This document shows, piece after piece, positions 1-64,000 of a stretch of DNA of 64,000 bases. The DNA is taken from the IMG/VR virus record IMGVR_UViG_2645727948_000011; one strand, 5' to 3'. The notes below the pieces were generated by a model. That model was not told where the DNA came from and did no database searches. It worked only from the letters and a program-made list of their open reading frames with translations. The stretch comes from a virus (taxonomy: Duplodnaviria; Heunggongvirae; Uroviricota; Caudoviricetes). The position numbers were made by a program, and so were the translations under genes. The first letter of the stretch is position 1. Every line of letters begins with the position of its first letter.

Positions 1-13
1 TGGTTTAGGAGAA
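1..13 (-). other. Partial invertase crossover site (cix/mix-like), inverted relative to the six cassette sites; remainder lies upstream of the window
   Basis: Reverse complement of 1-13 is TTCTCCTAAACCA, matching the left half of the 26-bp sites found in each cassette. Confidence 0.4.
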
Positions 14-463
14 GGCTCGGCGCTGCCCGTTGGTGTACCTGTTCCATGGCCATCAGCCACACCTCCAACGGGGTGGCTGAAATGCAATGGTGCAGCATTT
101 TCTTCTGAAAAGTACCCAAATCTGGCAAAGGTTTACCCAACGTTAAAATTACCTGATTTACGCGGTGAGTTTATCCGTGGTTGGGATGATGGGCGAGGTG
201 TGGATGCGGGAAGGGTCATCTTAAGCATACAGGGGTGGTTAACAGGAAGTCATTATCATAATATTCGGTCATGGGACGCGTGGGATAACACGGTATTGGT
301 GCCAAATGACAGAGGGGGGGATAGTCTGTTGTCGACAGATAACGCCGTCCGAGAAGGAGCGATTAATGGTAAATTTACCAGTCAATACAGAACGGAGTTA
401 TCTGGGGGGAATGAAACCCGCCCACGTAACATTGCCTTCAATTATATTGTGAGAGCAGCATAA
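1..463 (+). CDS. S: Tail-fibre protein, 3' portion (5' end cut by window edge); the expressed variable tip
   Basis: Frame open from base 2 to stop at 461-463; contains collar-like motif LPDLRGEFIRGWDDGRG; ends ETRPRNIAFNYIVRAA like the six silent cassettes; followed by a tfa-like gene. Confidence 0.75.
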   Translation, partial: GLGEGSALPVGVPVPWPSATPPTGWLKCNGAAFSSEKYPNLAKVYPTLKLPDLRGEFIRGWDDGRGVDAGRVILSIQGWLTGSHYHNIRSWDAWDNTVLVPNDRGGDSLLSTDNAVREGAINGKFTSQYRTELSGGNETRPRNIAFNYIVRAA

Positions 464-1074
464 TGGATAATGCGATATTAAATAGCGAACTTATAGCCAT
501 ACAGGCAGGTAACATTATCGTTTATAACTATGATGGTGGTAATCGGGAATATATTTCTGCATCAACTGAATATCTTGCTGTTGGCGTTGGTATTCCGGCA
601 AATTCTTGTTTGGATGCTCCAGGCTCACATAAAGCAGGTTATGCGATTCTCCGTTCAGAGGATTTAAGTTCATGGGAGTATGTGCCAGATCATCGTGGCG
701 AAACTGTCTATAGCATTGACACTGGGAATCCCGAAGAAATCACGGTGTTGGGTGACTATCCGGAAAATACAACCACTATCGCCCCGCTAACACCATACGA
801 CAAATGGGATGGAGAGAAATGGGTGGTTGATACTGAGGCTCAACATAGTGCAGCTGTAGAGGCAGCAGAAACAAAACGTCAGTCATTGATTGATACTGCG
901 ATGGATTCCATTAGTCTGATTCAGTTGAAATTACGGGCTGGACGGAAGTTGACGCAGGCAGAAACCACGCAGCTTAACTCCGTGCTAGATTATATAGACG
1001 AGCTGAACGCGATGGATTTAACCACGGCACCAGATCTCAACTGGCCTGAAAAACAACTTTCTACAGCCAGTTGA
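463..1074 (+). CDS. U: Tail-fibre assembly chaperone (Tfa/U-like)
   Basis: 203-aa ORF immediately after the tail-fibre stop; position and size typical of Mu/P1 U-type chaperones. Confidence 0.65.
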   Translation: MDNAILNSELIAIQAGNIIVYNYDGGNREYISASTEYLAVGVGIPANSCLDAPGSHKAGYAILRSEDLSSWEYVPDHRGETVYSIDTGNPEEITVLGDYPENTTTIAPLTPYDKWDGEKWVVDTEAQHSAAVEAAETKRQSLIDTAMDSISLIQLKLRAGRKLTQAETTQLNSVLDYIDELNAMDLTTAPDLNWPEKQLSTAS

Positions 1075-1079
1075 TATAA

Positions 1080-1577
1080 TTAATCCGCCCTCACAATATA
1101 ATTAAATGCAATATTACGAGGGCGGGTTTCTAAGCCAGCAGTACCTAAATTAGCTACGGACTGTTTATATGTTTTAAAAGTTCCATAATTAGGGGCTGGC
1201 AATCCTGCATCGCTTGTGTTCCCCCATCTGATAACTCCCGTATTACCACTAGTAGCCCATGCCTCGTCAAAGTAGAAATTAATTGAGCTGTCAGTTGCTA
1301 CGGTTGATTTTGACGGTAATCCGTGAGCATGATCCTCCGTTGCATATCCTTGCTCGCTTAAAATAGAGCGACCTGGATCAATCCCGCGCCCGTCATCCCA
1401 GCCACGAATGAACTCACCACGTAAATCAGGCAATTTATTTGTCGGGTAAGCCTTTGCCAGTTCCGGGTATTCTTCAGCAGAAAAAGCCGCACCGTTGCAT
1501 TTCAGCCAGCCTGTTGGCGGAGTGGCTGAAGGCCACGGAACAGGGACACCAACAGGTAATGCAGAGCCTTCTCCCAA
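1080..1577 (-). CDS. Silent alternative tail-fibre C-terminal cassette 1 (promoterless)
   Basis: Starts with conserved block GLGEGSALPVGVPVPWP...KLPDLRGEFIRGWDDGRG, variable middle, conserved end RPRNIAFNYIVRA. Confidence 0.65.
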   Translation of the reverse strand: MGEGSALPVGVPVPWPSATPPTGWLKCNGAAFSAEEYPELAKAYPTNKLPDLRGEFIRGWDDGRGIDPGRSILSEQGYATEDHAHGLPSKSTVATDSSINFYFDEAWATSGNTGVIRWGNTSDAGLPAPNYGTFKTYKQSVANLGTAGLETRPRNIAFNYIVRAD

Positions 1578-1594
1578 ACCAACGTTTTTATGCC
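1569..1594. other. Putative crossover site TTCTCCCAAACCAACGTTTTTATGCC
   Basis: Near-dyad core AAACC-AA-CGTTT resembling Gin/Cin/Hin-type sites; same 26-mer recurs at each cassette 5' end. Confidence 0.5.
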
Positions 1595-2064
1595 GCCCTT
1601 ACGATGTAATTAAATGCGATATTTCGTGGACGGGTTTCACTCCCGCCAGTATTACCAATACTCCCTCGAGAATGAAGTGTCGGTGATGGAATCAAATTCC
1701 CTCCTGTATTTGAGGCATCAAGCCCCCGTCCTTGTGTGTATGTTTTTTTGAAAATTGTCGCCAGCTCCCATTCATCTTTTGTGTCGTAACCATCATTGGC
1801 TACAACAATATGTCGGTGCTTTTCCAGCATTCCTGTCTGAATGCTCAATAAAGCACGTCCAGCATCCACCCCGCGCCCATCATCCCAGCCGCGAATAAAT
1901 TCTCCCCGTAAATCCGGTAATTTATTGGTGGGATAAGCCTTTGCCAGATTTGGGTACTTTTCAGAAGAAAATGCTGCACCATTGCATTTCAACCACCCCG
2001 TTGGAGGTGTGGCTGAGGGCCACGGAACAGGTACGCCAACAGGCAATGCAGAGCCTTCCCCCAA
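1588..2064 (-). CDS. Silent alternative tail-fibre C-terminal cassette 2
   Basis: Same conserved N-block and C-terminal RPRNIAFNYIVRAA, distinct variable middle. Confidence 0.65.
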   Translation of the reverse strand: MGEGSALPVGVPVPWPSATPPTGWLKCNGAAFSSEKYPNLAKAYPTNKLPDLRGEFIRGWDDGRGVDAGRALLSIQTGMLEKHRHIVVANDGYDTKDEWELATIFKKTYTQGRGLDASNTGGNLIPSPTLHSRGSIGNTGGSETRPRNIAFNYIVRAA

Positions 2065-2081
2065 ACCAACGTTTTTATGCC
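2056..2081. other. Putative crossover site TTCCCCCAAACCAACGTTTTTATGCC
   Basis: Repeat of the 26-bp site. Confidence 0.5.
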
Positions 2082-2536
2082 GCCCTTACGATATAATTAA
2101 AGGCAATATTACGAGGACGGTTTTCATTAGCTGTTGGCACGACACGAGAGGCGTCGAATCCAAGGTCATCGGTTTTGCCTATATCAGTTGTGTTATTCGG
2201 CATTCTCGCAGATCGTGTTCCTGCATCATAAAAAGCCCCTCTGATTGCATCAAAAGACATACCAATCCCGCCATCTGCGAACCCCTCAATATTTCTTATT
2301 GCATCCCCCTGTGAAGATAATAATTGTCGCCCGGCATCCACACCACGTCCGTCATCCCAGCCACGAATAAATTCACCGCGTAAATCCGGCAATTTATTAG
2401 TAGGGTAAGCCTTTGCCAGATTTGGGTACTTTTCAGAAGAAAATGCTGCTCCGTTACATTTCAGCCACCCCGTTGGCGGTGTTTCTAAGGGCCACGGAAC
2501 GGGCACGCCAACGGGCAATGCTGAGCCTTCCCCCAA
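2075..2536 (-). CDS. Silent alternative tail-fibre C-terminal cassette 3
   Basis: Same architecture as cassettes 1-2. Confidence 0.65.
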   Translation of the reverse strand: MGEGSALPVGVPVPWPLETPPTGWLKCNGAAFSSEKYPNLAKAYPTNKLPDLRGEFIRGWDDGRGVDAGRQLLSSQGDAIRNIEGFADGGIGMSFDAIRGAFYDAGTRSARMPNNTTDIGKTDDLGFDASRVVPTANENRPRNIAFNYIVRAA

Positions 2537-2553
2537 ACCAACGTTTTTATGCC
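2528..2553. other. Putative crossover site
   Basis: TTCCCCCAAACCAACGTTTTTATGCC. Confidence 0.5.
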
Positions 2554-3014
2554 GCCCTTACGATATAATTAAACGCAATATTACGGGGGCGGGTTTCAGA
2601 TGCTGTACGAACTGAGCGAGAGGCGTCGAATGTCCAGTTATAAGAGCCATAACCCTCAATAATTTCCGTTTCCTTTAGGCCTGTAGATAATACTTGACCA
2701 TGTTGACTAAATGGCCCTGAACTAAGTACATCTCTAAAAAGCTGAGTACGCCCGAAAGAACCAACAATATTCTGAATTGCATCATTCTGTGCAGATAATA
2801 AATTACGGCCAGAGTCAATCCCCCGCCCGTCATCCCAGCCGCGAATAAATTCGCCCCGTAGATCCGGCAATTTATTAGTGGGGTAAACCTTTGCCAGTTT
2901 GGGATACATTTCAGAAGAAAATGCTGCTCCGTTACATTTTAGCCAGCCCGTTGGTGGTGTTTCTAAGGGCCACGGAACGGGCACACCAACAGGCAGTGCA
3001 GAGCCTTCCCCCAA
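2547..3014 (-). CDS. Silent alternative tail-fibre C-terminal cassette 4
   Basis: Same architecture. Confidence 0.65.
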   Translation of the reverse strand: MGEGSALPVGVPVPWPLETPPTGWLKCNGAAFSSEMYPKLAKVYPTNKLPDLRGEFIRGWDDGRGIDSGRNLLSAQNDAIQNIVGSFGRTQLFRDVLSSGPFSQHGQVLSTGLKETEIIEGYGSYNWTFDASRSVRTASETRPRNIAFNYIVRAA

Positions 3015-3031
3015 ACCAACGTTTTTATGCC
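3006..3031. other. Putative crossover site
   Basis: TTCCCCCAAACCAACGTTTTTATGCC. Confidence 0.5.
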
Positions 3032-3453
3032 GCCCTTACGATGTAATTAAATGCGATATTTCGCGGCCTGACAGCAACAAAATTTATACCATCACCTACA
3101 GAGTTACTGGTGAAATTAAATCGTGAAAATCCTGGCTGATTTCCGACGATGCCATCATGAAAATTAATTGCGTGCCCCGCACCATCGCCTATATTTCCGG
3201 CACGATGAGAAAAGTTTGTAGCCTCTTGGCTGCTTAATAATGCTCGCCCATTGTCCACACCTCGTCCATCATCCCAACCTCGAATAAATTCGCCCCGTAG
3301 ATCCGGCAATTTATTAGTGGGGTAAACCTTTGCCAGATTTGGGTACTTTTCAGAAGAAAATGCTGCACCATTGCATTTCAGCCACCCCGTTGGTGGTGTG
3401 GCTGAGGGCCATGGAACAGGTACACCAACGGGCAGCGCCGAGCCTTCCCCTAA
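3025..3453 (-). CDS. Silent alternative tail-fibre C-terminal cassette 5 (shorter variable region)
   Basis: Conserved N-block is in frame from about 3453 (the ORF track starts at an internal TTG at 3309 only because no start codon lies upstream); ends RPRNIAFNYIVRAA. Confidence 0.55.
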   Translation of the reverse strand, partial: LGEGSALPVGVPVPWPSATPPTGWLKCNGAAFSSEKYPNLAKVYPTNKLPDLRGEFIRGWDDGRGVDNGRALLSSQEATNFSHRAGNIGDGAGHAINFHDGIVGNQPGFSRFNFTSNSVGDGINFVAVRPRNIAFNYIVRAA

Positions 3454-3470
3454 ACCAACGTTTTCATGCT
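3445..3470. other. Putative crossover site (variant TTCCCCTAAACCAACGTTTTCATGCT)
   Basis: Same core AAACCAACGTTT. Confidence 0.45.
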
Positions 3471-3967
3471 GCCCTTACGATGTAATTAAAAGCAACGTTG
3501 CGGGGGCGCATTGATATCCATGCCCCGGTAAAATTATCCTCTGCCGTCCTTTGAGTGCCTGTTATGGAGTTATCTGATGATGCTGGAACATAATCGCTAT
3601 TATCTCCTGCTTTAGGATTAGCAGGGTTTCCAACAGTTATAACAGAATCAGCAGTAGCATAAGCGATACCTACTTTGACATTAGTAGTCAGATCGACACC
3701 GTAATAATCCTGCAAAGCTGTACGAATAAATGTTGCAGTCTGACCACTTAGCAATGAACGCCCTGTATCAATCCCTCTCGAATCATCCCAACCACGGATA
3801 AACTCACCGCGTAAATCAGGTAATTTTAACGTTGGGTAAACCTTTGCCAGATTTGGGTACTTTTCAGAAGAAAATGCTGCTCCGTTACATTTCAGCCACC
3901 CCGTTGGCGGTGTGGCTGAGGGCCATGGAACAGGTACACCAACAGGCAGTGCAGAGCCTTCCCCCAA
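3464..3967 (-). CDS. Silent alternative tail-fibre C-terminal cassette 6 (outermost, next to invertase)
   Basis: Same architecture; ends RPRNVAFNYIVRAA. Confidence 0.65.
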   Translation of the reverse strand: MGEGSALPVGVPVPWPSATPPTGWLKCNGAAFSSEKYPNLAKVYPTLKLPDLRGEFIRGWDDSRGIDTGRSLLSGQTATFIRTALQDYYGVDLTTNVKVGIAYATADSVITVGNPANPKAGDNSDYVPASSDNSITGTQRTAEDNFTGAWISMRPRNVAFNYIVRAA

Positions 3968-3984
3968 ACCAACGTTTTAGTCTT
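3959..3984. other. Putative outer crossover site TTCCCCCAAACCAACGTTTTAGTCTT
   Basis: Last copy of the site, about 55 bp upstream of the invertase start. Confidence 0.5.
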
Positions 3985-4038
3985 AATCCCTACCTATACC
4001 AACGATGTATTTTTAACTAAACAAAGAGGTTGTTTTTC

Positions 4039-4611
4039 ATGCAAATTGGCTACATTCGTGTGTCAACAAATGACCAAAACACAGATTTACAAAGAAATGC
4101 ACTGAACTGCGCAGGATGTGAACTGATTTTTGAAGATAAAATAAGCGGAACAAAGTCAGCCAGACCAGGCTTGAAAAAGCTGCTCAGAACGTTATCAGAA
4201 GGAGATACGCTGGTTGTCTGGAAGCTGGATAGGCTTGGCAGAAGTATGAAACACCTTATCACGCTTATAGAGGAGTTGCGGGAAAAAGGTGTTAATTTCC
4301 GTAGTCTGACAGACAGTATTGACACATCAACACCCATGGGGCGTTTCTTTTTTCACGTCATGGGGGCTTTAGCAGAAATGGAACGTGAATTAATTGTTGA
4401 GAGAACACTGGCCGGACTGGCAGCTGCACGCGAACAGGGACGCATTGGCGGACGTCGCCCGAAGTTGACAAAAGAACAACATGAGCAAATAGCGAGGTTG
4501 ATCGAAAATGGCTACAGCAGGAAACAGTTGGCAATTATTTACGATATCGGTGTATCGACGATTTATCGTTATCATCCTGTAGAGAAGCGCCAAACTCAAT
4601 CTGAGCTGTAA
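4039..4611 (+). CDS. cin: Serine DNA invertase (Gin/Cin/Hin/Min family)
   Basis: MQIGYIRVSTNDQNTDLQRN... catalytic-serine resolvase N-domain, C-terminal HTH; ATG at 4039 preceded by AGAGG (the ORF track TTG at 4030 is less likely). Confidence 0.9.
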   Translation: MQIGYIRVSTNDQNTDLQRNALNCAGCELIFEDKISGTKSARPGLKKLLRTLSEGDTLVVWKLDRLGRSMKHLITLIEELREKGVNFRSLTDSIDTSTPMGRFFFHVMGALAEMERELIVERTLAGLAAAREQGRIGGRRPKLTKEQHEQIARLIENGYSRKQLAIIYDIGVSTIYRYHPVEKRQTQSEL

Positions 4612-5046
4612 TTCTAATGCCGCGTCGGTGTAATTTATCTTGATAGAATAGGTACATTTATCGCGCGGCACATCAATTCGATGTATCTAGCGCCTGCTGA
4701 CCGCTAATGAAAACTGTCCTCGAAATGTTGTCCCTAGCCCGAGACTAGGGTATCACCTCTGGAAAGCATACGCAGAACCTTTTTTAACCCAGGGTGCCCA
4801 GCCTTTTTGCTGCTCGCCTTATTCGCAAAAATTAGCTCACATCCTGCGCTTTCAAGTGCTTTTCACTGCATAGCTGTGTTTTGTTCATTTGTCTATATGC
4901 GTACATAGCCTATTAGCATATTTTCTGCCCACTATCGTTATTTATTGCAAGCTACAGGTTTTAATTAACAAAACCAGTGTGTGTGGAAATCACAAAGTGC
5001 ATACCGTTCTCAGATGTTGTTCAACTTACTGTTGTATAGGTAAAAA

Positions 5047-5310
5047 ATGACATTTTATGTACATATCGTGATGTTATCCCTTCTTGGTGGGGTGTATTCG
5101 TATTTGAGTGGGCTATGTGAAAACCGTTACGAGTCTTCATGCAAGAAATTGCTGGCCGAATGTATTTCCGCCGTACTTGCTGGCTTTATTGGCATGTATC
5201 TCGCGGAATATAAGGATATGAATGAAAGCCTTCAGAGCTGCATGGTTCTTATTTTCAGCGCCAATAGCAGGCTTATTATTGAAGGTTCCAAAAGTCGGTT
5301 GAATAGGTAA
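5047..5310 (+). CDS. Hypothetical small membrane protein
   Basis: 87-aa ORF with hydrophobic segments; weak RBS. Confidence 0.3.
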   Translation: MTFYVHIVMLSLLGGVYSYLSGLCENRYESSCKKLLAECISAVLAGFIGMYLAEYKDMNESLQSCMVLIFSANSRLIIEGSKSRLNR

Positions 5311-5384
5311 GTCTCTTATGCAACATAACCGGTTGAGAAGTTACTTTGCATACCATTACCTCCTGACAACGTAGGAGGGAACTT

Positions 5385-5714
5385 GTGCTTGACACACAGG
5401 AATTAGCTCCAGTTGCTATTGCGCTCCTGCTTTCAGTAATTGGTGGGATAGGCACGTTCCTGATGGATGTCCGAGACGGTCGCCAGTCTGGCAATTTGTT
5501 GGGATTGGTTACGGAGATCTTTGTTGCAGTGACAGCTGGCGCGGTGGCGTACCTATTGGGGCAACACGAGGGCTGGGAGTTATCAATTACGTACTTAATG
5601 GTAACGATAGCCAGCAATAACGGTCATGAGGTGATTTCAGGGATGAAACGAGTGAATATCGATAGCATTCTGAATGTTCTTACAAGTTTGGTGAAAAAGG
5701 GAGGCGGGAAATGA
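5385..5714 (+). CDS. lydA: Holin-like membrane protein
   Basis: GTG start after AGGAGGG; two or three hydrophobic helices; first gene of the darA-type operon as in P1. Confidence 0.55.
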   Translation: MLDTQELAPVAIALLLSVIGGIGTFLMDVRDGRQSGNLLGLVTEIFVAVTAGAVAYLLGQHEGWELSITYLMVTIASNNGHEVISGMKRVNIDSILNVLTSLVKKGGGK

Positions 5715-6154
5715 TTGGCTGGGGTGTATGCGTTCTTGCGTTAGCCTTAGCCGATCGCTATTTGCTAAAACGCAAGGACATCACGCATTTAGAACTTGGT
5801 GATGTGGAAATTAAACCGGGTTTCATCCGGGTGCCGTTCAAATACCGGTCTAAATTCCCGTTTTTGCGCGGCGCAACGGTCAGATATTGGATCCGCGATG
5901 TTCAGAAGCCGACGACAGTGATTGAAGGCGAACAACGTTGTTTGACGTCGGCTGAACAGGGCGAAAACAGTGAATGGTTGTACATACCCACTGAATATAT
6001 GGGTAAAGGAGAGCGACTGTGGCATTTCAACGTCATGGTTACGCATGGCGACTCGTTCATTAACCCGTTGTATCGGATTTTCCCTGTTACTCAGCAAATC
6101 CGCAGAAGTTACGTAATAAATCTCGCACAGGATGTGTCAGATGACGAAAAATAA
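5711..6154 (+). CDS. lydB: Antiholin-like protein
   Basis: Overlaps lydA stop; position as in P1. Confidence 0.45.
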   Translation: MIGWGVCVLALALADRYLLKRKDITHLELGDVEIKPGFIRVPFKYRSKFPFLRGATVRYWIRDVQKPTTVIEGEQRCLTSAEQGENSEWLYIPTEYMGKGERLWHFNVMVTHGDSFINPLYRIFPVTQQIRRSYVINLAQDVSDDEK

Positions 6155-6743
6155 GTATGCAACGGTCGATTTTGACCAGGTTAATGAAAAGGGGCTGAAA
6201 TCCCTTATCGCGGCGATCAATAAAACCGGTGTTACGGTAATTGAGGTTGACTCCAGCAACCGCGCAACAACGAAAGATGGCGTTAAAGTTAAAACCGCAA
6301 AGCTGGTTCTTAACGACGGACAAATTCTTGCCATACAGGTAAACGATACTGGCGATATATCGTCTGTGAGGCTGAATGGAAAAGCTATTCCTAACGCTCA
6401 ATCGCCGGATATCAAGACGCTTGGTACCGTCATGGGGCAAGCGGCCCGCAAAAACTCCGCAAAATTCCAGAAATCACTGATCGCCAAAGCGAAACGTGTT
6501 GCCAATCCGGTAGACAAGAAACCGGCAGTAAAATCCAACTTTCAGCGCCTGCAAGAGGCAAAACAGCGGAATGCTCAGGTGGTTGCCGCTTATAAATCAG
6601 CGCAGAACTCGGTGTCTTTCAATCAACAGCAGATCACTGATTTGCGGGCGAAGCTGGATAAGGAGACAGGCCGACTCAATAACGAAAAGGCCCGAAATGG
6701 CGAACTCAAACGCCGTCTTAAGCAACTGAAAGCAGGAAATTAA
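6141..6743 (+). CDS. hdf: Hdf-like protein (shares KNSAKFQ segment with DarA)
   Basis: ATG at 6141 after AGGATG; internal similarity to the DarA middle region. Confidence 0.45.
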   Translation: MTKNKYATVDFDQVNEKGLKSLIAAINKTGVTVIEVDSSNRATTKDGVKVKTAKLVLNDGQILAIQVNDTGDISSVRLNGKAIPNAQSPDIKTLGTVMGQAARKNSAKFQKSLIAKAKRVANPVDKKPAVKSNFQRLQEAKQRNAQVVAAYKSAQNSVSFNQQQITDLRAKLDKETGRLNNEKARNGELKRRLKQLKAGN

Positions 6744-6744
6744 C

Positions 6745-8664
6745 ATGGAACAGTTCAATATCAATAAAGGGGTGACGATCAAGCCTGGGCTTGACGTGCT
6801 TCCCCCGCCAGTGACTGATGATGAATATCGCGCATTAATGGCCGGTGAGGACCGCTATCTGATGACGGAATCCAACACCCTGGAGGAAATCGAGGCTACG
6901 TTCTTCTATGACACGCCGATCCACTGGTGTGCTACGGATTTACTGGAGGCGATTAGTTCTACTCGTTTGCAGTTACACCGGACCATGCAGGCATTTGTCC
7001 GGGCATTGAACCAGAAGCTGAATGGTACCGGAATCTCTGCGGGGAGTGATAAAACGGGGGATGTGGCCCAGAGCGGCGCGCGCGCGATCGGCGGCGCTGA
7101 AATTGGCCGGGCACGTAACGTTAACGGGCTGCCGGTCTTGCCAGCCATTATTCCGCTCAGTGATGGTCAGACTATCAGCATTCTGTTTCATAGCCCGACA
7201 GCGGAAAACCGGATCACCAATAGCGATACGCTGGTTGCTTTCCAGTTCTTACTGAATAAAAAAGACGTTACTCACACCGTTGCTCCGATGAGTGGACGTG
7301 ATATGACGCTGGCGCAGGTCACCATGAAACTTGCCAACCTTGCAGAGAAAAACTCGGCAAAATTCCAGCGTGCGCAGAAGAAGAAAAAAGCCCTTGTTGA
7401 TGAAATAACCCAACTACAGGCTGACAGTGACCAGAAAGAGGATGCCATGAGCGACCTCGCGGATCAGGTGGCAGCGGTAGAAGGGCAGAAGGCAGATCTG
7501 GAGCAGAAAATTAACGCTGTTGCATCGGAAGCGGATTCTCTTTATGAAGAGAATGAGCGTTTGCAGACGGAGATTGATCAGCTCAATCGCACAGGTGGGC
7601 GCGATACCATTGATCCAGCGGGGATGACTGGTGGGCACTCGCGCGCGCTGACGGATCGCCTTGCCAGTATCAAAAATCGTATGCATATGAACGGGGAAGT
7701 GACGCTCAGTAATGGAGCATCAATGAAGCAATTCATTGAGGACGGCGAAGGGTATATCCAGTTAACCGATCCGGATGGCAGCGTATACATGATCAAGGCT
7801 AAATCCATACAGGGTGTGGACATGGCAGATGCGATCGGCAAGCTGTTTAAAGCCTATAAAGCGGGTAATGTATCGGAATACCTGGTCCAACCAGAAGAAC
7901 ATAAACCGGAAAACGTCGAACCTGAACCAGCGGAGGATACCGGTAGCTCTTCGCCTGAACCAGAAGTCTCTGTAGGTGCATATCGATATGCCCTGCAAAT
8001 GCGTCCGGCGGCCCCTGGCGCAATACCTGAAGGTAACAAAGCAATTCTGCCGCGCCCTGATGAAGGTGACCCGTATTATGAATATGCACGCTACGGCATT
8101 GCTACTTACGATACCCCGCTTTCTGATCAGCAAATGAGTGAGTACGACCTGAAGTTATTGCCTCGCGAGGATTCTTTCGACTTCCTGGCGAAGACACTTA
8201 CTAATGGTCCGTTTGGCAAATATGCACAAAAAGCTCTGGAGCTGGCCACCAGCTCACCAGACGAGTTCCGCGTAATGCTGAAAACTCAGTTTCAAAAAAC
8301 TTTCCCCAATATTGCGTTTCCTGGGGGCGCTGGCACCGAGAAAATGGTGCAGAGCATGATCAATGCATTGCAGGCCGAAGTCGGTGAGATTACTCAGCCA
8401 GAACCGGCCCCGGCACAGCCTGATGAAACGGTTAGCGAAGCAGATGCAGAGGCTAATAAAGCCATTGAATATCTCAATAACGTGATGGATATACAAAGCA
8501 CTGACATGGCGGAGATCCGTAACGCCCGGGGCAATGTCCGGGAAGCGATTGCAGCCCTTCAGGCTGCCGGACGTTTTGAGGAAAACGAAGAGCTGGTTAA
8601 CGGCGCAGCTCGCCACCTGGCTGATCTGTTGGTAGCAATCCAGAAAGCGGGGGTAGCGGCATGA
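6745..8664 (+). CDS. darA: DarA-like internal head / antirestriction protein
   Basis: 639-aa ORF in the P1 darA position. Confidence 0.55.
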   Translation: MEQFNINKGVTIKPGLDVLPPPVTDDEYRALMAGEDRYLMTESNTLEEIEATFFYDTPIHWCATDLLEAISSTRLQLHRTMQAFVRALNQKLNGTGISAGSDKTGDVAQSGARAIGGAEIGRARNVNGLPVLPAIIPLSDGQTISILFHSPTAENRITNSDTLVAFQFLLNKKDVTHTVAPMSGRDMTLAQVTMKLANLAEKNSAKFQRAQKKKKALVDEITQLQADSDQKEDAMSDLADQVAAVEGQKADLEQKINAVASEADSLYEENERLQTEIDQLNRTGGRDTIDPAGMTGGHSRALTDRLASIKNRMHMNGEVTLSNGASMKQFIEDGEGYIQLTDPDGSVYMIKAKSIQGVDMADAIGKLFKAYKAGNVSEYLVQPEEHKPENVEPEPAEDTGSSSPEPEVSVGAYRYALQMRPAAPGAIPEGNKAILPRPDEGDPYYEYARYGIATYDTPLSDQQMSEYDLKLLPREDSFDFLAKTLTNGPFGKYAQKALELATSSPDEFRVMLKTQFQKTFPNIAFPGGAGTEKMVQSMINALQAEVGEITQPEPAPAQPDETVSEADAEANKAIEYLNNVMDIQSTDMAEIRNARGNVREAIAALQAAGRFEENEELVNGAARHLADLLVAIQKAGVAA

Positions 8665-9026
8665 CACTATCAGCTATTGAGTTAATGGATCTCAGCGATA
8701 AGTTGGATGCTCTGATGTCCAAAGCGGCGACCGCGAGTGGCATGGAGTTGCTGGATATCAGCGATGAAATTGACCAGATCATGCAACAGATGGGGTACGG
8801 CGCGTCCGGCGGTGGTAGTGGCGAGGAAAAACAACCTTCGGAACATGATGGTGTGCCAAAACTGGTTGCTGATTTCCTGGCTGATAAATTCGTCGATCAG
8901 AGCACCGATGCATTTATCGGTACCTTGCAGGATTTGAGTCAATATGTTGGCACATACATCGACCTGGACCAGGTTAAACAGCACACGGCGGCATGGATAG
9001 CCGCCAACATTAAAGAGGCAGCATAA
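8661..9026 (+). CDS. ddrA: DdrA-like protein
   Basis: 121 aa, overlaps darA stop. Confidence 0.45.
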   Translation: MTLSAIELMDLSDKLDALMSKAATASGMELLDISDEIDQIMQQMGYGASGGGSGEEKQPSEHDGVPKLVADFLADKFVDQSTDAFIGTLQDLSQYVGTYIDLDQVKQHTAAWIAANIKEAA

Positions 9027-9038
9027 GGCGTAACAGGG

Positions 9039-12026
9039 ATGAGCTTAAGCGATCAGGTGGTAATGGCCACCAGCATAGAAACGCTGATCGAGCTGCTAAA
9101 GAACCTGCCCGATTATGGGCGGGTTTCGTATGTGGTGACAGCGAAGGGAGACGAGGTAAAAACAGCGTTTGATATCGTCGATGCCTCAGTTCTTTTGGTA
9201 TCCAATACTCTGGATGGGAAAATTAATCCAGACTATCCCCAGGAACTTCAGCCGCGCGACCGGACCCGCGCATCCAGCCTTCTTCAGGTTAACCAGATAT
9301 CCAAAGATTTGCGGCCTGCTCAGCTTACTGATTCCGGTTTATCCAGCCATGGTGCGCCGATAATTGGTGAGGACAATGCCGTTGAGTCAGGTAATGGACG
9401 GACCATGGGGATCATCAAAGCCTATCAGGACGGCAATGCGGATCGGTATCGTGAGTACCTGATTGAACATGCGACCGAATTCGGCATACGACCTGAAAAG
9501 GTTGAATCAATGACGGCTCCGGTACTGGTGCGCCGCCGGTTAACTAAGGTTGATCGCGTTCAGTTTGCCAAGGACTCAAATATTTCTGATCTTCAGGAAA
9601 TGGCAGCCAGTGAAAAGGCTTTTGTTGATGCCGACAGCATAACACCGGCGATGATGGCGTTGTTTAACCCGTCAGAAAGCGGAGATCTGCTTAGCCGCAG
9701 TAATGACGCGTTTATTCGCGGATTTATGACGCAAGTTGGTGCCACACAGGCGGCTGGCCTTGTAACTGAAGATGGGCGACCAACACGGCAACTTGTAGAC
9801 CGTATACAAAACGCGATCTTTGCCAAGGCATATAAGGATGCGCGCCTGGTAAGGATGGTTGCAGAAGAACCTGATCCGGACATGCGTAATGTTCTGACGG
9901 CGCTTAATGCGGCAGCCAATGATTTTGTCCAGATGCAGGCTTTATCAGGAGAAGCGCACAAGCAGGCTGTGACAACTATTGTTGATGGCATTGAGACAGC
10001 GGATAGCCTCGATAAAAAGGCGCTGGCGGCATTGAAAGATGCGGTAGACCTGGTAAGGCAATCGAAGGAGTCAGGCCAACATATTACCGATGTTATTGCT
10101 CAGGGGGATATGTTCAGCGAAACAGCCCCGGAAGTGAAAGCTCTCGCGTTGTTCATCGTCGCGAATAACCGTAGCGCGAAGCGTATGGCCACCGCCTTTA
10201 AATTGATGGCTCAACGTATCAATGATGAGTTACAGCACCAGGGCCAGGCGCTCGGGGATATGTTTGGCGGCGGCGATGTGTCGTTACAGGATATCCTTCG
10301 CCAGGTATCTCAGGAACTGGAAAACGAAGGTATGCAAGGGATATCCGGCGGTCTTTTCGAGTCAGCTTCCGGCGGTAGTTACAACGGTGTTGCTCCATAT
10401 ACCAGCTTGCTATTACATCGGGCATCCGGCATCAAAGACATTATTCATCTGATCAGGCTGCTATCCCGCACCGATCCCCAGGATGAGCAGCTTGTACAAG
10501 TGCTTGCGCATTTTGTCCGAATGCCTGTTGCCGACGTAAAAAAATGGTGCCGATTATTCGGTATCAGCAATTCGTTACTTCGCGGATTGTTAAATTACGC
10601 ATCCTCCCTTGGGCGCGACGGCTTTGATGAGATAGCGCAGGCGATAAAAAACGGAGATATGCCACCAGCTATTGACTGGTTTTCCATTCGCCCAACCAGG
10701 GTGAAAGCATTCCTTAGCGCGGCGCAATCAGCATCACCATTGGCAGAAATGGTTCAGAGGTTGTCGCTCATATTCACAGACCATACCGCGTTGGGTGATC
10801 TGACTCTGGACGAGATGAAAGAAGCCTCCATTCAGTGGGCCGATCAACAAAATGAGGTTAACTCTGACTTCTTGCCAGCATTCAGGAAGGCCGTTAGTAA
10901 AGCTGATGATGCCCGTGGAATTCTGAGGGCATTTAAGGCATTGCAAAGTCAGGTTAATAAACATGTCGGTGATATCGATGGGGTAACGGCGGAAGGCAGG
11001 GATATCCTTAAAGAGCACGGCATAACGCCAGAGTTTATTGATGAGATCAGGACTGATATGCAGCGTGAGGTCGTATCGTCCCTGCAAATCGTAGCCAGAG
11101 CGTTGGCGGATGCTAATCCGAAGAGTGCGGCCATTGTTAACCGGGTTATTGGTGATATTGAAGCATCGGAGGGCATGGGGGCGCTGAAACTCTTCCTTTC
11201 GCGAGCGTTTAATCCTAACGGCAATATTCTCCCTGGCATTATTGGTGAGGCTAAAAAGTATGTCAGTGAAGAAGAACTTTCGCAGCTTGACCAACTACTT
11301 AAGCGATTCTCATATAACCCGCAGACACGCTGGCAAATGAATCAGCGAAGTATGGGTTCGGTCCACGAGAAAGTGTTATCTGCCATGAACAGTGCGATCG
11401 CCAACTCATCCGTATCTGAAGAAAAAGCTCTTGAGTGGGCCGACTCTTTTATCACGGAAGAAGTGGAAGAAGCCCGCGCTGGACAGAATGGTGGGATAGA
11501 CCTGCGCAAGGAACTTGCTGATATTTATCGCCTGACCGGCGGTAAAATTTCGACCTTATCAAAGGTGGTTCACCACCAGGGAAGGGCATATGCAAATCTT
11601 AATGGTGTTGTTGCTGTCAATTTGAACGATGAAAATGCAAGTGCACTGTGGCACGAGCTGGGTCATCATCTTGAGTACAGTAACCCTGGTTTGTTAGAGA
11701 AAGCCCGGTCATTCCTGAAGGCCAATGTTGAAGGGGATAAGCCATCTTTCGTCAATATCGGTGGGCGTGGCAAGCCTGAATGGTGCTTCAGATCTCGATT
11801 GAGTAATATTTATATGGCGAAGGTATACCCGCCAGCCTCAGTAAGTAACACCGGGAAAATTCGGCAGAAATCACCGACTATTTCCAAAACGTCAGCAACG
11901 GAAGTATTCTCTATGGCTCTTCAGTTGTATCATGACAAAGAGGCCGCTGCCGCATCACTGATGAATGGTGACGGATTGCTGGAACTGTTATTAGGTGTGG
12001 CAAAGGAGCTAAATAATGCAGATTAA
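9039..12026 (+). CDS. ddrB: DdrB-like large protein
   Basis: 995-aa ORF downstream of darA. Confidence 0.5.
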   Translation: MSLSDQVVMATSIETLIELLKNLPDYGRVSYVVTAKGDEVKTAFDIVDASVLLVSNTLDGKINPDYPQELQPRDRTRASSLLQVNQISKDLRPAQLTDSGLSSHGAPIIGEDNAVESGNGRTMGIIKAYQDGNADRYREYLIEHATEFGIRPEKVESMTAPVLVRRRLTKVDRVQFAKDSNISDLQEMAASEKAFVDADSITPAMMALFNPSESGDLLSRSNDAFIRGFMTQVGATQAAGLVTEDGRPTRQLVDRIQNAIFAKAYKDARLVRMVAEEPDPDMRNVLTALNAAANDFVQMQALSGEAHKQAVTTIVDGIETADSLDKKALAALKDAVDLVRQSKESGQHITDVIAQGDMFSETAPEVKALALFIVANNRSAKRMATAFKLMAQRINDELQHQGQALGDMFGGGDVSLQDILRQVSQELENEGMQGISGGLFESASGGSYNGVAPYTSLLLHRASGIKDIIHLIRLLSRTDPQDEQLVQVLAHFVRMPVADVKKWCRLFGISNSLLRGLLNYASSLGRDGFDEIAQAIKNGDMPPAIDWFSIRPTRVKAFLSAAQSASPLAEMVQRLSLIFTDHTALGDLTLDEMKEASIQWADQQNEVNSDFLPAFRKAVSKADDARGILRAFKALQSQVNKHVGDIDGVTAEGRDILKEHGITPEFIDEIRTDMQREVVSSLQIVARALADANPKSAAIVNRVIGDIEASEGMGALKLFLSRAFNPNGNILPGIIGEAKKYVSEEELSQLDQLLKRFSYNPQTRWQMNQRSMGSVHEKVLSAMNSAIANSSVSEEKALEWADSFITEEVEEARAGQNGGIDLRKELADIYRLTGGKISTLSKVVHHQGRAYANLNGVVAVNLNDENASALWHELGHHLEYSNPGLLEKARSFLKANVEGDKPSFVNIGGRGKPEWCFRSRLSNIYMAKVYPPASVSNTGKIRQKSPTISKTSATEVFSMALQLYHDKEAAAASLMNGDGLLELLLGVAKELNNAD

Positions 12027-12324
12027 AATCGCAGCGCCATTAGGCGGAGATGCCATTATCGAATTTGATGATAATGAAGAAGTTTCCGGGCGTTTAAGCA
12101 TTATCTCCGGTGACATTACCGAGGACATGATCGCTGAAGCCATAGCTGGGGCAAATCCCAATAGCTATATGGGATTCGTTAACACCCTTGATGCTCCCGC
12201 AAGTGATGTTCTCCGAACGCTGCATCTTTACGCTGGCTGGTTTGTTGATTGGCCAGCAGTAGATGGTGGCGATGAGGACGACGACGATGATTTTGGTGAT
12301 CATGTAGACCAGATCGTATATTGA
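12016..12324 (+). CDS. Hypothetical acidic protein, last gene of the operon
   Basis: ATG overlaps ddrB end, AAGGAG 8 nt upstream; C-terminal Asp/Glu run. Confidence 0.45.
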   Translation: MQIKIAAPLGGDAIIEFDDNEEVSGRLSIISGDITEDMIAEAIAGANPNSYMGFVNTLDAPASDVLRTLHLYAGWFVDWPAVDGGDEDDDDDFGDHVDQIVY

Positions 12325-12326
12325 AG

Positions 12327-12353
12327 AAATCCCGCCAATTGGCGGGATTTTTA
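12327..12353. terminator. Bidirectional intrinsic terminator
   Basis: AAATCCCGCC-AATT-GGCGGGATTTTT perfect hairpin flanked by A and T runs between convergent genes. Confidence 0.8.
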
Positions 12354-12355
12354 CC

Positions 12356-13450
12356 TCACGAGAAACTCTTTTCTGATGTCAGCCAACAGTGCTCGTGCAT
12401 ATCTCTTGGTGGTTTTTCGACAAATGCCTCTTCAGCCACATCCTGCCAGGGGATTTGTTTAGCCCATTCAGCTATAGCGTTATGGTTTGCCGAGAATAAC
12501 GGTATTGTATAGGCCTTCAGCCAGTCTAATGTGCTGGAGTTGTGTTTTTTAGCGTGATGTTTCGCATGGTGTTTGGCGATCACGATCGTAGGCACTACCC
12601 ATTTACTACCGTCAGTCATTGTGAAGTGCATATTACGGGGAACAGATGACTTTTCCATCAACTCCCGAATCCCGGGGAATTTCCCCAAGATCAATCGGCG
12701 ATATTCATCGCTATTGCGCCCACCAAACTCTTTGGCTTTGAATTCAAGATATGCTTCAGAAACGAGAGGTGAATCCTCTGTGTTTAGAGTTATCGCCGTG
12801 AAAAAACCAGCAGGATTGTTTTTACTATGGGCCAACCGGTGATGCGAATCATAAAAGTACCCTTTCTCGCGTTCCGATGGTTTCGACAGCAACAGCAGGC
12901 GCGAGTCATAATTGGTTAAATTGCCAGTTATCACTGCATGAGCGCGATCGCTGATTTCCGCCGAGTTAATAACGATGAAAAGATCGTGCGGTCCAGTAAA
13001 ACCAGCCAGAGACTCTTCGTTATTCAGACAATAGGTTATATAGACGCATCCCCATGTTTCACTGATATGCACCAACCCTTTGTCAGGGTGTATTCTGAAA
13101 TAATTGCCAAGAAAAGGGTGTTTTTGGGTAACTCGCTCCCAATAACGGAACATATAGTCAATTATTGTTTTTCGACTATCGTTAATCGCAGGAGAAACAA
13201 CCACTGTACGGGAGCACGAATACAGTATTGTTTGCAGGATGCTAATCACTGCCACAATAGAGGTTTCCCCAATACCATGTGGTGTGGTGGCAGTGACTTT
13301 GGCTCCGGTGTTCTTTATCGAGTTAATAATTTTTGCTTGATGAGGTGTTAACTCAATATCAAGCAACTCTTTTGCTGCCAGTTCCCAATTGTCTTTATAC
13401 CGTTCTATCAGTGCTAACCAGGCAGATTCATTCTGTATACGATTAATCAC
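12356..13450 (-). CDS. Terminase-large-subunit (PacB) ATPase-domain paralogue with degenerate Walker A and B motifs
   Basis: Collinear similarity to PacB residues about 8-270 in this same window; Walker A GHGTGKS replaced by PHGIGET, Walker B IIDEAS replaced by VINSAE; no nuclease-domain region. Confidence 0.7.
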   Translation of the reverse strand: MINRIQNESAWLALIERYKDNWELAAKELLDIELTPHQAKIINSIKNTGAKVTATTPHGIGETSIVAVISILQTILYSCSRTVVVSPAINDSRKTIIDYMFRYWERVTQKHPFLGNYFRIHPDKGLVHISETWGCVYITYCLNNEESLAGFTGPHDLFIVINSAEISDRAHAVITGNLTNYDSRLLLLSKPSEREKGYFYDSHHRLAHSKNNPAGFFTAITLNTEDSPLVSEAYLEFKAKEFGGRNSDEYRRLILGKFPGIRELMEKSSVPRNMHFTMTDGSKWVVPTIVIAKHHAKHHAKKHNSSTLDWLKAYTIPLFSANHNAIAEWAKQIPWQDVAEEAFVEKPPRDMHEHCWLTSEKSFS

Positions 13451-14351
13451 TTTCCACCTCTTCCGTGGTGTTTTCTTGCAGTTCTGTTAATGCAGCACGA
13501 CATAGGTTCCGGGCATTGGCTATAGCCACACTTTTGACTTCATCCGTCATCGTGCAGGTAATGTACTGATCGAGTTCTTCAGCGCGGATGATGCTTTTGC
13601 CAATCAGAAACTGTATTTGCCATAGCAGATCGGCATCCATAATCAGAATTTCTGCCGGGCCTTCAGGGCCAGCCGGGAAGGAAACATAAGACTGTTTGCC
13701 CAGGCCGACAACTCGACAACTTGCTTCAAGAATTGCGCGCTTGAGGTCTGACTTTATAACGGAAACAGGTTGATTTTCACCAGTGATTACGCCGTTGACA
13801 TGGAAAGGCATGTAGCTTGAAATACGCTCCACTTTCCACACGCCAGCAAGCGATCCTTCATGCAGCACAATGGGGGTAACCGCGAGTTTCATCTCACCAT
13901 ATAACTGCTGGCAGATAGCTGGATTGCTGAATACATCTAAAGGCTCACATTCAAACAGCGGCGCAATCTGCATGAGGTCCATCATGGTCATCCCTGGGGT
14001 ACGAGCAGTAATGAATTTGCGCATACCAGTATCCATTGCGCTCCAGATTGCTACACCATGCTTTTTGCTCACTTCTTCAGTAAAGCCAAGGTGGCACATG
14101 ATGGTTTTTTCGATAGCCAGATCGGAGATAGAAACCTTTTCGCCAGGTACACCATCATTATTGATGGTCACTTCGACACTCTGGCCATTACGCAGGCGGT
14201 ATTGAATTGTTTTAGTATTTTGTGCTGCCATAGTCTTTTCTCTGCTTAAAAACTGATGTATTGCGCCTTCAGGTGGGTCAGGAATGTTTTCCCACCAGCG
14301 AAAGCAATATCTCGGGGTGTTCTGTTCGTTAAAAACGCGTTCCATTGCCAA
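13443..14351 (-). CDS. Hypothetical protein, upstream partner of the PacB paralogue
   Basis: Stop overlaps start of 12356-13450; start ambiguous (TTG 14351, ATG 14345 or ATG 14231). Confidence 0.5.
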   Translation of the reverse strand: MAMERVFNEQNTPRYCFRWWENIPDPPEGAIHQFLSREKTMAAQNTKTIQYRLRNGQSVEVTINNDGVPGEKVSISDLAIEKTIMCHLGFTEEVSKKHGVAIWSAMDTGMRKFITARTPGMTMMDLMQIAPLFECEPLDVFSNPAICQQLYGEMKLAVTPIVLHEGSLAGVWKVERISSYMPFHVNGVITGENQPVSVIKSDLKRAILEASCRVVGLGKQSYVSFPAGPEGPAEILIMDADLLWQIQFLIGKSIIRAEELDQYITCTMTDEVKSVAIANARNLCRAALTELQENTTEEVESD

Positions 14352-14433
14352 CTTTGGCGTTTTTTAGCGAGTTCGTGCTTTTGTTGGCGTTTGGACCACC
14401 GCTTTTCTTTCAGTCGTTTTTTACTCATAAACT

Positions 14434-14922
14434 CTAAAACGGAATATCGTCTTCAAAGTCCATTGGAGGTTCGTTATTGGCGCTGCTCTGAGGTTTGCCA
14501 CCACCGCTGTATTGCTGGTGGTTTTGAGGTTGGTTTGACTGCCCCCAGCCATTTGAGGACTGTGAATCGTCGCGGCGAGCGCCGATCATTTGCATGGTGC
14601 CGCCCTGGCTGACGATAATTTCCGTCGTGTAACGTTCTACACCGGCGTCATCTGTCCACTTACGGGTTTTAAGTTTCCCTTCGATGTAGACCTGAGAACC
14701 TTTTTGTAAATACTCACTCGCAATTTCAGCAAGTTTTCCGAACAAAACGACTTTATGCCATTCTGTTTGCTCTTTCTGTTGGCCCGTTTGCTTATCGCGC
14801 CATGATTCATTCGTTGCGATGCTGAGTCTTCCGACTGCGCCGCCATTTGGTATATACCTGATCTCCGGGTCTTGCCCCAGGGTACCAATCAGGATGACTT
14901 TGTTTACACCGCGTTGTGCCAC
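14434..14922 (-). CDS. ssb: Single-stranded DNA-binding protein
   Basis: OB-fold SSB sequence with acidic tail DFEDDIPF. Confidence 0.95.
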
Positions 14923-14941
14923 TTTTCTTACCTAATAAAAT

Positions 14942-14958
14942 AAATTAATTAGAGCAAT
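14942..14958. promoter_or_regulatory. C1 repressor operator
   Basis: AAATTAATTAGAGCAAT, 16/17 to reverse complement of consensus ATTGCTCTAATAAATTT. Confidence 0.75.
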
Positions 14959-14982
14959 AATGTATATCTTTGAAACGTGGCT

Positions 14983-15003
14983 AACAAGTGATTTGCATTA
15001 TCC
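14983..15003 (+). promoter_or_regulatory. Candidate late promoter (AACAAGTGA box + 6 bp + TTATCC)
   Basis: Box also found upstream of prt and of the 52358 operon with the same spacing to a -10-like hexamer. Confidence 0.35.
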
Positions 15004-15091
15004 TGTACCTTCTAAAGGGATCGAGTCAGTCGGTATTGGCTGTGAATGAGTGTTTGTCCTGGAGCGTAAAAAATTCGCTTATGAGGTCTTT

Positions 15092-15649
15092 ATGAAGGGA
15101 AAAACAGCCGCAGGAGGCGGTGCAATTTGCGCTATCGCGGTGATGATTACCATCGTGATGGGTAATGGCAATGTGCGAACCAACCAGGCGGGGCTTGAGC
15201 TGATTGGTAACGCTGAAGGTTGCCGACGTGATCCATACATGTGCCCGGCGGGGGTATGGACTGACGGGATCGGTAATACACACGGGGTAACGCCGGGTGT
15301 GCGAAAAACCGACCAGCAAATCGCCGCTGATTGGGAAAAGAATATCCTGATCGCTGAACGCTGTATTAATCAGCACTTCCGGGGCAAAGACATGCCCGAT
15401 AATGCCTTCAGTGCAATGACAAGCGCGGCATTCAATATGGGATGCAATAGCTTACGGACCTACTACAGCAAAGCGCGAGGCATGCGAGTAGAAACGTCCA
15501 TCCACAAGTGGGCGCAGAAAGGGGAATGGGTGAATATGTGTAATCATCTCCCTGATTTCGTGAACAGTAACGGCGTGCCCCTGCGAGGTTTAAAGATTCG
15601 CCGTGAAAAAGAACGCCAGCTTTGCCTGACGGGGCTTGTCAATGAATAA
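15092..15649 (+). CDS. lyz: Endolysin (T4-lysozyme-like)
   Basis: LELIGNAEGCRRDPYMCPAGVWTDGIGNTHG lysozyme motif; ATG at 15092 after GAGGT gives 185 aa. Confidence 0.85.
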   Translation: MKGKTAAGGGAICAIAVMITIVMGNGNVRTNQAGLELIGNAEGCRRDPYMCPAGVWTDGIGNTHGVTPGVRKTDQQIAADWEKNILIAERCINQHFRGKDMPDNAFSAMTSAAFNMGCNSLRTYYSKARGMRVETSIHKWAQKGEWVNMCNHLPDFVNSNGVPLRGLKIRREKERQLCLTGLVNE

Positions 15650-15896
15650 ACTCCGGCAGCTCCGCCGACTTTCGACAATGAAGTTATCGCTGGCGGCGAT
15701 AGTTTTTGACTCGATTTTCATGGCGGTATATGTGCTCAATGAGACGTGGCCACTGGAACCGCTATTGTATGCCGGGCTTCGGCTGTGCCTGACATTTTTG
15801 AGCATGGCTGCGAGATTGATGCAGCAGAAAGAAACCGCTTCAGATTGTCCACGCCGCGCGGTGCGCAAATATATGGCACGAAGGCGAAGGCGATAA
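15642..15896 (+). CDS. Small membrane protein, possibly lysis-associated
   Basis: ATG overlaps lyz stop; one TM helix, basic C-terminus. Confidence 0.4.
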   Translation: MNKLRQLRRLSTMKLSLAAIVFDSIFMAVYVLNETWPLEPLLYAGLRLCLTFLSMAARLMQQKETASDCPRRAVRKYMARRRRR

Positions 15897-15908
15897 TAGT
15901 TAACGAGA

Positions 15909-15936
15909 ACCCCGGCAGCTGCCGGGGTTATTTTTG
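15909..15936. terminator. Bidirectional intrinsic terminator
   Basis: CCCCGGCAGCTGCCGGGG hairpin followed by TTATTTTT. Confidence 0.75.
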
Positions 15937-15940
15937 GTGG

Positions 15941-18671
<2,731 letters not shown>

Positions 18672-18706
18672 TTAATTAGAATAATTCGCATCGTGTTTGA
18701 ACGGAA

Positions 18707-18727
18707 ATTTAACACTAGTCACTTGTT
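18707..18727 (-). promoter_or_regulatory. Candidate late promoter for prt (AACAAGTGA box + 6 bp + TTAAAT) within a palindrome
   Basis: Plus strand AACACTAGTCACTTGTT is near-palindromic; located in the prt/darB divergent region. Confidence 0.35.
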
Positions 18728-18738
18728 AAGGATTACCA

Positions 18739-21700
18739 ATGAACAAGCTATCTATGGGGGTGTTTCGCTGTTCAAGTGTCAGCGAAATATTGAAATACAT
18801 TAGGGCAATAACATCTCACCGAGCGCCGATTAAATACGGCGTGGAAAAGGTGGAAGGCAAAAGCTATGACCGACTGCGCCGTGAGGCGAATCAGAAGGCG
18901 ATAGATTTGCTTAATTCGCTGGTGGACGGCGCGACACTGACAGATGAACAGCGCCAGATCCTGGCTGGGTACACCGGTGAAGGCGGCATTGGCGGGTCCG
19001 TCTCCGAATATTACACACCAAAGCCGATCGCTGAAGGTGTCTGGGAGATCATGAAGCTCTACGGCGCGGACGTAGGTAACACTCTGGAACCATCGGCGGG
19101 AACCGGCGTTTTTAATGAGACAAAACCGGTTGGTACGGTGATGACCGCGACTGAGATCAGCAGTGTTTCCGGTCGTATAAACCAGCTGTTGCACCCGGAA
19201 GACAGCGTACAGATTTCTCCGTTCGAACAACTGGCTGTAAGCACGCCTAACGATTCATTCGACCATGTTGTGGGTAACGTTCCGTTCGGTGGTCGTGATA
19301 ACACACGCAACATCGATAAGCCTTACGCAGAAGAAACGGACATGGGTTCTTACTTCATGCTCCGCATGCTGGACAAGATAAAGCCAGGCGGATTCATGTG
19401 CGTGATTGTGCCGCCGTCCATTGTTTCAGGTTCAAACATGAAGCGGTTACGCCTGCGCCTATCACGGAAAGCTGAATTTCTTGGTGCCCACCGCTTGCCT
19501 ACCGGTACTTTTGACGCAAACGGGACCAGTACAGTTGTTGATGTGGTGCTGATGCGCAAACATCCGGCAGAGATGGCTGAGAAAATCCCCCTGGTGGATG
19601 AAAGCACTCTCGAATCGGCAAATGTGCTTTGGCCAACGTTTATTTCTGGCAAGTGGTTTGAAAAGGACGGCCGCCGGTTTGTTCATGGCACCCAGGAAAA
19701 GGGCTTCCAGGGGCGTATTGAGGTTCGTGCCGACGGTCAGATTGATAACCAGGCTCTTAAAGCGAAGCTGATTCATCGTTTCGAAAGCCGTATCGACTGG
19801 TCTTTGCTCGATATGGCTGAACCGTCACCGACCGCAGACGTTGTTGGTGAAGGGGAAATGCGCCTGATTAATGGCGTATGGCAAAAATATGCTGGTGGTC
19901 GCTGGATTGAAGCTGATGCCGGGAAGGAACTTAAGATCGATGCTGCCAGTTATGGCGCGGATAGCTGGGAGGCTCTTCAGCGTAACCTGACTACAACAGA
20001 AGGCCGTCTCGGCATGACATTTACCCAGATGGCAAATGTCCGCGATAAGTACACCACATCAATCAGCGACGATATGGTGCAGCTGGTGGACTGGATTAAC
20101 AGCCAGCCTGAAAAATACCGTGAACGCTTGTATCGCGGGGCGATGATTGGCCGGATGTTAATTGAATATCAGGACATGAAGGCCGCCGGGCATAGTGCTG
20201 AACAAATCGAACAGCAGCGCCTTTCTCTGGTATCCCGTTTGCAGGCAGAGATTGACCGTTTTGGTAACCCTGGTCGCGGTCCGATAGCTAAATTATCGGG
20301 AAGCGGTGCGCGCGCCTGGTTTGCTTTCCGTGGTGCAATTAAGCTGGATGGCACTATTTCTGACGAGCTGACAGGAAAGCTGGTTACGCATGATTCCAGC
20401 GCCAGTTATGACTCCACCAGCTATCAGGACACCCTGCGTTATCTCTATAGCGATCTTACCCGCGATCCAATCCAGCTCGATGATTTCCGCCTTGCGTTTA
20501 CCGGCGAATTGCCAGCCAGTGATGAAGAGTTGCTTAATTTATTGGCCAGCACTCCTGGTATTGCGGTTTCACCGTATGGCGGGATTGTTCCGTTCGCCCG
20601 CGCCACCAGCGGCGACATTAACGAGATAGTGGCTCCAAAACAGGAATTCCTCGCCACGCTCCCCGACGGTCCAGTAAAGAACAACGTCCTTAATCAGCTG
20701 GCAGCGATCGAAGAGAAGCGCATCAAGACGCCAGCAGAGAATATCCGCTTTAAGCTCAATAGCCGTTGGTTCGACCGTTCCGTCATTCTGGAGTTTTTGC
20801 AGGAAAACGGCTATCCGGATCTGCGCTATGTGCAGTCAGTGCAGCTGGAAGGCGACGAAATGGTTTCTGACACCTATCACGGTGGTGATGGCCTGTTCGT
20901 CGGGCACCGATACGGTGTCGTCCAGCGCAAGGATAAAGAAACAGGCGAGATCCGCTACGAGTGGGACCGTAAATCAGGTGAAAACGCGACCGGGTTCCCG
21001 GCACAGCTGGAAAAGTATCTCAATGGTGCGCGTATCGGTGGCAAAGATAGCGCGACGGCGAACGGCTACCGCGAGCAGATGGCACTGCTTGAGGACCAGT
21101 TCAATAAGTGGATCAAGACGCACGATCGCTACGATGAGCTGGTTGCCAAATACAACGATGTGTTCAATAGCAATATCCCGTATGAACACTCTGGCGATCC
21201 GCTTGGGTTGAAGGGATTAAGCGGTAAGCGACAGCCATTTGATTACCAGAATAGCGAGGTGCGCCGACTGTCCGAAGATGGGCGCGGCATCCTGGGCTTC
21301 GGTACCGGGCTGGGTAAAACCACGACCGCGCTGGCGCTTGAGGCGTTCAACTATGAGAACGGTCGTTCCACCCGTACTGCGTATGTAGTGCCTAAATCAG
21401 TGCTGGAAAACTGGTATTACGAAGCAAAAGAGTTCCTGAGTGAAGAGGCATTCAGTAACTACCTGTTCGTCGGTCTTGATGTGCTGATGGATGGCGATCA
21501 GATTCGCCAGGTGCCGGTGCTCAATGAGAACGGTAAACCTGTTCTTGGTACTGATGGCACTCCAGTTATGCGCGATGCTCTTAAGCTGGCAGATGAAGCC
21601 ACTATCACGGCGCGGATGAACGCGATCCCGCACTCAAATTACCGTGCAGTCGTGTTTACCAAAGAACAATACGCCCGCATTCCGCTACGTGATGACACCG

Positions 21701-24700
21701 TAGATGAGCATGCACAGGATATGCTTTATGACTTCGTTGCTGCCGGGCGCGTAGCCAGCGCAATGGACTCCGACTCCCACCGCAAAGAGGCCGCGCGTCG
21801 CCGGGTATTGTCGGAGTATTCAGATACCGGCACCGAAAAAGCAGAGAAGTATCCGTACTTTGAGGATATGGGCTTCGATAGTGTGATCGCCGACGAAGGT
21901 CACAACTACCGCAATAGCTATAAAAATGGTCGCGAAGCGTCACAACTGGCCTATCTGCCCACCAGCGCGGTGGCGCAATCGGCGCGGGATATGGCAATCA
22001 AAAACGCGTACTTGATGAAAAAGAATGGCGGGCGCGGGCCGGTTCTCCTGACTGCAACGCCAGTCGTTAACACCCCGATCGATGCATACAACATGCTTTC
22101 TCATGTTCTGCCGAAGGAATACTGGCAGAAGATGGGGATCTACGGTCCTGATGACTTCGTTAAATTCTTCGGCAAGACCAGGCTGGAAACGGTACAGAAA
22201 ATCAGCGGTGAAGTTGAAGAAAAAATGGCGCTGGTGGGCTTTGAAAACCTTGATGCGCTGCGCGGCATATTCCATCGCTGGACAACGCTTAAAACGGCGG
22301 AAGACGTTAAGGATACCGTGGAGATCCCGGAACTGGACGAACACCAGCAGGATGCACCACTTACGGAAGAACAACTGGCGGCGTATGAAGAATTGCGTCA
22401 GCAGGCGGAAGCGGCAGCCAAAGCCAACAATGGCGTAACGACCTCGGTCAATGAAGACGGCGTGATTGAGCACGAGAAAGCCCGTCCGATCTTCTCAATA
22501 ATCAGGGATATGGACCGCGTATGTACTGACATGGACCTGTACTATCGCAGGATCACCTATCGTTTCCTGCCGGAGTACGCCGATGCGGTGCAGCAGCTGG
22601 CGGACAGTTTGCCTAAACAAGCCACCAGCGAAGACGACGACAGTGATGATTCGATCACGCAGCAATCGCAATACTCCCTGATAGATAAGGGCGAGTTTAT
22701 TCAGTTGCAGGTACCGGAAGCATTTGAGCAGGAAGTGAATAAGCGCCTGGCCAAGTTTGGCATTGACGAACAGACCGTAACTCACCCCGTTACGCCCAAA
22801 TACGCGAAGCTGATTGCCACGCTGAAGGAGTTTTTCCCGGAAGGTAAGCAAATCATCTTCACCGATGAAAAAACGCAACACCAGAAGCTCAAGCGCATTA
22901 TCTGCAATGCTCTTAACCTTGAACCTTCAAAGGTGGGGATCCTGAATGCTCAGACGGTTGCCGAGGCAGGTAAAACCGGTAAGAAACTGAAAGCGGTTAA
23001 ACCGCCGAAAGAGCTACCGGATGAACCAACAGATGCACAGATAGCGAAATACAACGAGCAAATGGCTCTGTATGACGCCTATATCGCGCAGCAAAATGAA
23101 ATGTCGCTGGGTGGGCTGGAAAAGATTGCTGCCGACTTCCAGGAGGGCCGGACTCCGATCATCATCTGCAACAAAAAGGCAGAGGTGGGTATCAACCTGC
23201 ATCGAGGAACGACTGACATCCATCATCTGACGTTGCCATGGACACCAGCCAGTATCGCACAGCGTAACGGTCGCGGTGCCCGAGTTGGCTCCAACCGTGC
23301 AAGCGTTCGCGTTCACTACTACTGCGGCAAGGGTTCTTTCGATGAATACCGACTGAAGACGCTGAAGCGTAAAGCAGGCTGGATCTCCGATATCCTCCGT
23401 TCAGATAAGTCAGAAATGGAGAACGCCGACGCCAACGATATGATCGAAATGCAGATGTATACCGCTAAGGATGATGGCGAACGTCTGGCAATGATGCAGG
23501 TTCAAATGGATAAGGCGAAAGCCGCGCAACGCGCTCGCCAGAAAGAACAGGCTACTATCGACCTTCAGAACTACATCAAGGCGCAGCACGCAGCTGGCGA
23601 GGATGTGGAGGTACTTACCGCTGAATTAGAGCGAAGCAAAGCGGAACTTGAAAAGACCACCGCCGACGTCGCCAAATTCAAACAGGCGGTAATGGCCAAA
23701 GCAGCTGATAACGCAGACTGGAAAGCCCGCTGGGGTAGCGTCCATCACACAGACCGTACGTTGTTAGCACAGTATCGCGCGTCGTTGAAAAGCGCCATTC
23801 AGCGCAAGGCTAATATCTCTCAAGCCATCTCCCGCTATGAGAAATTATTGAACCGTACTCAGAAGGCCGCGACGGATATCAAACGCCTGCGCCCGCTGGT
23901 GGAGGATGCAATAAATAAAGGCATTCTGGATGTTGATCCTGATCTGGTTAACCATGCGAATGAGTTCCTTGTTATCGGCGATCGCTCATGGCGTGTAGGC
24001 CAATACTACGATTGTGCCGGTGATATCGTTCGCATTAAGTCGCTGGGCTTCGACAGCCAGCGCGCAGACGTGGAGATCATCTTTACCTTCAAAGGCACCA
24101 AATCGGGTAACTGGGATGTGAAGACGCTGGATAAACAGGTTGATGTAACTCCCGATGAAGATGCTGTTATGCAGAAAATCAGTGGTGGCGTCTCCATCGC
24201 CGGGATTAACGACATCATTTCCTGTGACGATTTCTACCGTTTCCAGCAGCGCGGCATGATCAAAATCACTGACTCATACGGCGTTCAGACTACAGAGTCA
24301 GGCTATAGCATTGATTTTGTTGGTACCTATACGGACCCACTGAAGCATGCGGTTTACCCGGATCGCCGTGACGGCGCGCTGAAGTCGTCAATTGCAAAAT
24401 GGGTGCTTGGTATGATGTCGGAAGGGAATAACCGCCAGATCCGTTCGGCAGAAACATTCCTGGTTGAACTGTTTGGCTCCAATTATGGCGATGTAATCGC
24501 GTCATACGGAGATACGCTATCCCCTGAAGCAATTCAGGAGAAAATAGCGGATGCGATCGCCAGAATGCCGGAAAAAACAAGCCAGGGGGCTACTCGTAAC
24601 GGGGATTCTGAACTTGAAGTCACCAATGCCATTTTCGGTACCAATGAGTTCCGGGCGTCAGATTATGAGATCACCACAGCACAGTTTGGCACCATTGGCA

Positions 24701-25506
24701 TTTACAGCAATAAAGACGAGATCAAACAGTCAATGGACGCTGCAAGCGCGCGCATTGCAGCAGAACGCAAAGCCAATCTGAATCATGCAGTTTCCGCGCT
24801 GACTCAATCGTGGGTAACAGCAATCAGGGAGGCCGCCACCACAGGAAAAATCACACCGGCAATTGCGGATGTCGTAAACGACGGCTCTAAATTTATGGAT
24901 GCCTATAAAATGGATGCGGTGCAGTTGCCATCAGCCTATGGTCAACTCAGCTATCGCATGACCTACAACCTGGTATCAATGTTTTCCGACCTTGCCATCC
25001 TTGGGCTGGTGGATCTTAACGAGGTTACGCCGGAATTGCTCAGCATGCGCAAGAATCATGTGGAGATATTGCAGAGAATTAACACGGTTCTTGCCGGGCG
25101 CACCGATGAAGAGAAACAGGCCGACGCTGATCGGATAAACCTGGCCCTTGGCAACATCACGGAGGAAGAGATTGCCGCCAGAAACGAGAAACAAGAAGAG
25201 TTATCATCAATACAGGGTGATGCCACCAGCATAGCTCAGTCTCTTGGTCTGAATTATCGCGTATCCACCGCCGACCTGAAGATGATGTACGCACCAAAAT
25301 TCGCCGCTGGCGAGGTATTTGGGCTTCAGGAAGCCTCAGGCATGAAAGGCGTTCTTTTCCGTGCGAAAGACGCAATCAAGGCGAAATTCGGCGCTCGCTG
25401 GCTGCCAGCGAAGGCGAAGAACAGCGATTTCCCGGGTAACTGGTGGATTATCGAGACAAAACACAACGTGGCGGACGTTCTGGCCGTCATCCAACAATAC
25501 GCATAA
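18739..25506 (+). CDS. darB: DarB antirestriction protein (N-terminal methyltransferase-like plus SF2 helicase domains)
   Basis: 2255 aa; PSAGTGVF and VGNVPFGG MTase-like motifs; GTGLGKTT, DEGHNYRN, LLTATPV helicase motifs. Confidence 0.85.
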   Translation: MNKLSMGVFRCSSVSEILKYIRAITSHRAPIKYGVEKVEGKSYDRLRREANQKAIDLLNSLVDGATLTDEQRQILAGYTGEGGIGGSVSEYYTPKPIAEGVWEIMKLYGADVGNTLEPSAGTGVFNETKPVGTVMTATEISSVSGRINQLLHPEDSVQISPFEQLAVSTPNDSFDHVVGNVPFGGRDNTRNIDKPYAEETDMGSYFMLRMLDKIKPGGFMCVIVPPSIVSGSNMKRLRLRLSRKAEFLGAHRLPTGTFDANGTSTVVDVVLMRKHPAEMAEKIPLVDESTLESANVLWPTFISGKWFEKDGRRFVHGTQEKGFQGRIEVRADGQIDNQALKAKLIHRFESRIDWSLLDMAEPSPTADVVGEGEMRLINGVWQKYAGGRWIEADAGKELKIDAASYGADSWEALQRNLTTTEGRLGMTFTQMANVRDKYTTSISDDMVQLVDWINSQPEKYRERLYRGAMIGRMLIEYQDMKAAGHSAEQIEQQRLSLVSRLQAEIDRFGNPGRGPIAKLSGSGARAWFAFRGAIKLDGTISDELTGKLVTHDSSASYDSTSYQDTLRYLYSDLTRDPIQLDDFRLAFTGELPASDEELLNLLASTPGIAVSPYGGIVPFARATSGDINEIVAPKQEFLATLPDGPVKNNVLNQLAAIEEKRIKTPAENIRFKLNSRWFDRSVILEFLQENGYPDLRYVQSVQLEGDEMVSDTYHGGDGLFVGHRYGVVQRKDKETGEIRYEWDRKSGENATGFPAQLEKYLNGARIGGKDSATANGYREQMALLEDQFNKWIKTHDRYDELVAKYNDVFNSNIPYEHSGDPLGLKGLSGKRQPFDYQNSEVRRLSEDGRGILGFGTGLGKTTTALALEAFNYENGRSTRTAYVVPKSVLENWYYEAKEFLSEEAFSNYLFVGLDVLMDGDQIRQVPVLNENGKPVLGTDGTPVMRDALKLADEATITARMNAIPHSNYRAVVFTKEQYARIPLRDDTVDEHAQDMLYDFVAAGRVASAMDSDSHRKEAARRRVLSEYSDTGTEKAEKYPYFEDMGFDSVIADEGHNYRNSYKNGREASQLAYLPTSAVAQSARDMAIKNAYLMKKNGGRGPVLLTATPVVNTPIDAYNMLSHVLPKEYWQKMGIYGPDDFVKFFGKTRLETVQKISGEVEEKMALVGFENLDALRGIFHRWTTLKTAEDVKDTVEIPELDEHQQDAPLTEEQLAAYEELRQQAEAAAKANNGVTTSVNEDGVIEHEKARPIFSIIRDMDRVCTDMDLYYRRITYRFLPEYADAVQQLADSLPKQATSEDDDSDDSITQQSQYSLIDKGEFIQLQVPEAFEQEVNKRLAKFGIDEQTVTHPVTPKYAKLIATLKEFFPEGKQIIFTDEKTQHQKLKRIICNALNLEPSKVGILNAQTVAEAGKTGKKLKAVKPPKELPDEPTDAQIAKYNEQMALYDAYIAQQNEMSLGGLEKIAADFQEGRTPIIICNKKAEVGINLHRGTTDIHHLTLPWTPASIAQRNGRGARVGSNRASVRVHYYCGKGSFDEYRLKTLKRKAGWISDILRSDKSEMENADANDMIEMQMYTAKDDGERLAMMQVQMDKAKAAQRARQKEQATIDLQNYIKAQHAAGEDVEVLTAELERSKAELEKTTADVAKFKQAVMAKAADNADWKARWGSVHHTDRTLLAQYRASLKSAIQRKANISQAISRYEKLLNRTQKAATDIKRLRPLVEDAINKGILDVDPDLVNHANEFLVIGDRSWRVGQYYDCAGDIVRIKSLGFDSQRADVEIIFTFKGTKSGNWDVKTLDKQVDVTPDEDAVMQKISGGVSIAGINDIISCDDFYRFQQRGMIKITDSYGVQTTESGYSIDFVGTYTDPLKHAVYPDRRDGALKSSIAKWVLGMMSEGNNRQIRSAETFLVELFGSNYGDVIASYGDTLSPEAIQEKIADAIARMPEKTSQGATRNGDSELEVTNAIFGTNEFRASDYEITTAQFGTIGIYSNKDEIKQSMDAASARIAAERKANLNHAVSALTQSWVTAIREAATTGKITPAIADVVNDGSKFMDAYKMDAVQLPSAYGQLSYRMTYNLVSMFSDLAILGLVDLNEVTPELLSMRKNHVEILQRINTVLAGRTDEEKQADADRINLALGNITEEEIAARNEKQEELSSIQGDATSIAQSLGLNYRVSTADLKMMYAPKFAAGEVFGLQEASGMKGVLFRAKDAIKAKFGARWLPAKAKNSDFPGNWWIIETKHNVADVLAVIQQYA

Positions 25507-25539
25507 CAGGAGCGCCCGGTTCGCCGGGCGTCGCATAAT

Positions 25540-25980
25540 ATGGCCACACTATCTGATACAATAAAACCGAATAAAACATATCTTGAGGCGGTACTCCGTA
25601 CAGCGTTGTTAGGAAAGACAGAAGACGAATACGTTGATTTCTTCCTGTCAGGGCTACGCGGGCGATTACTGAAAAATCCCCGCCTGTACCGCAGCTATGG
25701 TCCATACTGGCCGGAAATTAAAAAATTATTACTGGAGCGCGGTTATGGTAATTTCGGTCGTCTCGTTGACCGTGACGTTCGCAAAATTTACCGTTATGAC
25801 CGCCCGGCGCTAACACTCATAGCCGCGACGCTCTACAGCCAGGAGCGTTTTGATAATGGTCAGATATACTCAGCCTGGCATTTACTGCCAGTGCCTGAAG
25901 AGGTTGACGACCAGGACTATGAGTTTGAGTCTTACGATTTGGAAGTTGAAGCCTTGGCACAGGCTGGAGAGAAAACTTGA
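25540..25980 (+). CDS. ulx: Ulx-like protein
   Basis: 146 aa between darB and lxc. Confidence 0.45.
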   Translation: MATLSDTIKPNKTYLEAVLRTALLGKTEDEYVDFFLSGLRGRLLKNPRLYRSYGPYWPEIKKLLLERGYGNFGRLVDRDVRKIYRYDRPALTLIAATLYSQERFDNGQIYSAWHLLPVPEEVDDQDYEFESYDLEVEALAQAGEKT

Positions 25981-26225
25981 AAAAGCGATACTACACAGTA
26001 AAGCATGGGACGCTACGAGCATTACAAGAGTTTGCTGACAAGCATAACGTTGAGGTGCGCAGGGAAGGGGGAAGTAAAGCTCTGCGCATGTACCGTCCGG
26101 ACGGAAAATGGCGGACGGTCGTCGATTTCAAAACTAACAGCGTTCCCCAGGGCGTCCGCGACCGGGCATTCGAGGAATGGGAGCAGATCATCATAGATAA
26201 CGCATTGCTCCTGAATGCTGATTAA
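25977..26225 (+). CDS. lxc: Lxc/Bof-like C1 co-repressor
   Basis: 82-aa ORF, size and position as P1 bof/lxc. Confidence 0.45.
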   Translation: MKKRYYTVKHGTLRALQEFADKHNVEVRREGGSKALRMYRPDGKWRTVVDFKTNSVPQGVRDRAFEEWEQIIIDNALLLNAD

Positions 26226-26230
26226 GAACT

Positions 26231-26257
26231 CTCCGGCCTAGGGAGATTAGGCCGGAG
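26231..26257. terminator. Hairpin between convergent lxc and the SIR2-like gene
   Basis: CTCCGGCC...GGCCGGAG 8-bp stem. Confidence 0.45.
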
Positions 26258-26266
26258 ATAAATATA

Positions 26267-27571
26267 CTATATAAACTTAGATATAATATCGTGAATCTGT
26301 TGTAGCGGGATTTCTTCCATCTTACTCTTAATAAGAGAGCGGTTAGATGCTGTCAGTGAAGGCCATTTTGTTTTCCAGGCTAGATATGCTCGCCATGAGT
26401 AGCCTGTTTCGTAAGGTTTATTCATATAAGTCATTGAGTGTTCAACCGCATGTATGTATTTTTTCTCAAAGTTGGTTCCTTTTACTTCAAATAAACTACC
26501 GAAATAAATAAGCCATTTTGCCAGGTGTTCATACTGCTCCCATGCGCCAGACTCTTTAGTAAGATCTATTTTTTTATCTATTATATCACAAAAAACATTT
26601 AATACCTTTTCATCATTCCAGCTATATCCAGATGATGAAATGGAGGAAATGATATGATAAAAAGAATCCTCTAACTTCAAGAACTCTATTTTATACTCTC
26701 TTCCGTTTTTTATTACCGATTTGATTGAGTGCCTCAATTTGTCTTTTATTTTTTTTGCTTCTGGAATTTTCTTGTTAAGTTTTCTAAAGAAATCAGACAC
26801 CTCTGTTTTATCTATAACCCTAATCCCAAAGCAGGAAAAATAGTAATCTTTAATAGGTTGCAATAGTTTCCCTCGGGAAATAAGGAAAATATTGGAGGAC
26901 ATTACGTTGTCCCGTGAAAATACCTTATATTCATTTATAATCGCCTTGAGGTTCGCGTCACTTAGAGAATAGCCAAGAATAACAATAGTGTTTTCATGTA
27001 GAACTGTGCTTAGTTTATTTGAAAAGTAAGAATTACCATTTATAAATCTGAAATAATCCTCGCTAGTAACAACCATATCTGATGGGGAGTCTATAGAGCC
27101 GTGAACATGGTAGACTTTAACCTCACAATTATATTTTGGAATTGGCAGGCCGGGGGTGATTGTACACGTTCGATTCTCTCCAGCCAGTTTTTCTGCTAAC
27201 TTGTCATAATTTGTCGTAATTACTTTAAATGTGTTTTCTTTGAAAAAGTCTTGAATATATTCAATTGATGGATCAAGTTCGATTGAGGCTATGATTTTCT
27301 CAATCTCCTGGTAAATATTTTTCCCCGAAAGTATAAATTTTAGTGCAATAACCTGAGCAGCCTCTTCAAGGCTAAGGTCTTTTGCTTTTCCATCAGGAAA
27401 TAATTCCTCTTTGAGTGAGTCACCATCCTTCAATAAACCGCACAGTTGCTCCAATAAAGATTGCCAACTTGGGGCTTTATCATCAGAAACAGCCTTTGAA
27501 AATCCAGTGCCTGTAAGAAAGCACAGCCTATGTGTAGCTGCTGCATAGGCAATTTCTATATACTCGCTCAT
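26267..27571 (-). CDS. SIR2-like (sirtuin-fold) protein with an uncharacterised helical C-terminal domain; candidate defence NADase
   Basis: Motifs FLTGTGFS, ITTNYD, YHVHGSI, ILGYSLSD; GGAG RBS 8 nt upstream; markedly AT-rich versus neighbours; lies where P1 has res/mod. Confidence 0.75.
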   Translation of the reverse strand: MSEYIEIAYAAATHRLCFLTGTGFSKAVSDDKAPSWQSLLEQLCGLLKDGDSLKEELFPDGKAKDLSLEEAAQVIALKFILSGKNIYQEIEKIIASIELDPSIEYIQDFFKENTFKVITTNYDKLAEKLAGENRTCTITPGLPIPKYNCEVKVYHVHGSIDSPSDMVVTSEDYFRFINGNSYFSNKLSTVLHENTIVILGYSLSDANLKAIINEYKVFSRDNVMSSNIFLISRGKLLQPIKDYYFSCFGIRVIDKTEVSDFFRKLNKKIPEAKKIKDKLRHSIKSVIKNGREYKIEFLKLEDSFYHIISSISSSGYSWNDEKVLNVFCDIIDKKIDLTKESGAWEQYEHLAKWLIYFGSLFEVKGTNFEKKYIHAVEHSMTYMNKPYETGYSWRAYLAWKTKWPSLTASNRSLIKSKMEEIPLQQIHDIISKFI

Positions 27572-27627
27572 TACTTACTCCATTTACTTATAGTTCTACG
27601 GAGAAGTATACCCTAATGCATTGACGT

Positions 27628-28269
27628 TTATAGATAATTTCCTTTTCCTGTTAATACTCCCTTAGGCACCTGTTTTTGTGCCAGCGTTTGGGTTCCGCGA
27701 ATTATGTTAATCAGAGGGCTTAGTAACGATGGTTCCTGGCGTGCCTCAACTTCTCCAGCCATTGCCCTGATGTAGTCTGCGCTGGCAACGTTGTTGTATT
27801 CCGTCGCAAAGCAACATAGTAACGTCAGAACATGCTCTGTCGTTATTTCGCTCCAGTTGATGTTGAAAAATTCATCGCCTTTTTTGTCGTGTTCGGAATC
27901 GAAGATGCTTTGGTGGAGGATGTATTTGCCGGATTCTTTGCGCGGTAACTTGATCGCTTTCTGGCGTTCCAATTCCTTGTAAATCTGCATTGCTTCAATC
28001 AGTACCGGCCTGCCGTTCATAAAGGGATCTCGCAACCTTACACGCTGGCCAACTCGACCAGTAATAAAGCTGTTTTCCTCTTCCACCAGCACGATAAAAC
28101 CCTTTTCCTCTTTTTCTCGCAATTCGCGCAGCAGCTGGAGTTCCATGTCGCGGCGGCGTTCAGGGTAGCTGGTCCGCTCAGCCATTATCAGCTCATTGTT
28201 GATCCATGCAGCAGTCATTGACGCCGGTTTGCCGACGCTCATTGAAACAACGCATATTTTCTTATCCAT
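27628..28269 (-). CDS. mat: Mat-like particle maturation protein
   Basis: P1 synteny between ref and the R-M slot; ATG at 28269. Confidence 0.4.
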   Translation of the reverse strand: MDKKICVVSMSVGKPASMTAAWINNELIMAERTSYPERRRDMELQLLRELREKEEKGFIVLVEEENSFITGRVGQRVRLRDPFMNGRPVLIEAMQIYKELERQKAIKLPRKESGKYILHQSIFDSEHDKKGDEFFNINWSEITTEHVLTLLCCFATEYNNVASADYIRAMAGEVEARQEPSLLSPLINIIRGTQTLAQKQVPKGVLTGKGNYL

Positions 28270-28456
28270 AGCGCCCCACAAAAAAGAAAAGCCACCAGCG
28301 GCGGCTTAGCAATACAACTGAAGGTAGCGCCCGGTACTCAGACTGTGCCGTCCATGGAATATTTGAAAAGGGATCCATCCGTACCGGGCGTGTGATGATT
28401 CTGACTGAAGTCACTTGTCAGTTGTCAATTATTTCAGATTAAAAATAATATATTTA

Positions 28457-29017
28457 TTAGTGCATGATGTTTGCCATCTCATAGGCGTCAGCCAGCAACT
28501 CCATCTCTGACTTGTTCAGCAAGGTGAATTCTTTCTTGCCTCCAACCACACCATCGGCATGAACAGGGACCAGCCAAGGGTATTTTTCTCTTACTTCAGC
28601 CGGTGCTGCATGCTGGTGGTGCCATCTGCAAAGGGGCAATTGCTTTTTGTGACAACCCGGCGCGGTACGACCGGAGATATGGTGCAGAGACACCTCTTCA
28701 GATATTACTCCATGCATGTAGCAGGCAATGCAGGGGAGAGCGCCAAGAGCATTGGCGATGCGCCGTTCCTCCGCCGTTGGTGTTCTCCCCTTCAAGCCAC
28801 GAGATTTTATTTTTACCGCGCTTTTCCGCGTTTTGCTGGCTGGTGGGCGCTCTTTCTGTTTAGCGATACGGCGGTCGATAGTATCCCGCATTTTCTGATA
28901 TTGCGATTCTCGCCAGGCGGGGTCAGCCAACTTTTCCCGTTGCCGAGCGATCGCTCGTTCTCTGGCTGCCTTCTGCCACTCGCGGCGCTGTTCAATTTTT
29001 TGTTCGATTGTTTTCAT
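28457..29017 (-). CDS. ref: Ref HNH endonuclease
   Basis: Start MKTIEQK gives 186 aa; HNH-like Cys/His cluster CIACYMHG...HHISGR...CRWHH; C1 operator upstream. Confidence 0.8.
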   Translation of the reverse strand: MKTIEQKIEQRREWQKAARERAIARQREKLADPAWRESQYQKMRDTIDRRIAKQKERPPASKTRKSAVKIKSRGLKGRTPTAEERRIANALGALPCIACYMHGVISEEVSLHHISGRTAPGCHKKQLPLCRWHHQHAAPAEVREKYPWLVPVHADGVVGGKKEFTLLNKSEMELLADAYEMANIMH

Positions 29018-29115
29018 ATGGCAAAAAAAAGGCGGCCTAATGGCCGCCAATGATGTCAAGGAGTGAAGTAATGGCAACGTCTTCGTAGTTGACAAAAACT
29101 GCGGCTCAATTATAA

Positions 29116-29132
29116 CAATCAATTAGAGCAAT
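29116..29132. promoter_or_regulatory. C1 operator upstream of ref
   Basis: Contains ATTAGAGCAAT core. Confidence 0.55.
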
Positions 29133-29264
29133 GGTAGATATTTTGTTTATCGCGAATCACATTTTTTCACTTCAGTACCTGTGTGCTATACTCCTTCTTG
29201 ATTGATTGGATGCGGAATACAACCCCGCTCTTTTGTGCAGCCTGGCTCCTTGCCAGGCTTTTTT

Positions 29265-29576
29265 TTATTTCATCATGGAAGCTGTTAACGCTTTGGACCT
29301 TGCTGAACTGATTGAAAGGACATTGTTAACCTTACCCAAGAGTTCGCCAAACTCAGACATCACTTTAGCAAAACCGCGCCGTGCTTCTTCCTCGGTGGCA
29401 TTCATCACGAAATGTTCAGCACTACGCATACTTTTGACAGGAAACGCAACGGATATTGAGTCAATATCAGGCATTCTATCGTTCAGCTTTACAGTGACAA
29501 TGACGGCTGGCGACTGAATATTGGTGCTTACAGACAGCACTACATATTTTCCGTCGATGTTGAAATCCTTCCTCAT
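29265..29576 (-). CDS. cra: Cra-like protein
   Basis: 103-aa ORF directly downstream of cre, as in P1. Confidence 0.45.
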   Translation of the reverse strand: MRKDFNIDGKYVVLSVSTNIQSPAVIVTVKLNDRMPDIDSISVAFPVKSMRSAEHFVMNATEEEARRGFAKVMSEFGELLGKVNNVLSISSARSKALTASMMK

Positions 29577-29592
29577 ATGTCACCATAAATAT

Positions 29593-29609
29593 CAAAGAAT
29601 TAGAGCAAT
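29593..29609. promoter_or_regulatory. C1 operator-like site
   Basis: Contains AATTAGAGCAAT. Confidence 0.5.
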
Positions 29610-29626
29610 CATTTACGCATTAATGG

Positions 29627-30658
29627 CTAATCGCCATCTTCCAGCAGGCGCACCATTGCCCCTGTTTCACTATCCAGGTTACGGATATAGTTCATGACAA
29701 TATTTACATTGGTCCAGCCACCAGCTTGCATGATCTCCGGTATTGAAACTCCAGCGCGGGCCATATCTCGCGCGGCTCCGACACGGGCACTGTGTCCAGA
29801 CCAGGCCAGGTATCTCTGACCAGAGTCATCCTTAGCGCCGTAAATCAATCGATGAGTTGCTTCAAAAATCCCTTCCAGGGCGCGAGTTGATAGCTGGCTG
29901 GTGGCAGATGGCGCGGCAACACCATTTTTTCTGACCCGGCAAAACAGGTAGTTATTCGGATCATCAGCTACACCAGAGACGGAAATCCATCGCTCGACCA
30001 GTTTAGTTACCCCCAGGCTAAGTGCCTTCTCTACACCTGCGGTGCTAACCAGCGTTTTCGTTCTGCCAATATGGATTAACATTCTCCCACCGTCAGTACG
30101 TGAGATATCTTTAACCCTGATCCTGGCAATTTCGGCTATACGTAACAGGGTGTTATAAGCAATCCCCAGAAATGCCAGATTACGTATATCCTGGCAGCGC
30201 TCACTATTTTCCATGAGTGAACGAACCAGGTCGAAATCAGTGCGTTCGAACGCCAGCGCCTGTTTTGCACGCTCACCGGCATCAACGTTTTCTTTTCGGA
30301 TCCGTCGCATGACCAGTGAAACAGCATTGCTGTCACTTGGTCGTGGCAGCCCGGACCGACGATGAAGCATGTTTAGCTGGCCCAAATGTTGCTGGATAGT
30401 TTTTACTGCCAGACCGCGCGCCTGAAGATATAGAAGATAATCGCGAACATCTTCAGGTTCTGCGGGAAACCATTTCCGGTTATTCAACTTGCACCATGCC
30501 GCCCACGACCGGCAAACGGACAGAAGCATTTTCCAGGTATGCTCAGAAAACGCCTGGCGATCCCTGAACATGTCCATCAGGTTCTTGCGAACCTCATCAC
30601 TCGTTGCATCGACCGGTAATGCAGGCAAATTTTGGTGTACGGTCAGTAAATTGGACAT
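29627..30658 (-). CDS. cre: Cre tyrosine recombinase
   Basis: 343 aa beginning MSNLLTVHQNLPALPVDATSDEVRKNLMDMFRDRQAFSEHTWKMLLSVCRSWAAWCK, matching P1 Cre. Confidence 0.98.
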   Translation of the reverse strand: MSNLLTVHQNLPALPVDATSDEVRKNLMDMFRDRQAFSEHTWKMLLSVCRSWAAWCKLNNRKWFPAEPEDVRDYLLYLQARGLAVKTIQQHLGQLNMLHRRSGLPRPSDSNAVSLVMRRIRKENVDAGERAKQALAFERTDFDLVRSLMENSERCQDIRNLAFLGIAYNTLLRIAEIARIRVKDISRTDGGRMLIHIGRTKTLVSTAGVEKALSLGVTKLVERWISVSGVADDPNNYLFCRVRKNGVAAPSATSQLSTRALEGIFEATHRLIYGAKDDSGQRYLAWSGHSARVGAARDMARAGVSIPEIMQAGGWTNVNIVMNYIRNLDSETGAMVRLLEDGD

Positions 30659-30665
30659 TTAACAC

Positions 30666-30887
30666 TCAGATAATGGTTTTAAGTAAAGTGTACAGGATCG
30701 GCTCTGCCTTTACCTGTTTATGGTTCTCGTCATAGAAACGCCAGCGACCACGCGTGCGTTCTATTTTCTCTTCACCGCGCGATAATGACAGTTGACAACT
30801 ATCACGATCAAACCCTTTTGCCCGCCAGTAACCACGGTTTTTCTCAAGCTCAATATGAGTGGACACTTTAGCAGCTGAATATCCCAT
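30666..30887 (-). CDS. Hypothetical small protein between loxP and cre
   Basis: 73-aa ORF with GAGGTGA RBS 6 nt upstream of ATG. Confidence 0.3.
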   Translation of the reverse strand: MGYSAAKVSTHIELEKNRGYWRAKGFDRDSCQLSLSRGEEKIERTRGRWRFYDENHKQVKAEPILYTLLKTII

Positions 30888-31076
30888 TTTTCACCTCTGA
30901 TTGATTGGTGGTGCTAAGTGCGCTACGCGAAATCTGGAGCACTAACACTGCCAACATTTCGCAGATTTTACGTAGCGCAACCTTGATCAAATGATCAAGT
31001 GATCACTATTTGACCTGATAAGGTATTGAACTGTATGGATTTACAGGTAAATTGATCATGTTCAATAACCCTTAAG

Positions 31077-31110
31077 ATAACTTCGTATAATGTATGCTAT
31101 ACGAAGTTAT
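31077..31110. other. loxP recombination site
   Basis: Exact ATAACTTCGTATA-ATGTATGC-TATACGAAGTTAT. Confidence 0.98.
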
Positions 31111-31153
31111 TAGGTCTGAAGAGGAGTTTACGTCCAGCTGCGCATAAAAATCA

Positions 31154-31170
31154 AGAATTATTAGAGCAAT
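31154..31170. promoter_or_regulatory. C1 operator
   Basis: AGAATTATTAGAGCAAT. Confidence 0.7.
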
Positions 31171-31236
31171 AAATTTTGAGAGAAAAATCCCACTCCACCA
31201 GCCAAAAACTGGATTGTTTTTCATAGTTGTTTGACA

Positions 31237-31253
31237 ATTGCTCTAATAAATTA
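31237..31253. promoter_or_regulatory. C1 operator overlapping a TTGACA promoter for coi-c1
   Basis: ATTGCTCTAATAAATTA 16/17; TTGACA at 31231-31236 immediately upstream. Confidence 0.75.
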
Positions 31254-31491
31254 TAGTTTTGCCGCCGTTTCGTAATACGACTTTGGATTCACTATTTAAT
31301 GTGTCTTCAGCGTTGTAGAGCGGCTCAGAAGGAAATGAGCAAACAGGGAAACCTTATACAACGGCATTACAGCTATGCATTGCTCATCTTACACACAGCG
31401 CAATGTTGTTAGATTACCCCAGCATGGATCATGGGTGAAACAGTAGGTCAGAGCTTCAGGCTCTGTGTTGTCAATACAGTGAGGCATAATT

Positions 31492-31701
31492 ATGGCTTTC
31501 ATTCCACCAACCATCGACGACGTTAGACATTGCTCTAACGCTTTATCTGTAGACCCCGCCGAAACCGACGCTGCCCGCGCCATTGCTGAACACTACTCAA
31601 AGATATCCAATCAGGAGTACCGCATCACCCAAGACGACCTGGATGATCTCACTGACACAATCGAATATCTCATGGCCACTAACCAGCCAGACTCACAATA
31701 A
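31492..31701 (+). CDS. coi: Coi (C1 inactivator)
   Basis: 69-aa ORF immediately upstream of c1. Confidence 0.7.
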   Translation: MAFIPPTIDDVRHCSNALSVDPAETDAARAIAEHYSKISNQEYRITQDDLDDLTDTIEYLMATNQPDSQ

Positions 31702-31747
31702 ATGCACTAATAAATCTATTATTTTCGTTGGATCCTTCTATAATGGT

Positions 31748-31790
31748 GGCCAACAACTCCCAGTGTAATCCGCTGTGAGTTGTTGGCCAT
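31748..31790 (+). other. Perfect 13-bp inverted repeat (stem-loop) between coi and c1
   Basis: TGGCCAACAACTC ... GAGTTGTTGGCCA with a 17-nt loop. Confidence 0.6.
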
Positions 31791-31811
31791 GTCAATTCTG
31801 GAGGAGGATCA

Positions 31812-32663
31812 ATGATAAATTATGTCTACGGCGAACAACTGTACCAGGAGTTCGTCAGCTTCAGGGATCTCTTTCTAAAAAAAGCTGTTGCACGCGCCCA
31901 ACACGTTGATGCCGCCAGCGACGGTCGTCCTGTACGCCCGGTTGTCGTTCTGCCGTTCAAAGAAACGGACAGCATTCAGGCTGAAATTGATAAATGGACT
32001 TTAATGGCGCGGGAACTGGAACAGTACCCAGACCTCAATATCCCAAAGACTATTTTATATCCAGTGCCTAACATCCTTCGCGGTGTGCGTAAGGTTACAA
32101 CTTATCAGACAGAAGCAGTGAACAGCGTCAATATGACCGCTGGCCGCATTATTCATCTGATTGATAAGGACATTCGCATCCAAAAAAGCGCGGGGATCAA
32201 TGAGCACAGTGCGAAATACATAGAGAACCTGGAAGCAACAAAAGAGCTAATGAAGCAGTACCCGGAGGATGAAAAATTCCGTATGCGCGTACACGGCTTT
32301 AGCGAAACAATGCTGCGCGTCCATTACATTTCCAGTAGCCCTAACTACAATGATGGTAAATCAGTTAGTTACCATGTGCCGCTGTGTGGTGTGTTTATCT
32401 GCGATGAAACTCTCCGTGATGGAATCATCATCAACGGTGAATTCGAGAAAGCAAAATTTAGCCTTTATGACTCTATAGAACCGATCATCTGCGACCGCTG
32501 GCCGCAGGCAAAAATATATCGCCTGGCAGATATTGAAAATGTAAAAAAACAAATTGCCATCACTCGCGAAGAGAAAAAGGTCAAATCAGCCGCATCAGTT
32601 ACGCGCAGCCGTAAAACTAAGAAGGGGCAGCCAGTAAACGACAACCCCGAAAGCGCGCAATAG
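31812..32663 (+). CDS. c1: C1 repressor of lysis
   Basis: 283 aa starting MINYVYGEQLYQEF; multiple cognate operators in the window. Confidence 0.9.
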   Translation: MINYVYGEQLYQEFVSFRDLFLKKAVARAQHVDAASDGRPVRPVVVLPFKETDSIQAEIDKWTLMARELEQYPDLNIPKTILYPVPNILRGVRKVTTYQTEAVNSVNMTAGRIIHLIDKDIRIQKSAGINEHSAKYIENLEATKELMKQYPEDEKFRMRVHGFSETMLRVHYISSSPNYNDGKSVSYHVPLCGVFICDETLRDGIIINGEFEKAKFSLYDSIEPIICDRWPQAKIYRLADIENVKKQIAITREEKKVKSAASVTRSRKTKKGQPVNDNPESAQ

Positions 32664-32687
32664 TTTCTATCCGGCATGGTCAATGAG

Positions 32688-34172
32688 TTATTCATTAAGC
32701 CATGCCAGAGCTTCATCAACCTGCGCTTCGTCTTCGACGCTAAGCACTTCATCCTGGGGAACATAATCCGCCAGCATAGCGAAACAATATGTATCCCAAT
32801 GGTCTGGTGAGTGCAGGTTGAGTTTTTTCTTCATATCCTCCTTACTCATCACCTTCCATTGACCTGCGGAGTTAATCCCTACAGGGATTTTCGACGCTTC
32901 CTCAATAGTTTCATTACCCTTATCCAGTCTCATACGACCTGATTTTACGGCCTCTGCGGCTTGAACGTTGGCATAAGCACGCTTATCAAAGTACAGGCTC
33001 TTATCTTCACGGCTATGCATCTTTTTACCCCAGCGTATACGCTGTACGGTAATACCATAATACTCGTACATCAGATCCGCCGTTGCTTTACCCAGGCCAT
33101 CGCCGTCTATCGCTATGGTGATATTTGGGAATCGCTCAGGATTACATTCTGCGAAAATTTTGGCGGCAAGCTGCGTTTCTGTAACGTCTGTGTATTCCAG
33201 CATTCGATAGTTGATTACACGGCGTTTATTTCTCTGGCCGGACACCATCATGATATTGATAACGGACTTATCCCGTCCCGTACCACCAGCAACGTCCACA
33301 CATGCAAGCCAGCCCCATCCTTTGGCAATCTTGACTTTCCGCCGCGTCGCACGTTCAACCTCATCACGTCCAAGAAGGAAGCCATCCTGTGATTTAGGGA
33401 ATAGTCCGCGTACTTTAATCATGTACATAGGGTTATCACGCCCGCCGTACTCCGCCAGCTTCATTTTGATAAATGCTGGCGTTACCAGCGGTGATTCCTC
33501 ACTGTTAAGCGTGATCGCCGTATAAACGCCATCAGGGTTACCAGGACGCTTGGCCAGTTTATGGTGAGTATCGTAGAAATAGCCGCTTGGGCGTGTAGGC
33601 TGTGACAGTAATAAGATGCGGTTATCCTGTCCGGTAAGAGCACCAGTGATGATACCGAAAGCTCTATCACTGACACCGGAGGCTTCATCGATAATATACA
33701 GAAGATGATCTGCGTGTTCACCGGCGAGAGCTTCTTCACTTCCCAGACGAAAGCCCTTCGGTACTACAGTCCATACACCTTTACCAGTAACCTCATAGAA
33801 AGCGGTTTCTGTCAGAACAAAATAATCAGCAAGCCATGGAAAACGGCTGGTGGCAGTAGCCCAGTTTATCTTGATGTACTTGAATATACCGGTCATTACC
33901 TGCTGAATTTTGTTCGCAACGATAATGGCGCGGGCACCGGGATACATGATTATGAACAACATGATCATGATAGAAGTCATGTCTGATTTCCCGGTACCGT
34001 GACCAGACGAAACAGATGTCTTGCTACCCTGTTCCTGCACAGACTCAATAATCAGATCCTGCTGCCAGGTAGGTGTTTTGCCGAACAAAACATCAGCGGC
34101 CGCAATCCAGTCATAACGATATAGCGCCACCAGCTCGCGCCAACGTGGATCCGTTACGCAACTTCTGGCCAT
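32688..34172 (-). CDS. pacB: Terminase large subunit PacB
   Basis: 494 aa; Walker A GHGTGKS, Walker [10 protein letters not shown]; C-terminal nuclease-like region. Confidence 0.9.
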
Positions 34173-35365
34173 TAATCATCATCCCCGTATAGCTTGCGGG
34201 TAACTTCTTCGTCTTCCTCCTCGTCTTCGTCCAGGTCTTGTTCCAGCCATGGGTCGTTTGATACACCTTCAGTATCAACATCTCCATAACCGCCTGTATC
34301 AACAATATCGGCGATTTCTTCCCTACGCTGCTCAATCCACAATGCGGCATCGGCGCGGCGGTTGGCGGCCCGTTCTCGCGCAACTTTGTCCAGATCTTCA
34401 AGAGAAGGGCCACCGACGGCTGTTTGCCTTTCCTCATCATCGGTATTGGTCTTAGGAGCACGCAGATCGGCTTTGATTTGCTCCAGCATCAGGGGCGGTA
34501 CTTTCCCTCCATGCGCCTCGATGAATTCAGCTGCCTCCAGCACTGACCAGTTGTTTTCACGCTTTCGTTCGTATGCCAGCTTAACAATGCCAGCTTGCCC
34601 CATAGACAAAGCGTGCTTTTCCGCCTCCCGGCTTTCTTTTCGATAGTTATTCCGGATGCTGTAAATGGTGTTGATCAGGCTGCTTATCTGCGCGGAACAG
34701 CTGTTTAGCATGCTCGCGATACGGTATTCAGGCGGAGTTCCTTCATCATCGTCTTTTTGCTGATCGCGCATTTCCTGAACCAAGCGAATACACGTATCCC
34801 TGGCGTTCTCCAGCATAAGGAGATGAGAGAGAGACTTTTCCAGAAGAGTGGTTTCCAGAACATCAGCCCCGGACCGACGCAACATAGCGCGCGCGGCCTT
34901 CCGCGCTTCAACGTTATCTATCAGGTAATCGCCAGCTTCGAATTCAAAGCGTTCACCATCATCATCCAGGGTGTCGCGTTCCAGGCGATCACGTAAGGTC
35001 CGGTGGGCGCGGGTGATCACGTCATGATCATCAGAACGATCATTTATGCGCTTATTCTGGCGCTTCGCGTTCTCGACTGCGGCACTGACAACAGCATTAA
35101 CTCTTTGTTTTTCAGCCGTTTCAGCCACAATGTGATCACCTGCACGTTGATCATTAGCGTGATCAATGATCATGCTTTTTAGTGGTTTTCTGACAGGCTT
35201 ATTTGGCTTACGGCTGTCCGCTGTTCCGGTGTCTTCTTTGAATGCACGGAGATAACGACGTGCGGTGTTTGGGTTGAGATTAAACTCGGCGGCATATTGT
35301 GCGATGGTGTAACCACCATCTCGCGCCAGGCGAGCAAAATTCTTCTTGTGATCGTCCCAGGTCAC
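34172..35365 (-). CDS. pacA: Terminase small subunit PacA (contains pac site)
   Basis: 397 aa; N-terminal HTH; acidic C-terminus; pac hexamers inside its 5' part. Confidence 0.9.
35014..35172. other. pac packaging site: seven TGATCA/CGATCA hexamers in two clusters (3 + 4) about 90 bp apart
   Basis: Hexamers at 35014, 35025, 35037 and at 35133, 35148, 35160, 35167; each carries a Dam GATC. Confidence 0.8.
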
Positions 35366-35451
35366 TTATGCTTCCTTTCGTATAAAACTCTTTTTGACGC
35401 GAGGGTAACGAAAGTCACATGTCAAAAGGCCCGGAACGGGCAAGCAATCAA

Positions 35452-35904
35452 TCAGATACGTGCGGATGTGGCATTACCGTAATGACGGTGCTGACGGACC
35501 ACCTTATTGAAAAGTTGACGCGCCATCACCCAAGGCTGGTGCTCCCGGCGTTCCTTTTCGTCCTGCGTCATATAGAGTTCGTTCTGGAGTTTTTCATCAA
35601 ACCGGCGCGGAGCGCGGCTGCGGCGAAAGAATTCAGGATTCAGAGAGTGGATCTGAAATCTACGTGGGCGTGTACTGTCATCAATCAAAACAGACGAATA
35701 CTTAGACACAGCGATAGCCTTTAAGCGCAGATAAACATCGCGCTTATCGACATCCAGATGCGGGTATTCCTTTTCAAGAATTGCTGCGAGTTCTTTCGCT
35801 GATAGAAGAGATTTAGTGCGGATCATGTAATCCGCAATCTCGTACGATGTTATTCGTGAGTGATTTATTTCCATGAAGTGGCGTCCCTGCCAGTTAAGTA
35901 ACAT
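35452..35904 (-). CDS. lpa: Late promoter activator-like protein
   Basis: Small basic protein directly downstream of a C1 operator and upstream of pacA, as P1 lpa; start may be the ATG at 35874. Confidence 0.5.
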   Translation of the reverse strand: MLLNWQGRHFMEINHSRITSYEIADYMIRTKSLLSAKELAAILEKEYPHLDVDKRDVYLRLKAIAVSKYSSVLIDDSTRPRRFQIHSLNPEFFRRSRAPRRFDEKLQNELYMTQDEKERREHQPWVMARQLFNKVVRQHRHYGNATSARI

Positions 35905-35974
35905 CCTGTCACCTACTGATTAGCCCATGTCAACTAATCAACGTGGAATATAATACCCTCGATTAAAGAAATAG

Positions 35975-35991
35975 CAATACATTAGAGCAAT
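35975..35991. promoter_or_regulatory. C1 operator upstream of lpa
   Basis: Contains ATTAGAGCAAT. Confidence 0.6.
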
Positions 35992-35992
35992 T

Positions 35993-37036
35993 TTATCTAA
36001 CGCTCGACGAGTGACTTGTGATAGCGCCGACTCCAAGCGCGTAATCAAAGAACAATCGTTGATGCATCGCCAGCCTACCGTGCGTCTTCTCCCAATTATC
36101 GCGGTCACGCTCAATATCACGCTGGCATGACTGGCACAGAGGAATAGCATAAATGTCATGCGCGCATAATCGACTATGACGAACGATATAAGGCGTAATG
36201 TGAGCGCCAGCTCCCGCAGCTCCACAGCCACAGCATGGACGGGAAGCCACAAAGTCCATGTACTCGGGCAATTTTAGCGATTGAAGTTTTGGTATTTTGA
36301 AATGCGCCATACCTGGGTCGGAGTCAACATCCACAGGGCATACTTTTGCACGCATCGGCGCGGCGCGTTCTTCCATCATCTGAACATATGCTGTAGCGCG
36401 ATCGTCATACGGGCGAATATCCGCCTCTTTCAGAGGTCCGCTATCCTGCGGAGTAGCCTTCATCTTATTTATTGATATGCGGCAGACTTCTTCCGGCATC
36501 AGGTGCATCATGTTGCGCATGAAAGCCCACCAGCACAGCTCCTGAATACTTAAATCATGGCTATTTGAAAGGCCCATTTCCTGACGGGCGACATCCAGTA
36601 TCCAGTTAACGCGATTATTGTGCAGCGTTTCTTTCAGCTCATTAAAACCACGCATCCGGTAATGGTTATCGTGATGCCAGCACAACAACACCGCGCTATT
36701 GTCTCGTTCAGCGTGGACAATATGGTTGTCACACCAACTACGATCTGCGGCCTGGCATTGACCCTCTTTCCTACGCAACCACGCCACCAGCGCGTCAATT
36801 CCACCAATACGGCGAAACAGTTCATCGCTGTTAAAAAACGGCTGCAACGCCTCATTTGTTGCCATGGTTTGCTCGGTAACAACGAGGCCGTCTTCCATGT
36901 GCTCGATTAACTCACGCGGCACCGGCTCCATGATAAATTTACGGCCAGCCTCCACCAGTTTTCTGACCTCCTGATCCACTTTGAACGTGGCGAGGCCAAG
37001 CTCTTTCTGTACAAAGGGAGTAATTACGGCTTTCAC
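35993..37036 (-). CDS. pdcB: PdcB-like protein (Cys-rich)
   Basis: 347-aa ORF between doc and lpa. Confidence 0.45.
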
Positions 37037-37247
37037 ATCACACCTTTAATCACTGATTGGGCTTTATCTGCTGCCCGGCATTCTCTGTTTAAGCACAACC
37101 ATTTCCTGACGGCATAACACAGCAATAGCGGTCCTGACTCCAATTTGCTTACCAACCAGGTATTGCTTTACCTTGCGGCGACTCACGCCATCAAGAAGCA
37201 TCTTTAACGCTTCACGGGACAATTTGTTGTATTTGCGTGCCATTAAT

Positions 37248-37628
37248 CTACTCCGCAGAACCATACAATCTACGTAACGTGTCGGCGACAGAAGATACAG
37301 ATATCTCGCCAGTCGCAGCGCCTACAGTAAGGTCTGCCAGTTCAGGTGAATCAAATACCTGCACCCCGTTACGGCGTAGAAATAGCAGCGCACTGTTTAG
37401 CGCGGTACGCTTATTGGCATCATTGAATATATGCCCTCTCGCTGTAGCCACCAGGTAGGTGGCGGAGACTTCGAAAAGGTCGGTGATCTCTTCGTAGGCA
37501 ACTCTGGCCTGAACTCTCCCGATAATGGCCTCTGCCCTACCCGGATCTGACATGCCAGGCAGGCCGCCGTAGCGGCTTATATTCGCATCATGAAGCGCAA
37601 CAAGTTCTTCCGGTGATATATGTCTCAT
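37248..37628 (-). CDS. doc: Doc toxin (Fic-fold kinase)
   Basis: 126 aa [35 protein letters not shown]... Confidence 0.97.
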
Positions 37629-37849
37629 TATCGGTTAACCAGTTCCTTGTTGGTGGAGTCCAGGGTGTCAAACAGGGATGCAAATTCAGCATCCAGCGCC
37701 GCTTTTTTGTAGGCTTCGAAAGTAGCCTTGCTGACAATTACTGCTGGCTCACGGCCTCTGCGGGTGATTTCAACCTCTTCCCCGGCTTCAACATTGTTGA
37801 GCACTTCAGAAAGGTTGCCGCGCGCGGTACGGAAGTTAATGGATTGCAT
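37628..37849 (-). CDS. phd: Phd antitoxin
   Basis: 73 aa [41 protein letters not shown]...; stop overlaps doc start. Confidence 0.97.
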
Positions 37850-37921
37850 AAACACCTCGTGTACTCGTTATGTGTACGCAATTATAAACTTCACAGGCAT
37901 AAAGCACCAGCACTTTGCAGC

Positions 37922-38311
37922 TTAAATAACCGGACAATCATCAAATTCCCCACTTCGGGCATCATTGATGACATGAGTGATCACACCAAAAACAGCATTA
38001 CTGCCCGTGTATCCATCGTCATCTACTGGTAACGCCTCTTTCTTCCCGGTGCTTAAGTCCTCCAGGTGCTGGCGCGGATACTTCCTGTATCTCTTTATGC
38101 GATATTCACCCTCCATAGCGCACACAAGCAGAGAACCATCAACCGGAGTAAGCGAGGAATCAACCACCAGCAAAGCACCCTGCAATATTCCCTCACGGTG
38201 ATGGCTATCAGCTGCCCGCATGAAGTAGGTCGCTGAAGGATGTCTAATTATCTGCTGATCAAGAGAAATTCGGCTTTCAACATAATCCGCCGCAGGAGAA
38301 GGGAAGCCCAT
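37922..38311 (-). CDS. humD: UmuD-like SOS mutagenesis protein
   Basis: LexA/UmuD-type peptidase fold sequence; LexA box just upstream. Confidence 0.85.
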   Translation of the reverse strand: MGFPSPAADYVESRISLDQQIIRHPSATYFMRAADSHHREGILQGALLVVDSSLTPVDGSLLVCAMEGEYRIKRYRKYPRQHLEDLSTGKKEALPVDDDGYTGSNAVFGVITHVINDARSGEFDDCPVI

Positions 38312-38329
38312 AGCGTTTTACCTCAATGA

Positions 38330-38349
38330 TACTGTTTATTCATACAGTA
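38330..38349. promoter_or_regulatory. LexA (SOS) box TACTGTTTATTCATACAGTA
   Basis: Perfect CTGT-N8-ACAG with flanking TA. Confidence 0.85.
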
Positions 38350-38434
38350 TACATTGAAAAGGCATAGTTTGTGAAAGCGGGGTTTGTAGGCGCGCCACGC
38401 TGGGGGCTAATCACATTTCTCCCCCATCTTGCCG

Positions 38435-38686
38435 TTATTTTTTTGGTGCATCCTCGTTCTGATACACCGGATCGCTCCCTTTTGGCAACTGGAGGCTTAA
38501 CTGCCGGTAGTGCCGTAGCCGTTCCATGAAATAGGCGCGCAGGTTTTCCGGTTGCTCACGGGCCACCTGCTCTGCAATCACAGGTATATTCAGCCGTTCT
38601 TTGTAAGCAACGCCGCTGGCGGCAAGGTCTACGTTCACCTTGTCTCGCTCTTCCTGGCTTTTAGCTGCTATATTTCGATCTGACAC
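38435..38686 (-). CDS. hot: DNA polymerase III theta-subunit homologue
   Basis: [43 protein letters not shown], close to E. coli HolE. Confidence 0.8.
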
Positions 38687-38718
38687 AAGAAACCTCCAGG
38701 AGTTAGTGGATCAGGCAC

Positions 38719-39069
38719 ATGCACAATAACGTTCTCAATGTTAGCCGTTCAATTCAGACAATCAGAGACTGCACCAGTGTGGTGGCATCAATCCCATTGC
38801 GGAACAGCATAGACGAACTGCAAATTCGTGTATTGAATCCGAATCAGGCTAATAAGCAATTGCGCTTTATTTTGACGCTGAAAAGTGAAACAGAGGGGAT
38901 AAAGCACAGCGTAAAAGTGTTTTCTGAGGCCATTCTGCTTAATGGGAAGCTCCGGCATCTGGTAAGGCCAGAACGTCAATATCCTGACGTCCTGGCGCGT
39001 GAAAAAGACCTTCTTTCTGAAGTTCAGGATAGGGTGATCGATTTCGTCAAATGCTATCCCCTGCATTGA
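38719..39069 (+). CDS. Hypothetical protein
   Basis: 116-aa ORF, the only plus-strand gene in this block. Confidence 0.4.
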   Translation: MHNNVLNVSRSIQTIRDCTSVVASIPLRNSIDELQIRVLNPNQANKQLRFILTLKSETEGIKHSVKVFSEAILLNGKLRHLVRPERQYPDVLAREKDLLSEVQDRVIDFVKCYPLH

Positions 39070-39338
39070 GGGCAGGTGTTCCCTTCCGCAAAGTAGGGAA
39101 AATTGCTATCAAGTTCATCACACCATCTGCGATGGTCGTAGCACCAAAACGCCTCCCACGGTGCACGGAAATACTTCATCCACCAGGACACTCGATCAGG
39201 TATATCTGCTGGTGGCAGTTCTTCTGGCAATAATTTGCCTGATAATTCCCTTTCCGCCCGCGCCAGCATTCCTTTTAGACTCGCATTCTCTTTTTCAAGA
39301 ATCTCTATGCGCGCCTGTAACTCAGCTTTCGTTGGCAT
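39054..39338 (-). CDS. Hypothetical coiled-coil / Cys-containing protein
   Basis: Likely start MPTKAELQARIEILEKEN just after the upstream stop. Confidence 0.35.
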   Translation of the reverse strand: MPTKAELQARIEILEKENASLKGMLARAERELSGKLLPEELPPADIPDRVSWWMKYFRAPWEAFWCYDHRRWCDELDSNFPYFAEGNTCPQCRG

Positions 39339-39972
39339 GGCCCGCCTCATGCTTATCAGCCACCAGCGGCAATAAAGCCCTGGCCATCTTATGAACCAAT
39401 AGTGCATCAATAATGCCAAGCGTATGCCCCGGCTTAATGTTTAATGCCGCCTCAAGGTGACACCTTTCCAGGCCACTTTTCTCGGCTTGTTTATGATGAT
39501 CTGGCGTAATAACGTCGCCCAAAACACGGCTAATTTTTTCTCGTAATTGCTGGGTGCCAGCACACTTGATCGCTGTATCGTGGATGCGGTTAACCAGTTC
39601 GCGATAAACATGCGGCTTAATTCGGATACGTTCACCGGTGACGCCCTTTCCTGGCGCTGGCACCGAACTATCCGGAATATCCGGATAGTTGCCAGCCTCG
39701 TAAGCTACCCGCAGCCAGTGCATGAATGTTTCAGTGGACACACAACCACAGTCCACATCGATTTTCCCGCGTTGCTGTTCCAGCCAATGCTCAAAATTCA
39801 ATCTACACGTATTACTTTCATGTTGCTCTTTTTGTCTCAAGGCCAGCATCTGCTGGGCTATTTCCAATACTTCATCTGCCGTATATCCAGCACCGTGACC
39901 ATACATTTCGATACGGGAAATAATCTCTGATATACGCTCTTCAGTGATTCTGGTCATTTCTTTTTGCGCCAT
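39322..39972 (-). CDS. Hypothetical protein
   Basis: 216-aa ORF. Confidence 0.5.
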   Translation of the reverse strand: MAQKEMTRITEERISEIISRIEMYGHGAGYTADEVLEIAQQMLALRQKEQHESNTCRLNFEHWLEQQRGKIDVDCGCVSTETFMHWLRVAYEAGNYPDIPDSSVPAPGKGVTGERIRIKPHVYRELVNRIHDTAIKCAGTQQLREKISRVLGDVITPDHHKQAEKSGLERCHLEAALNIKPGHTLGIIDALLVHKMARALLPLVADKHEAGHANES

Positions 39973-40328
39973 TTCTTTTCACATTCCTTAGTCCATTTTT
40001 CAATGTTCATTTTGGCAATATCAGTCATTCCATCACCTAAGAAATACTTTTTCCGGTATGTCTTGCACTTAAACCACACTACAACAGCCACCAGCCAGAA
40101 AATAAAAGGCCATACAGCAATACCAACGACAGCCGCGATAAAGCCCAATAGCCATAAATGAAGCTCTCCAACTTCTGTTTCCGGCAATATTCTTAAAGAA
40201 TTAAACAGCAGGCTGAACGAATGGTCGTATGCATTGGCAGTATAAGACATGCAATCCATATAATTAAAGTCATAGCCTGCGGCTGCCGCCCATAATGGGC
40301 GGTCAAGAAAATGTTTTAGTGTCATCAT
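39954..40328 (-). CDS. Hypothetical membrane protein
   Basis: Two hydrophobic helices, basic tail. Confidence 0.45.
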   Translation of the reverse strand: MMTLKHFLDRPLWAAAAGYDFNYMDCMSYTANAYDHSFSLLFNSLRILPETEVGELHLWLLGFIAAVVGIAVWPFIFWLVAVVVWFKCKTYRKKYFLGDGMTDIAKMNIEKWTKECEKKWRKKK

Positions 40329-40334
40329 ATAAAT

Positions 40335-40715
40335 TTAAGGTTCAGACCAGTTATCTTCAATAGCAATGCTTAATCTTTGTAGCCATTCTGCTAATTTCAG
40401 CATTGCTTCTCTTTCGCTTAAACCACGAGGAAAATCATCAAGCGAAATTGTTGGCTTGAAGCCCCCGTAATTATCCATTTCAACAGTCAGATTTTGCTCC
40501 AGCACGGTATTCCTTACGCGGCTATTGTGCCGAAGCAAATATACTGAACGTGATTTATTGGTTTTATGGTCAAACTGATATTCGGTAAGTATCATCTGGC
40601 TTTTGCCATGACTATTACCTCTCCACATACTTACCTCACTTAATAAAACAACTCCATACGTAGTTGATGATTCTCCCCCACGTAATATAAATATGCACTC
40701 CAGCAGAAAAACCAA
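40335..40715 (-). CDS. Hypothetical protein
   Basis: 126-aa ORF. Confidence 0.4.
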   Translation of the reverse strand: MVFLLECIFILRGGESSTTYGVVLLSEVSMWRGNSHGKSQMILTEYQFDHKTNKSRSVYLLRHNSRVRNTVLEQNLTVEMDNYGGFKPTISLDDFPRGLSEREAMLKLAEWLQRLSIAIEDNWSEP

Positions 40716-40806
40716 AACCTACAATTACTGAAAAAATCAAAACATTTACTTTTGACATTATAAATTTTCTCTCGGTGTCGTAGGTGATAGCACCATAATT
40801 GATAAT

Positions 40807-41058
40807 TTAGTGAGTTAGCAGTTCCATTTTTTGGATGATTTCCGCATGAGCATCATCGTTATCAACACTTAACTCGTTTAATGCCTCTCGCACCACATCA
40901 ACTTCTTCTGGTTGGAAGAAATCATCTCGGTAGTCACCAAATAGAACCGAAACAAGCCTGCCACCAGCAACATCAAGATTGGCGCTAACAGGTGGCTCTT
41001 TGCCATCCTCAAATTCGACTACAAAAGTTATTTTTCCCATCGTTACCACCAGCGACAA
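40807..41058 (-). CDS. Hypothetical acidic protein
   Basis: 83-aa ORF. Confidence 0.4.
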   Translation of the reverse strand: MSLVVTMGKITFVVEFEDGKEPPVSANLDVAGGRLVSVLFGDYRDDFFQPEEVDVVREALNELSVDNDDAHAEIIQKMELLTH

Positions 41059-41125
41059 ATTGAATACAAACCCAGTGCTGCCGCCATCACAATTCCTACC
41101 GTTGCGAATGCTTCAGGCCAGCTCA

Positions 41126-41386
41126 TTATCTCACCTCCAGTCTCCATACCGCCTGACCAATCCGGCTGGCATGGGTATCTTTGGATACTGTTCCGTCTTT
41201 AGCCATCTCCATAAGAATTTTGCGCAAATCTGCCGAACGCCATTCTTCATCAGGAAATTCCTTCTCCATTGCCAACCGCAGATTCCAGGTTGCCATCCTG
41301 AATGGATATTCCCCGCCGAGAGCTTTATCTTGCAGGGCAGCCCGGGAACGCATCACCTGCAAAACCTTCTCTTTTACATTCATCAT
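41126..41386 (-). CDS. Hypothetical protein
   Basis: ATG overlaps upstream stop (ATGA). Confidence 0.45.
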   Translation of the reverse strand: MMNVKEKVLQVMRSRAALQDKALGGEYPFRMATWNLRLAMEKEFPDEEWRSADLRKILMEMAKDGTVSKDTHASRIGQAVWRLEVR

Positions 41387-42279
41387 TTCGCCTCCTGCGG
41401 CGGTTCTGGTAGCGGCATCCAGTGTGACGGTTTCCACGACGCACCAGGAATTATCCAACCATCATTAGCGTCAGGATACCCCGGTATGTAAGTCGCCCAT
41501 TTCATTCGCCAGTCACCTTTCCTATCAAACTCCCTGGCAACAAGAACGGCTGTTTTGCTATCCGGCATTCGCTCACTACAGCTTATCCAACCATCCGGAG
41601 TTACCGGAACTTGCGGAATGGCTGTCTGCTCTCGAACGTCATTAGGCGCTATAGGTTCTGCTGCCAACTGACTGGCATATTTGTTAATGGTAACGATAAG
41701 CTCTTGCTCAGCCTCATCCAGACAATCACCGATACCTCGCCTGTCACCGTCAAAATCATCGAAATCGGCACGAATCTTGGCAACCTTCAAGATTGCGGAC
41801 AACACCTCACTAGGAATTACCGGATAGTTGGTTGACGTTTCCGCGATTTCCCGAAAATTATTGGTTGACGAATTCTTGCTTTCCCGAAAGTTTCCGGACT
41901 GAAGCATGGCGGTGCGGCAGGCGTTCCATATTTCGGCAGCAATATCGCGCTCGCTATCGGTTAATTTGTACGTGGAAACATAGCCAGAGAGCATTTCTAC
42001 GTTTTCCGGAGTTGCTTCTTCCGGCACTACCGGCGCTGGCGGGGCGATGCGTCCAAGCAACTTATTTACCTCTTTCGCCATCGCGTCATATTTATCTAAA
42101 TGGCGATTAGCTTCTAAGCAGACTCGGCGCATCTGATCTGAGTTAACTCGTTTAACTGGATCTGCTTCCAGCGATGCCAGCGCAATCCGTGCCAGTTCCA
42201 TTTGTTCACCACGGGTAAGCCCGTTTTCAAGCGGATTTTTAATGAACAATTCAATACGTTCTTTGGTAATAGTGGTCAT
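41383..42279 (-). CDS. Hypothetical protein with C-terminal GWISCSERMP...W.PLP (DUF551-like) motif
   Basis: 298-aa ORF. Confidence 0.5.
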   Translation of the reverse strand: MTTITKERIELFIKNPLENGLTRGEQMELARIALASLEADPVKRVNSDQMRRVCLEANRHLDKYDAMAKEVNKLLGRIAPPAPVVPEEATPENVEMLSGYVSTYKLTDSERDIAAEIWNACRTAMLQSGNFRESKNSSTNNFREIAETSTNYPVIPSEVLSAILKVAKIRADFDDFDGDRRGIGDCLDEAEQELIVTINKYASQLAAEPIAPNDVREQTAIPQVPVTPDGWISCSERMPDSKTAVLVAREFDRKGDWRMKWATYIPGYPDANDGWIIPGASWKPSHWMPLPEPPQEAK

Positions 42280-42289
42280 GTGTTACTCC

Positions 42290-42553
42290 TTAACCCGCAG
42301 TGCTTTCAACTGATGAGGGGAACAAAATCTTTTCATCAAACCCTGCATTCATATCATGAACAGCAACACACCAATCCATCGACGAACGATTATCAAGAGC
42401 CTCCATGATTTCATCCATGCGGCGTAGGTCATACAGGTAAATGCTTTTATCGCCAATGGTGTAAAAGCCAATTTTTTTCGGTGATGGACAGCGATCAAGA
42501 ACTTCCTGTAATTCGTTCAACCATGCCCGTTCTTTTTTTGTCAAAGTTGCCAT
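42290..42553 (-). CDS. Hypothetical protein
   Basis: Start MATLTKKERAWLNELQ follows upstream stop. Confidence 0.4.
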   Translation of the reverse strand: MATLTKKERAWLNELQEVLDRCPSPKKIGFYTIGDKSIYLYDLRRMDEIMEALDNRSSMDWCVAVHDMNAGFDEKILFPSSVESTAG

Positions 42554-42554
42554 A

Positions 42555-64000: not shown

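Follow-up and report, generated by a model that had tools for sequence, protein, structure and literature searches.

The array at positions 1-4611 of the window, the 64,000-nucleotide stretch of viral DNA analyzed here, is very probably a multiple DNA-inversion system of the p15B Min type carried on a P1-like phage-plasmid. Seven tail-fibre tip cassettes, of which one is expressed and six are silent, lie there together with one tail-fibre assembly gene (tfa) and one serine invertase gene (min) (Table 1); lydA/B and darA adjoin the array and loxP is present in the window, which is a P1-related backbone. An earlier note on this DNA had proposed a Min-type, multi-site tip swap driven by an invertase, and this reading was borne out by the Din-family invertase and sites, the intact cassettes, and the permuted cassette orders in 24 related loci. 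Of 5,426 E. coli genomes, 2,881 have matches to the locus, as do 270 PLSDB plasmids. A continuous match over 80% of the query was seen in no record, as permuted arrays would lead one to expect. The system thus appears to be of the known p15B Min kind, widespread among E. coli plasmids, and the copy in the window looks functional.

Table 1. Features of the inversion array and its flank in the window.
Feature	Position	Strand	Remarks
S-proximal half-site, inner half	1..13	-	TTCTCCTAAACCA on minus strand; inverted relative to the six other sites
Cassette C	2..463	+	Expressed 3' end of fibre gene S; 153 codons + stop; Collar
tfa, tail-fibre assembly chaperone	463..1074	+	203 aa; Pfam Caudo_TAP (E=3e-30)
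Cassette A	1080..1580	-	Silent; 87% identical to e14 StfE
Strong hairpin	1082..1128		tfa/cassette A convergent junction; formed from the RPR...VRA codons of A
Crossover site 1	1569..1594	+	TTCTCCCAAACC-AA-CGTTTTTATGCC
Cassette D	1588..2067	-	Silent
Crossover site 2	2056..2081	+	Right half contains the next cassette's stop codon
Cassette G	2075..2539	-	Silent
Crossover site 3	2528..2553	+	
Cassette H	2547..3017	-	Silent
Crossover site 4	3006..3031	+	
Cassette E	3025..3456	-	Silent; intact, without internal stops
Crossover site 5	3445..3470	+	TTCCCCTAAACC-AA-CGTTTTCATGCT
Cassette B	3464..3970	-	Silent
Crossover site 6	3959..3984	+	Invertase-proximal boundary; outer half CGTTTTAGTCTT constant in all loci
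min, Din-family serine DNA invertase	4039..4611	+	190 aa; catalytic Ser9 in YIRVSTNDQ
Presumed recombinational (Fis) enhancer	4057..4128	+	In the 5' end of min; putative function
Ancestral cin stub, dead	4743..4925	-	Promoter + ~58 codons; catalytic Ser codon replaced by TAG

The earlier note counted seven crossover sites. Six are complete and have identical orientation, whereas the seventh is present as an inverted half-site only because the window begins inside its central dinucleotide. The full S-side site in relatives reads TTCTTAATTACC-TT-GGTTTGGGGGAA, and the outer half of the S-side site of the window is probably the same. The complete sites have the form TTCCCCCAAACC-AA-CGTTTTTATGCC and fit the Din-family consensus of two imperfectly symmetric 12-bp halves around a shared 2-bp core (Sandmeier, 1994, as quoted in Table 3 of PMC4134206). 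The claim that the same 26-bp site occurs at every cassette holds for the core, but the quoted 26-mer is matched exactly by only three of the six sites; the remaining three differ at 1, 3, and 5 positions, and the last site deviates because its outer half is the fixed flank CGTTTTAGTCTT. The 12-nt core AAACCAACGTTT has no occurrence elsewhere in the 64 kb. Across the 24 mapped loci, the outer half-sites are fixed (GGTAATYAAGAA on the S side and CGTTTTAGTCTT on the min side) and the inner halves vary. Definition of the crossover dinucleotide by comparison, as had been proposed, gave AA in all six complete sites, and the sequence homology at joined half-sites of the compared loci stops precisely there.

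All seven cassettes are open (143-168 codons) and match the Pfam Collar domain (PF07484), and the decay that the earlier note had considered was not found in any of them; cassette E seemed short in the list of open reading frames because its site codon is TTA rather than TTG. Across the seven cassettes, 72 residues are invariant, most of them in the ~77 N-terminal and ~13 C-terminal positions. The middles are unrelated, as the note had stated, although they span about 52-78 aa instead of 60-90 aa, and the shared terminus is likewise conserved except that one cassette ends in RPRNVAFNYIVRAA rather than RPRNIAFNYIVRA. The T4 gp37 tip structure 2xgf, whose last residues are NIAFNYIVRLA, aligns at both of its ends with cassette C (residues 6-69 and 131-153 of the cassette). 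By this alignment, each cassette comprises a collar like that of T4 gp37 and a variable, receptor-binding tip; the N-terminal block and the C-terminal strand would build the collar and would therefore be conserved at the cassette ends.

The invertase gene lies just outside the last site, where the earlier note had placed it. Its product consists of a Resolvase domain (PF00239, E=2e-51) and an HTH_7 domain (PF02796) and aligns end to end with the Gin structures 4m6f (E=4e-92) and 3uj3, and the UniRef name on the exact protein is Q05517_ECOLX. In the P1-type plasmid loci (L001-L013), min is 99.6-100% identical at the nucleotide level. The invertase is closer to e14 Pin (PinE, 82% identity) than to P1 Cin (74%), in line with a recombinase and cassettes of e14 Pin type having been placed in a P1-type backbone that kept its P1-like flanks. 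The putative enhancer is 81% identical, gap-free, to the annotated P1 cin enhancer, and a second enhancer-like copy is located at 4830-4901 within the cin stub; the P1 record annotates the corresponding homology to p15B nt 7147-7408.

Probably aided by host Fis and by the enhancer within its own gene, Min would recombine any pair of 26-bp sites that lie in opposite orientation, with exchange at the central AA/TT dinucleotide, which is inside a Val codon of the fibre frame. One site stands at the end of the constant part of S and another at the 5' end of every cassette, and the cassette landing beside the constant part would become expressed. Each cassette has its stop codon within the following site, so that only one tip would be made at a time. 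Seven receptor-binding tips may thus be available to the tail fibre. The sites to the left of tfa point right and those to the right point left, and therefore the core C-tfa-A is contained in, and turned around by, each inversion. When all arrangements allowed by this topology were enumerated exhaustively in a simple model, seven sites gave 1,440 isomers and six gave 240.

Permuted isomers were observed among the relatives, and it is from their arrays that inversion in the window's own molecule, with Min as the likely catalyst, is deduced. The core (C and tfa rightward, A leftward) is unchanged in the 24 loci, with C directly upstream of tfa in all of them; every cassette points toward tfa, and A is always convergent with it. 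Besides the core, there are eight mobile cassette types, whose order differs on either side of it, and six types (A, B, C, D, I, and J) were seen fused to the constant part of S. Strain 2022N21-074 and its derivative -17 have flanks that are 99.9% identical, yet three different cassettes (B, D, or F) adjoin cassette C; the arrangement with D is on an extra 2.6-kb contig of the assembly that also contains the one with B. This variety within a single strain lineage indicates that shuffling is ongoing.

The report of a single tfa gene was confirmed, as tblastn of the whole window finds no second copy; the UniRef name on the exact protein is TFAB_ECOLX. On the other hand, the single chaperone gene is not a peculiarity of the window. 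Judging from the compared loci, it is an invariant design of the whole family, from two-site to ten-site arrays. Every inversion flips tfa, and 7 of 20 P1-like database plasmids have it antisense to the fibre gene. The earlier concern that most new tips would have no adjacent chaperone gene is accordingly sharper than first put: tfa sits at the pivot of every inversion and is antisense to S in all six one-step products of the window's isomer and in half of the 1,440 isomers, as modeled. A common collar would allow one TfaE-type chaperone to serve all tips. This account is incomplete, as scans gave no tfa promoter for the antisense state: sigma-70 scores were not above chance, and the Lpa late-promoter motif is absent from 1-4700. 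None of the genes outside is directed leftward into the array. The hairpin at the tfa/A junction is a candidate bidirectional terminator (-23 kcal/mol and z -3.9 for the plus-strand RNA; -21.5 kcal/mol and z -2.8 for the minus-strand RNA), and the matching positions in other cassettes have z of 0.0 and -1.9.

These observations raise the question of whether tip choice and chaperone supply are coupled, such that the antisense half of the isomers would make no Tfa. Antisense cells would then release fibre-defective virions, or virions relying on the Tfa of another resident prophage, and the switch would double as an on/off switch. The flipping of tfa, its antisense state in the P1-like plasmids, the negative scans for promoters and leftward-reading genes, and a hairpin that could halt the S transcript at the tfa/A junction all point in this direction. 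We nevertheless regard coupling as unlikely, because arrays with a single tfa are what occurs most often in nature, which argues for a low cost, and because sequence scans may miss weak or unconventional promoters. Moreover, tfa has an ATG of its own, which overlaps the stop codon of cassette C, and Tfa proteins are known to cross-complement, with lambda Tfa able to replace T4 gp38.

The arrangements themselves could be made by RecA-type homologous recombination between the inverted conserved blocks of ~230 bp, with the invertase being incidental. These blocks are 74-86% identical to each other within the window, their first ~190 nt form a haplotype mosaic that is common to several cassette types and varies within a type, and the half-site joined to cassette B differs within one strain lineage. 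The mosaic suggests that homologous recombination or gene conversion also acts on the repeats and could yield some inversions, but it is better explained as slower gene conversion atop fast site-specific inversion, and apparent chimeras could also stem from consensus polishing of mixed isomers. Homologous recombination between the many direct repeats should remove cassettes as readily as it inverts them, yet arrays with 7-10 sites persist, the near-identical invertase gene is retained beside the array in the P1-type plasmid loci, and all cassette boundaries are canonical 12-2-12 Din-type sites that share one central dinucleotide. Experiments by Sandmeier et al. in 1990 are also reported to have established inversion by Min in p15B, and we consider an incidental invertase quite improbable. 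It is more improbable still that the array is a fossil with decaying cassettes and a switch that no longer works. Certain database relatives carry frameshifted or truncated cassettes, but many of these come from long-read assemblies and could reflect sequencing errors; in the window, the seven cassettes, the six visible sites, and the invertase are all intact, exact copies of the cassette proteins occur on 58 to 978 contigs, and rearrangement continues among relatives. Hardly any credence can be given to the reading of the silent cassettes as separate small genes with a TTG start, although PGAP annotates them as such ("phage tail protein") in every relative. The TTG lies within the recombination site without an upstream Shine-Dalgarno sequence and is replaced by TTA in two of the seven cassettes of the window, and the frame runs upstream through the site into the constant part of S when a cassette is in the expressed position.

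A Min-type inversion system therefore remains the preferred reading, and its closest counterpart is that of plasmid p15B from E. coli 15T-, reportedly described by Sandmeier, Iida, Arber and co-workers in 1990-1992 with six sites and cassettes, a 3.5-kb segment, and 240 isomers. Both have the P1-related backbone (lydA/B and darA as neighbors; loxP), and in both, min reads away from the array and has the enhancer in its 5' end. The invertase of the window is nearer to Pin than to Cin and both UniRef names given above (Q05517_ECOLX and TFAB_ECOLX) agree with this counterpart, and the dead cin stub lies beside min in the window as the P1 record notes for p15B. The topology of the window, if reduced to six sites, gives the same 240 isomers, and one tfa with six cassettes of ~0.48 kb would fit the 3.5-kb segment, so that the published size and isomer number also fit a single tfa in p15B. 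The window differs in having seven sites and cassettes over ~4.0 kb and 1,440 isomers. The comparison with p15B is indirect and draws on the UniRef names, the notes in the P1 record, and a table in PMC6906374.

The cryptic prophage e14 of E. coli K-12 has close counterparts of the window's proteins (PinE, 82%; TfaE, 78%; StfE, 87% identity) and sites of the same type (TTCTCCCAAACCAACGTTT... and TTCTCCCAAACCAAGGTTT...). However, its Pin system is limited to two sites, and each alternative tip is followed by a chaperone gene of its own (tfaP or tfaE). The TfaE-type gene follows an A-like cassette in e14, whereas it follows C in the window and A has none, a difference that speaks for chaperone sharing.

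The Cin C-segment of P1 and the Gin G-segment of Mu share the enzyme family, the 26-bp site logic, the tip-swap purpose, and a homologous enhancer with the window. They are two-state systems with mirror-image Sv-U/Sv'-U' pairs, in which a chaperone gene is always behind the expressed tip, and in P1, cin is directed toward the segment, unlike min, which reads away from its array. A P1 Cin two-state switch was rejected for the window, which has seven sites, a single tfa with no detectable similarity to P1 U, and cin only as a dead stub. The R64 shufflon (Rci, sfx, pilV) also uses overlapping invertible segments to choose the C-terminal end of one adhesin gene. The earlier term "shufflon-like" holds as an analogy only, as R64 has the tyrosine recombinase Rci, asymmetric sfx sites, and a conjugative pilus adhesin, and an R64-type shufflon was rejected because the recombinase of the window belongs to the serine Resolvase family.

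The core of the array recurs on a different phage backbone, in the two-site C-tfa-A-invertase module of P2-like prophages (L016 and L019). Its Tfa protein is identical to that of the window, its cassettes are likewise C and A, and its Resolvase/HTH_7 invertase also has 190 aa; the module is located behind P2-type baseplate genes without the stacked extra cassettes. In the P2-like prophage Phi2 of EC958, the half-sites are the same as those of the window, and inversion was observed in PacBio reads (PMC4134206).

The tail-fibre array occupies the left end of the window (see table). An earlier note had read it as six silent cassettes with one invertase gene (min) and one tail-fibre assembly chaperone gene (tfa), a composition confirmed by open reading frames, a site search and Pfam domains with minor corrections. 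In the following, letters A to J denote types of tip, S is the tail-fibre gene whose constant part lies outside the window start, and < and > give orientation.

Features of the invertible tail-fibre locus and of two further elements in the window
Feature	Coordinates	Strand	Basis or remarks
Cassette C, last 153 codons of the tail-fibre gene	2-463	+	ORF reading of the window
tfa, tail-fibre assembly gene	463-1074	+	ATG overlaps the stop codon of cassette C; Pfam Caudo_TAP
Six tightly packed cassettes A, D, G, H, E, B	1080-3970	-	ORF reading of the window
Recombinase gene (min), 190 aa	4039-4611	+	Pfam Resolvase and HTH_7
Dead cin-type invertase stub	4743-4925	-	Downstream of min, opposite strand; promoter and about 58 codons
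loxP	31075-31112		ATAACTTCGTATA-ATGTATGC-TATACGAAGTTAT; came up in the late-promoter search, where two weak matches face each other

A pattern search located six complete 26-bp crossover sites in a single orientation (at 1569, 2056, 2528, 3006, 3445, and 3959), and their 12-nt core AAACCAACGTTT is confined to crossover sites, with no other occurrence in the 64 kb. The first bases of the window, TGGTTTAGGAGAA, are the reverse complement of a site's inner half, and therefore represent a seventh, inverted site; of the seven sites claimed earlier, six were located in full and the last is visible only as this half-site. Each site overlaps two coding ends, as the central AA lies in a Val codon at the beginning of one cassette and the right half holds the stop codon of its neighbour. 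Database annotation routinely presents silent cassettes as independent ‘phage tail protein’ genes starting with a TTG inside the recombination site. The apparent truncation of the cassette at 3025-3456 was rejected because the ORF finder had shortened it on account of a site codon that is TTA instead of TTG. All seven cassettes have open reading frames (143-168 codons), which argues against decayed pseudogene copies with frameshifts.

Across the aligned cassettes, 72 residues are invariant, mostly within the initial ~77 and final ~13 positions, and enclose middles of ~52-78 residues that cannot be aligned with one another. Every cassette contains a Phage Tail Collar domain (Pfam, 7/7), and residues 6-69 and the last 23 residues of cassette C align with either end of the tip fragment of T4 gp37 in PDB 2xgf, whose C-terminus reads NIAFNYIVRLA. 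In the gp37 structure of Bartual et al. from 2010, the chain reportedly exits the collar, makes the receptor-binding needle and tip, and comes back to end in the collar. By the alignment and this chain path, the conserved-variable-conserved cassette is therefore one structural domain with a swappable insert, and the shared collar is a plausible common handle for one chaperone. The tfa product has 78% identity to TfaE of the e14 prophage, and cassette A has 87% identity to e14 StfE. The TfaE-type chaperone gene lies behind an A-like cassette in e14, whereas it lies behind cassette C in the window. Tfa-family proteins are known to cross-complement, and both this property and the placing in e14 fit one chaperone gripping a common collar. 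A homology of tfa to the P1 chaperone gene U was rejected, as similarity to U is undetectable, and no solved structure matching tfa by sequence was found.

The sites left of tfa share one direction and the sites to its right have the opposite one, so that only left-right pairs are inverted repeats and every inversion spans tfa. Exhaustive enumeration starting from the window arrangement yielded 1,440 reachable isomers (arrangements of the array) with seven sites and, under the same rules, 240 with six and 2 with two. The seven-site array yields only seven fibre proteins in this enumeration, and exactly half of its isomers have tfa in the sense direction relative to S, whereas all six one-step products of the window isomer have it antisense. 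Database plasmids show both states, with tfa sense to S in 13 and antisense in 7. Because tfa is the sole chaperone gene and sits at the pivot, each tip-changing inversion also reverses it. The locus may thus act as a coupled two-layer switch that selects among seven tips and also turns the chaperone on or off in cis, a reading that we regard as rather unlikely. If it were true, fibres in half of the isomers would be made without co-transcribed Tfa, and such isomers would need an internal promoter or the Tfa of other resident prophages, or else produce fibre-poor virions; the hairpin between tfa and A would then be a two-way terminator insulating both states.

This strong hairpin (1082-1128) lies exactly between the convergent tfa and A (-23 kcal/mol; z of -3.9 and -2.8 on the two strands) and is a candidate two-way terminator at the pivot that could stop transcripts from either side. 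It is formed from the RPR...VRA codons of cassette A, and these codons in two other cassettes gave z of 0.0 and -1.9, at or marginally above the folding of shuffled sequences. No gene outside the invertible segment was found to read leftward into it. A sigma-70 scan for a promoter of antisense tfa gave 7 sites where chance alone would give 9, and none was convincing; the 54-bp spacer between site and min, read by eye for a promoter, gave only 3-4 of 6 hexamer matches. Derived from LPs, the Lpa late-promoter motif of P1 (AAGTNACTT-N4-TANNNT) has no match in 1-4700. Its sole exact match in the window is at 5338-5356 on the plus strand (AAGTTACTT-N4-TACCAT), just upstream of a 109-aa holin gene at 5385, in the position that LPdar has in P1. 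That arrays with one tfa are so abundant suggests that this design is functional.

Sites, cassette types, tfa, and the invertase were mapped in 23 related loci (L001-L023) and the window, 24 in total. The core C> tfa> A< is unchanged in all 24, and the eight further types (B, D, E, F, G, H, I, and J) are all aimed at tfa from either side, with order and side of these mobile cassettes varying between records. Arrays range from 2 to 10 or more sites, and types A, B, C, D, I, and J were seen joined to the constant part of S. The outer half-sites are constant (GGTAATYAAGAA beside the constant part of S and CGTTTTAGTCTT beside min) and the inner halves change with the cassette; homology therefore stops exactly at the central dinucleotide. 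The plasmids of strains 2022N21-074 (parent) and 2022N21-074-17 (derivative) are 99.9% identical across 6.7 kb of flank, and cassette C is preceded by F in the parent, by B in the main contig of the derivative, and by D in an extra 2.6-kb contig of the derivative assembly. This lineage is direct evidence of shuffling, in relatives of the window element. In long-read assemblies, spare contigs of this kind are known to mark invertible fibre segments (PMC4134206). The records NZ_JBQJRM010000005.1 (L006; 2,595 bp) and CP088785.1 (a 2,058 bp ‘plasmid’) comprise only the invertible region in an alternative arrangement, and arose as by-products when mixed isomers were assembled and then submitted as replicons of their own. 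In L009 (10989-12456), the cassette pair E-B occurs twice in tandem (A< E< B< E< I<), and arrays therefore also grow via unequal crossing-over between direct repeats.

The conserved 5' block, comprising the first 234 nt of every cassette in the window and L001-L023, is mosaic over its first ~190 nt, where different cassette types share haplotypes and a given type varies from plasmid to plasmid, and from about nt 195 on the polymorphisms are strictly tied to cassette type. The cassette repeats are therefore also subject to gene conversion or homologous recombination, with frequent exchange among cassettes, and the mosaic is read as slow homogenisation and cassette traffic over fast site-specific inversion. 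Since the blocks are mosaic, their polymorphisms were unusable as proof of exchange at the site centre, and leave invertase and homologous recombination unseparated.

The flanking genes (two holins, LydB, and DarA) and loxP place the window on a P1-like phage-plasmid. Of 5,426 complete E. coli genomes, 2,881 gave BLAST matches, as did 270 PLSDB plasmids, and no BLAST record covered 80% of the query in one piece, the outcome that permuted arrays would give. The chromosomal contigs L016 and L019 carry a C-tfa-A module at 7051-9759, followed by a 190-aa Resolvase/HTH_7 invertase. This module adjoins P2-type baseplate genes (gpW, gpJ, and gpI) in chromosomal prophages and encodes a tfa protein identical to that of the window; its location behind P2-type genes indicates that the module moves between P1-like and P2-like phages. 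A decayed copy, broken by a transposase gene, is present in L022. Most natural P1-like plasmids sampled differ from textbook P1 with its two-state C segment in carrying a Min-type stack with 2 to 10 or more tips, and the Min family turns out to be their common state.

In Enterobacteriaceae, P1-like phage-plasmids often carry resistance genes, and the fibre tip sets their host range. Recent comparative papers list the fibre-tip region simply as “variable” (PMC9603915, PMC6906374). Assembly and annotation errors recur, including silent cassettes called genes, fibre genes that seem frameshifted, and isomers deposited as 2-kb “plasmids.” For engineering, about ten exchangeable tips with a common collar and a common chaperone are available in the family as a ready-made library. 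Scientifically, the interest that remains lies solely in the pivoting chaperone gene and in how it would serve every state while flipping; in practice, it lies in predicting host range and in annotating and assembling the region.

The recombinase can be aligned over its full length with the solved structure of Gin, the invertase of Mu (E=4e-92), has its catalytic serine at position 9, and is 82% identical to e14 PinE and 74% identical to P1 Cin. Exact-sequence look-up gave the UniRef names Q05517_ECOLX (DNA-invertase) for the invertase and TFAB_ECOLX for tfa, which we take to be p15B entries. No second active invertase was found in the 64 kb, only the dead cin stub, which has an ATG at 4919, a TAG at the catalytic serine codon, and one further stop, and differs little from the beginning of P1 cin (94% column identity). 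The window sequence at 4057-4128, within min, aligns ungapped with the first 72 nt of the annotated Cin enhancer in the P1 record at 81% identity, compared to 86% for a second enhancer-like copy in the stub (4830-4901). The homology seen in the stub is also noted in the P1 record for p15B nt 7147-7408. Judged by its sequence, the stub looks like the scar expected of a Pin-type module replacing a Cin-type module, a replacement reportedly proposed for p15B by Sandmeier et al. in 1992.

The Min system of the P1-related plasmid p15B is said to have 240 isomers with six sites, matching the enumeration, and an invertible segment of 3.5 kb. The invertible stretch in the window is ~3.97 kb, which less one ~0.48-kb cassette is 3.5 kb, and six cassettes with one 0.61-kb tfa also amount to 3.5 kb; by this arithmetic, the single chaperone gene is almost certainly p15B design too. 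The lone chaperone gene had been singled out as notable here, and a search for a second tfa in the 64 kb indeed found none, but having one tfa is not a peculiarity of the window. The array has one cassette more than the p15B type example, although the comparison with p15B is indirect, and the Min-type reading of the earlier note was essentially right: the window represents another member of the p15B Min family, not a system new in kind.

Follow-up and report, generated by a model that had tools for sequence, protein, structure and literature searches.

The SaPI protein Ppi and the PICI protein Rpp are non-enzymatic satellite proteins that interfere with packaging by binding the terminase small subunit. 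Few phage proteins are as conserved as the terminase large subunit (TerL), which bacterial pattern-recognition immunity (Avs1-3, Upx) uses as a major target. The ATPase domain of TerL suffices to activate EcAvs2 and Upx; EcAvs2 reads the ATP/Mg bound to the terminase by means of a bridging ATP, and Walker B mutations were mostly tolerated by Upx (PMC13601566). Two stand-alone TerL-ATPase-like phage proteins, T4 vs.8 and Ksap2, have no known function; the authors propose that they may act against host defence (PMC13601566, PMC11564622).

In the window (the whole stretch of 64,000 nucleotides analysed, from IMG/VR virus record IMGVR_UViG_2645727948_000011), which belongs to a P1-like phage-plasmid, a gene adjoining the dar/ddr operon encodes a paralogue of PacB, the phage's own TerL. 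It is a stably maintained derivative of PacB, predicted to be non-catalytic: the residues for binding and hydrolysing ATP and the nuclease domain are gone. The relation to PacB, the loss of motifs and the fusion to a second domain are unrecorded in PHROGs, where the family (PHROG 5902) is annotated as "unknown function". The preliminary description of this DNA knew of no described function for the gene, and the searchable literature yielded neither a function nor a prior description of a dead PacB paralogue; papers on the hypervariable hxr-ssb interval do not mention it. In the laboratory model, P1, the gene is naturally missing, which accounts for the lack of study; it is also missing from P7. 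P1 offers a ready null background for complementation. The assignment gives an evolutionary identity to a "hypothetical protein" and corrects records mislabelled "terminase large subunit".

The PacB paralogue and its C-terminal module

BLASTP aligned the 364-aa product with the PacB of the same window over 266 collinear residues (36% identity, 58% positives, E=3e-55), a match far above chance level. The collinear paralogy with the PacB ATPase domain proposed in the preliminary description stands, with its figure of roughly 40% identity slightly high. The profile phrog_5902 covers the product end to end (E=3e-186, 359/359 profile positions). A word-indexed search for homologues of the 364-aa protein returned three clusters only and missed PacB, and an exhaustive phmmer search was used instead. 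Scans of the paralogue and the upstream protein against Pfam, NCBIfam and PADLOC gave nothing usable, and no second PacB-like copy was found behind ban in the window.

The pairwise alignment with PacB agrees with the Walker motif replacements reported earlier. Walker A reads PHGIGET(S) where PacB has GHGTGKS, with Lys replaced by Glu and Ser by Thr, and departs from the functional TerL pattern G-x4-G-K-[ST]. Walker B reads VINSAE where PacB has IIDEAS, with Asp replaced by Asn and the catalytic Glu by Ser, and departs from hhhhD-E. The P-loop glycines, the Q-motif (HQ here; QQ in other clade members) and part of the C-motif are retained, while the "ANK" motif of the live clade, that of the PacB-type TerLs, is missing. 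There is no RNase-H-like nuclease domain, the region that had already been described as missing: the PacB alignment stops near residue 272, and what follows (~100 aa) comes from another family. AlphaFold predicted a TerL ATPase fold for the 364-aa protein (pLDDT 88.6). The best Foldseek matches to this model are the TerL ATPase domains of Sf6, P74-26, D6E and T4; ATPases of the SF1/SF2 helicase type were also returned, ranked lower.

The paralogue ends in ~100 aa that were gained by fusion: they are a diverged copy of stand-alone early prophage proteins, themselves ~100 aa long, whose family is widespread. A profile search recovered stand-alone homologues in at least 209 clusters. The window module is 32% identical to one of them (P0202; E=6e-10), and the module of an orthologue of the paralogue (L062) is 50% identical to the same protein (E=4e-34). 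The consensus of the stand-alone family is MPDGSxW...NNMNW...GWVNGEK, and the window copy has diverged at NNMNW and GWVNGEK. No Pfam family and no PDB relative was found for the module. That the paralogue carries a separate fused domain had escaped the preliminary description.

Table 1. Features of the paralogue locus and the comparator gene in the window.
Feature	Position	Strand	Details and basis
PacB (TerL) paralogue gene, predicted dead	12356..13450	minus	364 aa; GTG start at 13450, TGA stop; ORF
ATPase-like domain, aa 1-262 of paralogue	12665..13450	minus	Motif tables, Foldseek
C-terminal module, aa 263-364 of paralogue	12356..12664	minus	His-rich KHHAKHHAKKH helix; phrog_17928 C-terminus, profile search
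isaA-like gene	13443..14231	minus	262 aa from ATG at 14231 (most likely start); mechanical ORF runs to TTG at 14351 (302 aa)
ssb-isaA spacer	14232..14433	minus	DUF2829/Tad2-like insertion point in other P1-like plasmids
ssb, operon gene 1	14434..14922	minus	ORF; annotated Ssb in P1 and relatives
C1 repressor operator ATTGCTCTAATTAATTT	14942..14958	minus	One mismatch to consensus; equivalent to P1 Op21/Ossb
Hairpin AAATCCCGCC-AATT-GGCGGGATTT	12327..12350		Between converging hxr and paralogue; sequence
pacB, intact terminase large subunit	32688..34172	minus	494 aa; GKS, DE and nuclease domain; parent paralogue and comparator

The ssb-isaA operon and its control signals

The gene directly upstream of the paralogue encodes a homologue of P1 IsaA (gp017), and from position 13427 rightward the window DNA is collinear with that of P1 (95% identity). 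Its start is most likely the ATG given in Table 1, yielding 262 aa and not 302: phrog_2326 matches the mechanical ORF at aa 44-302 (E=8e-149), and the IsaA homologues of the D6 group (44-46% identity) start at the equivalent Met. Close clusters match the window protein at 94-97% identity, and isaA dN/dS is 0.07-0.16. There is an 8-nt overlap between the isaA stop and the GTG start of the paralogue (GTGATTAA), and just 5' of that start stands a Shine-Dalgarno sequence, GAGGTGG. On these two features the translational coupling put forward in the preliminary description is plausible, but its upstream partner is likely the 262-aa IsaA rather than a 302-aa protein.

A search for the C1 operator pattern found 13 sites, versus 0.3 expected by chance, and the P1 annotation gives Ossb together with the promoters P1ssb and P2ssb at ssb. 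On the coding (minus) strand, a scan of the stretches between the operon genes showed neither a sigma-70 consensus promoter nor a terminator, and a late (Lpa-type) promoter box 5' of isaA or the paralogue gave chance-level matches only. From the operator and from the lack of detectable internal signals, we infer that the paralogue ends an ssb-isaA operon repressed by C1 and is transcribed early from the ssb promoter, and predict that it is made ahead of the late pacA/pacB. The hairpin between the paralogue and hxr is likely a bidirectional terminator, and in plasmids that carry isaA only it directly adjoins the isaA stop. This hairpin was not among the output of a simple terminator scan.

P1 has IS1 and an unrelated isaB where the window has the paralogue. 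The preliminary description had placed an IS1 insertion at about this position of P1, and IS1 is indeed there, but it interrupts no paralogue, as the gene is missing from P1 altogether. We also considered P1 isaB as the 3' half of the paralogue, truncated by IS1; this was rejected, because the two resemble each other in neither DNA nor protein sequence, and the match between P1 and the window begins only at 13427 and runs rightward.

Clade, distribution and possible roles

In a neighbour-joining tree the paralogue falls within a dead clade of nine members (60/60 bootstrap) that stands beside the PacB-type TerLs. All nine have lost Walker A K-S/T and Walker B D-E and share no consensus replacement; of the 150 top homologues, 118 keep both motifs. 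Across six diverged copies the reading frames are intact, and dN/dS is 0.10-0.56. All 101 copies from complete E. coli genomes are full-length, and no frameshift or truncation was found in these or in 36 IMG/VR loci. The paralogue is neither a pseudogene nor a one-off; it is a member of a clade spread over P1/D6-type elements. A non-functional relic of a pacB duplication, drifting in neutral decay, might be read from the lost and variable catalytic residues and from a dN/dS above that of the neighbouring genes. We give that reading hardly any credence, since the conservation data in effect refute it already: dN/dS is well under 1, the copies just counted are undamaged, homologues at 33-53% identity are still intact in several lineages, the predicted fold is confident, and new domain fusions have been acquired.

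Dead-clade proteins diverge faster than live PacB (median identity 39% versus 48%) and have lost the basic charge of the motor, with a pI of 5.3-8.9 versus 8.5-9.6; both are as expected of a binding protein in conflict, not of a DNA motor. The parts best kept between dead and live proteins are the N-terminal helices and PacB residues 181-260, comprising the C-motif and lid region (0.36-0.47 identity versus 0.17-0.30 elsewhere). The dead clade is equally distant from all live PacBs.

The clade was seen only on P1/D6-like phage-plasmids, with intact PacA/PacB co-resident wherever the contig was long enough. A full-length copy is present in 162 of 768 PacB-bearing plasmids (~21%) and in ~2% of complete E. 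coli genomes. The gene is an optional cassette, precisely inserted at the 3' end of the ssb-isaA operon, and IsaA without the paralogue is ~3x commoner than IsaA with it. Related loci were surveyed with a four-sequence alignment, the nine-sequence one being too diverse. A PacA-like gene lies directly upstream in none of 36 dead loci in IMG/VR versus 35 of 38 live PacB loci, and further contigs examined gave no such partner either; in the loci examined the paralogue never adjoins pacAB and never lies in a late operon. While isaA overlaps the paralogue start in most copies, the upstream partners in other lineages are a Ref-like nuclease, a radical-SAM protein, SSB, the DnaB-like helicase Ban and also dUTPase (dut), and the replication and recombination genes among them often overlap or closely precede the paralogue reading frame. 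IsaA is unrelated to PacA, as the preliminary description had noted (best BLASTP E=37), and the partners vary, so a TerS/TerL-like pair was rejected. The two genes, described earlier as an operon of their own that mirrors the order of the terminase small and large subunits, are instead the distal part of the ssb operon.

In the P1 and D6 groups the succession DUF2829/Tad2-like, IsaA, paralogue is found repeatedly, at two distinct positions in the genome. In many elements of both groups the Tad2-like gene adjoins the IsaA-paralogue pair on the same strand with short intergenic gaps, and in two plasmids (L016 and L020) DUF2829 sits exactly in the ssb-isaA spacer. An anti-Thoeris call for Tad2/AcrIIA7 was made in 56% of the elements of the P1 group and 93% of those of the D6 group (bioRxiv 10.1101/2025.09.12.675607). 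The window itself contains no Tad2-like gene, so the association holds through relatives only. Since the other partners are replication and recombination genes, the context may show no more than that early operons can take up extra genes at their ends.

Of the roles put forward in the preliminary description (packaging regulator, decoy or sensor), context and recent literature make a decoy or mimic the most attractive candidate, and our tentative preference is for a putative non-catalytic TerL mimic acting against terminase-sensing immunity. As the paralogue would be unable to serve as motor or nuclease, it would work by binding and not by catalysis. A PacB-shaped mimic would occupy a factor that otherwise engages the real terminase, the likeliest target being a host immune sensor (an Avs2/Avs3-type STAND receptor or Upx) that recognises TerL by its ATPase domain. 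With neither bound ATP/Mg nor a nuclease domain, it would offer no activating contacts, and terminase-triggered abortive infection would be blunted; IsaA and the fused C-terminal module may be partners in this activity. Nevertheless, an early TerL-shaped protein could equally trigger Avs2 or Upx, as T4 vs.8 does, and the tolerance of Upx for Walker B mutants likewise speaks against a mimic. The 268 catalogued anti-defence proteins include none derived from a terminase.

The main rival is packaging interference, for which we would allow a rather slim chance. Here the paralogue would keep the PacB surfaces for PacA, portal or other PacB subunits and form non-productive complexes, and it could do so in two ways: delaying pac cleavage until replication has built concatemers, or poisoning, as a dominant-negative protein, the pacase of a P1/D6-type element or satellite that is co-resident or superinfecting. 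Its descent from PacB, its constant co-residence with PacA/PacB where contigs are long enough, its predicted synthesis ahead of the late pacase and the preference for conserving the N-terminal helices and the 181-260 segment all fit such a role; P1-group and D6-group elements occur together in some hosts, and Ppi and Rpp provide precedents. On the other side, P1 and P7 package normally without the paralogue and ~79% of PacB-bearing plasmids lack a full-length copy, so a dispensable gene of this kind is not a core packaging regulator. It keeps away from pacAB and the late operon, a dominant-negative protein would hurt its own pacase unless specific, and a clade equidistant from all live PacBs tracks no competitor. 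If C1 is the sole control, the paralogue would be silent in the lysogen, which argues against superinfection exclusion.

An accessory role in early DNA metabolism appears improbable to us. The paralogue would then be an ATPase-dead RecA-fold scaffold that joins SSB, Ban, Ref and IsaA in aiding replication or recombination, where it might, for instance, bind DNA ends or concatemers. Upstream neighbours such as ssb, the DnaB-like ban, the Ref-like RecA-dependent nuclease gene and dut are consistent with this, as are the SF1/SF2 helicase-type ATPases among the lower-ranked fold matches, but the basic charge typical of a DNA-gripping TerL ATPase is lost, the partners are heterogeneous with no single conserved pathway, the gene is an optional cassette at operon ends, and SSB itself is non-essential in P1 (PMC10695390). 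Still harder to credit is a sensor or partner of a phage-plasmid defence or exclusion system, in which the TerL-like domain would detect the packaging proteins of an invader and IsaA or the C-terminal module would be the effector. The pairing of the paralogue with a conserved partner would suit it, yet neither protein matches a PADLOC defence model at E<=1, IsaA has no recognisable toxin or enzyme fold and is more often found alone, and C1 repression implies silence in the lysogen, when defence is needed.

Returning to the TerL mimic, its most specific form would be the first terminase-derived immune decoy: a putative early, ATP-blind mimic that, with IsaA and the fused domain, fills the pockets of Avs2/Avs3/Upx without activating them. 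As a whole this proposal is unlikely. If the decoy were real, P1/D6-type phage-plasmids would be shielded from abortive infection, and T4 vs.8, Ksap2 and other stand-alone TerL-like proteins could be suggested to join the same arms race. The pseudo-terminase clade appears to have lost exactly what the sensors read (bound ATP/Mg and the nuclease domain), which makes it a candidate means by which temperate phage-plasmids withstand terminase sensing; alternatively, it could expose a so far unrecognised level at which packaging is controlled or elements compete.

Comparison with known systems

The closest relative in the window is PacB itself, the counterpart of PacB of P1. The two are homologous over the whole N-terminal ATPase domain, share the same predicted fold and reside on the same element. 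The paralogue differs in lacking the catalytic residues and the nuclease, in not following pacA, in being optional where PacB is essential and in carrying an unrelated C-terminal module; it is also predicted to be early under C1, while pacAB lies in a late unit. The family phrog_5902 is the same family as the paralogue.

Similar to the paralogue, T4 vs.8 and Ksap2 are small, accessory, TerL-ATPase-like and lineage-restricted and have no nuclease domain. Both activate Avs2 (PMC13601566, PMC11564622). T4 vs.8 keeps Walker A (GKS) and Walker B (IIDE), whereas the predicted nucleotide site of the paralogue is destroyed and a further domain is fused to it. Homology of the dead clade to T4 vs.8 was rejected (hhalign probability 0.3%), and by this lack of specific profile similarity T4 vs.8 is an independent offshoot of a different TerL lineage.

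Tad2/DUF2829, the anti-Thoeris sponge of the AcrIIA7 family, is an unrelated protein and a neighbour of the IsaA-paralogue pair in relatives only. Ppi and Rpp are satellite-encoded and not terminase-derived, unlike the paralogue. Lastly, the variable isaA-IS1-isaB region of P1 (region 2, or RD-2, of P1-like phage-plasmids) is the same known hypervariable hxr-ssb interval as that described here; IsaA is shared, and where P1 continues with IS1 and isaB, the window continues with the PacB paralogue.

A non-catalytic derivative of the terminase large subunit

The window is a P1-like phage-plasmid (Punavirus) with ddrB, hxr, ssb, lyz, c1-type operators, and pacA/pacB. Both minus-strand ORFs of the preliminary description are present, and the product of the downstream one aligns collinearly by BLASTP with the window's own PacB, the terminase large subunit (TerL), as had been proposed (36% identity and 58% positives over 266 residues; E=3e-55). 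Pairwise alignment bears out both Walker substitutions, with GHGTGKS of PacB replaced by PHGIGET (Walker A) and IIDEAS by VINSAE (Walker B). The resemblance to PacB does not extend past about residue 272, which leaves out the nuclease domain, as claimed. An AlphaFold model from 15 homologues is confident (pLDDT 88.6, pTM 0.81), and the PDB structures it matches best are large-terminase ATPase domains (Sf6, P74-26, D6E, and T4). The reading of this gene as a dead paralogue was right: its product is a maintained, non-catalytic TerL derivative without a nuclease domain.

Coordinates of the features discussed (window positions unless a locus is named)
Feature	Location	Strand	Remarks
Dead paralogue ORF	12356-13450	minus	364 aa, GTG start
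isaA ORF	13443-14351	minus	302 aa by a mechanical ORF rule
P1-style IsaA extension	14232-14351		broken by a stop codon
ssb-isaA spacer	14232-14433		~200 nt
C1 operator	14942-14958		one mismatch
Other C1-operator-like sites (examples)	62702-62718, 46504-46520, 31237-31253
hxr	12016-12324	plus	102 aa
pacB	32688-34172	minus	494 aa
IsaA, P1 RefSeq	L001 (P1) 3638-4600		320 aa, GTG start
Dead paralogue in MH422554	L002 1957-3051
Dead paralogue and overlapping nuclease	L007 7336-8792; also L008-L010		nuclease PF16786, P1 Ref family
P0041	L027 644-1450		268 aa, TerL ATPase only, degenerate motifs
~100-aa lambdoid prophage gene	L023 6001-6342		alignment A6

A phmmer search, run exhaustively against 1.84 billion representatives, retrieved 724 homologues of the 364-aa protein. 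Among the best 150, both G-K-[ST] and D-E are kept in 118 (median length 484 aa) and both are lost in 13 rows (~11 distinct 50%-identity clusters), which are 244-444 aa long and have no nuclease domain. The nine degenerate proteins that align well show E, R, H, R, M, T, C, I, and T at the Walker A lysine position, without consensus, and all nine lack the Walker B acidic pair and the 'ANK' motif of the live PacB-type clade, which keeps its Walker motifs. All nine retain the P-loop glycines, the Q-motif (QQ in 8/9, HQ in the window protein), and some of the C-motif. They form a single clade beside PacB-type terminases in 60/60 bootstrap replicates of a tree built by neighbour-joining only, to which long-branch attraction may contribute. 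A tenth motif-less protein, P0041, sits in a different TerL clade, so motif loss happened at least twice. Separately, two full-length TerL homologues (P0036 and P0051) carry intein-like insertions in the Walker A P-loop between GHG and GKS.

Neutral decay is all but ruled out, and the dead paralogues are a conserved clade rather than pseudogenes. Six copies with 1-9% synonymous-site divergence are all 1095-nt ORFs with dN/dS of 0.10-0.56 (isaA, 0.07-0.16; ssb, at most 0.10), copies are full-length in 101/101 cases among 5,426 complete E. coli genomes, and all 36 degenerate loci from IMG/VR are intact. Sequence change in the dead clade outpaces that in live PacB (median pairwise identity 39% vs 48%), and the motor domain's basic charge has been lost (pI 5.3-8.9 vs 8.5-9.6).

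Some members of the clade consist of the ATPase domain alone (252-266 aa), one (P0010, 444 aa) has a different tail, and window-type members add a C-terminal module (residues ~263-364), modelled by AlphaFold as an independently folding beta-hairpin plus three helices (pLDDT ~80-88). This module matches the C-terminus of phrog_17928, an otherwise unrelated PHROG of 511 positions, and a search with its profile recovered at least 209 clusters of proteins that stand alone and are ~100 aa long (consensus VTMPDGSKWxVP..IAxNRAxxYA..DWAxNNMNWxDV..QEGWVNGEK). Their hosts are widely separated and include Brevibacillus, Citrobacter, and marine sediment organisms; the module of locus L062 and one of the stand-alone proteins still share 50% identity (E=4e-34). 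Searches of Pfam and the PDB found no relatives of the stand-alone family. In lambdoid prophages such as L023-L025, these genes come last in the early-left operon, with the cI/cro switch on one side and xis-int on the other. The family (MPDGSxW...NNMNW...GWVNGEK) is large and unannotated, its members there being distal early-left genes just before xis-int, and its fold is also fused within phrog_17928.

An accessory cassette downstream of isaA

The further reading of the gene pair as a terminase-like operon finds no support. Across 74 IMG/VR loci, a PacA-like gene directly precedes live PacB in 35/38 and the dead gene in 0/36; the window's upstream gene is IsaA, which occupies that place in 34/36 dead loci, in both the P1 and D6 groups. 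Depending on lineage, other direct upstream neighbours are a radical-SAM protein, SSB, and a DnaB-like Ban helicase. In one P1-like lineage a Ref-like RecA-dependent nuclease lies upstream with a 4-nt overlap, which suggests that the paralogue may be translationally coupled to a recombination nuclease. In the window, the paralogue start and the upstream stop share 8 nt (GTGATTAA), with a Shine-Dalgarno GAGGTGG immediately before the GTG. D6-group IsaA homologues (44-46% identity to the window IsaA) begin at the residue equivalent to the ATG at 14231, so the window IsaA is most likely 262 aa; the longer window ORF and the P1 RefSeq protein are probably over-extended.

All degenerate homologues with enough flanking DNA are on P1/D6-type phage-plasmids. 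These also encode a C1 repressor and a Cre-like recombinase, and their PacA/PacB pair is intact; the paralogue is an accessory, always co-resident with the real enzyme. It is full-length in 162/768 PLSDB plasmids having a PacB-type gene, and its P1-group variant occurs in 100/5,426 complete E. coli genomes (isaA in 335). Within the P1 group, close paralogue copies equal the plasmids covering both genes (120 each), and IsaA is about twice as frequent without the paralogue as with it.

The operon is modular in P1-like plasmids, occurring as ssb-isaA or ssb-DUF2829-isaA without the paralogue and as ssb-isaA-paralogue or ssb-DUF2829-isaA-paralogue with it. The D6 group keeps the order DUF2829, IsaA, paralogue at another genome position, after cre...dut. 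DUF2829 is the Tad2/AcrIIA7 anti-Thoeris family, whose reported frequency is 56% among P1-group elements and 93% among those of the D6 group (bioRxiv 10.1101/2025.09.12.675607). The window's ssb-isaA spacer, the exact insertion point of a DUF2829/Tad2-like gene in many P1-like plasmids (L016, L020), has none. In isaA-only plasmids a common hairpin terminator abuts the isaA stop; in the window ~1.09 kb, with the paralogue as sole content, lies exactly between that stop and the shared hairpin, and the GTG start arises from a synonymous AGC to AGT change in the penultimate isaA codon. Comparison of the junctions reveals a clean cassette.

In P1 (NC_005856), the hxr-to-ssb interval reads isaB - IS1 - isaA. 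The preliminary description had mentioned an IS1 insertion at about this position; the IS1 is there, and no interrupted paralogue accompanies it. Collinearity of P1 with the window extends only rightward from 13427, and a comparison of P1 isaB with the 364-aa gene found no similarity, so P1 has no paralogue at all, rather than one simply split by IS1. P7 has nmpC and odaA in the interval, which is known as 'variable region 2 / RD-2' of P1-like phage-plasmids (PMC9603915, PMC6906374); CRISPRi showed P1 isaA, isaB, ssb, and hxr to be dispensable (PMC10695390).

In public records the gene for the 364-aa protein is labelled either 'hypothetical protein' or, in error, 'terminase large subunit'. The latter label in the GenBank P1-like records MH422554 and MH445380 is a misannotation, since the catalytic motifs and nuclease domain are missing. 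The protein matches phrog_5902 (PHROGs label 'unknown function') over its full length (E=3e-186), and the literature searched held no description of a PacB/TerL paralogue or pseudo-terminase. The pseudo-terminase family is conserved and undescribed; it features a domain fusion and has a conserved partner.

Predicted expression and candidate roles

A C1 operator equivalent to P1 Op21 lies directly upstream of ssb, a scan of the coding strand within the operon turned up neither a sigma-70 consensus promoter nor a terminator, and neither isaA nor the paralogue is preceded by a credible late-promoter box. Because of these features, we infer that paralogue expression would be early and C1-repressed. 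Window-wide, 13 C1-operator-like sites (at most 3 mismatches; 0.3 expected by chance) outline the element's immunity-controlled early operons. The hxr gene closes the dar/ddr anti-restriction operon. P1 annotation makes Hxr a possible Xre-like repressor, but the protein is extremely acidic (pI 4.05, net charge -20), with the run GGDEDDDDDFGD; such a composition is unusual in a repressor that binds DNA and is more reminiscent of a DNA mimic.

Since neither motor nor nuclease activity is possible, the paralogue, predicted to be made early, would have to act through binding and not by catalysis. The single most likely role, which we put forward tentatively, is that of a TerL mimic aimed at terminase-sensing immunity, favoured by the loss of sensor-read features, the proximity of Tad2-like genes, the early expression that is predicted, the behaviour as an accessory cassette, and the faster evolution. 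The main rival, in which the paralogue disturbs or adjusts packaging by way of PacA, the portal, or PacB, is a doubtful reading: the regions best conserved with PacB (the N-terminal helices and PacB residues 181-260) speak for it, but the paralogue is dispensable and located away from pacAB. That it serves as an accessory factor in replication or recombination is improbable, and a part as a component of a defence system is very improbable.

For the TerL-mimic role, the relevant sensors would be Avs2, Avs3, and Upx. The TerL ATPase domain alone suffices to activate EcAvs2 and Upx, the EcAvs2 interface is sealed by a bridging ATP touching terminase-bound ATP/Mg, and SeAvs3 reads TerL active-site residues, bound ATP, and the nuclease domain (PMC13601566, PMC11564622). 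The ligand-binding features read by these sensors are exactly those lost from the P1-type protein, and the pseudo-terminase context lets the family be tested directly on how phages cope with terminase-sensing immunity. T4 vs.8 and Ksap2 are stand-alone TerL-ATPase-like proteins with no known role that may be anti-defence (PMC13601566, PMC11564622). The P1-type protein is an example independent of vs.8, which keeps GKS and IIDE and shares no specific sequence similarity with it.

Follow-up and report, generated by a model that had tools for sequence, protein, structure and literature searches.

What does a lone SIR2-family gene do in a P1-type phage-plasmid, in the very interval where P1 itself keeps its restriction genes? 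The window, the whole stretch of 64,000 nucleotides that we analysed, raises this question with a single minus-strand open reading frame (ORF). A first-pass annotation made from the sequence alone had called a 434-aa ORF at 26267-27571 with sirtuin motifs and a GGAG ribosome-binding site. The ORF is present as described, all four motifs were located in its product (FLTGTGFS, running to residue 25; ITTNYD, from residue 117; HVHGS, residues 155-159; ILGYSLSD, residues 198-205) and the GGAG lies 6 nt ahead of the ATG (Table 1). The product is identical to WP_000006034.1, annotated as 'SIR2 family protein' in NZ_CP033848, and also carries the RefSeq product name 'SIR2 family NAD-dependent protein deacylase'. 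The same annotation had described the gene as more AT-rich than its neighbours; its GC content is 0.31-0.37 compared to about 0.50 in the flanks, and no kilobase elsewhere in the window is richer in A and T. A chance ORF was ruled out by its length (1.3 kb at 35% GC), by hundreds of full-length homologs and by a dN/dS of 0.12 against a 92.5%-identical allele (pKBN10P04869B), a value that indicates purifying selection. Eight of the 30 differences between the two alleles cluster in residues 88-112. An intact, full-length ORF was found in 65 of 66 plasmids.

Table 1 Features of the SIR2 locus and its surroundings (positions are those of the window)
Feature	Position	Strand	Basis or remark
SIR2-family ORF, complete	26267..27571	minus	ATG start, 434 aa, TAG stop at 26267-26269
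N-terminal SIR2 (SIR2_2) domain, residues 1-253; Rossmann-type core, Gly loop TGTGFS	26813..27571	minus	Pfam, AF2, Foldseek
Helical lid-like insert of the SIR2 domain, residues 50-112	27236..27424	minus	AF2 helices and DSR2 alignment
N121 codon (in TTNYD), candidate catalytic Asn	27209..27211	minus	Homolog alignment
H157 codon (in HVHGS), candidate catalytic His	27101..27103	minus	Homolog alignment
C-terminal domain, residues 254-434; predicted long linker helix 258-289 and helical bundle or solenoid	26270..26812	minus	
Cassette leader, 56 bp, mat stop codon to SIR2 ATG	27572..27627	minus	GGAG ribosome-binding site at 27578-27581
Intrinsic-terminator-like hairpin between convergent SIR2 and lxc	26230..26258	minus	11-bp stem, 7-nt loop; directly 3' of the SIR2 stop
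P1 Omat/Pmat/LPmat region upstream of mat: C1 operator, sigma-70 promoter, late promoter	28282..28466 (approximate bounds)	minus	
AT-rich inserted cassette (terminator, ORF, leader)	26240..27627	.	blastn against seven P1-type loci; roughly 1.4 kb
lxc (C1 modulator), flanks the slot, convergent with SIR2	25977..26225	plus	97% identical to P1 lxc
mat (maturation control), directly upstream of SIR2, same strand	27628..28281	minus	Start annotated in relatives: ATG at 28269

The gene occupies a cassette set into an otherwise conserved P1-type backbone. In the blastn comparison with seven P1-type loci, backbone homology stopped at 26221-26239, placing the left junction somewhere in 26222-26240, and restarted at 27628; in three loci, whose mat gene is mosaic at its 3' end, it restarted at 27746-27760. 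The local gene order is darB-ulx-lxc-SIR2-mat-ref-c8-cre-cra. P1 (NC_005856) has res and mod between mat and lxc, in agreement with the position given for the P1 restriction genes in the first-pass annotation. The lxc-mat interval is empty in phage RCS47; the leader is missing there, showing that it belongs to the cassette, and a different hairpin stands in place of the SIR2-side one. In P1 this interval is taken up by EcoP1I; other P1-type phages have PDC-S33-like and PIN/PDC-S34-like candidates there, and some relatives have AraC and EAL cargo. It is thus a general cargo hotspot (RM, toxSAS-like, PIN-like, SIR2, AraC and EAL, or empty) and not defence-exclusive. Its neighbours darB and ulx function in anti-restriction. 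In this analysis P1-type phage-plasmids were present in about 13% of complete E. coli genomes, and about 10% of P1-type plasmids carried the SIR2 gene.

We examined the N-terminal domain by profile and structure searches. Pfam SIR2_2 (PF13289) matched at residues 117-245 (E=1.6e-23; 83.8 bits against a cut-off of 24.5), and the AF2 model of the domain, in which strands alternate with helices, has a pLDDT of about 90. Foldseek found it to resemble the SIR2 domains of DSR2, ThsA and KomC (E about 1e-10 to 1e-8), and mean column identity across residues 116-253 was 0.85. The lid-like insert, modelled as helices 50-57, 68-81, 86-95 and 104-112, is the most variable stretch within the domain and aligns with the DSR2 lid at residues 56-111 (the lid is described in PMC10973363). 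N121 and H157 were both invariant among 45 homologs and align with N133 and H171 of DSR2, with N121 also aligning to the TTNYD motif of ThsA; the DSR2 N133A/H171A double mutant is a catalytic-dead control (PMC10973363). The profile of canonical sirtuin deacylases, PF02146, had no match to the protein at E<=1, and a Cys4 zinc module was not found, there being only 6 Cys and no CxxC pairs in the protein, which together indicate that it is not a canonical deacylase.

Residues 254-434 are predicted to be all-helical and solenoid-like. This agrees with the earlier description of a helical C-terminus of about 200 aa with no recognised motif, and a Pfam search of the C-terminal half returned nothing. 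The claim that the C-terminus lacks SLOG was also borne out, in that ThsA profiles reach the SIR2 part only and the predicted fold is all-helical. The domain had no sequence or fold match to SLOG, DSR2, PDC-S25 or any PDB entry, and it matched no known signal-binding fold, including SLOG, CARF and SAVED. It is nonetheless conserved, with a mean identity of 0.69 and 19 invariant residues within 293-434; its invariant residues include W344, Q346, Y347, W353, S379, M380, M383 and G390, together with S392, W393, Y396, W399, W403, N410 and R411. A search of 1.84 billion representative proteins gave 75 matches to the domain, the full-length ones always in the same position and the same architecture; SIR2_2 was carried by 10 of 10 distant relatives, and across these representatives the domain was found only fused to SIR2. 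A domain that is both conserved and restricted to SIR2 proteins has the features expected of a dedicated regulatory module. It is nearly as conserved as the enzyme, which would be unusual for a sensor of fast-evolving phage proteins; this conservation is just as compatible with a role that involves a small molecule, a nucleic acid or self-assembly.

The gene had been proposed to act alone, with no TIR, HerA, Argonaute or STAND partner, and both proposals stood. No gene of these four kinds is annotated within 9 kb on either side (identical plasmid region). Clustering of 471 neighbouring ORFs from 51 loci revealed no recurrent neighbour family, the commonest being present in 4 of the 51 loci and not always at the same position, and none of the Pfam or PADLOC families reached more than 2 of 148 flanking proteins. 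No neighbour is conserved across the 51 genomes, implying a single-gene unit, and a two-gene system was rejected on the same clustering. Small ORFs beside the Pseudoalteromonas, Halomonas, Marinobacter and other homologs showed no similarity to one another, nor to mat, lxc or ulx.

Homologs of about 50% identity are spread over Alpha-, Beta- and Gammaproteobacteria and Actinobacteria, in mixed neighbourhoods that include many housekeeping genes. Some adjoin integrases or sit at prophage ends, one lies beside Type I RM and GmrSD, and the Halomonas homolog is inside a defence-like island; those of Pseudoalteromonas and Paracidovorax are chromosomal, outside any phage or plasmid. A homolog in an E. 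coli chromosomal prophage is found at the end that carries the integrase and has 200 bp of upstream sequence to itself, a placement typical of a lysogeny-expressed moron. A megablast search of a phage collection gave no match to the SIR2 gene, and tblastn gave SIR2-core matches only, in unrelated Streptococcus and Mycolicibacterium phages. The AT-rich cassette, its own terminator and the mobile settings of homologs show that the gene behaves as mobile, exchangeable cargo.

We next considered how the gene might be expressed. The plausible promoter of its own that had been suggested did not hold up: the 56-bp leader contains no sigma-70 site scoring at least 9/12 against the consensus, and the candidates picked by eye, TTAGGG-18-TATAAG and CTATAA-17-TATACT, are both poor. 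The case for such a promoter is weak and it was therefore not adopted. Upstream of mat, the Omat/Pmat/LPmat region is 98% identical to P1 2615-2870, the stretch to which these annotations belong, and no terminator was detected between mat and SIR2. Read-through from the C1-controlled and late mat promoters into SIR2, and hence co-transcription with mat, is possible from this arrangement. The hairpin directly beyond the SIR2 stop folds as RNA with -20.8 kcal/mol (z=-4.7). Because the leader has no good promoter and those upstream of mat are C1-repressed or late, the lysogen expression on which a defence role would depend is putative, a point that counts against such a role.

Taken at the level of sequence and predicted structure, this lone SIR2 gene is probably an anti-phage defence gene, belonging to a new family within a known kind. 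Its closest relatives by sequence and fold, ThsA, DSR2 and KomC, are all NAD-depleting defence effectors. The first-pass annotation had named it a candidate single-gene NAD-depleting defence; the parts of that proposal open to computation held, and we infer the defence and NADase activities. By analogy with DSR proteins, we favour with moderate confidence a self-contained sensor-effector that would deplete NAD+ on infection and serve the P1-type phage-plasmid as lysogen-protecting cargo. The N-terminal SIR2 domain would be an NAD+ glycohydrolase that is inactive in uninfected cells, and the C-terminal helical domain would be its control element, which most likely either recognises an infection cue or brings about the oligomerisation on which SIR2 effectors depend. 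Once triggered, the enzyme would consume cellular NAD+, so that the metabolism of the infected cell and, with it, replication of the superinfecting phage would stop (abortive infection). The target may be a phage or, in an anti-mobile-element alternative, another mobile element. A P1-type phage-plasmid carrying the gene as exchangeable lxc-mat cargo would thereby shield its lysogen from competitors.

A further-reaching version of this reading, which we offer tentatively and regard as doubtful, is that the gene would be the first member of a new named defence family. No self-contained SIR2 sensor-effector would then be smaller, and its 180-residue helical domain would be a new kind of infection sensor. 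Since the aromatic and polar residues clustered in the C-terminal domain hardly vary between phyla, this domain may sense a conserved small molecule, nucleic-acid feature or phage component and not, as DSR2 does, a fast-evolving structural protein. Expression could then couple to the P1 C1 and late circuit.

The invariant residues of the C-terminal domain can also be read another way. W344, Q346, Y347, W353, W393, Y396, W399, W403, N410 and R411 resemble a ligand pocket as much as a protein-binding surface, which would fit an orphan effector, a real NADase that is switched on by a host or plasmid factor encoded elsewhere and alone confers nothing. The trigger might be a diffusible nucleotide, as in Thoeris and Kongming, or a partner complex, as for LmuA in Lamassu; the near SIR2 relatives KomC and ThsA are both signal-activated, the PADLOC LmuA profile (433 positions) is collinear with residues 20-219, and cloning pFR88, a related standalone SIR2, by itself yielded no validated phenotype. 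We consider this unlikely, however, as no partner recurs beside the gene in 51 genomes and a trans-encoded one would be hard to maintain given the wide horizontal transfer of the gene; moreover, the C-terminal domain is not SLOG, CARF, SAVED or another known signal-binding fold, and the LmuA match halts where the SIR2 domain ends. The missing strong promoter, and a function that is as yet a proposal, would fit leftover cargo that is in decay or inactive and serves no purpose today, but the intact full-length ORF in 65 of 66 plasmids, the low dN/dS and the retention of catalytic residues and C-terminal domain across phyla make such a remnant very improbable.

The RefSeq product name instead points to an NAD-dependent protein-modifying enzyme, a deacylase or ADP-ribosyltransferase that would tune a host or phage protein with no NAD+ depletion; the SIR2 fold with its NAD pocket intact is compatible with such an activity, and the helical C-terminal domain could recognise the substrate. 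That name is a generic family label, though, and an enzyme of this type is improbable for a protein with neither a PF02146 match nor a Zn-binding Cys4 module, whose close relatives by sequence and fold are all defence NADases and none deacylases, and whose gene is sporadic and horizontally transferred and not a conserved regulator. We assign a similarly low likelihood to a gene that serves the element, either as an addiction or competition module against phage-plasmid loss or rival plasmids or in P1 lytic growth, the latter considered because the C1-controlled and late promoters of mat could transcribe the gene. SIR2 runs in the same direction as mat, 56 bp downstream, with no terminator between them and the mat promoter region conserved; the resident of the slot in P1, a Type III RM system, is itself a selfish module of the poison-antidote type (a general point from PMC10879196), and the nearby darB and ulx act in anti-restriction. 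Against this, the gene has no antitoxin-like partner, the Pseudoalteromonas and Paracidovorax homologs lie outside phages and plasmids, an NADase active in the carrier's lytic cycle would harm P1, and the E. coli prophage homolog, with its own upstream region, has the typical position of a lysogeny-expressed moron.

The preferred reading, an infection-triggered NAD-depleting effector, would have practical consequences. P1-type phage-plasmids occur commonly in E. coli, Salmonella and Klebsiella of clinical and livestock origin, they have a bearing on phage therapy and on how resistance genes spread, and about one in ten carries the SIR2 gene in the position of P1's restriction system. If active, the gene would be a compact, easily transferred barrier to therapeutic phages; it would extend the range of sensor domains known in SIR2 effectors by a new one and, at 434 residues, be a small system in which to study the silencing and activation of a SIR2 NADase. 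Current annotation misses it, with PADLOC 2023 and NCBIfam 2026, the releases used here for comparison with named systems, giving partial SIR2 matches and RefSeq giving 'deacylase'. The results also bring out lxc-mat as a hotspot for cargo in P1-type elements.

How, then, does the protein compare with what has been described? A literature search found no paper describing this gene family or the accession WP_000006034, and nothing relevant to the gene in DefensePredictor, metagenomic-selection and E. coli defence-island papers or in the literature on standalone SIR2 or short DSR. In Vassallo 2022 and Rousset 2022, the only mentions of SIR2 are in combination with HerA or STAND or concern the PDC-S25-type pFR88, and 'PDC-S25' has one mention in the literature, in an unrelated paper. 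The gene had been put forward as possibly undescribed; we looked for a full-length match to a named system in PADLOC, NCBIfam and the PDB and found matches limited to the SIR2 core.

Several partner-dependent systems share the defence-type SIR2 fold. ThsA of Thoeris has a SIR2 NADase core with TTNYD and HG motifs (PADLOC E=7e-18; PDB 7uxt and 6lhx, E about 1e-9 to 1e-8), but its SLOG domain is missing here, the profile matches at positions 107-215 of 478 only, and no ThsB/TIR gene lies near the SIR2 gene or in 51 other loci. KomC of Kongming (E about 1e-5 by sequence, 1e-8 by fold) is 264-278 aa long and lacks a C-terminal domain. LmuA-SIR2 of Lamassu (profile E=2e-13) and SIR2-HerA also share the defence-type fold with the protein studied here. 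Kongming, SIR2-HerA and Lamassu need partners (KomA/B, HerA and LmuB/C, respectively), whereas none of these recurs beside the gene studied here. A Lamassu reading was rejected, the LmuA match ending with the SIR2 domain and no SMC-like partner recurring. EcoP1I res/mod of P1 is alike by position only, as lysogen-protecting cargo of the same lxc-mat interval; it is unrelated in sequence and mechanism, being a two-gene Type III restriction-modification system of about 6 kb on the opposite strand relative to mat.

Closer in format is PDC-S25, a PADLOC candidate that includes pFR88 from the P4 hotspot (Rousset et al. 2022) and is likewise a compact single-gene SIR2_2 protein (about 450-460 aa) encoded in an E. 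coli mobile-element hotspot. PDC-S25 was the best PADLOC match (E=5e-24), but over profile positions 127-283 of 517 only, whereas the true member pFR88, in a truncated sequence, matched positions 10-342 at E=4e-85 (the PDC-S25 profiles have 517 and 528 positions). Identity is only 25% over the SIR2 core; hhalign gave homology for residues 17-235 only (probability 99.4%), and the C-terminal domains are unrelated (0.4%). pFR88, the nearest tested compact single-gene SIR2, is among the tested but non-validated systems of Rousset et al. 2022, an observation that counts against a defence role here.

The best structural match of the full model was DSR2 of Bacillus subtilis 29R (PDB 8k98/8wkt and others; Foldseek E about 4e-11), also a single protein with an N-terminal SIR2 NADase, built of a Rossmann core and helical lid, followed by an all-alpha C-terminal domain that in DSR2 binds the trigger (PMC10973363). 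The catalytic Asn and His are kept in both proteins. DSR2 is far longer, at 1005 residues compared to 434, and the match is confined to the SIR2 domain, with a TMq of about 0.47 for full-length and SIR2-only DSR2 chains alike. The Dsr2 equivalog (NCBIfam NF041819, about 1000 aa) scored 30.6 bits against a cut-off of 1400, over residues 117-212 only, and the DSR1 equivalog (NF041818) 21.2 bits against the same cut-off; the DSR2 CTD has no detectable similarity to the 180-residue domain found here. What the protein does share with the DSR design is a standalone gene, an N-terminal SIR2 domain and a conserved, non-catalytic C-terminal domain that is obligately fused to it, and the pairing of SIR2 with a private C-terminal regulatory domain is an established design, already known from DSR, ThsA and PDC-S25.

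The SIR2-like ORF described in the first-pass annotation was present as stated, with an ATG start and 434 codons, and its translation contained all four reported motifs: FLTGTGFS (residues 18-25), ITTNYD (117-123), HVHGS (155-159) and ILGYSLSD (198-205). The GGAG ribosome-binding site was found 6 bases 5' of the ATG, and the reported AT-richness held, with a GC content of 0.31-0.37 within the gene compared to ~0.50 on either side; this is the most AT-rich kilobase in the 64-kb window. The P1 backbone gene order is darB, ulx and lxc on the plus strand, then SIR2, mat, ref, c8, cre and cra on the minus strand. Assignment of the gene to the P1 restriction-modification slot was correct, because the mat-lxc interval of P1 (NC_005856) holds res and mod.

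Coordinates of features in the window
Feature	Window position	Strand	Details
lxc	25977..26225	plus	
Hairpin	26230-26258		11-bp stem; -20.8 kcal/mol, z=-4.7
SIR2 gene	26267..27571	minus	
Variable 25-residue loop of lid-like insert	27236-27310		residues 88-112
GGAG ribosome-binding site	27578-27581		
mat	27628..28281	minus	
103-aa ORF, ref-cre gap	29265-29576		P1 c8 (lysogeny establishment), not cra
73-aa ORF beyond cre	30666-30887		cra equivalent
Second AT-rich patch	39900-41400		GC 0.396; small hypothetical minus-strand ORFs
tRNA genes	59804-62033	minus	Met-CAT, Thr-TGT, Asn-GTT

Elsewhere in the window, the second AT-rich patch matched Salmonella phage SJ46 along its full length at 95.6% identity and, in part, >70 Stx-converting lambdoid phages, which suggests that P1-type and lambdoid phages exchange genes. 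P1 presumably carries a tRNA cluster resembling the set found here.

Pfam assigned residues 117-245 to SIR2_2 (E=1.6e-23), with no canonical SIR2 match in the protein. Sequence searches of PADLOC, NCBIfam and the PDB matched PDC-S25, ThsA, LmuA, Dsr2, Dsr1 and KomC, and all of these matches were confined to the SIR2 core, in agreement with the earlier suggestion of a possibly undescribed type. N121 and H157, invariant in 45 homologs, aligned with N133 and H171 of DSR2; the N133A/H171A mutant was the catalytic-dead control in a DSR2 structural study (PMC10973363). AlphaFold2, run on 45 sequences, gave a confident model (pLDDT 85, pTM 0.83) that predicted a Rossmann-type SIR2 domain (residues 1-253) with a helical insert (50-112) corresponding to the DSR2 'lid' at 56-111, then a helix of 30 residues and, up to residue 432, a helical bundle. 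Foldseek matched the model to DSR2, ThsA and KomC in the PDB. The TMq was ~0.47 against both full-length DSR2 and its SIR2 domain alone, so the superposition is limited to the N-terminal half.

The C-terminal domain (CTD, residues 254-434) had been called helical and unrecognised, and it was indeed helical in the model, with no Pfam match in the C-terminal half of the protein. When 1.84 billion representative proteins were searched exhaustively with phmmer, only 75 relatives emerged, which were either ~430-480 aa with the domain equally placed or evident fragments, and an N-terminal SIR2_2 domain was present in all 10 of the most distant full-length relatives checked. Mean column identity was 0.69, with a peak of 0.83 at residues 341-360, and W344, Q346, Y347, W353, S379, M380, M383, G390, S392, W393, Y396, W399, W403, N410 and R411 were invariant. 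Because its relatives are few, its position constant, its SIR2_2 partner present in every case checked and its residues conserved, the CTD is a private domain whose link to SIR2 is obligate.

Comparison by blastn with seven P1-type loci showed that backbone homology stops at 26221-26239, just beyond the lxc stop, and restarts at the mat stop codon (27628). Taking phage RCS47, in which the lxc-mat gap is only 39 bp, as the empty-site reference, these boundaries define an insert of ~1.4 kb consisting of the hairpin, the SIR2 ORF and the 56 bp of leader that carry the ribosome-binding site. SIR2 follows mat in the same orientation after 56 bp. The claim that it has its own promoter is unproven, as no consensus-grade sigma-70 promoter was found in the leader. 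No terminator separates mat from SIR2, and the P1 region upstream of mat in which Pmat, the C1 operator Omat and the late promoter LPmat are located is 98% conserved, so transcripts from mat could realistically run on into SIR2.

Just upstream of the mat MDKK... start, 2 bp (AG) are missing from the window (28230-28480, minus strand) relative to P1 2615-2870, which explains why Mat is 213-217 aa in the window and many relatives compared to 251 aa as annotated in P1 NC_005856. In JL22, mat is annotated as two overlapping pieces. P1-type phages have a mosaic mat 3' end (27628-27760): P1, RCS47 and 673R5 regain homology to the window at the stop codon, JL22 at 27623, and MH422554, OP279344 and Ro157c2YLVW not until 27746-27760. 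Recombination at the slot thus extends into the mat coding sequence.

Across the P1-type loci compared (L016-L022), the lxc-mat interval (window 25977-28281) is a cargo hotspot. P1 has EcoP1I res/mod there; 673R5 and SJ46 have a RelA/SpoT-family pair (jointly matching PADLOC PDC-S33; split toxSAS, PDC-S33-like); JL22 has a PIN-domain protein whose tail is PDC-S34-like; Ro157c2YLVW and OP279344 have an AraC-type regulator together with an EAL protein; MH422554 has a 346-codon ORF that is not annotated; and RCS47 has no cargo. The cargo is often, but not always, defence or candidate defence.

Full-length homologs with 50-61% identity occurred in Vibrio, Halomonas, Pseudoalteromonas, Marinobacter, Pantoea, Klebsiella, Pseudomonas, Paracidovorax and the E. 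coli chromosome; others were found in Alphaproteobacteria, Desulfobacter and Actinobacteria, and a Treponema MAG has a relative at 32%. The E. coli homolog lies in a lambdoid prophage, at its integrase end, that of a metagenomic lineage adjoins an integrase fragment, that of Marinobacter adjoins Type I RM and GmrSD, and those of Pseudoalteromonas and Paracidovorax are surrounded by ordinary genes. The Halomonas homolog (locus L009) lies within a cluster of HNH, DUF4145, HerA-like, FRG and AAA_16/TPR genes. A 401-aa protein of no known family followed by a DUF87 (HerA-like) ATPase (L009 10700-13667), ~1.4 kb downstream of this homolog, probably constitutes a separate HerA-type system within a defence island rather than a SIR2 partner. 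Association of the gene with defence islands is only anecdotal. ORF calling in 51 genome loci gave 471 genes no more than five positions away from SIR2; when these were clustered, the commonest neighbour family occurred in only 4 of the 51 loci, at varying positions, and no Pfam or PADLOC family occurred more than twice among the 148 immediate neighbours. These results argue strongly for a one-gene unit, as had been proposed.

In PLSDB, 66 plasmids of 92-119 kb from E. coli, E. fergusonii, Klebsiella and Salmonella carry the cassette at >=90% nucleotide identity; it also occurs in 70 of 5,426 complete E. coli genomes. With the ulx-lxc backbone as P1-type marker (699 plasmids and 699 genomes positive), ~10% of P1-type elements carry it; none of the deposited phage genomes did. 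A 92.5%-identical allele (pKBN10P04869B) occupies the same slot in the same orientation, and dN/dS between it and the window allele was 0.12, indicating purifying selection. Lid residues 88-112 hold 8 of the 30 amino-acid differences compared to 1.7 expected, although this interval was chosen post hoc and the p-value is optimistic. In DSR2, the lid modulates NADase activity.

We lean towards the P1 protein being a miniature DSR-like sensor-effector. The SIR2 domain would be an NADase kept inactive, which the private helical domain would gate, either through recognition of an infection cue or through promotion of assembly. Once activated, the enzyme would deplete NAD+ and abort infection, and, with expression in the lysogen, this would protect the lysogen population and so the phage-plasmid itself. 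The proposal of a defence or abortive-infection gene thus stands as a candidate: the analysis establishes the domain architecture, the catalytic residues, the one-gene organisation, the mobility of the gene, its slot and the purifying selection on it, with NADase activity, the CTD function, the phenotype and lysogen expression as predictions. High CTD conservation and the absence of a good promoter fit this explanation least comfortably.

The standalone gene could instead encode an orphan effector dependent on a signal or partner encoded in trans, which we consider unlikely. RefSeq (NZ_CP033848 29500-30804) has renamed the product from 'SIR2 family protein' to 'SIR2 family NAD-dependent protein deacylase', which suggests a protein-modifying sirtuin. 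The name is probably misleading and that function improbable, since none of the six cysteines forms a CxxC pair, leaving the protein without the zinc module of deacylase sirtuins, and it groups with defence NADases. An element-serving role in addiction, competition or the lytic phase, tied to mat transcription, is equally improbable, and that a gene under purifying selection is an inert remnant is very hard to credit. As a sensor-effector candidate, the gene is common in clinically relevant phage-plasmids and missed by current defence annotation, and its product is small enough for a convenient model.

The closest named candidate is PADLOC PDC-S25, a likewise compact family (~450-460 aa). Single-gene 'SIR2_2' cassettes were listed in the P4 hotspot, and one, cloned as pFR88, appears in the table of tested, non-validated systems (Rousset et al., PMC9122126). 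The pFR88 protein is a PDC-S25 member (E=4e-85) and shares 25% identity with the P1 protein in the SIR2 core only. Profile-profile comparison with PDC-S25 placed homology at residues 17-235 only (probability 99.4%) and found the C-terminal domains unrelated (probability 0.4%); the P1 protein therefore represents a sister design whose C-terminal module differs, and falls outside the family. ThsA membership was rejected (no SLOG, as previously noted, the C-terminal half being helical, and no ThsB), as were DSR1 and DSR2, for which length, CTD and equivalog score all failed (NCBIfam Dsr2 31 bits and Dsr1 21 bits, compared to cut-offs of 1400), and SIR2-HerA, Lamassu and Kongming (no partners). 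No publication naming the accession or describing the family was found in the open-access literature. Many SIR2 effectors with swapped sensor domains are familiar to specialists, and the P1 protein is a new family within this known SIR2-plus-sensor design, not a categorically new system.
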